Shown here: positions 1-38,114 of the stretch, piece by piece
Layout: each line of letters opens with the position of its first letter
Numbering within the stretch: the first letter of the stretch is position 1
Notes under the pieces: generated by a model
Databases searched by the model: none
Told to the model about the DNA's origin: nothing
What the model saw: the letters and a program-made list of their open reading frames with translations, nothing else
Translations under genes and position numbers: made by a program
Assembly (NCBI GenBank): GCA_947628545.1
Contig: CANRAJ010000001.1
Span: forward strand, 1-38,114
Length of the DNA stretch: 38,114 nt
Direction of reading: 5' to 3'
DNA from: an uncultured Bacilli bacterium
GTDB lineage: Bacteria; Bacillota_I; Bacilli_A; RF39; UBA660

Positions 1-128
1 TTTTGACTTTCTTTGGGGTAAGGGGAAGTCTGCCCTTTTTTACTTAATTTTATAAAATAAATTTCATTTTTCTTTTCAGACTACATCACCTATTTAAGAT
101 TATAACTTATAAGGTGATTTTAGACAAG

Positions 129-148
129 AAAAAAATGCCTTAAAGGCA
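129..148 (-). terminator. Rho-independent terminator after the pilin-like gene
   Basis: Minus strand: TGCCT-tta-AGGCA hairpin (136-148) followed by a U7 run (A-run 129-135 on + strand). It lies just past the stop codon at 151-153. Confidence 0.5.
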
Positions 149-150
149 CC

Positions 151-666
151 TTATTTTATATCCATTCCTTGACAAACCGTTCCAATATTGCCAATCGCGT
201 CTCCTTCTTTGATATCATTACCAATAATAGATACTTGATTTTGACCCGTTGCTTTATCTAAGCCCACACCATTAGCCATATATTTTTGATTAGTTAAATA
301 CACTTGATATAAATAATTTGTTTGATTTCCAACCTTAGGTTTTATAACAACAAAACCATCATATTTTGAAACATCACCTTTCCAATAACCATCCGCTAAA
401 GTATTCGTAGAAACACATAAACCTTGAGATGGAATAATTAAATCAGAAGTTAATGCTTCGGTTACGACATAACTTTGGGCTGCTTCAATAACTGCATTGG
501 CTTCAATGGCAAAGGCATTTTTTCGAGCGATTGTCATTTGTGGTAAAACGGCTTGAACTGCTAGCAACATAACGATAGCAAGTACAACGATCACGGCTAG
601 TAATTCGACTAAAGTAAACCCACGTACAATATTTTCCTTTTCTTCAATATCACATTTTGTGTCCAT
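151..666 (-). CDS. Type IV pilin-like / pseudopilin protein with prepilin N-terminal cleavage-methylation motif
   Basis: The ORF contains RG|FTLVELLAVIVVLAIVMLLAV, i.e. a G/FTL(V/I)E class III signal plus a hydrophobic helix. An AGGGAG RBS lies 8 nt upstream of the ATG at 666. The GTG at 675 used by the ORF track abuts the RBS and is unlikely. Confidence 0.75.
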   Translation of the reverse strand: MDTKCDIEEKENIVRGFTLVELLAVIVVLAIVMLLAVQAVLPQMTIARKNAFAIEANAVIEAAQSYVVTEALTSDLIIPSQGLCVSTNTLADGYWKGDVSKYDGFVVIKPKVGNQTNYLYQVYLTNQKYMANGVGLDKATGQNQVSIIGNDIKEGDAIGNIGTVCQGMDIK

Positions 667-721
667 TATCAACACTCCCTATGATTAAATAATACTACAA
701 ATGTTTTTTATAGTCAATAAG

Positions 722-943
722 TTATTTGAGAACATCCAACACCGAAGAAATGATATCAATATTGTCAATCGCACTAACAATTTTATCACTCGTTCGTTCT
801 TTATATTTAACTTTCATATCTTGCACAAATTGGGGATAATTTTTCACACCCCGATTTAAATCTTTAAAGTACCAGGAGTTTTGTTTTAAATAATTATATT
901 CTTTTTCGTTTTCTCGAAAGGCGATAATATTAGGTAACTGCAT
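722..943 (-). CDS. YlbE-like small protein
   Basis: 73 aa. The pattern L.QNSWYFKDLNR....FV..MKVKYKERT resembles the B. subtilis YlbE family as recalled. It sits directly downstream of a YlbD-like ORF, matching ylbD-ylbE order. Confidence 0.4.
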   Translation of the reverse strand: MQLPNIIAFRENEKEYNYLKQNSWYFKDLNRGVKNYPQFVQDMKVKYKERTSDKIVSAIDNIDIISSVLDVLK

Positions 944-946
944 TTT

Positions 947-1318
947 TTAGTCCTCAAAAAACTTATTTAAGGGCCGCGGCGAAGCCGGTCCTTTATTTAA
1001 ACTGGTCAATTCGGCAGCAGCATCCGGTTTTTTGGTGGCAAAATCTTGCACTAAATCTAAGGCCTTTTGCGCCGTATTAATATGATTCTTAATGGAATTC
1101 ATATCAACTTTTTTTACCATATTACTAATTTTACTTAAACCATCCGTTAAATTAGTAGCCCGATCGGTAGTATATTTATCCCAAACACTACTTTCGGCCC
1201 CATATAAATCATATAATTCGAAAAACTTTTGCCATGTCATTTGGCCATTTTCCACATAATTTGCCAGTTGCGGTCTTTCTTTAATAAATTCTCGAAATGC
1301 TTCTTTTTTATTCATCAA
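947..1318 (-). CDS. YlbD-like protein (putative spore-coat-associated family)
   Basis: 123 aa. The N-terminus KEAFREFIKERPQLANYVENGQMTWQKFFELYDLYGAESSVWDKY resembles the YlbD family pattern from memory. It is paired with a YlbE-like ORF. Confidence 0.4.
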   Translation of the reverse strand: MMNKKEAFREFIKERPQLANYVENGQMTWQKFFELYDLYGAESSVWDKYTTDRATNLTDGLSKISNMVKKVDMNSIKNHINTAQKALDLVQDFATKKPDAAAELTSLNKGPASPRPLNKFFED

Positions 1319-1362
1319 AAAATCACCTATTAAATTTTATGAATCTAATAAGTGATTTTATC

Positions 1363-3855
1363 CTAAATTTTAAAACTTTGTTCAAAATCCGCAAAAGTTA
1401 ATTGTTCTTCTTTGCCAATGGGTTCTTTTGCTTCAGTTTTTTCCTTCGATTTCGCAAAGGTTACTAATTCACATTTTTTGGCAAAATCATCATATTTTGT
1501 TTTGCCCAAAGAGCTACCGGTACTTGCAAGATCCATAATCGGAATATCACTATTTTTAATTTCCGTTAGATCTGTATCGGCTTTAGCCAAGTTTAAATCT
1601 TTACTATCGGTTAAGTAAGCCCTAAATATTTTATAATCTTTGGTTTTAGCTTTTTTAAATAACATATTACCCTTCTTGGCTCGACTTAAACTAGTTAATT
1701 CGGTTAATTTAAGTCGTTTTGCTGTTTGTAAATTTGTAAAGATATTTAAATATTCGTGACTATTTTTAAGGGTGCTTGCAAAAATAACCTCATCATCTTT
1801 TAAGTTGATGGCTTTAACCCCACTGGCTTTAGGACCAACAACTGGAACCTCACTATTTTGATATTTTAAATAATAACCATTCTTGGTAACTAATAAGACC
1901 TCTTTTTTCGCCATCGTAGCATTAATAACCTCATCGCCTGCTTTTAATTTAAAAGCCATCATTGGTTTGGAATACCGACTGACCTCTAAAGAAGCCAAGG
2001 CAACTTGTTTAATCATTCCGCCTTTAGTAAATAACACAATATTTTCTTGTTTTTCTTTTAAGATTAAACTAGCCACAATCCGTTCTTCTTCTTTAATTAA
2101 AATCGTATTACTAATATGTTTACCTAATTCTTTCCATTTACTTTCCGGAATTTTATGCACCGGCACAAATAAATAATTACCTAAATTAGTAAACAAAAGT
2201 AAATTATCAAGCGTACTAACTTCGTATAGACTCGTAATATAATCTCCGGGTTTTAAAGTTGTTTCTTCATTTTCATTGGCTTTATAGCTTTTTAGACTAA
2301 CTCGTTTAACATAGCCCTCATGAGTTACCACAACAATCACTTGTTCATCACTAATCATTTCTTTTAAATCAACTTTAATTTCTGTTATTTCATCTTTGAT
2401 TTCGGTTAATCTTGGCGTTGCATATTTTTTCTTAATTTCTCGAAGTTCTTCTTTCATGACTAGTTTTAATTTGTTTTCATCACTTAGGATGGCTTGACAA
2501 TTAGCAATTTTTTCTTTTAAACTGGCCGCTTCTTCTTCCAAAATAGCAATATCCGTATTGGATAACCGGTAAAGTTGTAATGTGACAATGGCTTCGGCTT
2601 GTTCGATGGTAAACCCAAATTTCGCCACTAAATTCTCTTTCGACTCTTGTTTGTTTTTACTCGCCCGAATCGTTTTAATTATCTCATCTAAAATAGAAAT
2701 AGCTTTAATTAAACCTTCGACAATATGAAAACGCAATTGATAACTTTTTAATTCAAATTCCGTTCTTTTGGTTATAACTTCCCGATCGTGGGCAATATAA
2801 GCATCTAATATTTCTAAAATACCTAAAGTTTTGGGTGTCCGATTAACTATCGCCACCATGTTATAATTATACGAAATTTGTAAATCCGTATTTTTAAATA
2901 AATAATTTAAAATTAAATCTTTATTAGCCCCACTTTTAAGATCAATGGCAATTCTCAAACCTTCCCGGTCCGTTTCATCACGCACTTCACTAATGCCCTC
3001 AATTTTTTTATCAATTCGAATAGCATCAATTTTTTGCACTAATTGTTGTTTATTAACCTCAAAAGGAATTTCATCAATAATAATTTGTTCTTTGCCTTTT
3101 TCTTTATTGAAATGGTATTTGCATCTAACTATAACCCGGCCCCGACCTGAGGTAAAAGCATCAATTATCCCTTGCTTGCCTTCGACAATACCCCCGGTGG
3201 GAAAATCGGGTCCTTTAACAATTTCTAAAATGGTATCTAATCGACAATTGGGTGAATCAATTCTTTTAATCGTCGCTTCAATAATTTCGCCTAAATTGTG
3301 AGGCGGAATATTGGTCGCATAACCAGCACTAATCCCATTGGTTCCATTAACTAAAAGATTAGGAAATTTTGCTGGCAACACGGTTGGTTCTAAAAACCGG
3401 TCATCAAAGTTCGGTGCCCAACTGACCGTTTCTTTATCTAAATCTTTTAGTAGTTCTTCACTAATCGCGGCTAAACGGGCTTCCGTATAACGGTAAGCGG
3501 CCGCGCCATCACCATCCATCGAACCATTATTGCCATGAACATCAATTAAAATAGTATTTTGTTTCCACCATTGACTCATCCGAATCATGGCATCGTAAAC
3601 CGAAGAGTCCCCATGAGGATGGAACTTACCTAAAACCCCACCGACGGTGTAAGCACATTTAATATAGGGCTTATCATAAGTATTATGTTCATCATACATG
3701 TAATATAGAATTCTTCTTTGCACTGGTTTTAAGCCGTCGCGCACATCGGGAATGGCCCGGTCCAAAATTATTTCTTTAGCGTATTTGCTAAAACGATCGC
3801 CCATAATATATTCTAAAGCATAATCTTCAATTCTTTTTAAAACATTACTTTCCAT
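1363..3855 (-). CDS. parC: DNA topoisomerase IV subunit A
   Basis: 830 aa with DGLKPVQRRILY, GKFHPHGDSSVYDAMIRMSQWW and the catalytic-Tyr region AAAYRYTEARL. The RMSQ (rather than RMAQ) signature and the position after a ParE-like gene favour ParC over GyrA. Confidence 0.85.
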   Translation of the reverse strand: MESNVLKRIEDYALEYIMGDRFSKYAKEIILDRAIPDVRDGLKPVQRRILYYMYDEHNTYDKPYIKCAYTVGGVLGKFHPHGDSSVYDAMIRMSQWWKQNTILIDVHGNNGSMDGDGAAAYRYTEARLAAISEELLKDLDKETVSWAPNFDDRFLEPTVLPAKFPNLLVNGTNGISAGYATNIPPHNLGEIIEATIKRIDSPNCRLDTILEIVKGPDFPTGGIVEGKQGIIDAFTSGRGRVIVRCKYHFNKEKGKEQIIIDEIPFEVNKQQLVQKIDAIRIDKKIEGISEVRDETDREGLRIAIDLKSGANKDLILNYLFKNTDLQISYNYNMVAIVNRTPKTLGILEILDAYIAHDREVITKRTEFELKSYQLRFHIVEGLIKAISILDEIIKTIRASKNKQESKENLVAKFGFTIEQAEAIVTLQLYRLSNTDIAILEEEAASLKEKIANCQAILSDENKLKLVMKEELREIKKKYATPRLTEIKDEITEIKVDLKEMISDEQVIVVVTHEGYVKRVSLKSYKANENEETTLKPGDYITSLYEVSTLDNLLLFTNLGNYLFVPVHKIPESKWKELGKHISNTILIKEEERIVASLILKEKQENIVLFTKGGMIKQVALASLEVSRYSKPMMAFKLKAGDEVINATMAKKEVLLVTKNGYYLKYQNSEVPVVGPKASGVKAINLKDDEVIFASTLKNSHEYLNIFTNLQTAKRLKLTELTSLSRAKKGNMLFKKAKTKDYKIFRAYLTDSKDLNLAKADTDLTEIKNSDIPIMDLASTGSSLGKTKYDDFAKKCELVTFAKSKEKTEAKEPIGKEEQLTFADFEQSFKI

Positions 3856-3867
3856 TATTTTCCCCCC

Positions 3868-5772
3868 TTAAGCGCGATAATCGTCTTCCATGGTAAATTC
3901 GACATTTTCGTTAATCCAATCTTTCCGTGGTTCCACTTTATCACCCATTAATACACTAACTCTTTTTTCTGCTAGAGAAGCATCATTAATATTGACGCGA
4001 ATTAAACTCCGCGTATCAGGATTCATGGTTGTTTCCCAAAGTTGTTCCGGATTCATTTCTCCTAAACCTTTGTATCTTTGAATGCTTACCTTACCTGGAT
4101 TTTCTCTTTTTAATTCGTTTAATTCTTCATCCGTATAGGCATAAAATCTTTTTTTGCCCGCTTCTAATTTATATAAAGGTGGCATCGCTATATAAAGTTT
4201 ACCGGCTTCAATTAAGCCCCGCATATAACGATAGAAAAAGGTTAAAAGCAAAACTTGAATATGGGCTCCATCGACATCGGCATCGGTCATAATAATAACT
4301 TTATCATAATTGGAATCCGCGGCATCAAAACTTTGCCCAACTCCCGCGCCTACGGTATGAATTATGGTATTGATTTCTTCATTTTTCATTAAATCATCCA
4401 TACTGGCTTTTTCGCCATTGATAACTTTACCTCTTAAAGGTAAAATAGCTTGGAATTTCCGGTCGCGGCCCCCTTTAGCCGAACCACCAGCCGAATTACC
4501 TTCGACTAAGAATAATTCGTTAATCTTCGGATTCTTACTTTGCGCCGGCGCTAATTTTCCACTTAAATTCTTTTCAATTTTACTTTTATTTTTGCCATTA
4601 CGGGCATCTTCCCGGGCTTTTCTCGCCGCTTCCCGGGCCACTTTACTTTTCATGGCTTTATCAAGGATGGTAAGCGCCACTTCTTTATTTTCTTCTAAGA
4701 AAAACTTTAAGGATTCATAGGTAATACTTTCCGTTACACTTCTAGCTTCAGGCGTTCCTAATTTACCCTTCGTTTGACCTTCAAATTGCAATAATTCTTC
4801 GGGAATTTTTAAACTAATAACAGCCGATAATCCTTCGCGGACATCCGCTCCATCAAGTGTTCCATCTTTACTTTTAAATAAATTATTATTTTTGGCATAA
4901 TCATTAAAGGCCTTCGTAATCCCCGTTTTAAAACCAACTTCATGAGTTCCCCCATCACTAGTTTTAACATTATTAACGAAAGATAAAATTGATTCATTAT
5001 AAGAATTCGTATATTGCATGGCAATATCAACCTCAATCTTACTTTTAACATTACTAAAATTAATTACTTTATGTAATGTTTCTTTATCTTCATTCATATA
5101 TTCCACAAAGCTAATTAAGCCATTATCATAATGATATTTAACCTCTTTTTTATCGGCTTCATCGATAACCTCAACCGTTAAATTCTTTTGTAAAAAAGCA
5201 TTTTCTTGCATTCTTTCACTGATTGTCGTAAAAGAAAAATTACAATTTTTAAAGATTTCCGGATCGGGTAAAAATTTAACAATGGTTCCCGTTTTATTAC
5301 TTTTACCGACGGTTTTTAAAGGACTTTTTACTTTGCCCCCATCACAAAATTCAATGGATGAAATAAGGCCATCGCGATAGATAACTACTTGCATTTCTTT
5401 ACTTAAAGCATTAACAACGGAAGCCCCCACGCCATGCAAACCACCAGATACTTTGTAACCGGCTTCACTAAATTTGCCCCCAGCATGCAAAATCGTATAA
5501 ATAACTTCCGGTGTCGATTTGCCGGATTCGTGCATGCCAATCGGTACACCTCGTCCATTATCGGCAACCGTTACCGAACCATCTTTATTAATTATTACTT
5601 TAATATGGTTACCATAACCATTAATAACCTCATCAATAGCATTATCGACAATTTCCCAAACCAAATGATGCATCCCACGTTTATCCGTCGAACCAATATA
5701 CATCCCTGGTCTTTTTCGAACTGCCTCTAAGCCTTCTAAGATTTTTATCGATGTCTCATCATATTTTGCCAT
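3868..5772 (-). CDS. parE: DNA topoisomerase IV subunit B
   Basis: 634 aa. GHKL ATPase motifs (LHHLVWEIVDNAIDE, GGLHGVGASVVNALS) and Toprim motifs (LVEGNSAGGSAK, IMTDADVDGAHI). GKSTPEVIYT resembles the ParE rather than the GyrB signature. No dnaA/dnaN/recF context. Confidence 0.85.
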   Translation of the reverse strand: MAKYDETSIKILEGLEAVRKRPGMYIGSTDKRGMHHLVWEIVDNAIDEVINGYGNHIKVIINKDGSVTVADNGRGVPIGMHESGKSTPEVIYTILHAGGKFSEAGYKVSGGLHGVGASVVNALSKEMQVVIYRDGLISSIEFCDGGKVKSPLKTVGKSNKTGTIVKFLPDPEIFKNCNFSFTTISERMQENAFLQKNLTVEVIDEADKKEVKYHYDNGLISFVEYMNEDKETLHKVINFSNVKSKIEVDIAMQYTNSYNESILSFVNNVKTSDGGTHEVGFKTGITKAFNDYAKNNNLFKSKDGTLDGADVREGLSAVISLKIPEELLQFEGQTKGKLGTPEARSVTESITYESLKFFLEENKEVALTILDKAMKSKVAREAARKAREDARNGKNKSKIEKNLSGKLAPAQSKNPKINELFLVEGNSAGGSAKGGRDRKFQAILPLRGKVINGEKASMDDLMKNEEINTIIHTVGAGVGQSFDAADSNYDKVIIMTDADVDGAHIQVLLLTFFYRYMRGLIEAGKLYIAMPPLYKLEAGKKRFYAYTDEELNELKRENPGKVSIQRYKGLGEMNPEQLWETTMNPDTRSLIRVNINDASLAEKRVSVLMGDKVEPRKDWINENVEFTMEDDYRA

Positions 5773-5846
5773 TTTCTATTCACCTTTAATAATTATATCA
5801 AGAAATTGAACGGAAAAGCAAATAATTTACACTTTCTTAACACTTA

Positions 5847-5873
5847 AAAAGTGATTATATGCTAATCACTTTT
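5847..5873 (-). terminator. Terminator of the 460-aa exported-protein gene
   Basis: 10-bp stem AAAAGTGATT / AATCACTTTT with a 7-nt loop. It overlaps the TAG stop at 5862-5864 and ends in a U-run on the minus strand. Confidence 0.6.
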
Positions 5874-7244
5874 AATCGTAAGGTTTAAGCGATAAGGATT
5901 GGTTTTACTTCCATCGCCGCTGGCAAGTTTAGTAGATGCATCGAGATAAAAGGCTGGGCGAACACCAGCAGCGCTGTTTACACCATAACTATCTGCCCAT
6001 CCGTCAACATTGGTAAATCGTGCATAATCGCCACGTTCTGCGCCGCGAGAAATCATCCAATCATATAATCCTCTATACATCCAATTATTTGTTTTAACTA
6101 TGTCCGAATCATAGTCTGTTTTATTATATCCCCCTATTTTTTTACTCCATGCATCCGAATAAGCAGCATATCCATAATCGCTTACATACATTAAACCTAT
6201 TTTAGCAAGATATGTTAAATCTGCATCAGTACATAAAATAGCTGTTTGATTATTGTCTTTGGCATAACATTTTAAATCATTTGTAGTTATTTTTTCAGAA
6301 CCTAATTCACTATTATATGCTTGCTGTACATTTTCGGTATTTGAATATGGCACGCCACCTGTTATCCATGTATGTTCCATTATATGATTCTCTAAATCAC
6401 TTACTTTATTAGTTATATAACTTAAATAAAATTGATTCAAGTTTATTTTATTTAAATTACTATATTGCCACATGTTTGTATTATTAATACCTGTTCCTTT
6501 ACTACTATTCCAATAATAAATAGCTATATCTTCCGCATTATTGCCTTTATAATTATCTTTAGGATAGCTATAGTATCCGTTATAAGCTCCACCTGATGCT
6601 GTATCATTATCTCCCAATTCCTCTTTAGCGGCATAATTATATTTAATTAATTTCATTTCGTATTGTTCATTTTCTTCGTTCTTAAATAAACCAATTATTT
6701 GATATAAGTCTGCATCGGAACTGCAAGCATTTTCTTTGGTTTTTCCATCTAAACAAACATAGTTTTTAACTGATTCGCTTGATCCACTATATCGATATGA
6801 TAAGTCGCCGGCTTCCAAATTACTATTTAAATAATTTCCAATTCCATCATGATAATATAAATTATTTTCCCCATCTTTGGTATATAAATTTAATATATAT
6901 TCGCTTATGGTTAATAATTCAAAATAAGCATAACATTTATCACTACTTGCAGCATCAACTTTTACATTGTTATTTTCCTTATCCCATGTAATTTTACTGC
7001 CATTTTCACAACCGCTCAAATCCTCATTTAATTTATATATGCCTTTTGGCCAACTATTATCTTTGTTTTCGATATATCTCCCATCTTCGCCTTGAATCAT
7101 CATACTGATTAAATCATTATTCTTTTTTAAAGAAGCATTATTTTTTATTAATTTATCTTGATGCATTTGAAATTGATAAAGATTAACACTTAAAGATATA
7201 ATTAAGCAAATAAATGTAATTAAAAAAGGAAAATTATGTTTCAT
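5862..7244 (-). CDS. Hypothetical exported / membrane-anchored protein (N-terminal signal-anchor, Asn/Tyr-rich, C-terminal GVRPAFYL-type beta-rich domain)
   Basis: 460-aa ORF with an AGGTGG RBS. The N-terminus is a hydrophobic anchor, MKHNFPFLITFICLIISLSVNLY. No enzymatic motif was recognised. The C-terminal ...WM..R.....VRPAFYLD pattern recurs in uncharacterised Firmicute surface proteins. Confidence 0.7.
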   Translation of the reverse strand: MKHNFPFLITFICLIISLSVNLYQFQMHQDKLIKNNASLKKNNDLISMMIQGEDGRYIENKDNSWPKGIYKLNEDLSGCENGSKITWDKENNNVKVDAASSDKCYAYFELLTISEYILNLYTKDGENNLYYHDGIGNYLNSNLEAGDLSYRYSGSSESVKNYVCLDGKTKENACSSDADLYQIIGLFKNEENEQYEMKLIKYNYAAKEELGDNDTASGGAYNGYYSYPKDNYKGNNAEDIAIYYWNSSKGTGINNTNMWQYSNLNKINLNQFYLSYITNKVSDLENHIMEHTWITGGVPYSNTENVQQAYNSELGSEKITTNDLKCYAKDNNQTAILCTDADLTYLAKIGLMYVSDYGYAAYSDAWSKKIGGYNKTDYDSDIVKTNNWMYRGLYDWMISRGAERGDYARFTNVDGWADSYGVNSAAGVRPAFYLDASTKLASGDGSKTNPYRLNLTIKSD

Positions 7245-7266
7245 TTTACCACCTATTTTCCCTTTT

Positions 7267-7293
7267 ATTATATATATATATATATATTTGCAA
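7267..7293 (-). promoter_or_regulatory. Candidate sigma-A-type promoter whose spacer is a (TA)9 tract
   Basis: Minus strand: TTGCAA (7288-7293), a 15-nt spacer made almost entirely of TA repeats, then TATAAT (7267-7272). This is about 20 nt upstream of the AGGTGG RBS and ATG at 7244. Confidence 0.45.
7269..7286. repeat. (TA)9 dinucleotide microsatellite
   Basis: Direct reading: tatatatatatatatata, 18 nt, in the intergenic region upstream of the 460-aa gene. Confidence 0.95.
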
Positions 7294-7332
7294 GTGTTTT
7301 TGCCAAAAAAATAATCAATTATTGCTAACTGA

Positions 7333-8034
7333 TTATTTATCGTTTAAATCGTAACTTTCACCATTTATATTATTTAGATCAAAATTTGTTTCATTTACTT
7401 TTTCTTCTTTTGGTTCTTCTTTTAAGGTTGGAAGTTCCATATCATCTTCCTCTTTATTAACAAAAACAGAACTAAATACTTGGGGCCTTGCTTGAGGAAC
7501 TTCTTTAGTCTCTTCCACAGGTTTAGGATCTTCAGGAGCAACAACTGGTTTAATAACATCATCAGCTTTTGGAAGTTCAATATTATTAAATTCATTTTTT
7601 AAATTTTCTAATTCACTTAATTCTTTTTCTAAAGAATCATTAATTTCATCAAAAGCAATTTCTTTAACTTCAGGAATGGTAAAATCTTCTTCTGGCTTTT
7701 CTTTAAGTTCCGTAGTTGACTCCTTAGCATTTGTATTTTCTTCGGCTTTAGTTTCGCTTGGTGTTACTACATCCATTGTAACTTCTGTAGTTGGTTCAGG
7801 AATTTCTTCGATCACTTTTTCTTCAGGAGTCACAGCAACTTCTACAGGTTCCGCCTTGGTTTCTTCTTTAAAACCATCACTTACTTTAGCCAACTTTTGC
7901 ATTTCTTGTAATTTTTTATCTTTTTTACCAAAAAATAAAACGATAAAGAATAAAACAATTAAAATAACTAAAGCAATTGTAAGCCATAAAGTAAAATTAT
8001 CATTACTATATAAGTCGATAATAAAATCTTTCAA
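7333..8034 (-). CDS. Hypothetical single-pass membrane protein with long acidic E/K/P/T-rich low-complexity ectodomain
   Basis: 233 aa. TTG start 9 nt after an AGAGGTG RBS. TM helix LWLTIALVILIVLFFIVLFFG near the N-terminus. The rest is a low-complexity acidic region. Confidence 0.6.
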   Translation of the reverse strand: MKDFIIDLYSNDNFTLWLTIALVILIVLFFIVLFFGKKDKKLQEMQKLAKVSDGFKEETKAEPVEVAVTPEEKVIEEIPEPTTEVTMDVVTPSETKAEENTNAKESTTELKEKPEEDFTIPEVKEIAFDEINDSLEKELSELENLKNEFNNIELPKADDVIKPVVAPEDPKPVEETKEVPQARPQVFSSVFVNKEEDDMELPTLKEEPKEEKVNETNFDLNNINGESYDLNDK

Positions 8035-8117
8035 TTTTTTCTACACCTCTTTATTCTATATTAAAATATTATCAAAATATGCCAAAAAAGTAAATATTTT
8101 TTCCAAAATTTCTTTTT

Positions 8118-8723
8118 CTATTTTAAGACGCGAGCCAGCCTGGCCAAACTTCTTTGCTTTTTACGAGAGATTTCGGCTTGGGAATATCCTAGAATTTTGC
8201 CAATTTGTTTTTGTTTGATTGGTTCAGTATTATCCAAACCAAAAGTCATTCTTATAACCCTTTCATTAACAGGCGATAGAGTTGCAAGGGCCTCATTTAA
8301 ATTTGCGATTAATTCTTTTTCTTCATAAGCATCTTCAATTTCTCTTTCCCCACTACTGGCATCAACATAAAGGGTTTCATAACTAATGGAATTTAAATAA
8401 TATTTATGGCGAATATAATTATAAAGACGGGCAAAAATACCATGCAAAGCATAAGTGGAAAATTTGCAGCCTTTGGTATCATTAAATGTATCAACCGCAA
8501 TGATTAAGGCTTCAAGTCCTAAAGAAAATAAATCATCTAAATCGTTTCCAAACTTATAATATTTGGCTAAAATCGCGTAAATAACTAGATGAATATTATG
8601 CGTAATTAATTCTTCCCGCATTCCTGGTTCCCCAGCCCAGAAGCGATTAAAATAATCCTTTTGCACATCACTAGGTAAGGCATCAATATTAAGATTTTGT
8701 TTAATATAATTAATGCTATTCAT
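8118..8723 (-). CDS. Sigma-70 family alternative RNA polymerase sigma factor (regions 2 and 4 only)
   Basis: 201 aa. Region 2-like segment DLFSLGLEALIIAVDTFNDTKGCKFSTYALHGIFARL and C-terminal region 4 HTH KQKQIGKILGYSQAEISRKKQRSLARL. Too short to contain a full region 3. Confidence 0.75.
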   Translation of the reverse strand: MNSINYIKQNLNIDALPSDVQKDYFNRFWAGEPGMREELITHNIHLVIYAILAKYYKFGNDLDDLFSLGLEALIIAVDTFNDTKGCKFSTYALHGIFARLYNYIRHKYYLNSISYETLYVDASSGEREIEDAYEEKELIANLNEALATLSPVNERVIRMTFGLDNTEPIKQKQIGKILGYSQAEISRKKQRSLARLARVLK

Positions 8724-8816
8724 TTAATAAGCCCCCGTTTTTTCAAATTGAGGTTATGATAACACTTTTTTTCTAACGCGACAATAAAAAAATAAAAGTT
8801 TTTCTGCTTTTATTTT

Positions 8817-9026
8817 TTATTTATAACGATTCATTTGCGCCATAACTTGTTTGACTTGTTTTTGACTTGGTTTTCGTCCCATGCTACTCATCATCGCTTC
8901 AATCATTTTTTCATTGATTGGCGGATTCTTATCCATTTGTTTTTTGAATAGCATCCGGGCTAAGAAAAAACCAATAATGATGCCAATGATAAGGCCGACA
9001 ACTAAATATAAAATTAATTTTCCCAT
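8817..9026 (-). CDS. yneF: UPF0154 family membrane protein YneF
   Basis: 69 aa. An N-terminal TM helix is followed by NPPINEKMIEAMMSSMGRKPSQKQVKQVM, the typical YneF/UPF0154 sequence. Positioned next to the sirA-like gene and tkt, as in B. subtilis. Confidence 0.75.
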   Translation of the reverse strand: MGKLILYLVVGLIIGIIIGFFLARMLFKKQMDKNPPINEKMIEAMMSSMGRKPSQKQVKQVMAQMNRYK

Positions 9027-9077
9027 TTTTCACCTCATAGTATTATTTTACTATAAAAATCCTTAATTAACAATTCT

Positions 9078-9500
9078 TTAATTATAGACAAGTTTCGATA
9101 ACCAAAAATAATCACGATTAGCAAAATCACAAACAAATAAATCATTCGTCGGTAAAAATAAATTAATATTTTGGGGTAAGACATTAGTCGTCAATAAAAT
9201 ATGGGTATTTTTCACATAAATATTGGTTTCTTCCCCGCGATATTTATTATAAATACGGTGATTATTCCCTACTTTTAAATAAAAATCATTGTCTTTATTC
9301 TTTTCGTAAATCATTTTATTATAGGCTTTCGTATCAATAATCTTGGTTAGTTGTTCCAGCATCTCTTTTCCGATACTTACACTTTCCCGATCGAGTAAAT
9401 AAATACTTTCCAAAGTTTTAAATAAGGTATAAGGATGTTCTAAAAGTAAAATTTGTAATTCCCGATTAATTTTAAAAATATAAAAAGTTCTCACTAGCAT
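9078..9500 (-). CDS. SirA (YneE)-like protein, putative sporulation inhibitor of replication
   Basis: About 140 aa, lying between tkt and yneF exactly where B. subtilis sirA sits. The C-terminal LFVCDFANRDYFWL resembles B. subtilis SirA ...FLAMDFNSKRYGWL as recalled. The start codon is uncertain (TTG 9521, ATG 9500 or GTG 9494). Confidence 0.45.
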   Translation of the reverse strand: MLVRTFYIFKINRELQILLLEHPYTLFKTLESIYLLDRESVSIGKEMLEQLTKIIDTKAYNKMIYEKNKDNDFYLKVGNNHRIYNKYRGEETNIYVKNTHILLTTNVLPQNINLFLPTNDLFVCDFANRDYFWLSKLVYN

Positions 9501-9540
9501 CACCCATTTGTATGATACCAATAAGAACTTAAATAATTTG

Positions 9541-11544
9541 TCAAATTATGTCGCTATTATCTTTTTCTTCGTAAAAACTAATAATTTTTTCTAAAATATC
9601 ATTTTTCGTAAATTTCAAATATTTAGCCAATTCTTCTTTTTTAGCACTTTGCCCAAATTTATTAATGCCAAAGATATATTCCGGTTTAGTTGCAAAGCGA
9701 TTCCACATTAGAGAAGATCCCGCTTCAAGGCAAAAGACCGGCACATGTTTGGGTAATAGTTGTTCTTCGTAACGCGGATTTTGTTTTAAGAATAGTTCCA
9801 TGCTTGGCATGGAAACGACCCGCATATCGTGACCAACCACATAAAGATCTTGGGCAATTTGTAAGGCCAGTTCAACCTCACTACCCGTGGCGATAATGAC
9901 GCCATCCAAGCGATATTTTTCTTTTCGGACCATGTAAGCCCCATATTTAACAAACTTGGCATTAGTATATTTATATTTCGGTTTAGGTTCTTTACTGATA
10001 ACTAAAGCACTCGGACCATTATTTTTTAAAATGAATTCCCAAGCCCCCATGATTTCATTAATATCCGCGGGCCGGAAGGTCGTAAAGTTTGGAATTGTCC
10101 GGAGCATTGAAAGTTGTTCGACGGGTTCGTGAGTAGGCCCATCTTGACCAACGAAAAAGGCATCATGCGTAAAAATGTAAGTTACCGGTAAATTCATTAG
10201 AGCACTTAAGCGCATCGCCGGTTTTAAATAATCACTAAAGCTTAAAAAGGTTGAACCAAAAACTTTTAGATTAGATAACGCCATCCCATTTAAAATTGCT
10301 CCCATGGCATGTTCTCTTACCCCAAAGAAAATATTTTTGCCCACCGGGTTTTGTTCCGAACAAACACTGGATTTTGTTAACAAAGTTTTACAAGATGAGG
10401 ATAAATCCGCGGAACCCCCTAAAAAGAACGGACTTTTAGGCGAAATAAAGTTCATTACCTTTTGATTACTTAACCGTAATTCTTCATAATAATCGTCACT
10501 AATTTTATACTTGGTATCATCAAAATCAATAAATAATTCATTTTTTTCTAATAAATTAATGATACTATGTAAACCAGCATTTTGTTCTTCTAAAACTTTA
10601 TTATATTCTTCTTGCCATAACCGATATTTTTTATTTACTCTTTCTAAAATAGCATCTTGGAAAGTTTTTAAAACCTCACTTTCAATTTCAAAGGGCTTAG
10701 TCATAATTCCTAGTTTATTTTTTAAAGCCACTAAATCATCCTTGGCTAAAACTTTACCATGGACCTCATTAGTGTTTTCCAAAGCACTCCCGGCCCCAAT
10801 AATCGTATCAACAATAATTAATGATGGTCTTTTGCTTCTTTTGGCATCGGCAATCGCATCACTTATATCGTTATAATTGCTGCCATTTTTAACATGAATA
10901 ATATTAAAGTTTAGGGCTTCAAACCGTAGTTCAATATCTTCAGTGAAAGTGCGATCAGTTCGACTATCTAAAGTCACTTGGTTATTATCGTAAAGTAAAA
11001 TTAATTTATTTAAATTTTGGGTACTAGCAAAAGATAAGGCTTCGTAACTAATCCCTTCCATTAAATCACCATCGCCACATAAACAGTAAGTATAGTAATC
11101 TATTAAAGAACTGTTTTTCCTCTCCATATTGACAATAGAACGAAGATAGCGTTCGGCTAAAGCCATGCCGACGGCCATCGCAACACCTTGTCCTAAAGGA
11201 CCGGTTGAAACATCAACGCCTGGTGTTACTTTATATTCGGGATGTCCTGGCGTTAAAGAATTAAGTTGGCGAAAGTTTTTGATTTCTTCCATTTCAATTT
11301 CAAAGCCCGCATGATAAAGAAGCGAATAAAGTAACGCCGAACCATGACCAGCTGACATCACAAAGCGGTCCCGATTAAACCAATTGGGTTTGCTGGGTAA
11401 AACATTTAAATGATCTTTATATAAAGCATAAAGAATGGGTGCAGCCCCTAAAACAATGCCGGGATGACCACTACCCGCTTTATCGATCATATCGAGGGCT
11501 AAAACTTTAATACTACTAATTGCTTTTATATCTTGTTTTTTCAT
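9541..11544 (-). CDS. tkt: Transketolase
   Basis: 667 aa with GSGHPG and the TPP-binding motif CGDGDLMEGISYEA. Full-length three-domain architecture. Confidence 0.9.
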   Translation of the reverse strand: MKKQDIKAISSIKVLALDMIDKAGSGHPGIVLGAAPILYALYKDHLNVLPSKPNWFNRDRFVMSAGHGSALLYSLLYHAGFEIEMEEIKNFRQLNSLTPGHPEYKVTPGVDVSTGPLGQGVAMAVGMALAERYLRSIVNMERKNSSLIDYYTYCLCGDGDLMEGISYEALSFASTQNLNKLILLYDNNQVTLDSRTDRTFTEDIELRFEALNFNIIHVKNGSNYNDISDAIADAKRSKRPSLIIVDTIIGAGSALENTNEVHGKVLAKDDLVALKNKLGIMTKPFEIESEVLKTFQDAILERVNKKYRLWQEEYNKVLEEQNAGLHSIINLLEKNELFIDFDDTKYKISDDYYEELRLSNQKVMNFISPKSPFFLGGSADLSSSCKTLLTKSSVCSEQNPVGKNIFFGVREHAMGAILNGMALSNLKVFGSTFLSFSDYLKPAMRLSALMNLPVTYIFTHDAFFVGQDGPTHEPVEQLSMLRTIPNFTTFRPADINEIMGAWEFILKNNGPSALVISKEPKPKYKYTNAKFVKYGAYMVRKEKYRLDGVIIATGSEVELALQIAQDLYVVGHDMRVVSMPSMELFLKQNPRYEEQLLPKHVPVFCLEAGSSLMWNRFATKPEYIFGINKFGQSAKKEELAKYLKFTKNDILEKIISFYEEKDNSDII

Positions 11545-12728
11545 TCTTTTCTTTCCTTTCTTTTTTCTACTGCTTGGGCATAAACTTTTAGAACATCAGA
11601 AGCAAAAACCTCTTTGGAATAACGATAGACACTATTTTGGGCATTTTGTTCTAAACTTTGATAAGTTTTTTTATCATTTACTAACTTTAAAATAATCTCG
11701 CTATAGGCATTTTCATCAGTAAATAAATAACCATTATATTTATCTTGAACAACATCGGTAAAACTTTTATCGTTAATAACTATCGCTGGTAAGCCACTGG
11801 CTAGGGCTTCAATAATTGTAAGCCCTTGCGTTTCGGTAACCGAAAAAGAAGTAAAGACATTAAATAAATGATAATACAAATGAATTTTTTGATACTCAAT
11901 TATGCCCGTAAAAATAACTTTTTTTTCAATTTCTAAATCTTTGGCAAGTTGTTTTAATTCTTTTAAATATGGTCCATCACCCACGATCATTAATTTAATA
12001 TGGGGATTATATTGGGCAATTTTTTGCATACTTTTAAGTAACCGGTCTAAACTTTTTTCTTGCGCAATCCTAGAAATTGAACCAATAACAAAATCATCAC
12101 TAGTTAAATGGTATTTTGCTTTTAGTTTGGCAATTTCTTTTTTAATTGCCGGAGTCAATTTAAATTTCGTAGTATCAATACCAGTCGGAATAACATGAAT
12201 CTGTTTTTTAATTTGATATTTTTCTTTAAATAATCTTTCAATTTTTGCCGTTGGCACAATTAATTCATCACATTTTTTCTCACAAAAATACTTCGTAATT
12301 TTAATTGCCAATTTCCGCGCCGCTTTATCAAAATAACCATGCGTGACATAATAAACATAATCCTCATACATCGTATGATATGTATGCACTACGGGAATAT
12401 CTAGCTTTTTGGCTACAATCCGAGAAAACATGCCAATCCCAAACTCTGTTTGACTATGGATGACATCTAAATGCCAGGATTTAATAATCTTCATCGCTTT
12501 TTGGGAATAAACACTGGTTAATTTTGTACCACAAATTCCCGTATTAATCCCAGGCATATAAATAATTTTATTTTTTTCATCATAAATAAATTTTTTATTT
12601 TTTAAATTTGCCGTCACAATATAAACATCTTGATTCATGGCGCGTAAAGTATCTACTAAAACTTTGATACTTGTGACAACCCCTGAAATATAGGGTTCAT
12701 AAAGTTCTGTAAAAATTCCTATTCTCAT
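11541..12728 (-). CDS. Glycosyltransferase family 4 (likely diacylglycerol glycosyltransferase for glycolipid synthesis)
   Basis: 395 aa. N-terminus MRIGIFTELYEPYISGVV and C-terminal E..G....EA.A.G.P motif (ETQGLTIIEALASGLPAI) are typical of GT4. The stop overlaps the tkt start (ATGA). Confidence 0.7.
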   Translation of the reverse strand: MRIGIFTELYEPYISGVVTSIKVLVDTLRAMNQDVYIVTANLKNKKFIYDEKNKIIYMPGINTGICGTKLTSVYSQKAMKIIKSWHLDVIHSQTEFGIGMFSRIVAKKLDIPVVHTYHTMYEDYVYYVTHGYFDKAARKLAIKITKYFCEKKCDELIVPTAKIERLFKEKYQIKKQIHVIPTGIDTTKFKLTPAIKKEIAKLKAKYHLTSDDFVIGSISRIAQEKSLDRLLKSMQKIAQYNPHIKLMIVGDGPYLKELKQLAKDLEIEKKVIFTGIIEYQKIHLYYHLFNVFTSFSVTETQGLTIIEALASGLPAIVINDKSFTDVVQDKYNGYLFTDENAYSEIILKLVNDKKTYQSLEQNAQNSVYRYSKEVFASDVLKVYAQAVEKRKERKE

Positions 12729-12808
12729 TATGCTACCTCTTATTTTAATTATAATATAATTTTGATGGTTAGTAAAACATTTTAATAAAAAAAGAGTTTT
12801 TCAACCCT

Positions 12809-12955
12809 TTATTTGGTAACTTGAGCTAAATAAGTCTCTTGGTTTTCAGCTTCTTGAGTTAAATATTCTAAACGACAACTTACAGCCCAAACCATTATGA
12901 CTATGGTGGCGTAAAAGAATATTATCCCTCCATACTTTTTCAAAACTTTTTTCAT
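12809..12955 (-). CDS. 48-aa single-TM peptide divergent from lexA, candidate SOS-induced cell-division inhibitor analogue (YneA/SosA position)
   Basis: MKKVLKKYGGIIFFYATIVIMVWAVSCRLEYLTQEAENQETYLAQVTK. An AGAGGTGG RBS lies 6 nt upstream of the ATG at 12955. The ORF-track start at 13006 lies inside this gene's own -35 box and is rejected. Confidence 0.55.
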   Translation of the reverse strand: MKKVLKKYGGIIFFYATIVIMVWAVSCRLEYLTQEAENQETYLAQVTK

Positions 12956-12977
12956 TTCTACCACCTCTTTCATTTCC

Positions 12978-13006
12978 ATCATATTACAATCATTTGTTCG
13001 TGTCAA
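12978..13006 (-). promoter_or_regulatory. Promoter of the 48-aa peptide gene with embedded LexA (Cheo) box
   Basis: Minus strand: TTGACA (13001-13006), 17 nt, TATGAT (12978-12983). The spacer begins with CGAACAAATGATTG (12987-13000), an 11/14 match to the Firmicute LexA box CGAACATATGTTCG. Confidence 0.55.
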
Positions 13007-13014
13007 TTAATTTT

Positions 13015-13054
13015 AAAACATTTGTTTGACTTTTGACACTCTTTAATGTAAAAT
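13015..13054 (+). promoter_or_regulatory. lexA promoter with overlapping degenerate LexA box
   Basis: TTGACT (13026-13031), 17 nt, TAAAAT (13049-13054). AAAACATTTGTTTG (13015-13028; palindromic core AAAC-ATTT-GTTT) overlaps the -35 and shares CATTTGTT with the other box. Confidence 0.5.
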
Positions 13055-13070
13055 GAAACTAGGAGGAAAA

Positions 13071-13694
13071 ATGGAAAATAAAAATTTAACTAAAAGACAA
13101 GTCGAAATTTTAACTTTTATTAAAAAATATATTGCCGAACATGGTTACCCACCTGCAATCCGGGAAATCTGTCAAGGAGTTGGCTTAAGCAGTCCAGCGA
13201 CAGTATTTGTTCATATTAAAAACTTACAAAAAGAAGGTTTAATTAAATCCACTAATAATAAGTTCCGAACGCTTGAGGTAGTCGGCGAAAACGAATATAT
13301 GCCCGCGAAAGAAGATATTGTGAAAGTTCCCCTACTGGGTAAAATAACTGCTGGCAATCCAATTACGGCAATTGAACAACCCAATGAATTTTTTGATCTT
13401 CCGGCGATGTTTGTACCTAAAAAAGCCGAAGTCTTTACTTTACATGTATCCGGAGATTCGATGATAAATAAAGGCATTTATGATGGCGACTATGTTATTG
13501 TCAAACGCCAAAATCAAGCGAAAAATGGTGATGTCGTTGTAGCGATGACCCCAGAAAATGAGGTAACACTTAAAACTTTTTATAAAGAAAAAGATCATAT
13601 TCGCTTACAACCCGAAAATGATACTATGGATCCTTTTATTTTCCCTGAAGTTACAATTTTAGGAATTGCCATCGGTTTATATCGGCAATTATAA
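13071..13694 (+). CDS. lexA: LexA repressor (SOS regulator, S24 peptidase)
   Basis: N-terminal wHTH (LTKRQVEILTFIKKYIAEHGYPPAIREI) and the autocleavage Ser/Lys motifs VSGDSM and VTLKTF. The AGGAGG RBS favours the ATG at 13071 over the ORF-track ATG at 13053. Confidence 0.9.
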   Translation: MENKNLTKRQVEILTFIKKYIAEHGYPPAIREICQGVGLSSPATVFVHIKNLQKEGLIKSTNNKFRTLEVVGENEYMPAKEDIVKVPLLGKITAGNPITAIEQPNEFFDLPAMFVPKKAEVFTLHVSGDSMINKGIYDGDYVIVKRQNQAKNGDVVVAMTPENEVTLKTFYKEKDHIRLQPENDTMDPFIFPEVTILGIAIGLYRQL

Positions 13695-13700
13695 TTAATC

Positions 13701-13743
13701 AAAAAAGAATAAGTTAAATAATTTCAAAACTTATTCTTTTTTT
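13701..13743. terminator. Bidirectional terminator between convergent lexA and the 409-aa gene
   Basis: 15-bp stem AAAAAAGAATAAGTT / AACTTATTCTTTTTT with an 11-nt loop. A/T runs flank both sides. Confidence 0.65.
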
Positions 13744-14960
13744 AATGTCCGACTAGTATCGTGACAATTGCGAAATAATTTTTTATTTTTTTCAATATAA
13801 TTCATAATCATTTTTACTTTTTCACTTTTTACATTGCAATGTTTTACCATCTTAAAATAATTATCTCCTAAATGATTCAATTTTTCGCGATAAGAATAGT
13901 ATGCTAAACAAGCAATAACAATAGCCTTTTCTTCTTCATTAAACTGATTAACCATTAAAACCATATCTAAGCCATATTTTTGTACATCATCAATTATTTC
14001 TTCAATATTTTTTATCCCACATATAGAAAAAACATAATCGGTTGTAAAATCTTGTTGTTTTAAATCTAAACTAATATCATGATTACCCACAACTAATTCT
14101 AAAGCATAAGTGTTTAATTTAATTAACATTGGCTTTAATAAGGTACTTTGGCACATTTCTAGGCCTTTGGCAAAATCATTATTATTAATGGCTTCATAAA
14201 CATTATGTGATTCTCTATCTTTCAATAAAGGTAATTCTAAAGTATTTTCCACTTGAATTATCGTTTTGGCTAATTGGTAAACACATTGTAACTCTTTCGT
14301 TTTTTTAACTTTAGTTGTTTCCAATAAATTAATAACCTGATCATATTCTTCTAAAACAATTAAATTACGAAGGGTTTGTTTTAATTCCAACATTTCTGTA
14401 ACTTGACTAAGCAATTGATAGGCCAAAATATTTTCGATATTATCATTTTCCTTTAATGCATTATAACCTAAATAAGCAACGGCGAATTGTTTTTTAAAGG
14501 CCATTAGCCGGTAAAAATTTTGTTTGCCAATTTGGGGATTAATTAAATCATCATCCGTAATGGTTTGGACATTATTTAAAATAAATTGTGGGGCATCCAT
14601 TAATTCATTCAATAAAAATAAATAGAAATTATACTCTCCTTGCATATTTGGACAATTAGTTTTCATTTTAATTAAAAATCTTAAAGCCTTGGGATAATTT
14701 TGACTTTGGATAAATTCATTTATTAAATACAAGTAACCTAATTTATTTTGAGGTTCACTTTTAATACTTAATAAATATAAATTCATGGCCTGATATTTTA
14801 AACCACTATTTAAATAGGAATTGGCGATAGCAATTAAATCATCGGCCTTAACAAAAACCGTATCATAACCGTTCCACCAAATTTTTTCAGATGAAATTAA
14901 TTGTTTTAAATCTTTGGGTTGTAAATATTTTTTTAATTCTGTTAAACTTATTTTCTTCAT
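13731..14960 (-). CDS. Hypothetical all-helical (TPR-like) protein
   Basis: 409-aa ORF with a GGTGGGGGA RBS. Repetitive helical-hairpin-like composition (..YLNSGLKYQAMNLYLLSIK.., ..NYPKALRFLIKM..). No catalytic motif recognised. Confidence 0.55.
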   Translation of the reverse strand: MKKISLTELKKYLQPKDLKQLISSEKIWWNGYDTVFVKADDLIAIANSYLNSGLKYQAMNLYLLSIKSEPQNKLGYLYLINEFIQSQNYPKALRFLIKMKTNCPNMQGEYNFYLFLLNELMDAPQFILNNVQTITDDDLINPQIGKQNFYRLMAFKKQFAVAYLGYNALKENDNIENILAYQLLSQVTEMLELKQTLRNLIVLEEYDQVINLLETTKVKKTKELQCVYQLAKTIIQVENTLELPLLKDRESHNVYEAINNNDFAKGLEMCQSTLLKPMLIKLNTYALELVVGNHDISLDLKQQDFTTDYVFSICGIKNIEEIIDDVQKYGLDMVLMVNQFNEEEKAIVIACLAYYSYREKLNHLGDNYFKMVKHCNVKSEKVKMIMNYIEKNKKLFRNCHDTSRTLKKE

Positions 14961-15011
14961 AAGGTATCCCCCACCACTTTATTCTATCATAGCAAAAATA
15001 TTTTTTAAAAA

Positions 15012-15041
15012 CAACTCCTTATTACATCTTATAAGGAGTTG
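15012..15041 (-). terminator. Terminator after the rhomboid gene
   Basis: 11-bp stem CAACTCCTTAT / ATAAGGAGTTG followed by a U-run on the minus strand. Confidence 0.65.
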
Positions 15042-15052
15042 CATTAATTTTT

Positions 15053-16198
15053 TTATAAATAGAAAACAGCAAAAGCGAGAAAGCTTAAATAAAGAATTAA
15101 AACGATCCACCCGTTGAGCATGTCTTTACGTTTACTTTTACCTTCTAAGCCCAAAGCCATGGTAATTAGATAACCTCCGATTAAGCCCCCGATATGGGCT
15201 AAAACATCGATGCCCGGGATAAGGAAACCAATTCCTAAATTAATGATAATAATCGGAATAATTTGATTTTTCAAAACCGAATTAAGATAAAGCCGGTAAT
15301 GATAACCAAAATAGAGTAAGGCCCCTAAAAGGCCAAAAATTGCTCCACTTGCCCCAGCGGAAACACTGGCCTCACCCACCAAAGAAAACAAAGCCCCACT
15401 AATTGCACTAACCAAATAAATAACTAAATATTTCCACTTACCGACATAAGTTTCGACTTGGTAGCCAATAATTGATAACGAATACATATTAACTAGTAAA
15501 TGAATTAAACCAATATGGATAAACGCACAAGTTAAAAGTCGCCAGATTTGACCACCTAAAACTAAAGGTTTATAGTTGGCCCCAAAGATTAATAACGTAG
15601 CAATATCTTGGGAACCATTACCAAATAAATACATGGCTAAGAAAACTAAGATATTTAAACAAATTAAAATCTTGGTCACAATAATTTTTTTCGGTGAAAA
15701 CACCTTTTCAAATAATTTATTACTTTTTAAAGTTTTTTCATTTATATCATTAGTAACATTAATAATTAAATCTAAGTTATTAGCATCTTTTATAAGATTA
15801 CCTTTTATATTGGGAAAAGCCGCGACAATTGATTCATTATTTGTTATTTCATCGACCGAATCTAATTTAACGGAATTTATATTAAACTTCGAAAACATAT
15901 CAATTTTTTGATTAATATTTAAGCAAATATTTAAAGTATTTACTTTAAAAGATAAGGTTTTTTTCTTAATTTGTTTAATAATAAATCTTATTTTAAAAAT
16001 ATCATTTAAATATTGTTCTTCATTATAAATTGATTTGGCATTAATTCGAATTACCCGATATGGTCCTTCAAGATTTTCCAACCAAATTTCATCTTTAACC
16101 CCTTGCACATTGATGGGCACATAGTTTTCTTTAGTAATAAAATAATGGGCTAAACTCATCATTATTTGATCATTTTTGTTTAACATAATTGAAGCCAT
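15053..16198 (-). CDS. Rhomboid family intramembrane serine protease with about 180-aa N-terminal cytoplasmic domain
   Basis: Catalytic Ser motif GASGAIFGLLGA and His motif AHIGGLIGG in a C-terminal region with multiple predicted TM helices. An AAGGAGAG RBS precedes the ATG at 16198; the TTG at 16201 used by the track is unlikely. Confidence 0.8.
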   Translation of the reverse strand: MASIMLNKNDQIMMSLAHYFITKENYVPINVQGVKDEIWLENLEGPYRVIRINAKSIYNEEQYLNDIFKIRFIIKQIKKKTLSFKVNTLNICLNINQKIDMFSKFNINSVKLDSVDEITNNESIVAAFPNIKGNLIKDANNLDLIINVTNDINEKTLKSNKLFEKVFSPKKIIVTKILICLNILVFLAMYLFGNGSQDIATLLIFGANYKPLVLGGQIWRLLTCAFIHIGLIHLLVNMYSLSIIGYQVETYVGKWKYLVIYLVSAISGALFSLVGEASVSAGASGAIFGLLGALLYFGYHYRLYLNSVLKNQIIPIIIINLGIGFLIPGIDVLAHIGGLIGGYLITMALGLEGKSKRKDMLNGWIVLILYLSFLAFAVFYL

Positions 16199-16255
16199 CA
16201 AAATCTCTCCTTGTTCTTATATTTTATCTTAAAACATACATTTAGTAAAGAGGTG

Positions 16256-16579
16256 ATGCCTGTGTTTTATATTATTTATATAGCCTTTATTCTTTTTTTC
16301 TGTATCCCCATTTATCAGTTACTTAGTAATCATTTAATGAATAATGATTTATTATTTTTAATTTGTTGCAATTATTTATTAAATATTACAACGGCTCTTT
16401 TCTTTGGCTATTATAGTAGTTTACTTTTTGCTTGCATTAGTGCCCTTGCCCTAGCCATTTTTGCCACACTTTTAGTTATTAAAATGACCGCGGCCTTTCA
16501 AAGAATTAAATTTTTTACCTTACCCTATTTATTTTTATGCTATTTTACTTATTTCTTCATCTTGATAAGTTGTTTTTAA
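16256..16579 (+). CDS. Hypothetical small polytopic membrane protein
   Basis: This is the only ORF filling the 16202-16534 gap, with 3-4 predicted TM helices. The start is ambiguous: the AAAGAGG RBS fits the GTG at 16262 better than the ATG at 16256. The 3' end overlaps the convergent rluD by 45 nt. Hydrophobic ORFs arise easily in AT-rich DNA. Confidence 0.35.
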   Translation: MPVFYIIYIAFILFFCIPIYQLLSNHLMNNDLLFLICCNYLLNITTALFFGYYSSLLFACISALALAIFATLLVIKMTAAFQRIKFFTLPYLFLCYFTYFFILISCF

Positions 16580-17443
16580 ATAATCGGCAAACTCTTGAGG
16601 CACCACTGCTGTAAAGGATAGATGTTTACCTGTAATCGGATGGTCAAATTCCAAAGTCGCCGAATGTAAAAATTGACCAAAGGCCGTACTTTTTTTGTTA
16701 TTATAAACCGGATCATTAAAAATGGGATAACCAATATAGGCCATATGAACCCGTATTTGATGAGTCCGACCTGTTTTTAGAACTAAACGGACTAACGTAT
16801 GATGGGCATATTTTTTAATAACTTGTAAATTGGTTTGGGCTTTCTTACCTCCCGCGGCCACGACAAACCGTTGAAAATGCTCTTTATCACGTTTAATTGG
16901 CGCATCAATGACGGCTTTACTTGCCGGAAAAACCCCATCAAGTAAAGCCAAATAAGACCGGTGAATCGTTTTATTTTTAAAGCCCGCGGCTAAAATTTCA
17001 TGGGCTTTATTCGTTTTGGCTACTAGCATTAATCCACTGGTATCTTTATCGAGCCGGTGCACAATCCCCGGCCGTTCAGGACCCCCAATATCACTTAAAT
17101 TCCGCGTATGAAAAAGTAAGCCATTAACTAAAGTATGAGTAAAAATCCCTGCTCCAGGATGAACCGTTAGACCACTCGGTTTATTAATCACCATTAAATC
17201 ATCATCTTCATAGACAATATCTAAAGGCATATCCTCGGACTTTATTTCGACATGCGGAATTTGGGCTTCATCGAAAAAAATTAAGTCTCCTTCTTGAATT
17301 GGGTAACTGGGCTTTACTTTTTGCCCATTTACCGTAATATGACCATCGACAATCATTTTTGCCAAAAGTTCCCGACTATATTCGGTATTATTACTTAAAT
17401 ATTTATCGATACGTCCGGTGGCGCCGTTTACTTTTAGTTCCAT
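16535..17443 (-). CDS. rluD: 23S rRNA pseudouridine synthase, RluA/RluD family
   Basis: 302 aa. N-terminal S4 domain and catalytic Asp motif GIVHRLDKDTSGLM. The lspA-rluD arrangement is conserved in Firmicutes. Confidence 0.85.
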   Translation of the reverse strand: MELKVNGATGRIDKYLSNNTEYSRELLAKMIVDGHITVNGQKVKPSYPIQEGDLIFFDEAQIPHVEIKSEDMPLDIVYEDDDLMVINKPSGLTVHPGAGIFTHTLVNGLLFHTRNLSDIGGPERPGIVHRLDKDTSGLMLVAKTNKAHEILAAGFKNKTIHRSYLALLDGVFPASKAVIDAPIKRDKEHFQRFVVAAGGKKAQTNLQVIKKYAHHTLVRLVLKTGRTHQIRVHMAYIGYPIFNDPVYNNKKSTAFGQFLHSATLEFDHPITGKHLSFTAVVPQEFADYLKTTYQDEEISKIA

Positions 17444-17894
17444 ATTTATCGTCCCCTTTCCACAAGGATATAATCAGCAAAATAAAACCAATAACTAAAA
17501 AGACATCCGCGAAATTAAAAATCGGAAAATCATAACTGCCAAACTTAAAATGAATAAAATCAATAACTGCGCCTTTTTGTAACCGGTCAATTAAATTACC
17601 AAAAAGACCCCCATAAATAAAACCAAAGGCCAAGATGTTACGCCAATTTATTTTAAACATATCTTGATAATAAACAAAACAAACAAAAGCCGCCAAAGAA
17701 ATTCCAATTAACATATTGGTTAGACCTGTGAGCATTGACCAAGAAGCCCCGGTATTATACATTTTAGTTAAATATAAAAAGTTTTTAATTAAAGGTCGCG
17801 TTTCATTAAGCAAAAAAGAATTATCAATGGCTAGCTTGGTAATTTGATCAATTAATATTAATAGTAAACCCAATATTAAACTTCTTCTTTTCAT
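17403..17894 (-). CDS. lspA: Lipoprotein signal peptidase II
   Basis: 163 aa, 4 TM helices, with MYNTGASWSM and PIFNFADVFLVIG motifs. The basic C-terminal tail overlaps the rluD start by 41 nt. Confidence 0.85.
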   Translation of the reverse strand: MKRRSLILGLLLILIDQITKLAIDNSFLLNETRPLIKNFLYLTKMYNTGASWSMLTGLTNMLIGISLAAFVCFVYYQDMFKINWRNILAFGFIYGGLFGNLIDRLQKGAVIDFIHFKFGSYDFPIFNFADVFLVIGFILLIISLWKGDDKYGTKSKRRHRTYR

Positions 17895-17961
17895 ACTCTT
17901 ATCTTAACAAAGATTTAGAAATTTCGCAATTTAACCTACCACAATTCACCTTTTCTTGACA

Positions 17962-18843
17962 TTATTCGGCAGTTTTGGCTAGTTCATTCATTAAATTCGG
18001 ATTAAAGATCTCAGTTTTAAGCATGATAATTTCTTCTTTATAAGGGGCTCTATCACCTATCCAAGGAGTTTCTAAAATTTTGGGAATATTTTCTAACCGG
18101 GGATTAGTGCATACCTTAACTAAATTAGTAAAGCCAAGTGTTCCATACCCAATATTAGCATGCCGATCTTTCCGCGAACCTCGGTCATTTTTACTATCAT
18201 TTAAATGCACACATTTTACTTTCTCTAAACCAATTAAACGATCTAGTTCATCTAAGTAAGTATCAAAATCAGCAATATCAATGCCCGCATCATTTAAATG
18301 ACAAGTATCTAAACAAATTCCCACTTTATCGGGATAAACAACATGATCTAAAATATATTTAAGTTCCGTCATATCGCGGCCACATTCCGTTCCTTTACCC
18401 GCCATGGTTTCAAGTAATATCATTACCTCATCTTCCGGTTTAATAATTTTATTTAAGGCCTCTGCAATATTACTTAAAGCCACTGGTACTTCTTGTTTTA
18501 AATAATTTCCCGGATGAACTACTATATATCTGACCCCTAAAGTCGCCACTCTTTTAATTTCATTTTGTAAAAAGGCAATCGAAAAATGCCAACCATCTAA
18601 ATTTGTTTTATTGGCTAAATTAATAATATAAGGTGCATGACAAATAACATTTTTTAAATCAATATGTCCTTTTTGCATCAGTTCATGCGCTTCTTTAGTT
18701 AAGGCCTCATCCAAACTTTTCCGAATCGTATTTTGAGGTGCTCCCGTATAAAACATAAAAGTATTAGCCCCATAACTTAGGGCTTGTTCCGTTGAGCCCA
18801 ATAATTGCTTTTCACCAAAATTTACATGTGAACCAATAATCAT
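17962..18843 (-). CDS. nfo: Endonuclease IV (AP endonuclease)
   Basis: 293 aa with HxGxY..., CVHLNDSKNDRGSRKDRHANIG and other Nfo metal-ligand motifs. Confidence 0.85.
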   Translation of the reverse strand: MIIGSHVNFGEKQLLGSTEQALSYGANTFMFYTGAPQNTIRKSLDEALTKEAHELMQKGHIDLKNVICHAPYIINLANKTNLDGWHFSIAFLQNEIKRVATLGVRYIVVHPGNYLKQEVPVALSNIAEALNKIIKPEDEVMILLETMAGKGTECGRDMTELKYILDHVVYPDKVGICLDTCHLNDAGIDIADFDTYLDELDRLIGLEKVKCVHLNDSKNDRGSRKDRHANIGYGTLGFTNLVKVCTNPRLENIPKILETPWIGDRAPYKEEIIMLKTEIFNPNLMNELAKTAE

Positions 18844-19886
18844 TATTTTTCCCTTCTTTCTCTTTTTAATATGACATTTTCTTCACTGTAAGTCTCATCT
18901 AGAGCTTTCCCCACATTATGATAATCATAAACCGGGGCTAAAAAATAATCTAAGTATAGTTTAATCGCTACATTATTATCTTCTTCCATCCATTTATCCA
19001 AAATATACATGAGGGCAGATTTACTAATTACACCCCGATTAATTTGATAAGCTACACGTCTTTCTTCTCCGGTAATTATTTGCTTAATAATTACTTTTAC
19101 TTGCTCATCTTCTTGATATTTCAAAACGGATTTTTTCATACTATTGTCGCTGGCTAAAGCCCGGTTTTGGTATTCGACAAAAAGTAAAAAGATATCCGGC
19201 CGATCATTTAAAACTCTTTGATAATTTTTCATCATAAAATCATTAATTTCGTTAAAAGAAACATTATGATGCACTTTAAAATATAATTTCAAGGTATCTA
19301 AAATAATAAAGTTGGTATCATTGCCCGGATATTCCACTATTTTTTGAGCCATTTGGTAATTTACCTCATCACAAGGCGTATTAATAATCATGGCTGAAAA
19401 TAATAAATAATAGCCAAAGTCAAATTCAGCATCGGCTAAAACCTCACTAATTTTCCGTTTTACTAGATTAATATTTAAGCCATTTACTTTAAAAATAGCT
19501 TGATACCCACAGTAAGGAAGAGAGGCCAATAGTTGTTTTTCATAATCTTCTACCGCAATATAACCATCATTAACTAAACTAATCAAATAACGCCAATGAC
19601 ATTTTTGTAAAGCCAAATTAATTATTTTATCTTGGGGCTCAACTTCATATATAACTAAATTATAAAGTAGTTTTTCTAATCCCTCACCACTATTATTTTT
19701 AAAACGATTTAACGAGTTTATATTAATTTTTAAACCTTGAAAAAAGGTAAACGGAAAATCCGGTTCTAAGGGCTTAGTCACAATATCACTAATAACACGA
19801 TCAACCAAGGAATTTAAAAGCTTTTTATTCTTTTTCCGAATTAAATATTCTTTAATCTTTAATATATCCAATTTTTGTACTTCCAT
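18843..19886 (-). CDS. Hypothetical helical protein translationally coupled to nfo
   Basis: About 347 aa. An AAGGTGGG RBS precedes the ATG at 19886; the track uses the GTG at 19895. The TAA stop shares one base with the nfo ATG (TAATG). No recognisable motif. Confidence 0.55.
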   Translation of the reverse strand: MEVQKLDILKIKEYLIRKKNKKLLNSLVDRVISDIVTKPLEPDFPFTFFQGLKININSLNRFKNNSGEGLEKLLYNLVIYEVEPQDKIINLALQKCHWRYLISLVNDGYIAVEDYEKQLLASLPYCGYQAIFKVNGLNINLVKRKISEVLADAEFDFGYYLLFSAMIINTPCDEVNYQMAQKIVEYPGNDTNFIILDTLKLYFKVHHNVSFNEINDFMMKNYQRVLNDRPDIFLLFVEYQNRALASDNSMKKSVLKYQEDEQVKVIIKQIITGEERRVAYQINRGVISKSALMYILDKWMEEDNNVAIKLYLDYFLAPVYDYHNVGKALDETYSEENVILKRERREK

Positions 19887-19906
19887 TTTACCCACCTTAT
19901 ACTAAA

Positions 19907-19935
19907 ATTATAAATGATGTTTTTTTAAATAGCAA
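19907..19935 (-). promoter_or_regulatory. Candidate promoter of the hypothetical-gene/nfo operon
   Basis: Minus strand: TTGCTA (19930-19935), 17 nt, TATAAT (19907-19912), about 20 nt upstream of the RBS. Confidence 0.4.
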
Positions 19936-19965
19936 ATAAAACCCTATTTTTCAAGTTTATTTTTG

Positions 19966-19994
19966 TTGACAAAAGGATACCAATATTATAAGAT
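19966..19994 (+). promoter_or_regulatory. Candidate promoter of the tandem-repeat small RNA
   Basis: TTGACA (19966-19971), 17 nt, TAAGAT (19989-19994). Alternative reading: 15 nt, TATAAG. It is back-to-back with the divergent promoter at 19907-19935. Confidence 0.45.
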
Positions 19995-19999
19995 AAAAA

Positions 20000-20162
20000 T
20001 GTATTTAGCAATAAATACCTAAAAAAGCAGGTATTCCCAACCGTCAAAAGGGGACGAAAAAAGAGGATGCCCAGCCGTTGAATGGGAACGAAAAAAGAGG
20101 ATACCCAGCCGTTAAATGGGAACGAAAACAGGAAACTAGAGAGCACACTCCAGTTTTATTTT
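20000..20162 (+). ncRNA. Candidate novel small RNA with three tandem 34-nt pseudoknot-forming units
   Basis: Own promoter. Two mutually exclusive 5' hairpins (20001-20018 and 20014-20035). Three 34-nt units, then a terminator hairpin at 20133-20156 (9 bp, one mismatch) followed by a UAUUUU run. No credible ORF and no downstream + strand gene. Confidence 0.45.
20028..20129 (+). repeat. Three head-to-tail 34-nt direct repeats
   Basis: Units lie at 20028-20061, 20062-20095 and 20096-20129. Units 2 and 3 are 31/34 identical; units 1 and 2 are about 23/34 identical. Core sequence: CCCA-GC-CGTT-GAA-TGGG-AACG-AAAAA-AGAGGAT. Confidence 0.9.
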
Positions 20163-20196
20163 GACTTAATATACATTTTTTAAAATATAATTATAT

Positions 20197-20240
20197 AAAA
20201 AAGATAGCATACTAATTGGTTAAATTATGCTATCTTTTTT
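20197..20240. terminator. Strong bidirectional terminator at the recO 3' end
   Basis: 15-bp stem AAAAAAGATAGCATA / TATGCTATCTTTTTT with a 14-nt loop. It overlaps the recO stop codon at 20239-20241. Confidence 0.7.
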
Positions 20241-20970
20241 ATAAGGTTAAGAGATTTTTTAAAAATTCTTTACTTTTTAAATACAAACCTGTATAGCGAT
20301 CATAGTAATTATCGATAAAAAAGTTTATTTCTTTAATTATCTCGGAATCAATATTTAATGCCGAAATACTTTCAATTTTAACTAAATAATACATGCGAAT
20401 CATTTTAATTATTTTCGCATCGACAATTCGTTCATCTGTTAAACAATTGGCACAAATAAAGCCCCCTTTGTCGGCATTAATGGTAGCAATATTATTTTTA
20501 CTACCACACTCCACACATTCATCTAAATTTAGCCCTACTCCTAAAAAAGGCAAATATTTTAATTCTAAAATATTGGTAATAACTAAAGGATCAAGTCCCG
20601 CTTCAATTTTTAAAACTCCATTAATAAAATTATCATAAATACTTGGTTCATGACTTTGTTTTAATACTTGTTGCGTTAAATCAACTAAATAAGATAAATA
20701 ACTAATTAAGACAATATCTTGATTGATATTTTTTAAAGGATTTATAACATCAGCACTAACAAAAAGCGAAAGTTTATCTTCTTTATAATAAATATTAAAC
20801 TTAGCATAAGTAAAGCGTAAGGTTAATGCTCTACTTTTACTTTTAATATTTTTGGCTCCCTTACACATAATCCCAATTAAACCATATTCTTTCGTAAAAA
20901 CATTAATAATTTTACTGGTATCACCATAAGGAGTTTCTTTGAAAATAAAACCTTCGACTTCTTTAATCAT
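20239..20970 (-). CDS. recO: DNA repair protein RecO
   Basis: 243 aa. N-terminal OB fold and a C4 zinc motif, CVECGS...CANC. Positioned after era-yqzL, as in B. subtilis. Confidence 0.85.
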   Translation of the reverse strand: MIKEVEGFIFKETPYGDTSKIINVFTKEYGLIGIMCKGAKNIKSKSRALTLRFTYAKFNIYYKEDKLSLFVSADVINPLKNINQDIVLISYLSYLVDLTQQVLKQSHEPSIYDNFINGVLKIEAGLDPLVITNILELKYLPFLGVGLNLDECVECGSKNNIATINADKGGFICANCLTDERIVDAKIIKMIRMYYLVKIESISALNIDSEIIKEINFFIDNYYDRYTGLYLKSKEFLKNLLTL

Positions 20971-20971
20971 G

Positions 20972-21061
20972 TTATCCTTCTTTTGTTTCTTGTTTATATT
21001 TTAAATAATCGGTAACTTTACCCGTTTTTTTAAAATTTTCCCAAGCTTTATTTTTAGTCAT
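20972..21061 (-). CDS. YqzL-like micro-protein (29-31 aa), absent from the ORF track
   Basis: Manual translation gives (MK)MTKNKAWENFKKTGKVTDYLKYKQETKEG. The W..F..TG.V..YL.YK pattern and the location between era and recO match the yqzL family. The stop lies 1 nt before the recO ATG. Start at 21061 or 21067. Confidence 0.5.
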   Translation of the reverse strand: MTKNKAWENFKKTGKVTDYLKYKQETKEG

Positions 21062-21101
21062 CTTCATCACCCATTATTATGATGAGGAAAAATCAACTTT
21101 T

Positions 21102-21989
21102 TTATTCAAATTTATCAATAAAGCCCAATTCAATTAAATATTTTTCTTTTTCTTTCCAATTTTTAATGGTTTTAACAAAAAGTTCCAAATAAACTTTTTT
21201 ACCTAATAATTCTTGCATTTCGCCGCGAGCCAAAGTTCCCACGAGTTTTAAACGACTCCCATTTTTACCAATGATAATTTTTTTAATTGAATCGCGATCA
21301 ACTACGATATCAACTAATATATGAATAATATCTTTATGTTCTTCAAAAGAGACCGTATGGCAAGTAATACAATGGGGAATTTCATCTTCTGTAACTTGCA
21401 AGAGTTTTTCCCGCACAATTTCACTAACCATAAAGTTCTTGGTATTGCTCGTATACATATCCTTCGGAAAATAAATAACATCATCGGTTAAATATTTTTT
21501 AATGACCTCAAGGAGATGATCCGTATTATCCTTAGTTAAGGCCGAAATGGGAACAATATCCACGAAAGGATAAATATCTTTATACGTATTGATATCTTCC
21601 AGTAACTTTTCTTTAGTCATTTTATCAATTTTATTCATGACTAAAACGACGGGCACACTGCTGGCCTTAAGCAATTCTAAAATGTATAAATCACCCCGAC
21701 CAATTCCCGCGGCGACATCGACCATAAATAAAATTAAATCGACATCTTTTGTTAAAGCCAAGGCCTGTTTATTTAAAACCCGGCCTAGTTTTCCTTGGGG
21801 TTTATGGATTCCCGGAGTATCGACAAAGACGATTTGATAATCTTCATCATTATAAACGCCTTGAATTAAATTGCGCGTGGTACCACTTTTATCACTGATA
21901 ATTGCAACTTTTTCGTTAATTAAGGTGTTAATCAGGGTGCTTTTTCCCACGTTAGGTCGACCAATAATGCTGACAAAACCACTTTTCAT
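21102..21989 (-). CDS. era: GTPase Era
   Basis: 295 aa with G1 GRPNVGKST, G3 DTPG, G4 NKID and a C-terminal KH domain. Confidence 0.9.
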   Translation of the reverse strand: MKSGFVSIIGRPNVGKSTLINTLINEKVAIISDKSGTTRNLIQGVYNDEDYQIVFVDTPGIHKPQGKLGRVLNKQALALTKDVDLILFMVDVAAGIGRGDLYILELLKASSVPVVLVMNKIDKMTKEKLLEDINTYKDIYPFVDIVPISALTKDNTDHLLEVIKKYLTDDVIYFPKDMYTSNTKNFMVSEIVREKLLQVTEDEIPHCITCHTVSFEEHKDIIHILVDIVVDRDSIKKIIIGKNGSRLKLVGTLARGEMQELLGKKVYLELFVKTIKNWKEKEKYLIELGFIDKFE

Positions 21990-21996
21990 GGTTTAC

Positions 21997-22395
21997 CTAC
22001 TTAAATAGTGCCATAATGTAAGGCGCAAATATAAAGCACGCAATAATGAAAAGCATTAAACCGCTGACACCACCCGCGGCTGAACCACAATCCTTAGCAA
22101 TTTTGGCTAAAGGATGATACTTATCGGTTACTAAATCGACTACGGCCTCAATCGCGGTATTTAAAAGTTCAATGGCTAAAACAACCACAGATGCCACAAT
22201 TAAAATAGCCCACCGAATAAATGTTATTTGAAATATTACCCCTAATAAAATTAAAAAAAGTGAACCAAAACCATGTAACCATAAACTTTGTTCATTAGGG
22301 TAAGCGTATTTTAAACCATCAATAGAAAACTTAATACTATTAAAAAAGCGTTTAATCCCCATTTGTTTGTGTTTTTTTCGTTCTTTTAAATCCAT
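21997..22395 (-). CDS. dgkA: Diacylglycerol / undecaprenol kinase DgkA family
   Basis: About 120-132 aa, 3 TM helices, with the ...NTAIEAVVD... motif. It lies between ybeY and era. The start may instead be the ATG at 22362. Confidence 0.75.
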   Translation of the reverse strand: MDLKERKKHKQMGIKRFFNSIKFSIDGLKYAYPNEQSLWLHGFGSLFLILLGVIFQITFIRWAILIVASVVVLAIELLNTAIEAVVDLVTDKYHPLAKIAKDCGSAAGGVSGLMLFIIACFIFAPYIMALFK

Positions 22396-22813
22396 TTAAT
22401 ACCAACTCCTGCTTTGCAAACATTTCTTTTTCTTGCTCCTTACCTAAAGTATGATCATAACCCAGTAAATGCAGTAAACCATGAACGGTTAAAAAAGCCA
22501 GTTCCCGGATCTCGCTATGCCCATATTCTTCGGCTTGAACTTTCATTTGAGGAATAGAAATATATATCTCCCCCAACTGCCGTATATTATACTCCAATTT
22601 AGCATTATCTTCAAATGCAAATGATAAAACATCCGTTGTTCGATCAATATGCCGATATTTTTGGTTTAATTCATGCACCATAGCATCATCGGTTAAAATT
22701 AAAGTAAAATATGAGGCCTTAACCCCTTCCATCTTTAAAGTCCGCCTTATTATTCTTTTTAAATAATGATATTTTCGATAACCATATAAATCGACAATTG
22801 TAAATTTATTCAT
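22352..22813 (-). CDS. ybeY: rRNA maturation endoribonuclease YbeY
   Basis: Zinc-binding motif HGLLHLLGYDH. The ATG at 22813 overlaps the upstream stop (ATGA). The ORF-track N-terminal extension to 22879 overlaps the VanZ-like gene. Confidence 0.85.
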   Translation of the reverse strand: MNKFTIVDLYGYRKYHYLKRIIRRTLKMEGVKASYFTLILTDDAMVHELNQKYRHIDRTTDVLSFAFEDNAKLEYNIRQLGEIYISIPQMKVQAEEYGHSEIRELAFLTVHGLLHLLGYDHTLGKEQEKEMFAKQELVLNGFKRTKKTQTNGD

Positions 22814-23430
22814 CAGATTCTTATCACTCCTAAAGTTTTTAAGATATATAAAATAATAAGGAGAATAATTACTAAACAAATAAAATTATAAATGCCATCC
22901 TTTTGGAAGATTCGCGGCAAATGATTTTTAACGGCCACAAAAGCGATATATAAAAGATATCCTATTACGCCCCCTAAAACATTTAAAATAATATCATCAA
23001 TATCAAAAGCCCGGCCAATATTTAATTGCACAAATTCCACAGTTGCACTCACAATGCCACTAATAATTAGAGCCGGAAAAATATTTTTCGATTTAATATA
23101 ATCGGCAATAAAATAGCCAAACGGAATAAAGACTAAAATATTTCCTACGACATTATAATAAAATAACCGACTCCCAAACTCATATCTTAAGATTTCAGTA
23201 AAAGGAATAAGATTAATTCCCGAACCCCGATTTAATTCTACTTTCGTTAATAATTGAAAAAGTAAAAAGATATAAATAACCGCTAAAATATTAAAAAATT
23301 CTTTGTATAAACTCATTTTTTCGCGATGCGTTCGCCAGTAAAAAAAACGTAATGAAATCATAGTTACTAAAAAAATCATAATTACCGGCCAATTATCATT
23401 GATTGTCCCCTTGATTGTTTCCCATATCAC
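22813..23430 (-). CDS. VanZ family membrane protein
   Basis: 205 aa, multi-TM, with NLIPF..., NILVFIPFGY, EFVQLNIGRAFDIDDIILNVLGGVIGY, the typical VanZ-like signature. Confidence 0.7.
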   Translation of the reverse strand: MIWETIKGTINDNWPVIMIFLVTMISLRFFYWRTHREKMSLYKEFFNILAVIYIFLLFQLLTKVELNRGSGINLIPFTEILRYEFGSRLFYYNVVGNILVFIPFGYFIADYIKSKNIFPALIISGIVSATVEFVQLNIGRAFDIDDIILNVLGGVIGYLLYIAFVAVKNHLPRIFQKDGIYNFICLVIILLIILYILKTLGVIRI

Positions 23431-24592
23431 TATTATCAGTCCCTTCTATGTTCATTTCTTCAATTTCTTGTTCGGTGCTTATTAATTCATTTACGACGAT
23501 AAATAATTCTATATTCATTGTACTATTATTTACTGATTTTTTCAAAACTTTTTTATCAATTATCGTATCTTTAGAATGAAGTTTAACTTTTAAGCTTTCT
23601 TCAGCCTTTTTTAGGCCTTCTTGTAAGGCTTGTTCTTCATCAAAAGTTTCTTGCTTTCGAACCATTTCTTTTTCAGTTTCTAAAAGAAGCCGGTAATCAA
23701 AAAGTTTTAGAAGAGTTTTATAGTTACTAGTAAAATAGGCAAAGCGTTTTTGTAAAATCCGGTTTTGATTTTTCCCATTATCCCAAACTAAATTATATTT
23801 TTTATTTCCCGTCGCCACATCGATGTTATGCGTAAAAGGAACTTTAACACTTACCGTATACCAAGTATGAGCATAAACCTCGCCCGCCGCACAAACACGC
23901 ATCTTTTCGGCTTCATTATAAGTAATAATTCCACTTATTAAAATATCCCCTTCTCTAACATAATCATTAGGGCGAACTAAGGCCTCCCCTTTAACTAGGC
24001 GCATATTACTAATCGTTCCTGCTTTACTCGCCACAATATGACACTTTTTAGTATCTTTACTTAAATCCGTAATAATTCGCTCTTCAATCCGCACATTATA
24101 AACCATTCCTTTAACTTCGAATTCTAGCCAATCAATTTTATCTGGATATTTATCTAGTATTTCTTCTTTAACTTTTTGCAAATAACGATAACTTTTTTTA
24201 AAAGTTAATTTTTTAATTCCCGCTTCTTCTAATTCTGTTAAAACCAATTCCCGAATTTCTTTATTTTCGTGAATGACTTTAACATCGACAATTAAATTAC
24301 TCCCTATAATAAGCAAAATTAACCCGATAAAAAAACAAATAATTAATTCCCGATATTTAATAAATATATTTTTTAATTGATATATCCCAATATCTTTTAC
24401 TTTCCGAAATTTATAACTAACTAAATATTTTTGTAATTTAGGATAATCTGCTTCCTTAATTTTTAAATAAACCTCGTCCTTTTCATATTTAATAGCCAAA
24501 ATCGGTAATTTTAAATAAGCCAATTTTTGAGTAAATTTATAATAATCATTCACCGGTGTTTTAACCCAAAGATAATGATTATGCATTTTCAA
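23396..24592 (-). CDS. yqfD: Sporulation protein YqfD
   Basis: 398 aa with one central TM helix. It follows a YqfC-like gene with overlap, matching the conserved yqfC-yqfD pair upstream of ybeY-dgkA-era. Confidence 0.6.
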   Translation of the reverse strand: MKMHNHYLWVKTPVNDYYKFTQKLAYLKLPILAIKYEKDEVYLKIKEADYPKLQKYLVSYKFRKVKDIGIYQLKNIFIKYRELIICFFIGLILLIIGSNLIVDVKVIHENKEIRELVLTELEEAGIKKLTFKKSYRYLQKVKEEILDKYPDKIDWLEFEVKGMVYNVRIEERIITDLSKDTKKCHIVASKAGTISNMRLVKGEALVRPNDYVREGDILISGIITYNEAEKMRVCAAGEVYAHTWYTVSVKVPFTHNIDVATGNKKYNLVWDNGKNQNRILQKRFAYFTSNYKTLLKLFDYRLLLETEKEMVRKQETFDEEQALQEGLKKAEESLKVKLHSKDTIIDKKVLKKSVNNSTMNIELFIVVNELISTEQEIEEMNIEGTDNSDMGNNQGDNQ

Positions 24593-24824
24593 ACTCCAAA
24601 TTAGTTATTTGGCCTTGCAATAATAATTCATGTGGTAACATTTTTTTAATAAATAAATCTTTTCCCTGAATAATTAATTTAAATTGTTCTAAAGTTAAAA
24701 TAATTTTTGTATCCGTTAATAAATCTAAAGTCAAATAATTAAATATATAGAGGTAATTTTCATAAAACGCAATATAATAATTTTTATCATATAAAAAATT
24801 AGTAAGGTTATCTTTTAAGTGCAT
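24579..24824 (-). CDS. yqfC: Sporulation protein YqfC (YabP/YqfC family)
   Basis: 81 aa. The pattern ...ILTLEQFKLIIQGKDLFIKKM....LLLQGQITNLEF resembles the YabP/YqfC family. It overlaps the yqfD start. Confidence 0.55.
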   Translation of the reverse strand: MHLKDNLTNFLYDKNYYIAFYENYLYIFNYLTLDLLTDTKIILTLEQFKLIIQGKDLFIKKMLPHELLLQGQITNLEFENA

Positions 24825-24843
24825 AAAAAACCTCCCTTATTTT

Positions 24844-24873
24844 ACAATATATGCTTTTAAACTAAAAATATGG
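24844..24873 (-). promoter_or_regulatory. Sigma-E-type (mother-cell) promoter candidate for yqfC-yqfD
   Basis: Minus strand: CCATATT, 13 nt, CATATATT, compared with the B. subtilis sigma-E consensus (-35 ATATT, -10 CATACA-T). yqfCD is recalled as sigma-E dependent in B. subtilis. Confidence 0.4.
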
Positions 24874-24878
24874 GCAAG

Positions 24879-24904
24879 AAAAAAAGAGCATGTGCTCCTT
24901 TTTT
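24879..24904 (-). terminator. Terminator closing the bacteriocin operon
   Basis: GAGC-atgt-GCTC hairpin, extended by A/T pairs and followed by a U-run, immediately after the peptide B stop at 24905. Confidence 0.5.
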
Positions 24905-25066
24905 CTAACCAACGCAATAAGAATTGGTAATATAACGCCGTAAGACGCTGCCAATGGTTTGACCGATTTTTAAAATGGTCGTGGCCATTTTAGTTACGGC
25001 ATTAATCATGGAAGTGGTAATGCTTCCACCAACAATGCACACTAGTTCATTATTTTTTAACTCCAT
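24905..25066 (-). CDS. Double-glycine-leader bacteriocin precursor, peptide B (53 aa; predicted 39-aa cationic mature peptide)
   Basis: MELKNNELVCIVGG|SITTSMINAVTKMATTILKIGQTIGSVLRRYITNSYCVG. The leader fits the EL..I.GG consensus. An AAGGAGGT RBS lies 5 nt upstream of the ATG at 25066. The ORF-track start at 25162 is an out-of-context extension over peptide A. Confidence 0.75.
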   Translation of the reverse strand: MELKNNELVCIVGGSITTSMINAVTKMATTILKIGQTIGSVLRRYITNSYCVG

Positions 25067-25077
25067 TCTGTACCTCC

Positions 25078-25218
25078 TTATCCGTTGTTGCATTTTAGTG
25101 GGTTCCGATAGCCATCGAGAATACCAATGGCTAAAAGTAAAACCCCACCGATGGCTAGCCAAAGACCGGCTCCACCACCTGATACCTTTTGTAATTCTTG
25201 GTCATTTAAGTTATTCAT
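25078..25218 (-). CDS. Double-glycine-leader bacteriocin precursor, peptide A (46 aa; hydrophobic mature peptide). Not in the ORF track.
   Basis: Manual translation: MNNLNDQELQKVSGG|GAGLWLAIGGVLLLAIGILDGYRNPLKCNNG. An AAGGAGTG RBS lies 6 nt upstream of the ATG at 25218. The TAA stop at 25078-25080 is embedded in the RBS of peptide B. Confidence 0.7.
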   Translation of the reverse strand: MNNLNDQELQKVSGGGAGLWLAIGGVLLLAIGILDGYRNPLKCNNG

Positions 25219-25222
25219 TACA

Positions 25223-25633
25223 TCACTCCTTTATAAATTGAATAATTTTTTGACTAATCTTTTCTTGATTATAGTAAAAACATACTTTGATTATTTCATT
25301 AACATAACTTGGTTTAGCAATATTTATCGTAAATGTTTGATAGTTGATTTTTTCGATTTCGTCATATTTTATCTCGCTGATTTTTTGGATAGTATAGTCA
25401 TATTTTTTATCATTTATTTTTAAGATAGCCCCATCGTGCAATGTATCAGAGTATGTAAGGGGCACATCAATATTTAAATTAACTCCATCACTCACCGCGA
25501 TTAAAAATAGACGATCATATAACTTATGGTTACAAATATAAATGGTTAAGAAAGTAGTTGTCAAAACGACGATTATTAAAGCCCACCAATTATGAGGTTT
25601 AAGATTTAACAGCCGTTGGTAATTATTTTGCAT
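25223..25633 (-). CDS. Short (136 aa) HlyD-like bacteriocin export accessory protein
   Basis: An N-terminal TM helix (NWWALIIVVLTTTFLTIYI) is followed by a beta-rich segment. Its pattern (VPLTYSDTLHDGAILKINDKKYDYTIQKISEI) resembles HlyD/ComB barrel-sandwich ends without the coiled coil. It overlaps the ABC gene stop by 11 nt. Confidence 0.5.
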   Translation of the reverse strand: MQNNYQRLLNLKPHNWWALIIVVLTTTFLTIYICNHKLYDRLFLIAVSDGVNLNIDVPLTYSDTLHDGAILKINDKKYDYTIQKISEIKYDEIEKINYQTFTINIAKPSYVNEIIKVCFYYNQEKISQKIIQFIKE

Positions 25634-27680
25634 CTAAGGCCTCGAAAGTAATAACTTTATCAAATAAATCATCTTGGTTTTTATGGGTAACATAAATTAA
25701 AGTTTTTTGGGGAAAATAAGTTTTTAAGTTGGTTATGATTTGTCTTTCAAGCGCGTAATCAACCTCGCTTAAGGGCTCATCTAAAATAATAATTTTGGCC
25801 TCCTTTAATAAAGCCCGCGCCAGAATGATGCGCTGTTTTTCCCCACCCGAGATGGTTTTATGATAATTATTAACAATGGTCTCATAACGCAACCGTTTTT
25901 TATTAATTACCTCATCCAAAAGACAAACATGGGCAATTTCGTTAACTTTGGCTAAGGGAATATTGCGTCCTAAAACTAAATTATTCCAAATAGTATCGGT
26001 AAAAATAGTTTCATTTTGGGAAACATAAGTAATGTTTTCCCGAATGGTTTTAAGCGAACAATCTAAAATATTTTTGCCATCAATTTCAATAGTCCCCGTA
26101 AAATCACTATACATTTTAGCAAATAACTTGCACATCGTGCTTTTACCACAGCCACTGGAACCTTTAAACATTACTTTAGCCCCCGCGGCAATTGCAAAAT
26201 TAACATCTTGCAATACTAAATGATAATCATTATAACTAAAACTAAGATTTTTTACCATTACGCTGCCTTCATTAAAACTAATGCGTTTGCCCATTTTCTC
26301 CGGAGCAATACTTAAAAAATCACTTATCTTGGTAAACGTGGCCTTAAAAAAATTAAATTTAGGTAATGTATCAATTAAATTTTTCACCGGATTTAAAAAG
26401 TAAGTCATAAGCGAAGAAAAAGTGAGCAAATTAGCCAAGGTTAAATCTTGCTGTAAGATAAAGTAAAAACCACAGGATAGAATACTAAAGTAACCAATTT
26501 CGCTAATGCCGTTTTTTAAATTTTCTTCTTTTAAAACAAACTCATTTAATTTAAAATTATCATAAAGTAAAATGGCTAATTTTTCTTCAATATTTTTTAA
26601 GATTGACGATGTTAAGTTTAAATTTTTAATCGCCGGATAGGCCTCGATTGCCTCCAATAAATAATTATTAAACTCTTCTTCATAAGTTATATTTTGATAG
26701 GCCTTACGATAAATTGGGCGCATCGTTAATAAGCCAATAATAAGATAAATTGTAACAACAAGAAAAAGAATTAAAAACAATTTACTATTTATCCATATTA
26801 AAAGTGGAATAGTCGAAAACATTAAGATGAAATCTAAAAGAAAATTAATAAATAATTCCGTATATAACGCTTTAATATTATTAAGTTCTTTTACGCGCGT
26901 CATTATCTCCGCACTACTTCGACTACTCATACTCGTAGAAGGGATTTTAAATAAATGATTGAGAAAATCGGCGAGCAATAAAACATCAATATTTTTATTT
27001 AAATGATTTTCCAAATAACTTCGCAAATAAGTAAATGTTATTTTAAACAAAGTTACAATAGCAAAAACCAAAATAATGAGTTTTAAATAAGCACCATAAC
27101 CGACCTCACCTAAGGCCTCGAGCCCAATTTTAAAATAGTAACTGGCGGCAATGGTCGTTAAAGTAAGTAAAATACTTATCAAGACAATTTTGACAAAAAG
27201 CATTTTTTCTTGTTTTAAAATATCGCCCCAGATGAGCCAAATACTTTTTCCCTTGGCTAAATAAACAATTTTTTCTTGGGGATAGAACATAAGTAATATT
27301 TCGGAAAAAATGGTTGCAAATTCTGAGCGCTTCATCTTTACTTTGCCTTTAGCGGGATCCATTAATATAACACTAGTTTTCGTAATTTCATAAAGCACCA
27401 CGAAATGATTAAAACCATTTTTATATTTAACATGCGCAATAGCCGGTAAAAAAATATTGGCATCATCCAAAGTGGCCGTTTTTATTCCTTTAGTAGCAAA
27501 ACCATATTTTTGGGCGGCCTGAAATAAATTAAAAGCTGTCGTACCATCTTTAGTTGTTTTCGTATCTAATCTAATACGTTCCATCGGCACATAACCATCA
27601 TAATACTCAATGATTGAGGCCAAACAACACGCCCCACAATCTTGCAAATCATGTTGCCGGACAATTACCATTTTCGCCAT
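25623..27680 (-). CDS. Peptidase C39 domain-containing bacteriocin-processing ABC transporter (ComA/LagD type)
   Basis: The N-terminus has QHDLQDCGACCLASII (catalytic Cys), NHFVVL (His) and MDPA (Asp). This is followed by 6 TM helices and an NBD with GSSGCGKST, ISGGEKQRIILARA and IIILDEP. A GGGAGGAAG RBS favours the ATG at 27680. Confidence 0.9.
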   Translation of the reverse strand: MAKMVIVRQHDLQDCGACCLASIIEYYDGYVPMERIRLDTKTTKDGTTAFNLFQAAQKYGFATKGIKTATLDDANIFLPAIAHVKYKNGFNHFVVLYEITKTSVILMDPAKGKVKMKRSEFATIFSEILLMFYPQEKIVYLAKGKSIWLIWGDILKQEKMLFVKIVLISILLTLTTIAASYYFKIGLEALGEVGYGAYLKLIILVFAIVTLFKITFTYLRSYLENHLNKNIDVLLLADFLNHLFKIPSTSMSSRSSAEIMTRVKELNNIKALYTELFINFLLDFILMFSTIPLLIWINSKLFLILFLVVTIYLIIGLLTMRPIYRKAYQNITYEEEFNNYLLEAIEAYPAIKNLNLTSSILKNIEEKLAILLYDNFKLNEFVLKEENLKNGISEIGYFSILSCGFYFILQQDLTLANLLTFSSLMTYFLNPVKNLIDTLPKFNFFKATFTKISDFLSIAPEKMGKRISFNEGSVMVKNLSFSYNDYHLVLQDVNFAIAAGAKVMFKGSSGCGKSTMCKLFAKMYSDFTGTIEIDGKNILDCSLKTIRENITYVSQNETIFTDTIWNNLVLGRNIPLAKVNEIAHVCLLDEVINKKRLRYETIVNNYHKTISGGEKQRIILARALLKEAKIIILDEPLSEVDYALERQIITNLKTYFPQKTLIYVTHKNQDDLFDKVITFEALDAK

Positions 27681-27776
27681 TTTTCTTCCTCCCTTCACTT
27701 ATACTATTTCCTAAATTAAAGGTATTTCCTTTTTTTAAGACCTAACTTTTTTTAAGTTAATTAATGTTTTTTTTTA

Positions 27777-27802
27777 ATATTTACTAACTTGTCTCATATA
27801 CT
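27777..27802 (+). promoter_or_regulatory. Sigma-E-type promoter candidate for the SpoIIIAH-like gene
   Basis: ATATT (27777-27781), 13 nt, CATATACT (27795-27802). The architecture and spacing match the yqfC candidate. It lies about 23 nt upstream of the ATG at 27826. Confidence 0.4.
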
Positions 27803-27825
27803 TTAGTAGATTTTGGAGGAAAGAT

Positions 27826-28317
27826 ATGATTAATAAACAGAATTTATGGTTTGTAACTTTGTTTTCACTAATTTTAGTTTTAGGTATTTACTATGTTTCG
27901 ATGGATGATGAAGCCCTGGCCACCCTCGCGGGAGATAATGATGCTTCCAAAGAAACCATCGAAATTAAAGAAAATGATGTTTTAGTTGCCTTAAGAGTGG
28001 CCGAAGATGAAGAAATCATGAAAGAAATGCAAACCTATCAAGATATTTTATTAGATAATACAGCCACACTCGAAGAAAAAAATGACGCTTATGAATCATT
28101 GCAGGCCTTAAATTCCGCGAAAGGCGAAGTTGAAAAAATTGAAAAATTAATAAGTGATACCTATAACTATGATTCTTTTGTAAAAATTAATGGCGATAGT
28201 ATAAGTGTTGTTATCTCCGCCCAAGAACACAACAAAGAAATTGCTAATAAAATAATTCGGTCGATTCAAGCCCTATACGATAAACAAAAATATATCACGG
28301 TTAAATTTGAAAAATAA
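27826..28317 (+). CDS. SpoIIIAH-like sporulation protein
   Basis: 163 aa. N-terminal TM helix NLWFVTLFSLILVLGIYYVS, an acidic linker and a C-terminal domain (...SFVKINGDSISVVISAQEHNKEIANKIIRSIQ...), resembling the SpoIIIAH family layout from memory. Confidence 0.5.
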   Translation: MINKQNLWFVTLFSLILVLGIYYVSMDDEALATLAGDNDASKETIEIKENDVLVALRVAEDEEIMKEMQTYQDILLDNTATLEEKNDAYESLQALNSAKGEVEKIEKLISDTYNYDSFVKINGDSISVVISAQEHNKEIANKIIRSIQALYDKQKYITVKFEK

Positions 28318-28395
28318 TTTAGAAAAAACGCACTTTTTCCCCAAATACTTCATAAAATACTATGAAGTATTTTATATGGAAGAAAGGATTAAAAA

Positions 28396-28602
28396 ATGAA
28401 AAAAAGAATCTTAACCGAAAGAGAACAAGAAGTCTTTGATTTACTTGTCTTAAATAAATCAACAAAAGAAATTGCTAGTTTTTTAGGTATCAGTGAAAAA
28501 ACTGTCCGCAATCATATTTCCAATGCTATTCAAAAATTAGGTGTTAAAGGACGAGCTCAAGCAGTAGTCGAATTAATAAAAATGGGTGAACTAGCAATTT
28601 AA
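28396..28602 (+). CDS. gerE: LuxR/GerE-type HTH transcriptional regulator (stand-alone DNA-binding domain)
   Basis: 68 aa: LTEREQEVFDLLVLNKSTKEIASFLGISEKTVRNHISNAIQKLGV. Size and sequence are typical of GerE. It lies near a gerM-like gene, as in B. subtilis. Confidence 0.6.
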   Translation: MKKRILTEREQEVFDLLVLNKSTKEIASFLGISEKTVRNHISNAIQKLGVKGRAQAVVELIKMGELAI

Positions 28603-28604
28603 AG

Positions 28605-28626
28605 AAAGACTTCGGTCTTTTTTTTT
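28605..28626 (+). terminator. Terminator after the gerE-like gene
   Basis: AAAGAC-ttcg-GTCTTT hairpin followed by a T-run. Confidence 0.7.
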
Positions 28627-28659
28627 CGGTTTGCCATATAATTAAATTAAGGTGGAATT

Positions 28660-29595
28660 ATGTTAAAGAAATCAGCATTTCGCAGAATTATTTTGGCTTC
28701 CCTAGCCCTTTTAATCTTACTCATAATTTATTTTTTCCCAAGTAAAGAAACTTATATCGATGAGACTCTTACTTATGTTGATCAAGTCGAAATGCCTATT
28801 TTTTTAATTGATCAAAATGATTATGTGGCTCGCACAACCATTGTCAAAAATAAAACGGAATTAAATGATATAATTAAAGAAATCATCGATGCTTTAACCA
28901 TTGGAGGTTCGAAATCTAGTTATATTCCCCAAAGTTTTAAGCCCTTAATTCCCGAAGGAACCAAATTATTAGATTTTAGCCTCGATGATGGCCTTTGTAA
29001 ATTAAACTTTAGTAAAAATTTTTTAAATGTTGAGGCCCAATACGAAGAAAAAATGATCGAGGCATTAATTTATTCTTTAACCGAATTAACGGAAATTAAA
29101 CAAATTATGCTTTTTGTAGAAGGCCAACAATTGACCAAACTCCCCCATTCGGGGAAGAAACTACCTAATACCTTAGATAAAAATTATGGTATTAACAAAA
29201 TCTATAATTTAGATTCCATTAAAGATACGAGTAAAACGACCATTTATTATTTGAGTAAAAATAATGATTTTTATTACTATGTTCCCGTTACCGAAATAAC
29301 TAATGATCATACTGAACCAGTTGAGGTTATTATCAACAATTTAAAATCGACTCCCGTTTATCAAACTAATTTAATTAGTTATTTGACGGCTTCGGCTAAT
29401 CTATTAAGTTATGAATTGCTGGAAAATAGTATATCTTTAAGTTTTAATAATTATTTACTGGCTAATTTAGAGGAAAAAGAAATCTTAGAAGAGGTTAAAT
29501 ATTCAATTGCCTTATCGCTACGCGATACTTATGATATTACCGAGGTAATATTTAATGTCGAAGACGAAGAAATCGCAAAAGTCGAAATTAACTAA
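28660..29595 (+). CDS. gerM: GerM-like spore germination lipoprotein/anchored protein (GerMN domains)
   Basis: 311 aa with an N-terminal anchor. Two repeats of the GerMN-type pattern are present, for example IIDALTIGGSK...IPEGTKLLDFSLDDGLCKLNFSKNF. Confidence 0.55.
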   Translation: MLKKSAFRRIILASLALLILLIIYFFPSKETYIDETLTYVDQVEMPIFLIDQNDYVARTTIVKNKTELNDIIKEIIDALTIGGSKSSYIPQSFKPLIPEGTKLLDFSLDDGLCKLNFSKNFLNVEAQYEEKMIEALIYSLTELTEIKQIMLFVEGQQLTKLPHSGKKLPNTLDKNYGINKIYNLDSIKDTSKTTIYYLSKNNDFYYYVPVTEITNDHTEPVEVIINNLKSTPVYQTNLISYLTASANLLSYELLENSISLSFNNYLLANLEEKEILEEVKYSIALSLRDTYDITEVIFNVEDEEIAKVEIN

Positions 29596-29628
29596 AAGTA
29601 TAAAGCTTGAATTTTTATCTATACTATT

Positions 29629-29651
29629 AAATAGCGTTAAGCTATTTTTTT
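29629..29651 (+). terminator. Terminator after the gerM-like gene
   Basis: ATAGC-gttaa-GCTAT hairpin followed by a T-run. Confidence 0.55.
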
Positions 29652-29667
29652 AAGCATGAACAAATAC

Positions 29668-29696
29668 TTGATTTACACCCTATTTTAAGTTATAAT
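29668..29696 (+). promoter_or_regulatory. Promoter of tRNA-Arg
   Basis: TTGATT (29668-29673), 17 nt, TATAAT (29691-29696), 12 nt upstream of the tRNA 5' end. Confidence 0.6.
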
Positions 29697-29708
29697 TTAG
29701 TTGTTCCT

Positions 29709-29785
29709 GTCCTCGTAGCTCAGCAGGATAGAGCAATCGCCTTCTAAGCGATCGGTCAGGCGTTCGAATCGCCTCGAGGATACCA
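29709..29785 (+). tRNA. tRNA-Arg (anticodon UCU), CCA encoded
   Basis: Manual cloverleaf: acceptor GTCCTCG/CGAGGAT, D arm GCTC..GAGC, anticodon arm ATCGC-CTTCTAA-GCGAT, T arm AGGCG-TTCGAAT-CGCCT, discriminator A, then CCA. Confidence 0.85.
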
Positions 29786-29795
29786 TTTTAAAAAG

Positions 29796-29820
29796 AAAAA
29801 CAGTTATTAAAGCTGTTTTT
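29796..29820. terminator. A/U-rich bidirectional terminator between the tRNA and the convergent 188-aa gene
   Basis: AAAAACAG-ttattaaag-CTGTTTTT, with T-runs following on the + strand. Confidence 0.45.
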
Positions 29821-29829
29821 TTATTTTTT

Positions 29830-30396
29830 TTAACTTAATTTAATCGTAGATAGTTTTCTTTTTCTGGTTTTAATTTCGGATAATTTTTCTTCAGGTTTTA
29901 AATCAGAAAACTCTAATCCCAACTTTTGATAAATGGCTTTTACTTCTTCAAGCGTAACTCCCTCGGTATACCAATCAAAATATTTTTTATAATTTTTACT
30001 TTTTTTAAACAATAATATTCTTCCCGTTACGGTAAATAAATCAATAATATCCGCATCCGGAATCGTCTCTTTATTTGGCACTTTTTTAAAGCCCAATCTC
30101 TCTAAATCTAAAACATCATTTAAAGCTTTTAATCCTGGAAAAGAACATTCCGGTAAAGATAGATTTTGTTCAATATAATCAATTAAATAAGATAGAACCC
30201 TAAAGGCTTCTTCACGGCTCATCCCTAAAGGTAACATAAAAGGATCCAATGTCCAATCCATTTTTTCCACATTATTTTTTAATTTAATGTATCCTTCCCC
30301 AATACGTTGATAAGAAACATATCTTAAACGATAAATATTTTGATTACCTAGTTCATGATTTTTTAACCTAGCATCAAATTCATAATCTCGACTCAT
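29830..30396 (-). CDS. Hypothetical protein (188 aa)
   Basis: ORF with an AAGGAGA RBS and its own TGtTATAAT extended -10 promoter at about 30410-30420. No recognisable motif. Basic C-terminal tail. Confidence 0.55.
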   Translation of the reverse strand: MSRDYEFDARLKNHELGNQNIYRLRYVSYQRIGEGYIKLKNNVEKMDWTLDPFMLPLGMSREEAFRVLSYLIDYIEQNLSLPECSFPGLKALNDVLDLERLGFKKVPNKETIPDADIIDLFTVTGRILLFKKSKNYKKYFDWYTEGVTLEEVKAIYQKLGLEFSDLKPEEKLSEIKTRKRKLSTIKLS

Positions 30397-30451
30397 AATT
30401 AATCTCCTTGCAAAAAATATTATAACATAACGGAGTTACAATGCGTAACTT

Positions 30452-33400
30452 TTATTCTTTAGTTATTTCAATACCAATAGGTTCCCCATTTAAATCAATA
30501 TCTTGGGCTAAGGTATCACTATAAGCCATGTTAGTGGCTAAAGTCTCATTTTCAATATATTCTTGGAAATTGGTAATGGCTTCTTTGACAAGTGGTGAAG
30601 CATTAAATACCACTTTAATTCGATCAGCCACATTGTATTCTTTCGTTTTTCGCATATTTTGAATTTTTGAAACTAATTCGCGGGCTAAGCCCTCTAAAAC
30701 TAAATCAGGTGTAATTTCGGTATTTAAGATAATAAAGTTATTGTTATCCATGCCCACATTAAAGCCTTCTTTTGCCGTAAAGCGAATATCCACCATCTCT
30801 TTAGTTACCGTTAAGTTTTCGGCACCAAGTGGCATCGTAATAGCTTCTCCACTATTTAATTTCGTGATTTCCGCCATGGTTAAATTGGCTAAGTTGGTTT
30901 GGAAGTCTTTTATTTTGGCCCCTAAGGTTTTACCTACTTCTTTAAAGTTTGGTTTAACACTTAAATCCATATAAGCGCTTAAATCATCAATGAAATTAAC
31001 TTTTTTAACATTTAATTCTTCTTCAATTAAAGCGGTCATATCGCCAATAACTTTTTTATTTTTGCCATCAATTAGGGCTTCCGCAAGCGGTTGCCGCACC
31101 TTAATTTTAGCCTCTTCCCGGACATAACGACCGGTACTAATGAGACTGCGAACTAAATCCATTTGGGTTTCTAATTGTAAATTAATTAATTTAGCATCAT
31201 ATTTTGGATAATCAGTTAAATGCACGGATTTTTCGCCCGTTAAATTGCGATACATTTCTTCGGCCAAGAAAGGGGTAAGCGGTGCCATTAATTTACTTAA
31301 GCCCACTAAAACTTCATAGGTTGTCATATAAACACTTTTTTTCGAATTATCGAGTTCACTCGCCCAGAAGCGATTCCGATTTCGGCGAATATACCAGTTT
31401 GATAAATCATCGGAAACAAAGTCAGTTAAATAATGAACCACTTTATTTAAATCATATTCATCAAAAGCATTTGTAACATTTTTAATTAAGCCGTGATATT
31501 TGGAAATTAACCATTTATCGATGTCGGGCCGCATATTATAAGCAACAGCACATTCATCAGTATCAATACCATCGACATTGGCATACATCGTAAAGAAATT
31601 ATACGCATTTTTTAACGGATTAAAAAATTTCGAATAAACCTCTTTTAAACCATCAATATCAAATTTTAATGGCGTCCAAACCGGTGAAACATAAGGTAAA
31701 TAAAATCTAACCACATCGGCCCCATATTCTTTAATCGTGGTAAATGGTTCGACAATATTGCCCCGCGATTTACTCATCTTTTTCCCTTCCGCATCGAGTA
31801 ATAAGTCATTTACTAAAACATTTTTAAAAGGACTACATCCTTTGACAAAAGTAGAAATTACTAAAAGGGTATAAAACCAACCACGAGTTTGATCGATACC
31901 TTCACAAATAAAGTCGGCCGGGAATTGTTCTTCGAACAACTTTTCATTTTCAAAAGGATAATGATATTGCGCAAAAGGCATTGAACCCGAATCAAACCAA
32001 CAATCTAAAACATCGGCAATGCGGTGCATTTCGTCCCCACATTTCGGACATTTTAAAGTGACCTCATCAATATAGGGCTTATGTAAATCAAAATCTTCGC
32101 CAATTGGGCAAGTGGCCATTTCCTTTAATTCGGCAATTGAGCCCACCATATGGTTATAGCCGCATTTGCATTTCCAAAAAGGAATAGGACTACCCCAATA
32201 CCGACTGCGCGATACATTCCAATCTTTTGCCCCAGCAATCCAATTGGCAAACCGTTTTTCCCCAACATAAGCCGGATACCAATTTACTTTTTTATTGGCT
32301 TCGACCATTTGATCTTTAAACTTGGAAACGGCAATGTAATAACTTGGCATAGAATAATAGATTAAAGGCGTATGGCAGCGCCAGCAATGAGGATATTCGT
32401 GCATAATTTTTTGTTTTTTAAATAATTGATCATGTTCTTTTAAATAATCAACAACCTCTTCATTAACATCGTGAACAAATTTTCCTTGCCATAATCCCGC
32501 GGTATAACAACCATCTTTACCAACCGGATTTAAAACAGGTAAATCATAATTTCGGCCAACATTGGCATCATCATCCCCAAAAGCAGGAGCAATATGGACA
32601 ATACCAGTTCCATCTTCCATTGTTACATATTCATCACAAGTAACATAAAAGGCCTTTTTATCGACATCTAAACACGGAATTAATTGTTCATATTCCGTAT
32701 ATTCTAATTCTTTACCTTTAAAAGTTTTTAAGATTTCGACCTCATCACCTAAAACACTTGAAACTAAGGCCTTGGCTAAAATAAATTTATTTCCCCGCGA
32801 TTCTACCAAACAATAATCTTCCGTCGGATTAACACATAAAGCCACATTGGCAACTAAAGTCCAAGGAGTTGTCGTCCAAACTAAAAAGTAAATATCGGCA
32901 TCTTTTTGTTTAAAGGGGACATATACCGTTAGGGCTTGATCTTGTTCGTAATCTTGAGCCACTTCGTGAGAAGCCAAACCGGTACCACAATGAGGACAAT
33001 ATGGTACCACCCGAGTTCCTTCGTAAAATAAACCTGCTTCATAGAATTTCTTTAAAATCCACCATTCGGTTTCAATATATTCGTTTTTATAAGTTAGATA
33101 CGGATTTTCAACATCAATAAATTGACCCATTTTACTAGTAAGATCGGTAAAAGCAGCTTCATTTTCCCGCACACTTTTCCGACATTCTTCGTTAAACTTA
33201 GCCACCCCTAAGGCCTCAATTTCTTTTTTCGAAGAAATGCCTAGTTTTTTTTCGACATGATTTTCAATTGGCAAACCATGAGTATCCCAACCAACTTTCC
33301 GAATAACTTTTTTACCTTGCATCACATGATATTTACAAAGGGCATCTTTAAGATTTTTAGCCACCATGTGATGAAGGCCGGGAAAACCATTGGCAAAAGC

Positions 33401-33547
33401 TGGGCCATCATAAAATACATAGTTTTGGGCATTTTTCCGGAGTTCATTTTGTTCTTTCATAATTTCATTAATGCCACCCCAAGAAGCCAAAATACTTTCT
33501 TCAACTTCCGCTACGGGCCGTTTGTCTAATTCTTTAAAATTTTTCAT
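30452..33547 (-). CDS. ileS: Isoleucine--tRNA ligase, type 2 (long, eukaryote-like architecture)
   Basis: 1031 aa counted from the ATG at 33547. Contains PFANGFPGLHHMV (HIGH-type), KMSKSRGN, the editing-domain insertion and CxxC pairs (CPHCGT, CWRCHT, CPKCGD). The track's 27-codon N-terminal extension covers the T-box terminator and is rejected. Confidence 0.9.
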   Translation of the reverse strand: MKNFKELDKRPVAEVEESILASWGGINEIMKEQNELRKNAQNYVFYDGPAFANGFPGLHHMVAKNLKDALCKYHVMQGKKVIRKVGWDTHGLPIENHVEKKLGISSKKEIEALGVAKFNEECRKSVRENEAAFTDLTSKMGQFIDVENPYLTYKNEYIETEWWILKKFYEAGLFYEGTRVVPYCPHCGTGLASHEVAQDYEQDQALTVYVPFKQKDADIYFLVWTTTPWTLVANVALCVNPTEDYCLVESRGNKFILAKALVSSVLGDEVEILKTFKGKELEYTEYEQLIPCLDVDKKAFYVTCDEYVTMEDGTGIVHIAPAFGDDDANVGRNYDLPVLNPVGKDGCYTAGLWQGKFVHDVNEEVVDYLKEHDQLFKKQKIMHEYPHCWRCHTPLIYYSMPSYYIAVSKFKDQMVEANKKVNWYPAYVGEKRFANWIAGAKDWNVSRSRYWGSPIPFWKCKCGYNHMVGSIAELKEMATCPIGEDFDLHKPYIDEVTLKCPKCGDEMHRIADVLDCWFDSGSMPFAQYHYPFENEKLFEEQFPADFICEGIDQTRGWFYTLLVISTFVKGCSPFKNVLVNDLLLDAEGKKMSKSRGNIVEPFTTIKEYGADVVRFYLPYVSPVWTPLKFDIDGLKEVYSKFFNPLKNAYNFFTMYANVDGIDTDECAVAYNMRPDIDKWLISKYHGLIKNVTNAFDEYDLNKVVHYLTDFVSDDLSNWYIRRNRNRFWASELDNSKKSVYMTTYEVLVGLSKLMAPLTPFLAEEMYRNLTGEKSVHLTDYPKYDAKLINLQLETQMDLVRSLISTGRYVREEAKIKVRQPLAEALIDGKNKKVIGDMTALIEEELNVKKVNFIDDLSAYMDLSVKPNFKEVGKTLGAKIKDFQTNLANLTMAEITKLNSGEAITMPLGAENLTVTKEMVDIRFTAKEGFNVGMDNNNFIILNTEITPDLVLEGLARELVSKIQNMRKTKEYNVADRIKVVFNASPLVKEAITNFQEYIENETLATNMAYSDTLAQDIDLNGEPIGIEITKE

Positions 33548-33788
33548 TCTCTTTCCTTCTTTCCAAATAAAAAAGGTCGTGCCAAAGGACGAGTTTCCCC
33601 GTGGTACCACCTTTATTTTTTTACTCATTTTCTCCTAACGCGAGATGACGAAATAACTTACTTCATTTTTCAGTTATTCAACTAGCAAGGGATATATATT
33701 TAATTTTCTTTATAGTCTTTCACCTCAAGGACTAATTCGCTAGCAAGAATTGATTAAATATACCTGTCTTGGTCTTCATTTTTAACAT
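33548..33788 (-). promoter_or_regulatory. T-box riboswitch leader of ileS
   Basis: Minus strand: T-box sequence AAAGGTGGTACCACGGGG (33597-33614). The terminator helix pairs GGUGGUACCACGGGG with CCUUUGGCACGACC, followed by U6. The stem I distal loop contains GGTGAAA. A candidate specifier AUU-A lies in ...GAAAAUUAAAU... Confidence 0.75.
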
Positions 33789-33794
33789 ATTCCT

Positions 33795-33823
33795 ATTATA
33801 ATTTTTCCCCGTTTTAAAGTCAA
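33795..33823 (-). promoter_or_regulatory. ileS leader promoter
   Basis: Minus strand: TTGACT (33818-33823), 17 nt, TATAAT (33795-33800). Confidence 0.65.
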
Positions 33824-33826
33824 GCG

Positions 33827-35185
33827 TTACTTATTATATTCGTTTATTAACGGGATAAATAAATTTTGTAATAAGGTTAACCCCTCCGGAGTATCGGCTT
33901 CCGCCCGAAAGGTTAAATTATTGCCCGTATTACTGCCCCGAATTAAAGCCCAACCATTGGTAAAATTAACCCGAATGCCATCAATATCATTAATTGGGTA
34001 GCGCCTTTTTTGACAATATTCCTTGATATTTGCTACTACTTTTACTTTTAAGGCATCTGTTGTCGGAATCTTTAACTCCGGTGTATTGTAATAATGGGGA
34101 ATATCTTCACATAATTTACTTAGTTTTTCACTTGTCTTCGATAAAAGTTCGAGTAACCGTAAAGCGGCATAAAAGGCCGAAGCCACATCATTGGTCCTGT
34201 CGCGAAAGAAAATGTGGCCTGAATATTCGGCCCCAAAGGGAAGATTATCGGCTAAAACCTTGGCTTCGGTAAAACTAGCCCCTGTGCGATAGCAAATACC
34301 TCTGGCCCCAAATTTATTAATTTCATCGGCAACACTCTTAGAACACTTTACATCATAAAGATAGGTTTTATTAGTAACCTCTTTATTAAGTTCCCGAATC
34401 ATTAAAATCATATAGTTTTCAATAGGCATTAACTCGCCATTTTCCATCACAACCCCTAGCCGATCACCATCGCCATCAAAAGCAATCCCTAAATCAGCTT
34501 TACTATTTTTAACAGCCTCACTTAATTGTTGCATATTTTCGGGTACCGCGGGATCAGGATGATGATTAGGAAAATTACCATCACTGGCCTCATTAATAAT
34601 TTCCAGTTCCAAGTTAAAATTACTAAATACTTTTCGCGCGTAAAGTGCGGTTATTCCGTTACCACAATCCAAAACGACTTTGCGCTTGCGTTGACCAAAT
34701 TTAAGAGCATATTTTAAATATTCTAAATATTTATCAAAAATATTTTGGTGATCGCATTGACCCATTCCTTTTAAAAAATTACCTGCCAAAGTATAATTTT
34801 TAAAATCCGTTATCATTTCGCCGCGCGCATTAATAACGCCCTTATCTAAAGAAAACTTAAAACCATTTTCATCTTTGGGATTATGCGATGCCGTAACCAT
34901 AATGCCCGGCAATTGGTTTAAATAGCGCGCATAGTAATTCATCGGCGTTGTCGTTTGGCCATAGTCGATAACATTTAGACCCGTGGAGGTTAGACCTTTA
35001 ACTAAACTTTGAGTAAGGGCATCACTACTTAAGCGATTATCCCGGGAAACAATACAGCGATTAATTTGCATTTTTTCTTGCAAATAAGAACCATAACTAA
35101 GGCCAATGGTATAGGCCAAATCTTCGTTTATTTCTGTCGGGTACTTGCCCCGAATATCATAAGCGCGAAATATTTCTTCGTTCAT
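33827..35185 (-). CDS. Phosphomannomutase / phosphoglucomutase (alpha-D-phosphohexomutase)
   Basis: 452 aa with the active-site Ser loop VTASHNPKDENG, the Mg loop GIAFDGDGDR and the sugar-binding loop GAEYSGH. Confidence 0.85.
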   Translation of the reverse strand: MNEEIFRAYDIRGKYPTEINEDLAYTIGLSYGSYLQEKMQINRCIVSRDNRLSSDALTQSLVKGLTSTGLNVIDYGQTTTPMNYYARYLNQLPGIMVTASHNPKDENGFKFSLDKGVINARGEMITDFKNYTLAGNFLKGMGQCDHQNIFDKYLEYLKYALKFGQRKRKVVLDCGNGITALYARKVFSNFNLELEIINEASDGNFPNHHPDPAVPENMQQLSEAVKNSKADLGIAFDGDGDRLGVVMENGELMPIENYMILMIRELNKEVTNKTYLYDVKCSKSVADEINKFGARGICYRTGASFTEAKVLADNLPFGAEYSGHIFFRDRTNDVASAFYAALRLLELLSKTSEKLSKLCEDIPHYYNTPELKIPTTDALKVKVVANIKEYCQKRRYPINDIDGIRVNFTNGWALIRGSNTGNNLTFRAEADTPEGLTLLQNLFIPLINEYNK

Positions 35186-35193
35186 TTTTCCTC

Positions 35194-35919
35194 CTATTTA
35201 ATAATGGCTTCTAAAGCCAATTTAATCATATTATTTAAGTTTGTTTCCCGTTCTTGAGGACTTAAAACGACTTGTGAATATTTAGAATCAACTACTGTTG
35301 CCATCACCGCCGCAGCAACATCACAAGAATTAGCCACATGAATAATGCCAAAGGCCTCCATTTCTTCGGCTAAAATATTATATTCTTCGGGGATTCTTTT
35401 TAAAACTCGTTCAAAGTCAATATAGGGGCCAAAGACATCCATCGTTGTCATCATTCCTTTACGAATTTTAATATTTAACTCCCTAGCCGTAGTCTCAACC
35501 GCTTTAGTTAAAGCTTCATGGGGTTTTACCACAAAGTTAGGATAATTATTATAAGTATAAGCAAAATTAGATTCCGAATAAACGGCATCGGCTAAAATAA
35601 TATCCCCAATTTCCGCTTCAGGGCTTACGGCCCCACATGTTCCAATGCGCATTATTTTGGTTACATGAAAATAATGAATTAATTCAAAAGTATAAATACT
35701 GGCACTAGGCATGCCCATGCCACTTCCCATAACAGTTATTTTTTGACCCTTATAAAAGCCCGTATAACCTGACATATTGCGAATATTGGTTACCAACTTG
35801 GCTTGTTCCAAAAAATGTTCGGCGATATACTTGGCCCGTAGTGGATCACCAGGAAATATTACAAAAGATCCTATATCAGCCCCTGCTTCAATATGAATGG
35901 GATTATCCCCAATAAACAT
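35194..35919 (-). CDS. deoD: Purine nucleoside phosphorylase, DeoD type
   Basis: FPGDPLRAKYIAEHFLE, MGSGMGMPS, RIGTCGA and EEMEAFG motifs. An AAGGGTG RBS favours the ATG at 35919 over the track start at 35952. Confidence 0.85.
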   Translation of the reverse strand: MFIGDNPIHIEAGADIGSFVIFPGDPLRAKYIAEHFLEQAKLVTNIRNMSGYTGFYKGQKITVMGSGMGMPSASIYTFELIHYFHVTKIMRIGTCGAVSPEAEIGDIILADAVYSESNFAYTYNNYPNFVVKPHEALTKAVETTARELNIKIRKGMMTTMDVFGPYIDFERVLKRIPEEYNILAEEMEAFGIIHVANSCDVAAAVMATVVDSKYSQVVLSPQERETNLNNMIKLALEAIIK

Positions 35920-36012
35920 CCGTATCACACCCTTTATATAAGCATACCACAAATTAGTTTATTATGCTATTTTTTCTGGTGCCTTCATGTCAAGTTATAA
36001 AAAGGATCAAAA

Positions 36013-37431
36013 TTAAAACCGGAAATAAATAAACGGATTATATAATGAACTAACTAAAAACATAATGGAAATAATAAAGATCCCTAGCAAAAGAGCTTTC
36101 TTAATCATATTATAAAGTCGATTATTTTGAAATTTTTGATCTAATGTTTGACTGATATTAAAACTAAATATAATAGCAAATAAAAAATATGGTAAAGCGG
36201 AAATCACATTAGGATTAGCATTTAAAAATTTGGCTAAATTAATCGTATTAGCGCCTTTAAATAAATGACTCAAAATTAACGTTAAATCACCTAAAGAATT
36301 AACCCGGAAAATAATCCAACCAATATTAATCAAGATAAACGTTATAACATATTTTATTACTTTAGGAATTCGTTCGTAACATTTTCCCCATAACTTCTTT
36401 TCGCCAATTAAAAGGATTAAATAATAAAGACCCCAAATAATAAAATTCCACGCTGCACCATGCCAAAAACCAGTTAAAAGCCAAACTATGGTCATATTTA
36501 ATAGCCACCGACTCACCCTCACCCGATTTCCGCCTAGAGGAATATAAACATATTCGCGGAAAAAAGTTGTTAAACTCATATGCCATCTTTGCCAAAATTC
36601 CGTAATTGATTTGGCCATATACGGATAGTTAAAGTTTTCTAAAAATTCAAAACCAAAAATTTGGCCTAAACCAATAGCCATATCGGAATAACCACTAAAA
36701 TCAAAATAAATTTGGAAAGTATAAGCCAAAATACCTAAAATTAAAACTCCACTACTAAAACCACCTAAACTACCACTATTATAAATGGCATCGGCAATAA
36801 TTGCCATATTATTAGCAATAATAACTTTTTTACCTAAACCAACAATAAAACGTTCTACTCCATGAATAATTTTCGTTAAACTTTCTTGGCGATTTTCAAG
36901 TTGTTTTTCAATTGTTTCATACCGCACAATTGGTCCCGCAATTAATTGAGGGAAAAAGGAAATATATAAGGCTAAATTAAAAAAGTTTTTTTGAACACTA
37001 ATTTTACCCCGGTATAAATCAATAATATAAGTTAAAATTTGAAATGTATAAAAACTAATCCCAATTGGTAAAACAATATCCTTGATTTCCCAGGAAGTTT
37101 TAAAAAGATGATTTAAATTAGTAATAAAAAAATTCGTATATTTAAAATATAATAAAGAACTAGTGATAAGTAGGATACTTATCACTAAACAAATTAATTT
37201 GTTTAGTTTTTGCTTTTGAAAATGATTAATAAGTAACCCAAAAATATAACTTATAAATACCGTTAAAAGCATAAGTAAAATATATTTTGGTTCGCCCCAA
37301 GCATAGAAAACTAATGAAAAAATTAGTAATAATATGTTTTTAATTTTCATGTATTTTCGCGGAATGATAAAATAACATATTAAAAGTAAGGGCAAAAATG
37401 CAAAGATAAAAGTTAAACTACTAAATAACAT
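36013..37431 (-). CDS. MBOAT family O-acyltransferase (AlgI/DltB-like)
   Basis: 472 aa, polytopic. FWQRWHMSLTTFFREYVYIPLGGNR and the invariant-His region LLTGFWHGAAWNF. Confidence 0.85.
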   Translation of the reverse strand: MLFSSLTFIFAFLPLLLICYFIIPRKYMKIKNILLLIFSLVFYAWGEPKYILLMLLTVFISYIFGLLINHFQKQKLNKLICLVISILLITSSLLYFKYTNFFITNLNHLFKTSWEIKDIVLPIGISFYTFQILTYIIDLYRGKISVQKNFFNLALYISFFPQLIAGPIVRYETIEKQLENRQESLTKIIHGVERFIVGLGKKVIIANNMAIIADAIYNSGSLGGFSSGVLILGILAYTFQIYFDFSGYSDMAIGLGQIFGFEFLENFNYPYMAKSITEFWQRWHMSLTTFFREYVYIPLGGNRVRVSRWLLNMTIVWLLTGFWHGAAWNFIIWGLYYLILLIGEKKLWGKCYERIPKVIKYVITFILINIGWIIFRVNSLGDLTLILSHLFKGANTINLAKFLNANPNVISALPYFLFAIIFSFNISQTLDQKFQNNRLYNMIKKALLLGIFIISIMFLVSSLYNPFIYFRF

Positions 37432-37432
37432 A

Positions 37433-37948
37433 TTAATTACTTCCTTTCAACATAAAAGTATCTAAGACATAAAAATCAATATTACCAATAAATAAAACTT
37501 TGGAAATGTCTTTGTCTTTAATAAACTTCTCAATATTGAATTCTTCACCCATATCGGTTTCGTAAGCCCGTAAATCAACATAATAGGACTTATTAAAATG
37601 ACTGGCTAATAAATCACTAATAGCATTATCATAAGATTCGCCTATTACTAATAAATTTTCTTTATGTGGTTGATGAAAATCAAATTCAATTAAACCTAAA
37701 TCAGGGCCATAATAGCCACCATAACTTGGTATCCCATATTCTCCTTTTAAATAGAGATCTTTATCACTATATCTATCTACTAAAGAATCATTATAATAAA
37801 CATCATAATCCGGTAAATCAAATAAATAAGCACATATTTGTTCTTTAAAGAGAAAAGTTCCACCAATACTTATCGCTTTAGAGCCACTCATATAGGCATC
37901 AAAACATCTTTCCGTAGTATATTTTTGAGCATCCTCACCTGTAAGCAT
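37433..37948 (-). CDS. DHHW family protein, C-terminal portion (usual MBOAT partner). The frame stays open upstream to 38047 and encodes the DHHW motif, but without a start codon.
   Basis: The frame upstream of the Met at 37948 reads TQNNLSEYQNYFYKTDHHWNYKGSYKAYQEVIK-M... (DHHW at 37991-38002). No ATG/GTG/TTG lies between the TAA at 38048-38050 and 37948. No signal-anchor is encoded. The stop lies 1 nt before the MBOAT start. Confidence 0.55.
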   Translation of the reverse strand: MLTGEDAQKYTTERCFDAYMSGSKAISIGGTFLFKEQICAYLFDLPDYDVYYNDSLVDRYSDKDLYLKGEYGIPSYGGYYGPDLGLIEFDFHQPHKENLLVIGESYDNAISDLLASHFNKSYYVDLRAYETDMGEEFNIEKFIKDKDISKVLFIGNIDFYVLDTFMLKGSN

Positions 37949-38072
37949 TTTAATTACTTCTTGATAGGCCTTATAAGAACCTTTATAATTCCAATGATGA
38001 TCAGTTTTATAAAAATAATTTTGATATTCTGAAAGATTATTTTGAGTTTAGGTAAAAAAATAGTTGACAAGA

Positions 38073-38109
38073 AAAAAGATGAAAATGTGGAAAACTTTTT
38101 CATCTTTTT
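38073..38109. terminator. Bidirectional terminator hairpin immediately upstream of the truncated DHHW frame
   Basis: 13-bp stem AAAAAGATGAAAA / TTTTCATCTTTTT with an 11-nt loop. Confidence 0.6.
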
Positions 38110-38114
38110 ATATC

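Follow-up and report, generated by a model that had tools for sequence, protein, structure and literature searches.

What is the product of the small gene that faces lexA in this genome of an uncultured Bacilli bacterium, and is that gene part of the SOS response? We analyzed a window of 38,114 nucleotides in which lexA and a gene for a 48-aa peptide are transcribed divergently, each from its own promoter and each promoter overlapping a putative LexA operator. The initial annotation had interpreted this pair as an SOS module composed of lexA and a single-helix peptide gene, and the coordinates, the translation and the Pfam domains of lexA all agree with that description. The features of the locus are listed below.

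8817-9026, minus strand: yneF/UPF0154 (Pfam UPF0154, 4.1e-29)
9078-9521, minus strand: SirA-like ORF (Pfam SirA, 1.2e-3, below cut-off)
9541-11544, minus strand: tkt (Pfam Transketolase_N, 1.7e-112)
11541-12728, minus strand: GT4 glycosyltransferase gene, between the peptide gene and tkt (Pfam Glycos_transf_1, 1e-35)
12809-12955, minus strand: gene for the 48-aa single-pass membrane peptide, including the stop codon (ORF and translation)
12961-12967, minus strand: Shine-Dalgarno sequence GAGGTGG of the peptide gene, 5 nt upstream of the ATG (read from the sequence)
12978-13006, minus strand: peptide promoter, with -35 TTGACA (13006-13001), a 17-nt spacer and -10 TATGAT (12983-12978)
12987-13000, minus strand: predicted LexA operator of the peptide gene, CGAACAAATGATTG, which begins right after the -35 and fills the -35-proximal part of the spacer
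13015-13028, plus strand: predicted LexA operator of lexA, AAAACATTTGTTTG, overlapping the lexA -35
13026-13054, plus strand: lexA promoter, with -35 TTGACT (13026-13031), a 17-nt spacer and -10 TAAAAT (13049-13054)
13071-13694, plus strand: lexA, 207 aa (Pfam LexA_DNA_bind, 7.7e-21; Peptidase_S24, 1.8e-32)

A conserved small membrane peptide gene in the lexA-tkt slot

The translated peptide (MKKVLKKYGGIIFFYATIVIMVWAVSCRLEYLTQEAENQETYLAQVTK) has a basic N-terminus (MKKVLKKY), a hydrophobic helix at approximately residues 9-27 and a polar to acidic tail of about 21 residues. An AF2 model shows one helix spanning residues 2-47, with a pLDDT of ~95 in the membrane part. Across the peptide family, predictions give a mean N-terminal charge of +1.8, a hydrophobic 17-mer at approximately residues 9-27 and a conserved arginine after the helix; the juxtamembrane motif is S-C-R-L in the window's own peptide versus a genus consensus of N-x-R-F. 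The family-consensus peptide is MLEVMKKYSGVLFFYLAIVGMILLINLRFSKMESTSGSDTVIAMSE. A Pfam search of the peptide returned no match, LysM included, and 48 residues are too few to hold a LysM domain, in agreement with the earlier description of a LysM-less protein much smaller than YneA; it is also far smaller than SosA. A 65-aa version of the ORF with a TTG start was discarded as an artefact, its start codon lying within the -35 hexamer. Members of the peptide family are often missed or mis-started by gene callers.

In ~38 species of the genus, a homologue of 44-52 aa is encoded at this same place. Moreover, in 26 of the 29 other genera sampled in the bacterial family, the gene opposite lexA is a single-helix ORF of 33-53 aa whose promoter is laid out in the same way. 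Relatives of the peptide form 114 clusters in a set of 5.8 billion proteins, and an exhaustive profile search of 1.84 billion gave 115 matches; nearly all of these database relatives are 43-55 aa long and come from uncultured gut Bacilli. None of the 115 profile relatives has extra domains (longer matches were mis-called starts or read-throughs), and the exhaustive search contained no 77-aa protein with a TM helix at residues 10-30. The peptide sequence is fast-evolving. The gene is absent from two species of the genus, one represented by a 94%-complete genome; its loss from these species indicates that it is dispensable.

Within the genus, pairwise differences between peptide genes at codon positions 1, 2, and 3 were 5.9, 3.0, and 10.2, respectively, such that third positions vary most, as expected for coding sequence. 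Alternatively, the conserved stretch might be regulatory or not code for a protein at all, acting for instance as the leader of the glycosyltransferase gene or tkt, with both boxes serving lexA only. Read-through into the GT4 gene is possible, given that a terminator scan found none meeting its criteria 3' of the ORF and that the fold at the 3' end is not significant (z -0.72). Against this stand the strong third-position bias and the maintenance of reading frame, Shine-Dalgarno sequence (equivalents of GAGGTGG occur in relatives) and length across ~65 genomes, as well as the persistence of the ORF while downstream genes differ between genera. The peptide-gene box, moreover, lies inside the spacer of the peptide promoter at 28 nt from the lexA box, where a lexA-only model would leave it without a function. 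We regard a non-coding stretch as extremely improbable. These comparisons instead indicate that the 48-aa ORF is a real conserved gene, and that the peptide, far from being confined to this genome, belongs to a family spanning the whole bacterial family.

Gene order places the peptide in a familiar position. The window reads lexA <> peptide-(GT4)-tkt-sirA-like-yneF, where <> denotes divergent transcription, and resembles the yneA slot of Bacillus, the order in B. subtilis being lexA <> yneA-yneB-ynzC-tkt-sirA-yneF. The earlier proposal that the gene sits where yneA or sosA would be found is thus supported by the synteny of lexA, peptide gene and tkt. Related genomes have the orders lexA <> peptide-tkt, lexA <> ynzC(DUF896)-tkt, or lexA <> tkt. 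The DNA and genes 3' of the peptide gene vary between genera while the ORF stays, and there is no conserved partner gene.

Predicted LexA operators and regulon of the clade

Both promoters of the intergenic region match the consensus closely. The peptide promoter scores 11/12 and is the top promoter match within 12600-13800, in line with the strong promoter initially described, whereas the lexA promoter scores 10/12 and is conserved among relatives. The arrangement in which TTGACA is directly followed by a box is conserved family-wide at the peptide promoter. In this genome, that box (CGAACAAATGATTG, 13000-12987 on the minus strand) agrees with the Firmicute LexA box CGAACATATGTTCG at 11 of 14 positions, exactly as had been reported; its CGAAC half, at 12996-13000, is intact and its promoter-distal half has decayed to GATT. 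With the genus consensus (from recA, 24 genomes) the box agrees at 13 of 14 positions, and the box region shares 18 of 20 positions with ACACGAACAAATATTTGTAA, the stretch that holds the operator at recA in this genome.

The two boxes lie 28 nt apart from centre to centre and both contain the decamer CATTTGTT(C/T)G, the shared element that the first reading of the locus had picked out. That reading also placed a second, more degenerate box at the lexA -35. The overlap and the LexA-type character of this operator held, but the degeneracy did not, as AAAACATTTGTTTG, with its AAAC and GTTT halves at 13016-13027, is the clade consensus operator. The weaker of the two boxes in this genome is the peptide box, and repression of the peptide gene may be leaky owing to the damaged distal half-site.

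Both boxes are conserved well beyond this genome. In the peptide-gene box, ~38 species of the genus show no variation in the CGAAC/CAAAC+AAAT half; when sister genera were scored by script, the box after TTGACA showed no mismatch to CGAAC-N4-GTTCG in five of 24 genera and one mismatch in a further ten. The lexA box reads [T/A/G]AAAC-N4-GTTTGAC at all genus loci and GAAC/AAAC-N4-GTTTGAC across the bacterial family.

We derived the operator consensus of the genus independently, from recA, lexA, the Y-family polymerase (Pfam IMS), Bro-N/DinD-like genes and an ORF6N gene, and obtained [C/A/T][G/A]AACAAAT[G/A]TTTG. Upstream of recA, the operator CGAACAAATATTTG or [A/T]AAACAAATGTTTG occurs at the same position in 21 of the 24 genus genomes sampled, and the remaining three carry near variants at that position. 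Forms of the type AAAC-N4-GTTT are found at lexA, recA, the Y-family polymerase and Bro-N/DinD-like genes, and AAAC and CGAAC forms interchange at orthologous recA sites. A whole-genome scan for CGAAC-N4-GTTCG returned no perfect copies; this result pointed us to the AAAC-N4-GTTT variant and was not taken as evidence against LexA control.

To score the peptide box, we drew up a position matrix from seven further sites in the genome, with the peptide box held out. The box ranked 10 of 1,100,779 positions and was the sole held-out intergenic site among the top ten. Judging from this ranking and from its conservation, the peptide box is more than a chance match, and LexA control of the peptide gene is well supported by the sequence evidence. 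A further candidate, AAACCCTTGTTC at C29:3059 near the start of an S41 protease gene, was attributed to chance, being a poor operator match located within the first part of the coding sequence. A literature search combining RF39 and LexA returned nothing relevant.

Comparison with known SOS-induced membrane proteins

SOS-induced membrane proteins of small size that arrest division have, to our knowledge, been described in only a handful of cultured species, with almost no sequence shared among them. The characterized small membrane proteins encoded divergently from lexA in Gram-positive bacteria, i.e., YneA, SosA, ChiZ, and DivS, are all division inhibitors (PMC6851548). YneA of Bacillus subtilis and Listeria has ~105 aa, comprising a TM helix and a LysM domain (PMC13396833). 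It binds TM7 of FtsW through its TM helix; this helix alone localizes without inhibiting, and the LysM domain is required (PMC13396833). Like yneA, the peptide gene is divergent from lexA, upstream of tkt-sirA-yneF and preceded by a promoter with a LexA box, and its product is predicted to be an N-in protein with a single TM helix. It differs from YneA in having no LysM domain and a length below half that of YneA, and neither yneB nor ynzC follows its gene.

The peptide showed no significant similarity to YneA, nor to any family that has a name. The NCBIfam profile of the YneA family (NF010723; cut-off 60 bits) matched two of 20 peptide members, with E values of 0.013-0.02, a best score of 15.4 bits and coverage of profile positions 2-39 (the TM segment) only; sub-threshold matches of this size are what hydrophobic composition would be expected to give. 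When run against 250 genomes of the class, the same profile detected only generic LysM repeats in large proteins and no YneA orthologues.

In architecture, the peptide resembles SosA of Staphylococcus aureus, a 77-aa SOS-induced division inhibitor (PMC6851548). Both genes are divergent from lexA and LexA-controlled (predicted for the peptide), and both proteins lack a LysM domain and combine one TM helix near the N-terminus with an extracellular C-terminus and a conserved membrane-proximal segment (predicted for the peptide; PMC6851548). The extreme C-terminus is less conserved and an extended helix is predicted in both cases, and the host genome of the peptide also encodes an S41 (CtpA-type) protease. 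At 44-52 aa, however, the peptides have ~60% of the length of SosA, and they are likened to it by its description.

An even smaller precedent is SidA of Caulobacter crescentus, a LexA-induced protein of 29 aa that binds FtsW and shows that a bare helix is able to block late division. The peptide likewise would be a minimal one-helix, SOS-induced membrane peptide with no extracellular domain, its induction being predicted; in contrast, SidA comes from a Gram-negative alphaproteobacterium, has a gene that is not adjacent to lexA and shows no sequence relationship to the peptide. Models made with AF3 suggest that SosA, ChiZ, and SidA also bind FtsW TM7, with SidA on the opposite face (PMC13396833).

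Small hydrophobic one-helix peptides under LexA control need not target division. TisB and DinQ of Escherichia coli are of this type, and the mRNAs of SOS type I toxins have long, processed leaders. An SOS-induced peptide of the TisB/DinQ type would depolarize the membrane, lowering the proton motive force and promoting dormancy, rather than act on the divisome. The small hydrophobic single helix and predicted LexA repression of our peptide would suit such a toxin, and a weak antisense promoter-like sequence (ATGACT-17-TATTAT, 9/12, plus strand 12897-12925) lies inside its gene. This site is nevertheless of chance quality, with 12 such sites observed versus 5.5 +/- 2.3 in shuffles. TisB and DinQ are paired with antisense RNA antitoxins and preceded by long structured leaders; at the peptide gene we found neither: there is no conserved antisense RNA gene or flank, the downstream DNA differs between genera, and the leader of ~20 nt has no significant fold (z -1.56). 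Furthermore, the ~20-residue polar tail, the end of which is conserved, resembles SosA more than it does pore-forming toxins, the gene holds a fixed chromosomal slot by lexA and tkt rather than a mobile or duplicated locus, and the genus profile found no relatives in viral contigs. A TisB-like depolarizing function is distinctly unlikely on this evidence.

The peptide could also be LexA-induced and serve elsewhere in the envelope, for example by modulating a transporter, a membrane protease or the remodelling of the wall during repair, or as an anchor or regulator for another SOS protein; division would then not be affected directly. What the data support is its regulation and its location in the membrane, the tie to the divisome being drawn by analogy, and the fast sequence evolution and the loss of the gene in two species are compatible with such a role. 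The precedent of the Gram-positive proteins in this position, all of them division inhibitors (PMC6851548), argues against it, as do the variable downstream genes and the lack of a conserved partner. We consider another envelope role rather unlikely.

Proposed function and significance

Judging from where its gene lies, how it is controlled and how the product is built, we consider the peptide most likely to be a very small and as yet unnamed counterpart of YneA and SosA, which act as brakes on division after damage. The full explanation, in which a LexA-repressed gene encodes an N-in membrane peptide that binds the septal synthase and delays septation, is one that we favor with modest confidence. 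In an undamaged cell, LexA would occupy the operator right after the peptide -35 and block RNA polymerase, and another LexA dimer at the -35 of lexA would provide autoregulation. DNA damage would then free both promoters through RecA-stimulated self-cleavage of LexA; the translated protein has the Ala-Gly cleavage site (KITAGNP) together with the serine (GDSM) and lysine (VKR) of the dyad. The short unstructured leader (~20 nt) and strong Shine-Dalgarno sequence would allow immediate synthesis of the peptide.

Once made, the peptide is predicted to insert with its basic N-terminus inside, one long helix crossing the membrane and running on outside through the conserved juxtamembrane arginine (consensus N-x-R-F) to end in a polar tail of ~20 residues and a short hydrophobic C-terminal patch. 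The helix would bind a septal peptidoglycan synthase, most likely of the FtsW-type SEDS class as in YneA, SosA, and SidA, and septation would be delayed until repair is done. An extracytoplasmic protease would then clear the peptide, the candidate being the single S41/CtpA-like enzyme. The genome encodes four SEDS proteins, LysM proteins and one S41 protease; the LysM proteins imply that a wall is made. The SEDS genes are located at C56:6523-7611, C3:32654-33646, C95:815-1897 and C39:2405-3457, and the S41 protease gene at C29:1891-3075. Since YneA needs its LysM domain, a LysM-less 48-mer would need a different inhibitory step. Tentatively, a bare helix of ~45 residues without a wall-binding domain may use TM7 of FtsW as its docking site and, by way of the extended juxtamembrane helix, bring septal wall synthesis to a halt, which would make these peptides the smallest Gram-positive SOS checkpoint effectors, conserved across a family of reduced-genome gut Bacilli.

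SOS membrane division inhibitors are already known as a kind of protein, and we infer the place of the peptide among them. What is new is an unnamed, unannotated sequence family of ~115 clusters, distributed across a family of uncultured small-genome gut Bacilli. The clade also gains a predicted LexA operator and a first small regulon, comprising lexA, recA, the peptide gene, the Y-family polymerase and the Bro-N/ORF6N genes. Provided that FtsW is their target, the peptides would be the shortest Gram-positive examples and a starting point for asking which part of an inhibitor suffices to block a SEDS polymerase. Should the bare-helix reading prove true, they would represent a minimal natural peptide inhibitor of SEDS polymerases, and the LysM step needed by YneA could be dispensed with.

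The divergent lexA-peptide locus

Re-reading the sequence bore out all of the numerical statements that the initial annotation had made on this locus, in which lexA faces a 48-aa single-helix ORF across two LexA-type boxes. The window contains the following features:

12809-12955, minus strand: peptide ORF, 48 codons, SD GAGGTGG 5 nt upstream of the ATG
13006-12978, minus strand: peptide promoter TTGACA-17-TATGAT (11/12), the top sigma-70-type match within 12600-13800
13000-12987, minus strand: peptide box CGAACAAATGATTG, starting immediately 3' of the peptide -35
13015-13028, plus strand: lexA box AAAACATTTGTTTG, overlapping the lexA -35
13026-13054, plus strand: lexA promoter TTGACT-17-TAAAAT (10/12 match)
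13071-13694, plus strand: lexA, Pfam LexA_DNA_bind (7.7e-21) and Peptidase_S24 (1.8e-32)

The LexA translation contains the Ala-Gly cleavage site (KITAGNP), the GDSM serine and the VKR lysine, and the two boxes are spaced 28 nt from centre to centre. On this layout, LexA would occlude both promoters, the peptide's and its own, and DNA damage would release both. The peptide leader is short (~20 nt) and unstructured (fold z -1.56). A 65-aa reading of the ORF from a TTG codon was rejected as an artefact whose start falls within the -35 hexamer. A scan and fold of the 3' end revealed no convincing terminator after the peptide ORF; some read-through into the adjacent GT4 glycosyltransferase gene is therefore possible. 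Convergent with lexA is a 409-aa ORF (13731-14960, minus strand) without a Pfam match.

LexA-type operators in the source genome

A scan of the source genome (1.10 Mb, 31% G+C, 104 contigs, 90% complete; the window is its contig C1) detected no copy of the perfect CGAAC-N4-GTTCG. Near-identical sites, [C/A]AAACAAATGTTTG, occur in promoters of classical SOS-type genes. LexA-type sites were located as follows:

lexA: in the promoter
Y-family polymerase gene (Pfam IMS): between TTGAAA and TATAAT
Two Bro-N/DinD-like genes: in the promoters
ORF6N gene: in the spacer of TTGACA..TATAGT
recA (contig C92:1873): CGAACAAATATTTG, ~10 nt upstream of the recA -35

The 20-mer at the recA site, ACACGAACAAATATTTGTAA, is identical to that of the peptide, ACACGAACAAATGATTGTAA, at 18/20 positions. 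Among 24 sampled recA loci of the genus, 21 carry CGAACAA[A/G][T/C]ATTTG or [A/T]AAACAA[A/T]TGTTTG at a shared position, where the other three carry near variants; since either form occupies this one position, GAAC and AAAC are interchangeable versions of one operator. The lexA box, initially described as degenerate, is instead the clade's consensus operator, judging from these recA loci and the SOS-gene sites. It is the peptide box that is the weaker, with GATT as its promoter-distal half. Against a position matrix trained on seven sites of the source genome, with the peptide box left out, this box ranked 10th of 1,100,779 positions; the top ten include eight intergenic sites, all of which, apart from the peptide box, belonged to the training set.

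Sites of the source genome outside the window have the following contexts. At C3:700-5376, an IMS polymerase gene whose promoter spacer contains a LexA box adjoins a large serine recombinase and part of a penicillin-binding-protein (PBP) transpeptidase; the arrangement probably reflects a mobile element that inserted into a PBP gene. Immediately 3' of a SEDS (FtsW/RodA) gene, at C56:7611-7700, a TTGACA-17-TATAGT promoter contains CGAACATACATTTG in its spacer; the ORF6N-domain gene that it drives is likely a further member of a small LexA regulon. Paralogous Bro-N/DinD-like gene pairs (C26:8816 and C71:3549) each lie behind a CAAAC-N4-GTTTGAC box. Two identical 16-mers, ATAAAACAAATGTTTG (C4:337-350 and C4:484-497), score near the top of the genome's LexA-type boxes and lie on either side of an apparent small SRP RNA gene that closely precedes tadA-dnaX, with the second copy overlapping the ribosome-binding site of tadA; the pair may be real operators or a duplicated flank.

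Conservation of the peptide gene and its position

A complete homologous ORF of 44-52 aa occupies the same divergent position at 25 of 30 lexA loci of the genus. Three more loci are cut by contig ends, yet the start of the ORF is visible; the other two, from sister species, lack it, and the gene is absent everywhere in the genomes of both species (one 94% complete). Counting named MAGs, ~38 distinct species of the genus have the gene and both boxes. Names of relatives include 'uncultured Bacilli bacterium' (rabbit, human and other gut MAGs), 'Candidatus Onthocola' (Bacilli incertae sedis in the NCBI taxonomy), 'Firmicutes bacterium CAG:460' and 'uncultured Tenericutes UMGS'.

The genus consensus is M..VLKKYSGVLFFYLVIVGMILLINxRFSxLN....YA(I/L)(S/N)(E/D). 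Across 24 aligned codons, pairs of sequences differ on average by 5.9, 3.0 and 10.2 at codon positions 1, 2 and 3, and about half of the differing codons are synonymous. By this comparison the ORF is a real gene; that it is a non-coding or leader stretch is highly improbable, being contradicted by the codon-position pattern and by downstream genes that change between relatives. The window's peptide is the most divergent of the genus (juxtamembrane S-C-R-L vs N-x-R-F) and the distal half of its operator the most degraded, which hints at relaxed constraint in this lineage. One genus member (G016) has two lexA-peptide modules, L017/L134 on its contig C71 and L070/L135 on C68, whose LexA proteins share 78% and 63% identity with the window's; either the genome truly has a second copy or the bin is mixed.

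The initial annotation had proposed checking whether relatives keep a short TM ORF opposite lexA, and they do so beyond the genus as well. We drew one genome from each of 60 further genera of the family and examined the best 29 lexA loci: at 26, lexA stands opposite an ORF of 33-53 aa with a single hydrophobic helix, at two it has different neighbours, and the remaining locus is truncated by a contig end. In nearly all of these peptide promoters, TTGACA is followed by the box without a gap. Across 24 script-scored loci, mismatches to CGAAC-N4-GTTCG number zero in five, one in ten and two to three in eight, with the box displaced by 2 nt in one. The lexA boxes read GAAC/AAAC-N4-GTTTGAC, their right half constrained because it overlaps the -35. 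Peptide sequences diverge strongly between genera while keeping a common plan: a basic N-terminus (mean charge +1.8), ~20 helical residues, usually an Arg directly behind them, a polar, slightly acidic linker, and a short hydrophobic patch followed by 2-3 polar residues at the extreme C-terminus (e.g. IIVMNCK, LVYNK, IAVNK, YAIND).

Downstream on the peptide's strand, the window encodes the GT4 glycosyltransferase, tkt, a weak SirA-like ORF (E 1.2e-3, below cut-off), yneF/UPF0154 (4.1e-29) and, further on, parE; in several sister genera tkt directly follows the peptide gene. Compared with the B. subtilis order, lexA <> yneA-yneB-ynzC-tkt-sirA-yneF, the peptide occupies the yneA slot, and the tkt, SirA-like and yneF genes thus uphold the position originally claimed for it. 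Putative LexA control and this position are both well supported by the comparisons. Other families of the class have lexA <> tkt, lexA <> ynzC (DUF896, 4.2e-29)-tkt, or lexA <> an unrelated 57-aa TM ORF, then tkt. In the genome with this single-helix ORF (L064; G049:C43:17100-19800), it lies behind CAAACAAATGTTCG. Small membrane genes that are not homologous seem to refill the lexA <> tkt slot.

Peptide family and candidate function

A profile search of 5.8 billion proteins returned 114 clusters, none with an informative name, and 115 hits at E <= 1e-3, almost all of them 43-55 aa long, came from an exhaustive HMMER search against 1.84 billion representatives. Longer hits proved to be read-throughs or starts mis-called through the promoter ('..LTRTN..'). 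The peptide matched no Pfam family, and viral contigs yielded no relatives. NCBIfam NF010723 ('cell division suppressor protein YneA') matched 2/20 members (E 0.013-0.02) at 15 bits vs a cut-off of 60, within its N-terminal TM region (positions 2-39 of the 87-position profile). SecE or LspA match other members at similar levels; we treat the YneA match as probably compositional. AlphaFold2 modelled residues 2-47 as one continuous helix from a 57-sequence alignment (mean pLDDT 79.7; ~95 in the membrane part, falling to 57 at the end), and the peptide is predicted to be an extended helix with N-in/C-out topology.

The source genome encodes four SEDS genes, LysM proteins and one S41 protease, and hence makes a wall and divisome. 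By analogy, we consider division inhibition the most likely function, with moderate confidence: the peptide would bind a SEDS polymerase and block a late division step. The TM helix of YneA localises it to FtsW TM7, and AF3 models suggest the same binding for SosA, ChiZ and SidA (PMC13396833). However, the YneA helix by itself does not inhibit division (PMC13396833), so that the 48-aa peptide, which unlike YneA lacks LysM, would have to act in another way, possibly the one suggested for SosA's extended helix. SosA is likewise LysM-less but longer (77 aa): its TM spans residues 10-30, the stretch next to the membrane is conserved, and its turnover depends on the C-terminal end (PMC6851548). YneA is digested by CtpA, an S41 protease whose PDZ domain recognises C-termini (PMC6051672); given the single S41 protease and the conserved C-terminal patch of the peptides, similar clearance is plausible.

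A TisB/DinQ-like SOS toxin would fit the size and regulation of the peptide, but the locus has no antisense RNA, long leader or mobile context, making this reading unlikely. Some other envelope role under SOS induction has a low, though slightly higher, probability. With division inhibition as the favoured function, the peptides form a sequence family that is new and has no name, within a known kind of SOS effector.

Follow-up and report, generated by a model that had tools for sequence, protein, structure and literature searches.

Within the window (the whole stretch of DNA analysed here, 38,114 nt), recO and the gene of a 347-aa protein are separated by a gap of 343 nt (19896-20238) without a credible ORF, and both its length and its lack of coding potential were as the sequence-only reading had described them. 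The region was judged to be non-coding because the unit lengths of the repeat in it are 34, 35 and 36 nt, which are not multiples of 3, and because a sister strain has one additional 35-nt unit. On the + strand, a promoter-like site is followed by a 5' hairpin, then by three tandem units and finally by a terminator hairpin, as had been proposed. Tandem Repeats Finder reported a direct repeat with a period of 34 nt, 3.1 copies and 86% matches at 20021-20128, which lies within the 31-62 nt and 1.9-5.6 copies of the tandem direct repeats in the toxIN family. When phased from the A-run, unit 1 is AAAAAAGCAGGTATTCCCAACCGTCAAAAGGGGACG (20021-20056, + strand, 36 nt), unit 2 is AAAAAAGAGGATGCCCAGCCGTTGAATGGGAACG (20057-20090, + strand, 34 nt) and unit 3 is AAAAAAGAGGATACCCAGCCGTTAAATGGGAACG (20091-20124, + strand, 34 nt), so the three head-to-tail units are there, but the first is longer than the 34 nt that had been given for each of them. 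A run of six A residues stands at each unit boundary in the window, and this A-run is nearly invariant family-wide. The unit core had no other match on either strand of the 38-kb window (0.01 expected by chance), and within the window the unit is therefore not a dispersed repeat, a possibility that the sequence-only reading had wanted checked.

The promoter-like site (19966-19994, + strand) consists of a -35 hexamer TTGACA (19966-19971), a 17-nt spacer and a -10 hexamer TAAGAT (19989-19994), with 10/12 consensus matches. By consensus match alone such a site is not above chance in this AT-rich stretch (4 found vs 3.7 expected from shuffles), but both hexamers were kept in the same-species contig L001, with 2 substitutions in the spacer, and equivalent TTGAnn/TATAnT promoters were found at the same position in related toxIN and orphan loci, so the predicted promoter is supported by its conservation in relatives and not by statistics. 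Directly 5' of unit 1 is a leader hairpin, GTATTT/AAATAC (20001-20018, + strand), and the minimum-free-energy fold chose an alternative, AATACCT/AGGTATT (20014-20035, + strand); a hairpin between promoter and unit 1 was also found in related arrays, e.g. GCATAA/TTATGC in L087. After unit 3, a partial unit (AAAACAGG) runs into a predicted Rho-independent terminator (20125-20162, + strand), which is formed by the hairpin AAACTAGAG/CTCCAGTTT (20133-20156) and a T-run, and a short palindromic terminator of this kind lies between repeats and toxin in the toxIN family. The hairpin and T-run were as proposed, but the stem has only 8/9 pairs on the + strand because of one A.C mismatch, and the scanner called the hairpin only on the - strand, where the mismatch position is a G-T pair. 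The stem of L001 is perfect (9/9, CTCTAGTTT), with a predicted stability of -11.6 kcal/mol vs -7.0 kcal/mol in the window, and a homologous terminator (GGAAACTAGAGAGCAAAACTCTAGTTTTT) is present in L087 and L089; the A.C mismatch is a substitution private to the window.

Sister strains and the toxN deletion

Three contigs of the same species (L001-L003), with an identical RecO protein and flanks 97.1-97.6% identical to the window, have a gene for a 171-aa ToxN that is flanked by recO and the 347-aa gene and lies on the strand corresponding to the + strand of the window. Their nucleotide order is the same promoter, 5' hairpin, units and terminator, then a GGAGGG ribosome-binding site and toxN. 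The promoter hexamers, the 5' hairpin and all three window units are identical to those of the toxN-positive strain, with window units 1, 2 and 3 equal to units 1, 2 and 4 of L001, and the nucleotide alignment indicated that unit 3 of L001 (35 nt) is missing from the window array. The sister ToxN matched Pfam ToxN_toxin (PF13958) at 1.5e-40 with the full model covered, and PADLOC AbiQ at 1.8e-34. Its best PDB match was B. thuringiensis ToxN (4ATO, 3e-24), and P. atrosepticum ToxN (2XD0, 4e-13) and AbiQ (4GLK, 1e-10) were also matched; in the alignment with P. atrosepticum ToxN, its PLSSPK motif falls on the active-site residues T52/S53/K55 of that protein (residues from PMC5086642).

Judged from gene order and homology, the arrangement in L001-L003 is the canonical toxIN layout of a type III toxin-antitoxin locus. 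This class with its ToxI antitoxins has been described since 2009 (PMC3401426, PMC5086642), and the published criteria for it are a promoter, tandem repeats, a terminator and a toxin, the promoter being preferred and not strict (PMC3401426). We read the window region 19966-20162 (+ strand), with a probability of about 0.9, as the toxI of a chromosomal ToxIN (ToxN/AbiQ family) type III toxin-antitoxin and abortive-infection locus, which means that the candidate sRNA can be annotated as the antitoxin component of a phage-defence module of ToxIN/AbiQ type. The class is already known and the window array is an orphaned form of it, so the claim of a novel sRNA class was not borne out.

Alignment with L001, L002 and L003 showed that all but the last 10 codons of toxN were deleted in the window. 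What is left is LYKKDSILIG and the stop codon (20191-20223, + strand), which was placed by the nucleotide alignment and by tblastn (ToxN residues 162-171, 9/10 identical), and tblastn found no further ToxN-like sequence in the 38-kb window. This remnant lies inside the 343-nt gap and could not have been recognised by the sequence-only reading. The deletion junction holds a filler (GACTTAATATACATTTTTTAAAATATAA, 20163-20190) where the sister contigs have the ribosome-binding site and about 480 bp of the coding sequence of toxN, and the order here is terminator, GACTTAATATACA..., then ...TTATATAAAAAAGATAGC. This 28-nt filler has no clear origin, and its reverse complement is weakly like an internal toxN stretch (23/29). 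Between the convergent toxN remnant and recO, a long AT-rich hairpin (AAAAAAGATAGCATA/TATGCTATCTTTTTT, 20197-20240) is kept in L001-L003 and is probably a bidirectional terminator. In the toxIN family the ToxN gene comes right after the repeats and terminator, as it does in L001-L003 but not in the window, where only 10 codons are left, and the window locus is therefore a degenerate and not a complete toxIN locus. With toxN deleted, one unit lost and the terminator weakened, the array is an orphan antitoxin gene. No further copies of the window allele were returned by exact-protein look-ups (347/350-aa protein, Nfo, Era and P0121).

A mis-joined metagenome contig, from a genome that really has an intact toxIN, would give the same picture. 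The window is a complete NCBI contig and clusters with a protein of a metagenome-assembled genome, assemblies visibly stop at these repeats, as in contigs L092-L095, whose ends lie within arrays, and the other three copies of the species' locus all have toxN. However, the missing segment is unique sequence without a repeat, and comparable alleles, with toxN absent or truncated, were seen repeatedly at related loci in many independent assemblies. A real deletion allele is indicated by the 28-nt filler, by the private terminator substitution and by the 3' end of toxN, which still lies in register with the terminator of recO, and we consider an assembly or binning artefact quite unlikely. The count of three units against four may itself be a repeat collapse.

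Pseudoknot units and the wider repeat family

Covariation was counted in 114 distinct units from ToxN-linked arrays. Because loop length varies, a plain MAFFT alignment misaligned the 3' half of the units, and pairs were counted after the units had been re-registered on sequence anchors (the 5' alignment columns and the first GG 3' of the loop). Stem B (NCCA/UGGN), which the sequence-only reading had called S1, was paired in 93.6% and showed four Watson-Crick pair types at pair 9-23 (UA 64, CG 34, GC 6, AU 5, UG 4, unpaired 1), so this stem is real. The core of stem A, in which the upstream GG(U) pairs with the loop (G/A)CC, was 97-98% paired, with the compensatory variants AGC:GCU, GAC:GUC, GGGU:GCCC and GAGU:GCUC. 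This covariation supports two interleaved helices, predicted to form an H-type pseudoknot as reported for ToxI. In the window units stem B is intact and stem A is reduced to GG:CC (with an additional U-A in unit 1), which makes the exact fold of these units less certain than that of the family consensus. Both GGU:ACC of stem A and CCC/GGG of stem B can be formed in unit 1, and the stem and loop sizes of unit 2 (4 bp, 9 nt) equal those of the Rfam ToxI model RF02519. Thermodynamic folding was not better than that of shuffles (z -0.45 on the + strand and -1.3 on the - strand), and is uninformative here because the method cannot see pseudoknots.

The second helix is not the one that had been proposed. 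The coordinates given for unit 2 (CCCA 20070-73 with TGGG 20083-86, CGTT 20076-79 with AACG 20087-90) are correct, and the unit 1 variant of S2 (CGTC 20042-45 with GACG 20053-56) can be drawn as claimed. But S2 (CGUU/AACG) was paired in only 42% of cells family-wide, it competes with the conserved GG(U):(G/A)CC helix for the CC dinucleotide, and CAUU/ACUU in the close relative L095 disrupts it. From pseudoknot geometry, S2 would also leave 0 nt to cross S1, which appears sterically implausible for an H-type knot. Each unit thus remains a small pseudoknot-forming module on the + strand, with a different second helix.

The linker after each knot had been described as Shine-Dalgarno-like, and this is the case after units 1 and 2 only, since AAGAGGAU does not follow unit 3. 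At the position of AAGAGGAU relatives read AAAAAAGCGGUG, made up of the A-run and the 5' strand of the pseudoknot helix, and in most of them GAGG is replaced by GCGG, so the Shine-Dalgarno likeness is incidental. Because the conserved helix uses the upstream GG(U), AAGAGGAU is better explained as an A-rich putative ToxN cleavage site plus a stem strand, and not as a Shine-Dalgarno decoy. A multivalent RNA with a protein ligand is probably still correct, but the protein would be the ToxN endoribonuclease and the 30S decoy falls away. A new sRNA with S1+S2 pseudoknots, whose linkers sponge an RNA-binding protein or 30S subunits, could appeal to the S1 and S2 stems that can be drawn in all three units (CGUC/GACG in unit 1), to the GUU/AAC pairs that are also possible in the closest relatives L087 and L089, and to the absence of an Rfam match. 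It is contradicted by synteny, since the identical array is the toxI of a toxIN locus 5' of toxN in three same-species contigs, as well as by the poor conservation of S2 and of GAGG, and we find it hardly credible.

The Rfam comparison that had been suggested as a check gave no credible match to a named family, neither at the gathering threshold nor at E <= 10. With cmscan, RF02519 (gathering threshold 50 bits) had no match in 19850-20280 even at E <= 10, and none in 7 related toxIN loci at E <= 1. The three units of B. thuringiensis pAW63 scored 59, 47 and 40 bits, and the check was negative only because RF02519 is built on Bacillus sequence. Two weak Rfam matches, to a miRNA and a frameshift site, were dismissed as noise.

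A tandem repeat was found 5' of ToxN relatives in 76/80 genome loci, nearly always 34-37 nt x ~3.2 and 55-150 nt upstream of the ToxN relative, and the consensus of these ToxN-linked repeats (AAAAAAGCGGTGAATCCAGCCATTAAATTGGAACTT) can be aligned to the window unit. Together with the 0/7 tested loci that scored, this indicated a gut-Firmicute ToxI family that is missed by the Rfam ToxI model. The two-unit pattern of the window subfamily had 0 matches in the metagenome scan and 0 in the viral scans. A single viral match to the family pattern lay in GC-rich coding DNA without ToxN and was rejected as chance.

The orientation of these arrays also bears on whether the repeats could function on the - strand or as DNA, as a leader or attenuator of the 347-aa gene or as protein-binding iterons. 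The - strand of the array does lie upstream of this gene, its fold is slightly more stable by the z-scores above, and the terminator hairpin has a G-U pair there where the + strand has the A.C mismatch. But the mismatch is the window's own and the L001 stem is perfect, all arrays detected beside ToxN relatives (70/70) were on the toxN strand and upstream of toxN, toxIN also occurs in unrelated contexts, e.g. between polA and fpg, and the 347-aa gene has its own promoter-like site (19935-19907). The + strand, which had been proposed as the relevant one, was thus borne out, and a - strand function is extremely improbable. The idea was prompted by the G-U pair in the hairpin, and the - strand offers the C/U-rich anti-Shine-Dalgarno motifs UCCUCUU and UUCCC for it; as a leader, attenuator or anti-Shine-Dalgarno sRNA it was rejected on the private mismatch and the co-orientation with toxN.

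Proposed mechanism and orphan arrays

The mechanism of an intact locus was worked out in the ToxIN systems of Pectobacterium, Bacillus and E. coli, and we infer it for the window locus. The repeat array would be driven from one promoter, and the hairpin after the array would terminate most transcripts, with read-through expressing toxN, so that ToxI RNA is proposed to be in excess. The precursor would be cut by ToxN inside each A-run; the cleavage site of B. thuringiensis ToxN is AAA|AA (PMC8860590). Each 34-nt product would then fold into an H-type pseudoknot, with CCCA/UGGG as stem B and the upstream GG paired to the loop CC as stem A, and its single-stranded tails would bind ToxN, which would be held in an inactive cyclic complex. 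Phage infection would deplete ToxI and end this lock on ToxN.

The closest known system is ToxIN of B. thuringiensis pAW63 (ToxI 34 nt x 2.9), which has the same order of promoter, tandem repeats, terminator hairpin and toxN. Its ToxI shares the 34-nt unit, the boundary A-run, a 4-bp stem with a 9-nt loop (gCCU/AGGc vs CCCA/UGGG in the window), an upstream GG(U) that can pair with (A/G)CC of the loop, and the loop motif RCCGUWG, with its base pairs being inferred from the Rfam structure line and covariation. However, the sister ToxN is only ~35% identical, the window units miss RF02519 at E <= 10, and pAW63 ToxIN is on a plasmid with its toxin, whereas the window locus is chromosomal (a gut Bacilli metagenome-assembled genome) and its toxin is deleted. 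AbiQ/antiQ of L. lactis (35 nt x 2.8) and ToxIN of P. atrosepticum and E. coli (36 nt x 5.5) share the PF13958 toxin family, the processed-repeat RNA antitoxin and the abortive-infection role (PMC5086642, PMC8860590), but their repeats are unrelated in primary sequence and differ in number and cleavage motif (AA|AU, GAA|AU), and no orphan array is described among these examples. CptIN and TenpIN also have repeats, a terminator and an endoribonuclease toxin, but they belong to other toxin families with repeats of 40-57 nt, and CptIN forms heterotetramers, whereas the protein linked to the window array is of ToxN type. Type III loci with truncated toxins are known from a toxin-based search (Blower et al. 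2012), and the window, with 10 codons left, is the extreme of that series.

The census made here was instead independent of toxN, since arrays were found by their RNA sequence pattern. Among the 94 arrays with enough downstream sequence, toxN was intact at 59, a remnant or frameshifted at 19 and not detectable at 16, which means that intact toxN was missing in 35/94. Seven of the 48 locus clusters were polymorphic, and 11 clusters were entirely without toxN, some of them seen in several independent samples. Retention of toxI after loss of toxN is thus recurrent, and this wider sample suggests that the orphan outcome is common. Fully orphaned arrays were invisible to earlier surveys because those started from the toxin. 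The genes 3' of orphan arrays, where an alternative toxin might lie, were RsgA, PDDEXK_2, Fic, GNAT and unknowns, and such heterogeneous neighbours gave no consistent partner for these arrays.

Most likely, the window array can still be transcribed, has no cognate partner in cis, and is a harmless relic that toxin loss left behind, not an active regulator. In toxin-antitoxin loci, decay that begins with the toxin is the expected neutral route. The array region is 97.5% identical, just as the flanks are, and thus gives no hint of additional constraint; the terminator has a destabilising mismatch and one unit was lost. The relic reading is weakened by the promoter hexamers, 5' hairpin and units that are identical to the toxN-positive strain, and by orphan arrays at other loci with intact stems, a sample with a bias, since only arrays with two good units could match the search pattern.

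These same observations, together with the frequency of toxN-less and toxN-defective arrays, would fit an array that is kept by selection as a stand-alone antitoxin, acting in trans, for anti-addiction or immunity, against a ToxN that is encoded at another genomic site or brought in by plasmids or phages. Two adjacent toxIN loci are present in related genomes, and the pseudo-ToxI of phage phiTE, with ToxI-like repeats and no linked toxN, can neutralise ToxN in trans (PMC5086642). But that is a phage-borne, selected anti-defence device, whereas the window array lies in the chromosome, exactly where toxN was deleted; recognition between ToxI and ToxN is moreover reported to be highly specific to cognate pairs (PMC4627078). 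A trans-acting role of the window array is unlikely in our view. As only 38 kb of this genome is visible, a second toxN may lie elsewhere in it as a possible partner of the array.

The more general idea, that orphan ToxI arrays are selected stand-alone RNA "immunity genes" against ToxN from elsewhere in the genome, plasmids or phages, is speculative and a little less probable again; if true, it would explain why about one third of the family arrays have no intact toxN. Orphan arrays that were both expressed and protective would be RNA-only anti-toxin immunity elements, and otherwise they would be useful markers of past defence-system turnover in gut bacteria. At two of the loci in the census (L104 and L133), only the last ~29 ToxN residues were kept.

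Layout and identity of the array

Between the recO stop and the start of the 347-aa gene there is a gap of 343 nt, and both flanking genes are on the - strand (recO, 20239-20970, Pfam RecO_N/RecO_C; the 347-aa gene, 18843-19886, no Pfam match). On the + strand the gap contains the promoter-like consensus match TTGACA, 17 nt, TAAGAT (19966-19994), a 6-bp 5' hairpin (20001-20018), three tandem units detected by TRF (20021-20056, 20057-20090 and 20091-20124; 86% matches, 3.1 copies, period 34) and a terminator hairpin with a T-run (20133-20162). The units are 34-36 nt long, so the array is non-coding, and the unit described by the sequence-only reading is real, with accurate positions for its two proposed stems, S1 (CCCA/UGGG) and S2 (CGUU/AACG), and for both 5' hairpins. 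The promoter hexamers are present and are the same in a same-species contig carrying toxN, but the match is statistically undistinctive in DNA of 32% G+C; the hairpin and T-run of the terminator are also present, but the proposed 9-bp stem has an A.C mismatch when read on the + strand. Scanning both strands of the 38-kb window gave no copy of the unit core outside this array, so within the window it is not a dispersed repeat.

The window RecO protein also occurs on three contigs, one from ENA, one from Logan and one from an NCBI MAG of an uncultured Bacilli bacterium; on 3/3 of them, recO and the 347-aa gene are separated by a 171-aa gene that matches Pfam ToxN_toxin and runs along the window's + strand. 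In the toxN-positive contig, promoter, 5' hairpin, repeat units and terminator are as in the window and are followed by AAGGAGGG, ATG and toxN, whose end falls within a long hairpin adjoining the recO stop. Alignment showed 97.1-97.6% flank identity. Missing from the window are the ribosome-binding site of toxN, about 480 bp of its coding sequence and one 35-nt unit, and in the stem of the terminator a T has become C. Only a 28-nt junction filler (20163-20190) and a toxN remnant on the + strand (20191-20223; last 10 codons, LYKKDSILIG*) stand in that place in the alignment. The sister ToxN is a full-length PF13958 member (1.5e-40), named AbiQ by PADLOC, and its best solved relatives are B. thuringiensis ToxN (4ATO, 3e-24), P. 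atrosepticum ToxN, E. coli ToxN and AbiQ.

The published toxIN type III toxin-antitoxin locus consists of promoter, tandem repeats, terminator and ToxN (PMC3401426), and B. thuringiensis ToxI is 34 nt x 2.9 (PMC5086642), which we confirmed in the pAW63 plasmid sequence. The sister locus has this layout, and the window array is therefore a toxI antitoxin gene whose toxIN locus has lost toxN by deletion. The proposal of a novel sRNA therefore falls, since the same array stands upstream of toxN in three same-species contigs, but the general nature was guessed correctly: a structured, repeated, protein-binding RNA. The kind itself is not novel; the window ToxI is a sequence-divergent, orphaned member of the known ToxIN/AbiQ type III kind. 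With the Rfam ToxI model RF02519 the units of pAW63 score 59, 47 and 40 bits, but the model was silent at E <= 10 in the window and at E <= 1 in seven related toxIN loci, so the check for a known Rfam family gave no match. By score the window RNA is outside RF02519, while its architecture and genomic role are the same as those of ToxI.

That the missing toxN is an artefact of assembly is unlikely, because the absent stretch is non-repetitive and the junction carries features of its own. The window is a complete NCBI contig of 38,114 bp, and in protein clustering its 347-aa product falls together with the counterpart from the toxN-positive MAG; protein look-ups and the metagenome scan found no further copies of the window allele. 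The filler has no clear source, and its reverse complement agrees with an internal stretch of the sister toxN at 23/29 positions, which might be a more complex rearrangement or chance in AT-rich DNA.

The ToxN-linked family and its fold

A profile of ToxN relatives gave 80 genome loci, all in gut-type MAGs of Bacilli or Clostridia, with 49-57% ToxN identity except in the window's own species. A tandem repeat stood upstream of toxN in 76/80 loci, nearly always 34-37 nt x ~3.2 and 55-150 nt upstream, with the consensus AAAAAAGCGGTGAATCCAGCCATTAAATTGGAACTT, and all arrays detected by the core motif (70/70) had the orientation of toxN, with toxN downstream. In the closest relatives, whose ToxN is 64-66% identical, the units are AAAAAAGAGGGATACCCAACCGTTAAATGGGAACT and the terminator is a homologue of the one in the window.

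For pair counts, 114 distinct units were extracted singly and brought into register by sequence anchors, since varying loop length makes MAFFT misplace their 3' half. S1 (columns 9-12 with 20-23) was 93.6% paired, and its variable pair was UA in 64 units, CG in 34, GC in 6, AU in 5, UG in 4 and a non-pair in one; this covariation supports S1 as a real stem. The second helix, stem A, pairs GG(U) 5' of S1 with the (G/A)CC that opens the S1 loop; pairing in its core was 97-98%, with the compensatory variants AGC:GCU plus GAC:GUC (L081), GGGU:GCCC (L018, L073) and GAGU:GCUC (L075). The 5' strands lie 2-3 nt apart, the junction has 0 nt and the A-rich loop has 5-7 nt; the family unit is thus predicted to be a classic H-type pseudoknot flanked by single-stranded tails, like the ToxI reported from Pectobacterium and Bacillus (PMC5086642, PMC4627078). 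The RF02519 model and the family unit are alike in their 4-bp stem and 9-nt loop. In the window units stem A is down to GG:CC, with U-A added in unit 1, which puts the details of their fold on weaker ground than those of the family.

S2, the other stem of the sequence-only reading, is not supported, because it was paired in only 42% of cells, is broken in the close relative L095, shares one C with the conserved GG:CC helix and leaves zero nt across S1. GUU/AAC pairing is possible within the window's immediate subfamily. AAGAGGAU, taken earlier as a Shine-Dalgarno-like decoy after each knot, follows two of the three units and is missing after the third; it consists of the A-run and the 5' strand of stem A, where most relatives have GCGG. 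B. thuringiensis ToxN cleaves at AAA|AA (PMC8860590), and by analogy we infer that the A-run may be the ToxN cleavage site. A useful by-product is the revised pseudoknot model of this ToxI family from gut Firmicutes.

Some loci departed from the usual form. In L017 (2677-2870) and L026 (75-261) the units are 59 nt long, being the family unit with about 24 nt inserted in the stem-B (S1) loop (CCCAGCC...AAAATTGGG), so this loop tolerates large expansion. L087 (3092-3203, 3830-3943) and L088 carry two complete toxIN loci in tandem in the polA - fpg interval, one with GCGGTG-type and one with window-like GAGGGA-type units, which suggests paralogous pairs within one genome, probably non-cross-reacting. 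In L183 (~660-1950, -) about 1.2 kb separates array and toxN, unusual for a type III locus; in between are two small ORFs, 128 and 130 aa long, and the N-terminus of the first resembles that of a prepilin (GFTLVELLAVL).

Loss of toxN in other arrays

A protein-independent search of metagenome contigs for two adjacent family units gave at least 120 loci. Among the matches listed, 94 arrays had at least 750 nt downstream, and toxN was intact in 59, frameshifted in 2, a fragment only in 17 and undetectable in 16; in L104 and L133 it is down to the last ~29 residues, like the window. When the matches listed were clustered at 90% identity, the 48 locus clusters had intact toxN only (26), no toxN only (11), a toxN remnant only (4) or were polymorphic (7). 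Intact toxN is thus lost in about a third of family arrays among the matches listed, itself a useful by-product, and the window is one case of recurrent toxN loss with toxI kept. At one locus in four assemblies, L174 has toxN, whereas in L164, L165 and L196 its place is taken by 810 bp that code for a 'transposase' family protein of the PD-(D/E)XK type; the flanks are 99% identical and the unit number is 2 to 4. Blower et al. already noted truncated toxins beside full repeat sets (PMC3401426), but arrays without any toxin were invisible to their toxin-first approach.

The genes 3' of orphan arrays (toxI repeats without intact toxN) are heterogeneous, so no consistent alternative toxin partner was found among the arrays examined. 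A Fic/DOC-HTH gene comes next in L204 (4237-5232, +) and a GNAT acetyltransferase gene in L205 (815-1306, -), both after ToxI-like orphan arrays. Each of these folds also occurs among type II toxins, and these neighbours could be coincidence or toxin swapping. The short metagenome contigs L092-L095 have 5' ends inside the ToxI array, which means that assemblers break at these repeats and assembled unit counts need caution, so the 3 units of the window against 4 in L001, the toxN-positive sister contig, should be treated with caution.

Present state of the window array

Beyond the observed homology, synteny, deletion, covariation and recurrence, characterised ToxIN systems suggest how an intact locus would work. 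The array would be transcribed from its promoter, partial termination would set the ToxI:ToxN ratio, ToxN would cut within the A-run, pseudoknot units would bind ToxN in a closed inactive complex, and phage infection would release it. We infer that the window array is still transcribable, with no partner in cis. It is most likely a neutral relic of toxin-first decay, because the terminator is weakened (predicted stability -11.6 kcal/mol in the toxN-positive strain and -7.0 in the window), one unit is lost and conservation against the toxN-positive contig is no higher than that of the flanks. Less probably, the window array is under selection for a role in trans, giving immunity to other ToxN copies, since relatives carry tandem toxIN loci and stems are intact in orphan arrays elsewhere, a sample biased by the search pattern.

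Two ordinary features of the window, unrelated to the array, are a tRNA gene (29709-29782, +) and a T-box leader (33582-33785, -) whose 96 bits exceed the gathering score. The neighbouring 347-aa gene (-) has no PADLOC match either, and among 5.8 billion proteins only 2 relatives at E <= 1e-20 (its own cluster plus a protein of 45% identity), so it is effectively an orphan gene, the first of the nfo-lspA-rluD cluster. Its ATG is adjoined by a Shine-Dalgarno-like GGTGGG in the window; in L001 (~4600-4665; window ~19887-19890) an extra ~65 nt directly 5' of the ATG separates them.

Follow-up and report, generated by a model that had tools for sequence, protein, structure and literature searches.

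A four-gene operon was found at positions 24905–27680 on the minus strand of a 38,114-nt stretch of DNA (hereafter the window) from an uncultured rabbit-gut bacterium (Bacilli; GCA_947628545.1 CANRAJ010000001.1). By ORF calls, the operon contained a PCAT exporter gene, a gene for a 136-aa membrane protein, and the precursor genes pepA (46 aa) and pepB (53 aa). An earlier note on this DNA had described four packed minus-strand genes ending in a terminator; all four ORFs were present, and the hairpin was located at 24873–24910. The operon and its neighbours had the following features:

27698..27733, minus strand: promoter-like element (A-tract, GGAAAT, about 17–20 nt, TATATA-like box, then the ribosome-binding site GTGAAGGGAGG)
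25623..27680, minus strand: PCAT/AMS exporter gene, 685 aa (Pfam C39, ABC_membrane and ABC_tran; full-length match to PCAT1 4ry2)
25223..25633, minus strand: gene for the 136-aa single-pass membrane protein (ORF; topology and AF2 model)
25078..25218, minus strand: pepA precursor, 46 aa (leader 25174–25218, mature part 25081–25173)
24905..25066, minus strand: pepB precursor, 53 aa (leader 25025–25066, mature part 24908–25024)
24873..24910, minus strand: intrinsic terminator hairpin (RNA folding; overlaps the pepB stop codon)
27826..28317, plus strand: SpoIIIAH-like gene (PF12685 at 9.8e-12; divergent upstream neighbour, outside the module)
24579–24824, minus strand: yqfC (YabP Pfam match; TIGR02856/TIGR02876 matches for yqfC-yqfD; downstream neighbour)
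23396–24592, minus strand: yqfD (YqfD Pfam match; TIGR02856/TIGR02876 matches for yqfC-yqfD; downstream neighbour)

The start of the 136-aa protein gene overlapped the ABC stop by 11 nt, pepA and pepB were separated by 11 nt, and a single terminator followed pepB. No further ORF was present between the promoter-like element and the terminator. The ribosome-binding sites were intact, and the exporter ATG lay 7 nt downstream of the AAGGGAGG site. The terminator hairpin had a dG of −20.2 kcal/mol (z = −4.46; 0 of 200 shuffles folded as well) with a U-rich 3′ arm. It was revealed by RNA folding, while a simple pattern scan for terminators detected none. Similarity to a conspecific MAG ended at 24876–24884, directly after the hairpin. 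The promoter-like layout was found upstream of the ABC gene in 11–12 orthologous loci, irrespective of the upstream neighbour; the pattern occurred once in the window, with 0.07 occurrences expected by chance. A sigma-70 consensus scan did not flag this element. Its −35-like AAAGGAAAT resembled a sigma-H −35 box. A sigma-H promoter was rejected in the absence of a consistent sigma-H −10 box, and a sigma-E/F/G/K promoter was rejected because these consensus sequences did not fit. The earlier finding of no flanking repeats or mobility genes was upheld: the repeats around the operon were only AT-rich chance matches, the 136-aa protein matched no plasmid, and the peptide-gene DNA matched no phage.

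The exporter matched the Pfam families Peptidase_C39 (7e-36), ABC_membrane, and ABC_tran. Its architecture consisted of an N-terminal C39 cysteine protease, a six-helix membrane domain, and an ATPase. It aligned over its full length to PCAT1 (PDB 4ry2, E 3e-95) and ComA (8hf4, E 5e-79). The intact catalytic triad and Walker motifs seen earlier from the sequence were corroborated by comparison with 13 orthologues, in which Gln9, Cys15, His92, Asp108, H666, Walker A (G507–T515), the signature SGGE (611–614), and Walker B (D634–E635) were invariant. The protein thus combined a C39 domain carrying the Cys/His/Asp triad with an ABC core carrying intact Walker A, Walker B, and signature motifs, which are the marks of PCAT/AMS proteins. 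Against TIGR01193 it scored 357 bits (E 2e-106), under the cut-off of 523.85, and it also scored under the curated cut-offs of the NHLP-type exporter and mycoplasma Mbov_0121-type models. Since it fell below the TIGR01193 subfamily cut-off, the exporter was regarded as a divergent PCAT member. It was like PCAT1 of Clostridium thermocellum and ComA of Streptococcus in full-length homology, three-domain architecture, and catalytic residues, but differed from them in its substrates and in scoring below these three cut-offs.

Both precursors carried the double-glycine leaders that had been noticed earlier (ELQKVSGG in pepA and ELVCIVGG in pepB), with TIGR01847 and ComC-type leader matches. The pepA product consisted of the leader MNNLNDQELQKVSGG (15 aa) and the mature peptide GAGLWLAIGGVLLLAIGILDGYRNPLKCNNG (31 aa, 3152.7 Da), hereafter A. 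Mature A had a predicted hydrophobic helix, the GxxxG motif G17ILDG21, and the tail YRNPLKC28NNG, with a GRAVY of 0.75 and a net charge of +1. The pepB product consisted of the leader MELKNNELVCIVGG (14 aa) and the mature peptide SITTSMINAVTKMATTILKIGQTIGSVLRRYITNSYCVG (39 aa, 4206.9 Da), hereafter B. Mature B had a net charge of +4, a pI of 10.0, the GxxxG motif G21QTIG25, an RR pair, and Cys37. Its predicted helix was amphipathic, with a hydrophobic moment of 0.63 that was reached by 0.3% of shuffles. These values agreed with the earlier description of one hydrophobic and one cationic peptide. Of the GxxxG-type motifs named in the earlier note, GQTIG in B was correct, while AIGGV and LAIGI in A are not GxxxG; the conserved motif of A is GILDG.

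The pepA product scored 23.1 bits against the NCBIfam class IIb model TIGR03949 (cut-off 21.5), over residues 2–32 only. Four other A-type relatives scored 15.4–21.2 bits, under 21.5, and the pepA product was below the gathering score of PF10439. It resembled the lactobin A/cerein 7B family of TIGR03949 in its leader and Gly-rich hydrophobic N-terminal part, whereas the model lacks the A-type tail GxxxG-x-x-[RN]-P-x-x-C. The pepB product had only leader-level matches and no curated family in Pfam or NCBIfam. A word-based search of 5.8 billion proteins with pepB matched a single protein besides the query itself, at 70% identity. Database and literature searches yielded no match to a characterised bacteriocin, in line with the earlier statement that the mature sequences were not recognised. 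The literature searched included no paper containing the A or B motif strings and none describing a disulfide-linked two-peptide bacteriocin.

The pairing of A and B was investigated in loci whose ABC protein was 26–67% identical to that of the window. In 75 distinct pairs from these loci, an A-type gene was directly followed by a B-type gene in the same order. An A-type peptide was present in all related operons, and a profile built from the relatives located a B-type peptide beside it in nearly all loci. GxxxG was present in 75/75 A and 73/75 B peptides. Cysteine was likewise present in 75/75 A and 73/75 B peptides, with exactly one in each peptide in 64 of the 75 pairs. The cysteine lay exactly 7 residues after GxxxG in 65/75 A peptides and exactly 12 residues after it in 66/72 B peptides. 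This fixed spacing in each mature peptide suggests a disulfide between A and B. In an Onthocola-type clade, both Cys-bearing tails had been lost together. An interchain disulfide was rejected as a universal feature, as two Onthocola-type lineages had no cysteine in B. The organism is a gut anaerobe, and no gene for a thiol oxidase was detected in the window; both points count against a disulfide. The dN/dS of pepA was 0.10–0.17 in the mature part and 0.35–0.42 in the leader; the corresponding values for pepB were 0.08–0.12 and 0.34–0.80. Mature A and B are therefore under stronger purifying selection than their own leaders.

The 136-aa protein was predicted to have an N-terminal transmembrane helix (residues 13–35), an extracytoplasmic beta domain, and a C-terminal helix. 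It had no Pfam, NCBIfam, or PDB sequence match, and an exact look-up gave no record, although a 98%-identical relative was found. A single-sequence search gave two matches, while synteny-based retrieval and profile searches revealed a larger family of 569 clusters (50% identity) at E ≤ 1e-3, the best 150 of which were almost all 120–155 aa. The tiny family suggested by single-sequence searches of this protein and pepB was thus refuted. The dN/dS of the 136-aa protein was 0.24–0.33. About 13 related loci were without its gene, so the protein is not essential to the system.

The AF2 model of the 136-aa protein had a pLDDT of 76.5. Its top Foldseek matches were weak (E 0.017–0.3, about 80–85 residues, TM about 0.35–0.39) and were mostly membrane-fusion proteins: CusB, Spr0693, MacA, AcrA, MexA, and ZneB. 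As with HlyD-type accessories (ComB, LcnD, PlnH) and membrane-fusion proteins (MacA, Spr0693, CusB), the gene directly followed the ABC gene, and the product was predicted to have a cytoplasmic N-terminus, one transmembrane helix, and an extracytoplasmic domain. An ABC gene followed by a gene for a single-pass membrane protein is also the order of ComA–ComB, LcnC–LcnD, and PlnG–PlnH. The predicted beta domain superposed, as a weak match, on the beta-barrel domain of membrane-fusion proteins. In contrast to HlyD-type accessories, the protein resembled none of the HlyD Pfam models in sequence, and no HlyD family was among the Pfam matches listed for 52 members of its family, even at E ≤ 10. In contrast to membrane-fusion proteins, the model had a single compact beta domain and lacked both a long helical hairpin and a second domain. 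The usual HlyD-type accessory is about 450 aa, and the protein is about a third of that size; 136 aa can hold no more than a transmembrane helix and one beta domain. The model is read as lacking the coiled-coil hairpin and the lipoyl domain, which, with an HlyD sequence and a beta-barrel domain, distinguish members of the HlyD/membrane-fusion family. The protein is probably a mini membrane-fusion-like accessory protein, and it could have an immunity role. The earlier label "accessory" is plausible, its only bases being gene order, single-pass topology, and the weak fold match. Should it prove to be a membrane-fusion adaptor reduced to essentials, it would show how little a Gram-positive PCAT requires of its accessory.

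Class IIb operons are said always to include an immunity gene (PMC2850506). No immunity gene was found in the operon or the window by inspection of ORFs, Pfam immunity families, and a third-gene profile, a point that the earlier note left out. In distant relatives only, B was directly followed by a third gene encoding a leaderless, membrane-anchored B paralogue, which is plausibly an immunity decoy. The third gene had no Pfam or NCBIfam match, and its profile matched only pepB itself in the window. A conserved cysteine in the third gene was considered and rejected (at +12 in only 6/19).

The genomic neighbourhood was compared across relatives. In 45 of the 69 distinct loci, rpsU lay on the same strand within 1 kb downstream of the module; yqeY usually came next, and yqfC-yqfD often followed. 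This linkage spanned very divergent S21 sequences. The order rpsU...yqfC-yqfD is also that of B. subtilis. In relatives, rpsU-yqeY lay between the module and yqfC; the window lineage is without rpsU-yqeY at this locus, and the module is therefore sandwiched between the SpoIIIAH-like gene and yqfC. The upstream neighbour varied, being SpoIIIAH-like in some loci and IleRS with a 147-aa gene, an RsgI-like gene, or ribulose-phosphate epimerase in others. The locus had been taken for an old insertion between sporulation genes or a narrow lineage-specific accessory locus. Neither view could be retained, as many uncultured gut Bacilli species carried the module at this same location, with rpsU downstream in most distinct loci. 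The conserved gene order indicates that the module is old and has been kept in place next to rpsU by relatives. The presence/absence comparison proposed earlier found the module to be widespread, but not upstream of yqfC in several related genomes. These genomes also had no rpsU there, with unrelated neighbours, so the result applies to this position and not to the genomes as a whole.

The class assignment of the operon was further investigated. Class IIb peptides have double-glycine leaders of 15–30 residues that are removed by a dedicated ABC transporter, and both peptides contain GxxxG or a similar helix-helix motif (PMC2850506). The leaders of A and B were 15 and 14 aa, with predicted cleavage and an intact C39-ABC gene in the operon, and G17ILDG21 and G21QTIG25 supplied the motif in A and B. 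The gene arrangement was also that of the class (PMC2850506), with pepA and pepB 11 nt apart, one terminator, and the order kept in 75 pairs. The operon was like those of lactococcin G, plantaricin EF/JK, enterocin 1071, and carnobacteriocin XY in its adjacent precursor genes within one operon, double-glycine leaders, dedicated C39-ABC exporter gene preceding a membrane accessory gene, GxxxG in each peptide, and mature peptides of 30–40 residues that are predicted to be helical and membrane-active. However, it differed from them in having no immunity gene, an accessory of 136 aa, mature sequences unrelated to any characterised pair, and a chromosomal, deeply syntenic, rpsU-linked locus that is not strain-variable. 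A and B also differed in each having a single, positionally fixed cysteine; in the class IIb review, "cysteine" does not occur and "disulfide" occurs once (PMC2850506). The two-peptide, class IIb-like reading of the earlier note was supported by the pepA score, which was just above the TIGR03949 cut-off over the leader and N-terminal part only, and by the 75 A-B pairs, GxxxG in both peptides, and their complementary chemistry. The operon is probably a two-peptide system of the class IIb bacteriocin type that depends on a PCAT, lies on the chromosome, and is inherited vertically.

In the proposed mechanism, one transcript from the promoter-like element to the hairpin would encode the exporter, the 136-aa protein, and the precursors of A and B. 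The C39 domain (Cys15/His92/Asp108) would cut each precursor after Gly-Gly and the ABC moiety would export the products, steps that can be strongly inferred from the gene content and intact motifs read in the sequence. The released peptides would be A, a transmembrane-like hydrophobic helix with a short polar tail (31 aa), and B, a cationic amphipathic helix (39 aa). The A-B pairing across relatives and the purifying selection give good reason to expect that A and B act as a unit, with their helices packing via GILDG in A and GQTIG in B. This packing would place the single C-terminal cysteines near each other, and a speculative further step is that they link the chains through a disulfide. The heterodimer would insert into and permeabilise the membranes of related Firmicutes, probably using a membrane protein as receptor, like other class II bacteriocins; antimicrobial activity is proposed with moderate confidence. 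The 136-aa protein, translationally coupled to the exporter, would most likely serve as a minimal membrane-fusion-like accessory and could also protect the producer.

A more detailed version is put forward tentatively, as possible rather than probable. A and B may be secreted as, or assemble into, a covalent heterodimer linked by A Cys28 and B Cys37, which GxxxG packing would position. The module would be an ancient, vertically inherited lineage trait and not a mobile weapon, the B paralogue of distant relatives would provide decoy-type immunity, and the window clade would be protected by the 136-aa protein or by absence of the receptor. To our knowledge, no unmodified two-peptide bacteriocin has such a disulfide-linked heterodimer architecture.

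Bacteriocin loci are usually patchy, fast-evolving, strain-variable accessory weapons. A bacteriocin-type module that a deep lineage has retained at one chromosomal site next to rpsU, in many cases with no immunity gene, does not match this view, and producer self-protection becomes a question for bacteriocin ecology. The deep synteny with rpsU and the strongly conserved mature peptides count against the class IIb reading. They would be explained if the exported A/B heterodimer served the physiology of the producer, either in signalling between cells or as a membrane-inserted factor linked to the growth state or to sporulation, since such a role would account for near-core retention next to rpsU in spite of very divergent S21 sequences. 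This alternative is considered unlikely. It is consistent with mature peptides more conserved than the leaders and the 136-aa protein, a window clade without an immunity gene, a conserved promoter-like element unlike a sigma-70 promoter, and sporulation genes as neighbours. However, GG-leader pheromone systems (ComC/ComDE, BlpC/BlpHR, PlnA) have their cognate histidine kinase and LytTR response regulator encoded beside the peptide and exporter genes, and neither the window nor the close orthologous loci had an adjacent sensor kinase or LytTR regulator; near the operon, no histidine kinase, response regulator, or inducer peptide was found. A and B are long (31 and 39 aa), GxxxG-bearing, and membrane-active in character, and we know of no GG-leader pheromone like them. 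The membrane-anchored, B-like third gene of distant relatives is most easily read as immunity, and the module is not strictly core, as several related genomes do not have it upstream of yqfC. In one distant relative (L042), unrelated hybrid kinase and HD-domain response-regulator genes lay upstream.

An independent role for A and B, as one-peptide (class IId) bacteriocins that only have an exporter in common, is improbable. Multi-bacteriocin loci served by one PCAT are common, and some relatives carried extra GG peptides (L029 8674–8808 and L032 7651–7761), but the strict co-occurrence of A and B, adjacent and in the same order, the joint loss of the Cys-bearing tails in one clade, and the complementary chemistry of hydrophobic A and cationic, amphipathic B all argue for a pair. 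A decaying, non-functional remnant, to which the missing immunity gene and a 35-nt frameshifting deletion in pepA of a low-coverage conspecific contig (L005) could point, is highly improbable given the intact catalytic and ATPase motifs, ribosome-binding sites, and terminator, the dN/dS well below 1 for the genes measured (pepA, pepB, and the 136-aa protein), and the identical precursors in other conspecific contigs.

The A/B pair, the 136-aa partner, and the third gene form a large undescribed family in gut and rumen metagenomes. It occurs in bacteria without cultured representatives, and B, the 136-aa protein, and the third gene are absent from Pfam and NCBIfam. Mature A (3.15 kDa) and B (4.21 kDa) are short, unmodified, and synthesisable, which makes their activity, synergy, and proposed disulfide directly testable.

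The minus-strand region 24905-27680 contained four co-directional genes and a terminator, in agreement with the operon described in the earlier note. The features of the region were as follows.

25623-27680, minus strand: ABC exporter gene, 685 aa, with the Pfam domains Peptidase_C39, ABC_membrane and ABC_tran
25223-25633, minus strand: gene for a 136-aa protein, with its start 11 nt ahead of the ABC stop codon
25078-25218, minus strand: pepA, 4-nt gap from the preceding gene, own ribosome-binding site, double-glycine leader
24905-25066, minus strand: pepB, 11-nt gap after pepA, own ribosome-binding site, double-glycine leader
24873-24910, minus strand: terminator hairpin of 17 bp, from RNA folding, just 3' of pepB

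The hairpin had a folding energy of -20.2 kcal/mol (z = -4.5), and 0 of 200 shuffles folded equally well; a consensus terminator scan had no match, though folding showed the hairpin. The exporter could be aligned over its full length with PCAT1 (4ry2, E 3e-95) and ComA (8hf4, E 5e-79). In an alignment of 13 orthologues, Gln9, Cys15, His92 and Asp108 of the protease were invariant, as were the Walker A motif, the SGGE signature, Walker B (D634-E635) and His666, consistent with the C39-ABC exporter with intact motifs that had been proposed. The flanks were also as described: a divergent SpoIIIAH-like gene upstream and yqfC-yqfD downstream.

The pepA precursor consisted of the leader MNNLNDQELQKVSGG and mature peptide A GAGLWLAIGGVLLLAIGILDGYRNPLKCNNG, and the pepB precursor of the leader MELKNNELVCIVGG and mature peptide B SITTSMINAVTKMATTILKIGQTIGSVLRRYITNSYCVG. 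Mature A was 31 aa (3152.7 Da, GRAVY 0.75, net charge +1) and mature B was 39 aa (4206.9 Da, pI 10.0, net charge +4), which confirmed that one peptide is hydrophobic and the other cationic. The hydrophobic moment of B was 0.63, equalled by just 0.3% of shuffles. The peptide families were compared by using 75 distinct A/B pairs. After leader and GG, the A family had a hydrophobic helix of ~20 residues and the pattern G-[IVL]-[IFL]-[DENS]-G-x-x-[RN]-P-x-x-C-x(0-5); the B family had an amphipathic helix and [LF]-G-x-x-[LIV]-G-[ST]-x-x-R-R-x(6)-C-x(0-4). GxxxG occurred in 75/75 A and 73/75 B peptides. The earlier claim of GxxxG motifs held for both peptides, and the conserved motif of A was GILDG (G17-G21) rather than the AIGGV and LAIGI strings first named. 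Cysteine was present in 75/75 A and 73/75 B peptides, with exactly one in each peptide in 64 pairs. It lay exactly 7 residues past GxxxG in 65/75 A peptides and exactly 12 residues past it in 66/72 B peptides. The exceptions were concentrated in an Onthocola-type clade of related loci (L032, L040, L046, L047, L074, and the second pair of L023/L045), where the A and B tails were lost jointly. Here, A had gained a cysteine within its own GxxxG (GVFCG); part of the lineages had one within the GxxxG of B as well (GCQIG), whereas B of the remaining lineages lacked cysteine. Tandem A/B pairs, one Cys-tailed and one of the tail-less Onthocola type, were present at L023 8410-8983 and L045 4403-4976, and an additional unpaired GG-leader peptide at L029 8674-8808 and L032 7651-7761.

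Among the window and the related loci L006 and L007, dN/dS was 0.10-0.17 for mature A and 0.08-0.12 for mature B, versus 0.34-0.80 for the leaders and 0.24-0.33 for the 136-aa protein, all rough values with dS near saturation. These values show pepA and pepB to be genuine, constrained genes, with the constraint falling on the mature part. One low-coverage conspecific contig (L005 1030-1045, about window 25123-25157) carried a 35-nt deletion in pepA between two TTGG repeats that shifted the frame, which could reflect either an error of assembly or a natural allele that has lost function. The pepA product scored marginally above the TIGR03949 cut-off (class IIb, lactobin A/cerein 7B) via its leader and N-terminal part only, and the A-type relatives tested (n=4) scored under it. 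B matched no curated family in Pfam or NCBIfam. Six characteristic motif strings were all absent from the literature searched, consistent with the earlier remark that the mature sequences were not recognised as any characterised bacteriocin.

A PCAT-dependent two-peptide system of class IIb type was the best-supported interpretation. The exporter would cut each precursor after Gly-Gly and then export the product; A and B would pair via their GxxxG motifs, the single fixed cysteines may stabilise the pair, and the pair would target the membranes of related bacteria. The joint action of A and B, like their processing and export, is strongly suggested, antimicrobial activity is suggested with moderate confidence, and a disulfide between A and B, which would give an oxidised heterodimer of ~7357.6 Da, is speculative.

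The distribution of the family was investigated in several databases. A word-based search of 5.8 billion proteins returned two homologues only for the 136-aa protein and, for pepB, only its own sequence and one 70%-identical relative; the contigs bearing these matches were rabbit-gut ('Lapin') MAGs labelled 'uncultured Bacilli'. Scanning GTDB species genomes with YqfD gave 27 loci, with labels including uncultured Bacilli, 'uncultured Tenericutes', Candidatus Onthocola stercoravium and Clostridium sp. CAG:609; Onthocola is placed in Bacilli incertae sedis by NCBI. The module (exporter, ~135-aa protein and 2-4 GG peptides) was upstream of yqfC in L006, L007/L014, L022, L023, L029, L030 and L032. 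When the word-indexed database was searched with a profile of the 136-aa protein, 68 proteins were obtained. The profile also gave 569 clusters at 50% identity among 1.84 billion representatives, and the best 150 of the 569 were almost all 120-155 aa. A precomputed Pfam domain was present in 0/68 of the proteins, and the single source name among them was 'hypothetical protein'. A metagenome scan with the exporter alignment gave 80 further loci with an ABC protein 26-52% identical to that of the window. Nearly all had A-type and B-type peptides right behind the exporter, and most had the small protein.

The upstream neighbour of the module differed by lineage: SpoIIIAH-GerE-GerM, IleRS with a 147-aa gene, an RsgI-like gene, or ribulose-phosphate epimerase. 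The downstream side was far steadier, with rpsU on the same strand within 1 kb (<=1 kb) in 45/69 distinct loci, usually with yqeY. In several related loci, yqfC-yqfD came after rpsU/yqeY; the B. subtilis map order is rpsU-yqeY-...-yqfC-yqfD. At the module locus, rpsU-yqeY was absent in the window, L006, L007 and L022, and the module directly adjoins yqfC because of this absence. The sandwich between sporulation genes is therefore explained by rearrangement of the surroundings of an old module that is probably inherited vertically. The insertion between sporulation genes proposed earlier was not supported. Where no module stood upstream of yqfC, rpsU was missing from that site too and the neighbours were unrelated; these genomes may lack the module altogether. 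As had been noted, flanking repeats and mobility genes were not apparent: no meaningful repeats surrounded the module, the 136-aa protein had no plasmid match, and the peptide-gene DNA had no phage match.

In the conspecific MAG GCA_947628445.1 (~97% identical), homology to the window stopped right past the terminator at window 24876-24884 (L001 10757-11038; L013 7716-9709). The product of the next gene after the operon there began with MEENKRR and had a hydrophobic segment at its N-terminal end, and a 630-aa paralogue and a segment equal to window 14080->7252 preceded yqfC. The break reflects either a genuine rearrangement or an assembly error.

The 136-aa family (52 members) had no sequence relationship in Pfam, NCBIfam or PDB at permissive thresholds. 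In the AlphaFold2 model from a 52-sequence alignment (pLDDT 76.5), the transmembrane helix at residues 13-35 was followed by a beta domain ~90 residues long and then by another helix at the C-terminus. Foldseek against PDB gave no match at E<=0.001. Its top matches were mostly membrane-fusion/periplasmic-adaptor proteins of independent families (CusB, Spr0693, MacA, AcrA, MexA and ZneB), with a probability up to 0.99 and 80-85 residues aligned at an RMSD of 3.6-4.7 Å. An ABC gene followed by a gene for a single-pass membrane protein is also the order in ComA-ComB, LcnC-LcnD and PlnG-PlnH. Based on gene order, translational coupling to the exporter and a weak fold match, we read the 136-aa protein as a probable minimal membrane-fusion-like accessory that would retain only the membrane anchor and beta-barrel. 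The gene was absent from ~13 related loci. Class IIb accessory proteins 'may be involved in immunity and/or secretion' (PMC2850506).

The operon had no gene beyond the four, and no immunity-family match was found anywhere in the window. A third gene was present in ~19 more distant loci (L042 5732-5908; also L077, L078, L081-L083, L088, L092-L095, L104, L105, L111, L114-L116, L118, L121 and L124) and absent from the window and its clade. Its start overlapped the end of B by 12-15 nt. The product of 45-59 aa had no GG leader; its N-terminus was basic, and a single transmembrane helix containing a conserved Pro preceded [FY]-x-x-G-x-Y-x-G-x-x-x-R. The B profile found the third-gene proteins, and the third-gene profile found pepB in the window ORF set (E 3e-4). 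Since the two profiles detect each other's proteins, the third-gene proteins look like leaderless, membrane-anchored B paralogues; the Cys at +12 was kept in 6/19. An attractive candidate immunity mechanism is that the third-gene product acts as a decoy pairing with A in the producer's membrane.

The main rival explanation is that the A-B heterodimer works for its own producer, either as a signal or as a membrane factor. The near-core, rpsU-linked conservation of the module, the strong constraint on the mature sequences and the lack of an immunity gene leave it some probability. It is unlikely that A and B are independent class IId peptides, and gene decay is also unlikely. As a two-peptide system, the module belongs to an already known kind, in which paired double-glycine peptides have a C39-ABC exporter of their own. 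It differs from the known systems in five features: no curated family covers peptide B, its partner protein or the third gene; the single Cys of each peptide sits at a fixed position; the accessory is a miniature one; an immunity gene is lacking in the window's clade; and the chromosomal synteny of the module reaches deep into an uncultured lineage.

An element 5' of the exporter was present in all in-clade loci: an A-tract, GGAAAT, ~17-20 nt, a TATATA-like box and then GTGAAGGGAGG. It was kept irrespective of the upstream gene and occurred once in the window. A sigma-70 consensus scan did not flag the element, nor did it fit the sporulation sigma consensus sequences. No two-component system or inducer peptide was found near the module. 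In L042, the most distant accessory-containing relative (289-kb scaffold), a hybrid histidine kinase and an HD-domain response regulator were encoded upstream of the module (1-2861), along with a 120-aa protein; these genes might connect the module to regulation in a way that is missing from the window clade.

The SpoIIIAH-like gene was followed by genes for a 68-aa GerE/LuxR-type regulator (28396-28602) and a GerM-like protein with a Germane domain (28660-29595), and tRNA-Arg(TCT) lay just past the latter (29709-29785). This trio was the upstream neighbour of the module solely in the window's sub-clade. Other small genes of the window coded for a protein whose N-terminus carries a type IV pilin-like methylation motif (151-675), a YlbD-like putative spore-coat protein (947-1318) and a 201-aa sigma-70-family protein (8118-8723); they lay among housekeeping genes (topoisomerase IV/gyrase-type subunits, transketolase, LexA, rhomboid protease, LspA and IleRS). 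A VanZ-like membrane protein gene (22813-23430) lay between yqfD and ybeY, overlapping both by ~35-65 nt, at the position occupied by phoH in B. subtilis. It was found in nearly every related locus with a flank long enough, module present or not.

Follow-up and report, generated by a model that had tools for sequence, protein, structure and literature searches.

A conserved, putatively exported peptide pair with co-varying single cysteines in uncultured gut Bacilli

The window analysed here, the whole stretch of 38,114 nucleotides at positions 1 to 38,114 of contig CANRAJ010000001.1, comes from an uncultured Bacilli bacterium. The host and its relatives are uncultured Bacilli of the rabbit gut, gut anaerobes with genomes of about 1.1 Mb. 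On the minus strand, the window carries an operon for a peptide-cleaving exporter, an accessory protein and two short peptides, hereafter peptide A and peptide B. Its features are listed below in the order of the genes.

25623..27698, minus strand: peptide-cleaving ABC exporter, 691 aa (as listed, GTG start), with C39 peptidase, ABC membrane and ATPase parts
25223..25633, minus strand: accessory protein, 136 aa, an N-terminal TM helix followed by a beta-rich domain
25535..25564, minus strand: promoter-like site TTGACA-18-TATATT in the accessory gene, about 320 nt upstream of peptide A, matching at 11 of 12 positions
25226..25232, minus strand: ribosome-binding site (RBS) AAAGGAG of peptide A, within the last codons of the accessory gene, with a 7-nt spacer to the ATG at 25218
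25078..25218, minus strand: peptide A precursor, 46 aa, an ATG...TAA ORF recognised by its TIGR03949 match, family alignment and dN/dS
25218-25174, minus strand: peptide A leader, 15 aa, with predicted cleavage after G14-G15
25173-25081, minus strand: mature part of peptide A, 31 aa, followed by the stop TAA at 25080-25078
Peptide A motifs, minus strand: GxxxG at G32-G36; Cys43, codon 25092-25090
25073..25079, minus strand: RBS AAGGAGG of peptide B, overlapping the TAA of peptide A
24905..25066, minus strand: peptide B precursor, 53 aa, ATG at 25066
25066-25025, minus strand: peptide B leader, 14 aa, ending ELVCIVGG
25024-24908, minus strand: mature part of peptide B, 39 aa
Peptide B motifs, minus strand: GxxxG at G35-G39; R43-R44; Cys51, codon 24916-24914
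24873..24910, minus strand: terminator-like hairpin (A-run, GGAGC, loop, GCUCU, U-run), beginning at the end of peptide B

Minus-strand translation of 25078-25218 gives the 46-aa product MNNLNDQELQKVSGGGAGLWLAIGGVLLLAIGILDGYRNPLKCNNG, which divides into the leader MNNLNDQELQKVSGG and the mature part GAGLWLAIGGVLLLAIGILDGYRNPLKCNNG. In the GGG run of peptide A, a predicted cut after G15 places V, L and L at positions -4, -7 and -12 and Glu at -8, and this register is confirmed by homologues in which GG is followed by S, A, N or I. The gene of peptide B lies on the same strand, 11 nt downstream, and its product divides into the leader MELKNNELVCIVGG and the mature part SITTSMINAVTKMATTILKIGQTIGSVLRRYITNSYCVG. 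Both leaders are hydrophobic at -4, -7 and -12 and have Glu at -8.

The sequence-only reading of this DNA had described peptide A as a hidden gene, too short for the ORF track and masked there by an artefactual 5' extension of peptide B. Both explanations hold. The ORF of peptide A falls below the 60-aa listing threshold, and what the track lists there is peptide B with a spurious 5' addition, an 85-aa frame from a TTG start (24905-25162) that covers the 3' part of peptide A in another frame. The gene is thus missing from the ORF track but is not hidden altogether, since the identical 46-aa product is present in a public predicted-protein collection, from 4 contigs.

The genes are tightly interlocked. 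The accessory gene ends in a TGA at 25225-25223, inside the 7-nt stretch before the ATG of peptide A; the RBS of peptide A lies inside the end of the accessory gene, and the stop codon of peptide A (25080-25078) lies inside the RBS of peptide B. These overlaps, which had been pointed out before, are read directly from the DNA, and their geometry fits coupled translation of A and B. Near-stoichiometric expression of the two peptides would be an expectation from gene geometry only. The TTGACA-18-TATATT site is a possible internal promoter, in a region where the total count of promoter-like sites equals the chance expectation. The terminator-like hairpin folds as RNA with -20.2 kcal/mol (z = -3.98), and none of 200 shuffled sequences was equally stable; a strict consensus terminator scan does not list it.

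The exporter matches Peptidase_C39 (7e-36), ABC_membrane (5e-28) and ABC_tran (7e-29) in Pfam, as well as the NCBIfam model TIGR01193 for peptide cleavage/export ABC transporters (2e-106). It lies directly upstream of the region of the peptide genes in all loci examined. The accessory protein, also present at every locus examined, has no family in Pfam and a weak full-length match to MAG1140_fam in NCBIfam (E 0.2). Its AlphaFold2 (AF2) model (pLDDT 77) consists of a helix at residues 16-35 followed by strands. Fold matches in the PDB are weak (best E 0.014), with the membrane-fusion proteins Spr0693, CusB, MacA, AcrA and MexA recurring among them, and a minimal adaptor-like role of the accessory protein is therefore plausible from the model. 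A role as thiol oxidoreductase was rejected because both of its two Cys residues are unconserved and its fold is not thioredoxin-like.

Beyond the hairpin lie yqfC (YabP family), yqfD and a VanZ-like gene, with ybeY and dgkA further on according to the annotation of a syntenic relative. On the opposite flank there is a divergent SpoIIIAH-like gene. The annotation of the syntenic relative also names a GerE-type HTH gene, together with YqfC, among the flanking genes. The ORF list shows no histidine kinase or response regulator beside the operon and no immunity-like small membrane gene in the window; nothing is encoded between peptide B and the terminator and yqfC.

Conservation of the two peptides

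About 70 other species-level genomes have an intact ORF for peptide A that shares its leader and motifs, a degree of conservation that is more than chance. Within the genus, 53 of 55 other genomes match a peptide A profile, as do 58 of 60 within the family, and a peptide B profile matches all 49 sampled genomes of the host family, which represent about 40 genera. Outside the host family, the peptide B profile matched one further family and gave leader-only matches in another; it had no match in about 330 genomes from 27 other families of the class. The peptide B family comprises 227 clusters at 90% identity, all of them unnamed or "hypothetical", and 494 clusters at 50% identity, 272 of which have E 1e-10 or better. 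The top match of the peptide B profile, a 2076-aa repetitive and unrelated protein (P0125), was discarded as a false positive. A locus search with a narrow peptide B alignment found six close loci and, beyond these, a single match, weak and partial, from an unrelated MAG; no second copy of the pair was found in the host genome.

The order exporter, accessory protein, A and B is the same at every locus examined, about 70 genomes keep the A-B order, and rpsU or yqfC/yqfD follows the peptide pair at many loci. At a syntenic locus in another MAG, peptides A and B are 60% and 70% identical to those of the window, and both tails are intact. These between-species identities compare with 67% for the exporter, 66% for YqfC and 62% for YqfD. 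Against relatives, dN/dS is 0.17 in A and 0.08-0.31 in B; synonymous sites are saturated, and the values indicate that both peptides are under purifying selection. From these genome comparisons, A and B constitute a large, uncatalogued family that is inherited vertically in one family of small-genome uncultured gut Bacilli.

A spurious ORF is ruled out for peptide A by its conservation, its dN/dS and its leader motifs. The proposal that 25078-25218 is a genuine double-glycine-leader peptide gene and encodes the partner of peptide B has thus been upheld, and we regard a real gene and an exported pair as almost certain.

Alignments define a common anatomy of the two peptides. In the peptide A family, the leader GG, a Trp five residues into the mature part and G32-x3-G36 are invariant or nearly so (G32 nearly invariant, G36 invariant), and most members have N-P-x-K-C after the GxxxG, with the Cys 7 residues past G36. 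In peptide B, the leader GG, N22, G35-x3-G39-S, R43-R44 and Cys51 are invariant or nearly so. The GxxxG is therefore conserved in both partners, and both of its glycines, G35 and G39, are invariant in B. This motif is a hallmark of all characterised class IIb peptides and is thought to mediate a membrane-spanning helix-helix pair (PMC2850506).

The AF2 model of peptide B has a leader helix at residues 5-12, a long helix at 14-46 (pLDDT about 90 at mid-helix) and a flexible coil tail at 47-53 that bears the Cys. The path from GxxxG to Cys comprises 7 helical and 5 coil residues in B; in A, a short helical stretch is broken by a Pro, and about 5 extended residues then reach the Cys. Parallel packing of the two GxxxG motifs would bring both tails out on one side, where the two thiols could meet. 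Peptide B has no family above the cut-off in Pfam or NCBIfam, and identification with a known family was set aside because its matches in Pfam, NCBIfam and PDB sequences are at the level of the leader or of chance. No solved structural relatives of A or B were found in the PDB; the matches of A there, the leader peptide CtA (7s5j) and one chance match to a membrane protein, were dismissed.

The tail cysteines

Each mature peptide carries a single Cys, Cys43 in A and Cys51 in B, as had been recognised; the extra Cys of B, Cys10, belongs to the leader. The placement of the two residues 4-5 positions from the C-terminus has to be corrected, as Cys43 is the 4th residue from the end (KCNNG) and Cys51 the 3rd (YCVG). 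The Cys of B is invariant in an alignment of 60 sequences. It is found in 119 of the 120 top-ranked clusters at 90% identity and in at least 147 of the 149 listed representatives at 50% identity, 129 of which have it exactly 7 residues after R-R. Representatives of B that lack the Cys have frameshift-like tails. One of them (P0067), a possible discordant pair, was rejected: its exporter and accessory genes are riddled with frameshifts, and the locus is for this reason probably an assembly artefact.

To relate the cysteines of the two partners, A/B pairs were sampled from 71 genomes at species level, with about 25 other genera represented. Both tails have the Cys in 67 pairs, neither has it in 4, and a single Cys was never seen. 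A naive Fisher test of this co-occurrence gives p of about 1e-6, which overstates the case since related genomes are not independent. The four pairs that lack both cysteines (G058, G044, G006 and G031) are scattered over the exporter tree, each on a separate branch. In G044, the clearest of the four, peptide A ends cleanly in ...GFFNS, followed by the RBS of B, and peptide B ends in ...RRLWKKIY, both genes being otherwise intact. The related species G048, with the same peptide subtype as G044, has the tails ...GFFNGKSCK and ...GSNTC.

A comparable joint loss is seen in a paralogous pair, hereafter type 2, which arose once, occurs in a clade of 20 genomes and often gives rise to four-peptide operons. 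Its peptide A' ends in GVFCGFFE(K) and its peptide B' in RRLIFG or KRLFS, so that both Cys-bearing tails are missing together. The A' peptides have an invariant lone Cys within the GxxxG (GVFCG), and B' often has no Cys at all. Since this Cys of A' often has no counterpart in B', a conserved lone Cys is not itself proof of a bridge.

The both-or-neither pattern and the joint tail loss of type 2 support a coupled role of the two cysteines, most simply an interchain disulfide. Possible signs of decay were seen in three of the four lineages that lack both residues: the leader GG of G006 has changed to AG, sister genomes of G031 have lost A or have a truncated B, and the branch of G058 is long. 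These three co-losses may have occurred where the pair is decaying, perhaps as a redundant one, and the joint loss of Cys could therefore reflect relaxed selection on the whole pair. The intact pairs without the tails, in type 2 and G044, indicate that a cysteine link is not essential to the basic function.

A search of the host genome, which is 90% complete, for genes of three Dsb-related families (PF13462, PF02600 and PF07884; Thioredoxin_4/DsbA-like, DsbB and VKOR) found none, and control genomes were matched. With no gene of these three families found and no conserved Cys in the accessory protein, oxidation of the thiols would have to be spontaneous, in an anaerobic gut. Roles of the Cys in S-glycosylation, an AviCys or a thiolactone were set aside: on inspection, the operon shows no glycosyltransferase, LanD-like or AgrB-like gene, and homologues differ in how far the Cys lies from the C-terminus (0 to 9 residues).

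The sequence-only reading had raised the possibility of an intermolecular disulfide that covalently links the two peptides. The comparative data lend this idea strong support (67, 4 and 0 pairs; fixed spacing), and what weighs against the bond is that no Dsb-like gene was found among the three families searched, that the organism is an anaerobe and that pairs without the tails are retained. A disulfide and another joint role of the two thiols cannot be distinguished from sequence. We consider it likely, from the co-variation, that the two tail cysteines are functionally coupled. That this coupling is an A-S-S-B disulfide is a serious candidate to which we give a little less than an even chance.

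Proposed assembly and role

The following model would bring these features together. The exporter would cut after the GG of both leaders and release A and B as peptides of 31 and 39 aa. Peptide A would be a Trp-anchored hydrophobic helix with the tail Y-R-N-P-L-K-C, and peptide B a long amphipathic cationic helix with a short coil tail bearing the Cys. The two helices may pack in parallel in the membrane via GxxxG, as proposed for lactococcin G or plantaricin EF. Such packing would set the tails side by side, where the single cysteines could act jointly, and the simplest joint act would be an interchain disulfide that locks a 1:1 heterodimer with a predicted monoisotopic mass of 7352.96 Da. 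The likely activity would be permeabilisation of the membranes of competing bacteria. As a whole, the explanation that we favour, with moderate confidence, makes the 46-aa ORF the gene of peptide A in an exported, class IIb-like pair whose two tail cysteines act together, most simply as an interchain disulfide. The interpretation given in the sequence-only reading is in this sense partly borne out.

The main alternative for the cysteines is an ordinary, non-covalent class IIb-like pair held together by GxxxG packing only, which we regard as unlikely. The Cys would then be a free thiol or be kept for another joint reason, such as a reduced thiol needed for activity, as in lactococcin B, a redox switch that turns the pair off in oxygen or a contact with a receptor. 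This explanation accords with the anaerobic gut habitat and the lack of identified extracytoplasmic thiol-oxidising genes, with the maintenance of pairs without the tails, with the invariant lone Cys of type 2 A' (GVFCG), whose partner is often Cys-free, and with the literature searched, where no interchain disulfide in two-peptide bacteriocins was found. However, independent roles of free thiols predict neither the 67/4/0 distribution nor the fixed spacing between Cys and GxxxG, and a candidate immunity mimic, described below, retains the same Cys. Disulfides could also join A to A and B to B, or either peptide to other molecules, instead of bridging A and B; with one Cys per mature peptide, sequence cannot assign the pairing of the thiols. 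This arrangement seems very improbable, since the cysteines are lost only together, which independent homodimers do not predict, and the genes appear to be translationally coupled for a 1:1 supply.

A separate alternative concerns the function of the pair. Instead of being a bacteriocin, A and B may make up a vertically inherited core heterodimer that is exported and serves the physiology of the producer itself, in cell-cell signalling, in a sporulation-linked or cannibalism-like process or as a membrane component, and the role of the Cys would then be a question of its own. The pair is present in 49 of 49 family genomes at a fixed site by rpsU/yqfC/yqfD and spoIIIAH; it diverges at the pace of its neighbours (A 60% and B 70% identity, ABC 67%, YqfD 62%), with dN/dS well below 1, and the window has no immunity gene or regulator. 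In genomes of about 1.1 Mb, moreover, dispensable genes are not expected to persist. Against such a role stands the architecture of a class IIb toxin locus, with a C39-ABC exporter, an accessory protein and two GG-leader GxxxG peptides, one hydrophobic and the other cationic and amphipathic. Peptide A also scores above the cut-off of a curated class IIb family, the sensor kinase or response regulator that a pheromone system needs is not adjacent, and the four-peptide duplication with repeated loss of one pair is typical of toxin loci. We hold a physiological role of this kind to be quite unlikely.

Further evidence against it comes from a third gene, found in other genera at 13 loci, that overlaps the end of peptide B. 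Its product has no leader and consists of a basic N-terminus, a TM helix and a C-terminal half that copies peptide B (GxxxG-T-x2-R...C), and it has a Cys at the position matching that of B in 9 of the 13 loci. Judged by its sequence, it looks like a membrane-anchored immunity decoy. No homologue of this candidate was found in the host genome, either in the window or elsewhere.

For the pair as a whole, an antibacterial toxin is, on the sequence features, the somewhat better supported function. The class IIb architecture, the repeated duplication and loss and the immunity-like third gene of other genera speak for a toxin. Against a toxin, the pair is universal and syntenic in a family of very small genomes and evolves at a housekeeping-like rate, both unlike typical bacteriocins, and it has no immunity gene in the genus of the window. 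In its fullest form, our reading is of a disulfide-locked A-S-S-B heterodimer, core and vertically inherited in a whole family of reduced-genome gut Bacilli, which would be the first covalent two-chain class II bacteriocin-like molecule. This combined claim is tentative, and the chances are against it in its entirety. Were it true, the lack of a dedicated immunity gene in the window's genus would imply either a role other than that of a toxin or a new route of self-protection.

To our knowledge, all characterised two-peptide bacteriocins are described as non-covalent pairs formed via GxxxG helix packing. Since both partners here keep a strictly co-varying single Cys, a covalently tied two-chain family would be a new structural solution for the two-peptide class. 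With such a link, the 1:1 ratio would be set, the partners would have a higher effective affinity and activity would hinge on redox state. With about 500 clusters at 50% identity and universal presence in a gut clade with genomes of about 1 Mb, the family may therefore be one of the chief ways in which members of that clade compete or communicate. It could also be a source of new narrow-spectrum peptides.

Relation to known systems

Curated models place the pair near class IIb. Against the lactococcin G/enterocin 1071 family, A scores 22.6 bits (NF038034) and B 14.1 bits (NF038035), with cut-offs of 37, and A scores 16.2 bits against PF11632 (cut-off 29.4); these scores place the pair outside the lactococcin G family. 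The only curated cut-off passed is that of TIGR03949 (class IIb lactobin A/cerein 7B), where A scores 23.1 bits against 21.5 (E 4.7e-5), a margin of 1.6 bits gained through the leader and the Gly-rich N-terminus, with residues 2-32 alone aligned. This model is matched by 28 of 38 members of the peptide A family (best E 4e-8); the NPxKC tail of A lies outside it, and peptide B matches no model. For the ComC/BlpC-type pheromones (PF03047), the score is 13.4 bits, below the cut-off of 20.4, and no kinase or response regulator is adjacent.

Among transporters, the exporter matches the Mycoplasma Mbov_0121 family (NF045998) with 5e-91, but with 306 bits where the curated value is 500. The accessory protein (136 aa) can be aligned over its full length to the 126-position model of the MAG1140 family (NF045999) at 11.8 bits, below the cut-off of 35. 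The hosts of the Mycoplasma pair are, like the present host, small-genome members of the same class. No functional data on the Mbov_0121 and MAG1140 families were found in the literature searched.

A lone functional Cys is known from lactococcin B, a one-peptide bacteriocin of class IId whose redox state matters and which is active with a reduced thiol. The pair described here resembles it in having a lone Cys in each peptide, whereas lactococcin B has neither a partner Cys nor co-variation. In the literature searched, no two-peptide bacteriocin with an interchain disulfide was found, and according to a 2023 paper single Cys residues have never been reported to form disulfides in bacteriocins (PMC10059821).

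The closest likeness is to class IIb systems such as lactococcin G, enterocin 1071 and plantaricin EF/JK (PMC2850506), where the genes of two different peptides are adjacent in one operon. Leaders of this class have 15-30 residues and are removed by an ABC exporter with a peptidase domain (PMC2850506); those of A and B are short double-glycine leaders of 15 and 14 residues, with predicted cleavage, and would be served by a dedicated C39-ABC exporter, beside which a candidate accessory protein is encoded. Adjacent genes, GG leaders and a GxxxG in both peptides are all found here, and the mature peptides are predicted helices with GxxxG, one of them hydrophobic and the other cationic and amphipathic. 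The system differs from class IIb in that no dedicated immunity gene accompanies the operon in the window, and its accessory protein has 136 aa compared with about 450. Class IIb loci vary between strains, whereas this one is part of the core of an entire bacterial family and keeps its synteny there. The review of the class makes no mention of cysteine (PMC2850506), and the new element of the pair relative to class IIb, as read from the alignments, is the co-varying single Cys that each partner keeps in its tail at a fixed spacing.

A paralogous peptide pair in the host genus

A paralogous pair, A'/B' (type 2), was found at the following related loci:

L029, L030, L033, L035, L036, L038, L040-L042, L044, L045: type 2 pair A'/B'
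L047-L049, L051, L052, L055, L057, L058, L064, L065: type 2 pair A'/B'

The C-terminus is GVFCGFFE(K) in A' and either RRLIFG or KRLFS in B'. The type 2 pair has a single origin, within a 20-genome clade of the genus, and together with the original pair it forms four-peptide operons. After type 2 arose, the original pair repeatedly decayed or was deleted, in one case between two genomes (those carrying L030 and L055) with almost identical exporters.

A third small gene following peptide B

The loci listed here, from other genera of the family, carry a third small gene 3' of the peptide B gene, with a start that overlaps the peptide B stop by 1-23 nt:

L018:1345 (-), L031:1436 (-), L037:1455 (-): third small gene
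L060, L080, L086, L094-L096, L101, L102, L105, L106: third small gene

The product carries a basic N-terminus and a transmembrane helix without a double-glycine leader, while its C-terminal half resembles peptide B (GxxxG-T..R......C). The third gene is a candidate membrane-anchored immunity decoy. No homologue was found in the window or in the remainder of its genome.

Surroundings of the operon and other profile matches

Two further features were located in the window:

25535-25564 (-): near-consensus promoter-like site (11/12), TTGACA - 18 nt - TATATT
22813-23430 (-): gene for a VanZ-like membrane protein

The promoter-like site is within the accessory gene, ~320 nt upstream of peptide A, and could provide additional transcription of the genes for A and B; across the region, such sites occur in total at chance level. 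The VanZ-like gene is located within a run of yqfD, ybeY and dgkA genes that lies immediately downstream of the peptide operon, both here and in L001, the syntenic relative.

The peptide B profile also gave leader-only matches (profile positions 1-28) at the N-termini of 139-aa open frames in a genome of another family of the class (G071:C1:578344-578427) and at equivalent places in G085, G186, G203, and G326 of that family, all genomes of ~0.8 Mb. These frames may encode larger cargo proteins with double-glycine leaders. In the representative library, the best-scoring match was P0125 (2076 aa), with 16 weak matched stretches; this long, strongly repetitive Lys/Glu-rich protein was rejected as a peptide B relative, being a repeat-driven false positive.

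Resemblance to mycoplasma proteins

The mycoplasma MAG1140 family model gave a weak end-to-end alignment (E 0.2) to the accessory protein (25223-25633, -). For the exporter (25623-27698, -), the match to the exporter model of the Mbov_0121 family reached 5e-91, under that model's cut-off. These alignments hint that a related module of exporter and partner is retained in mycoplasmas.
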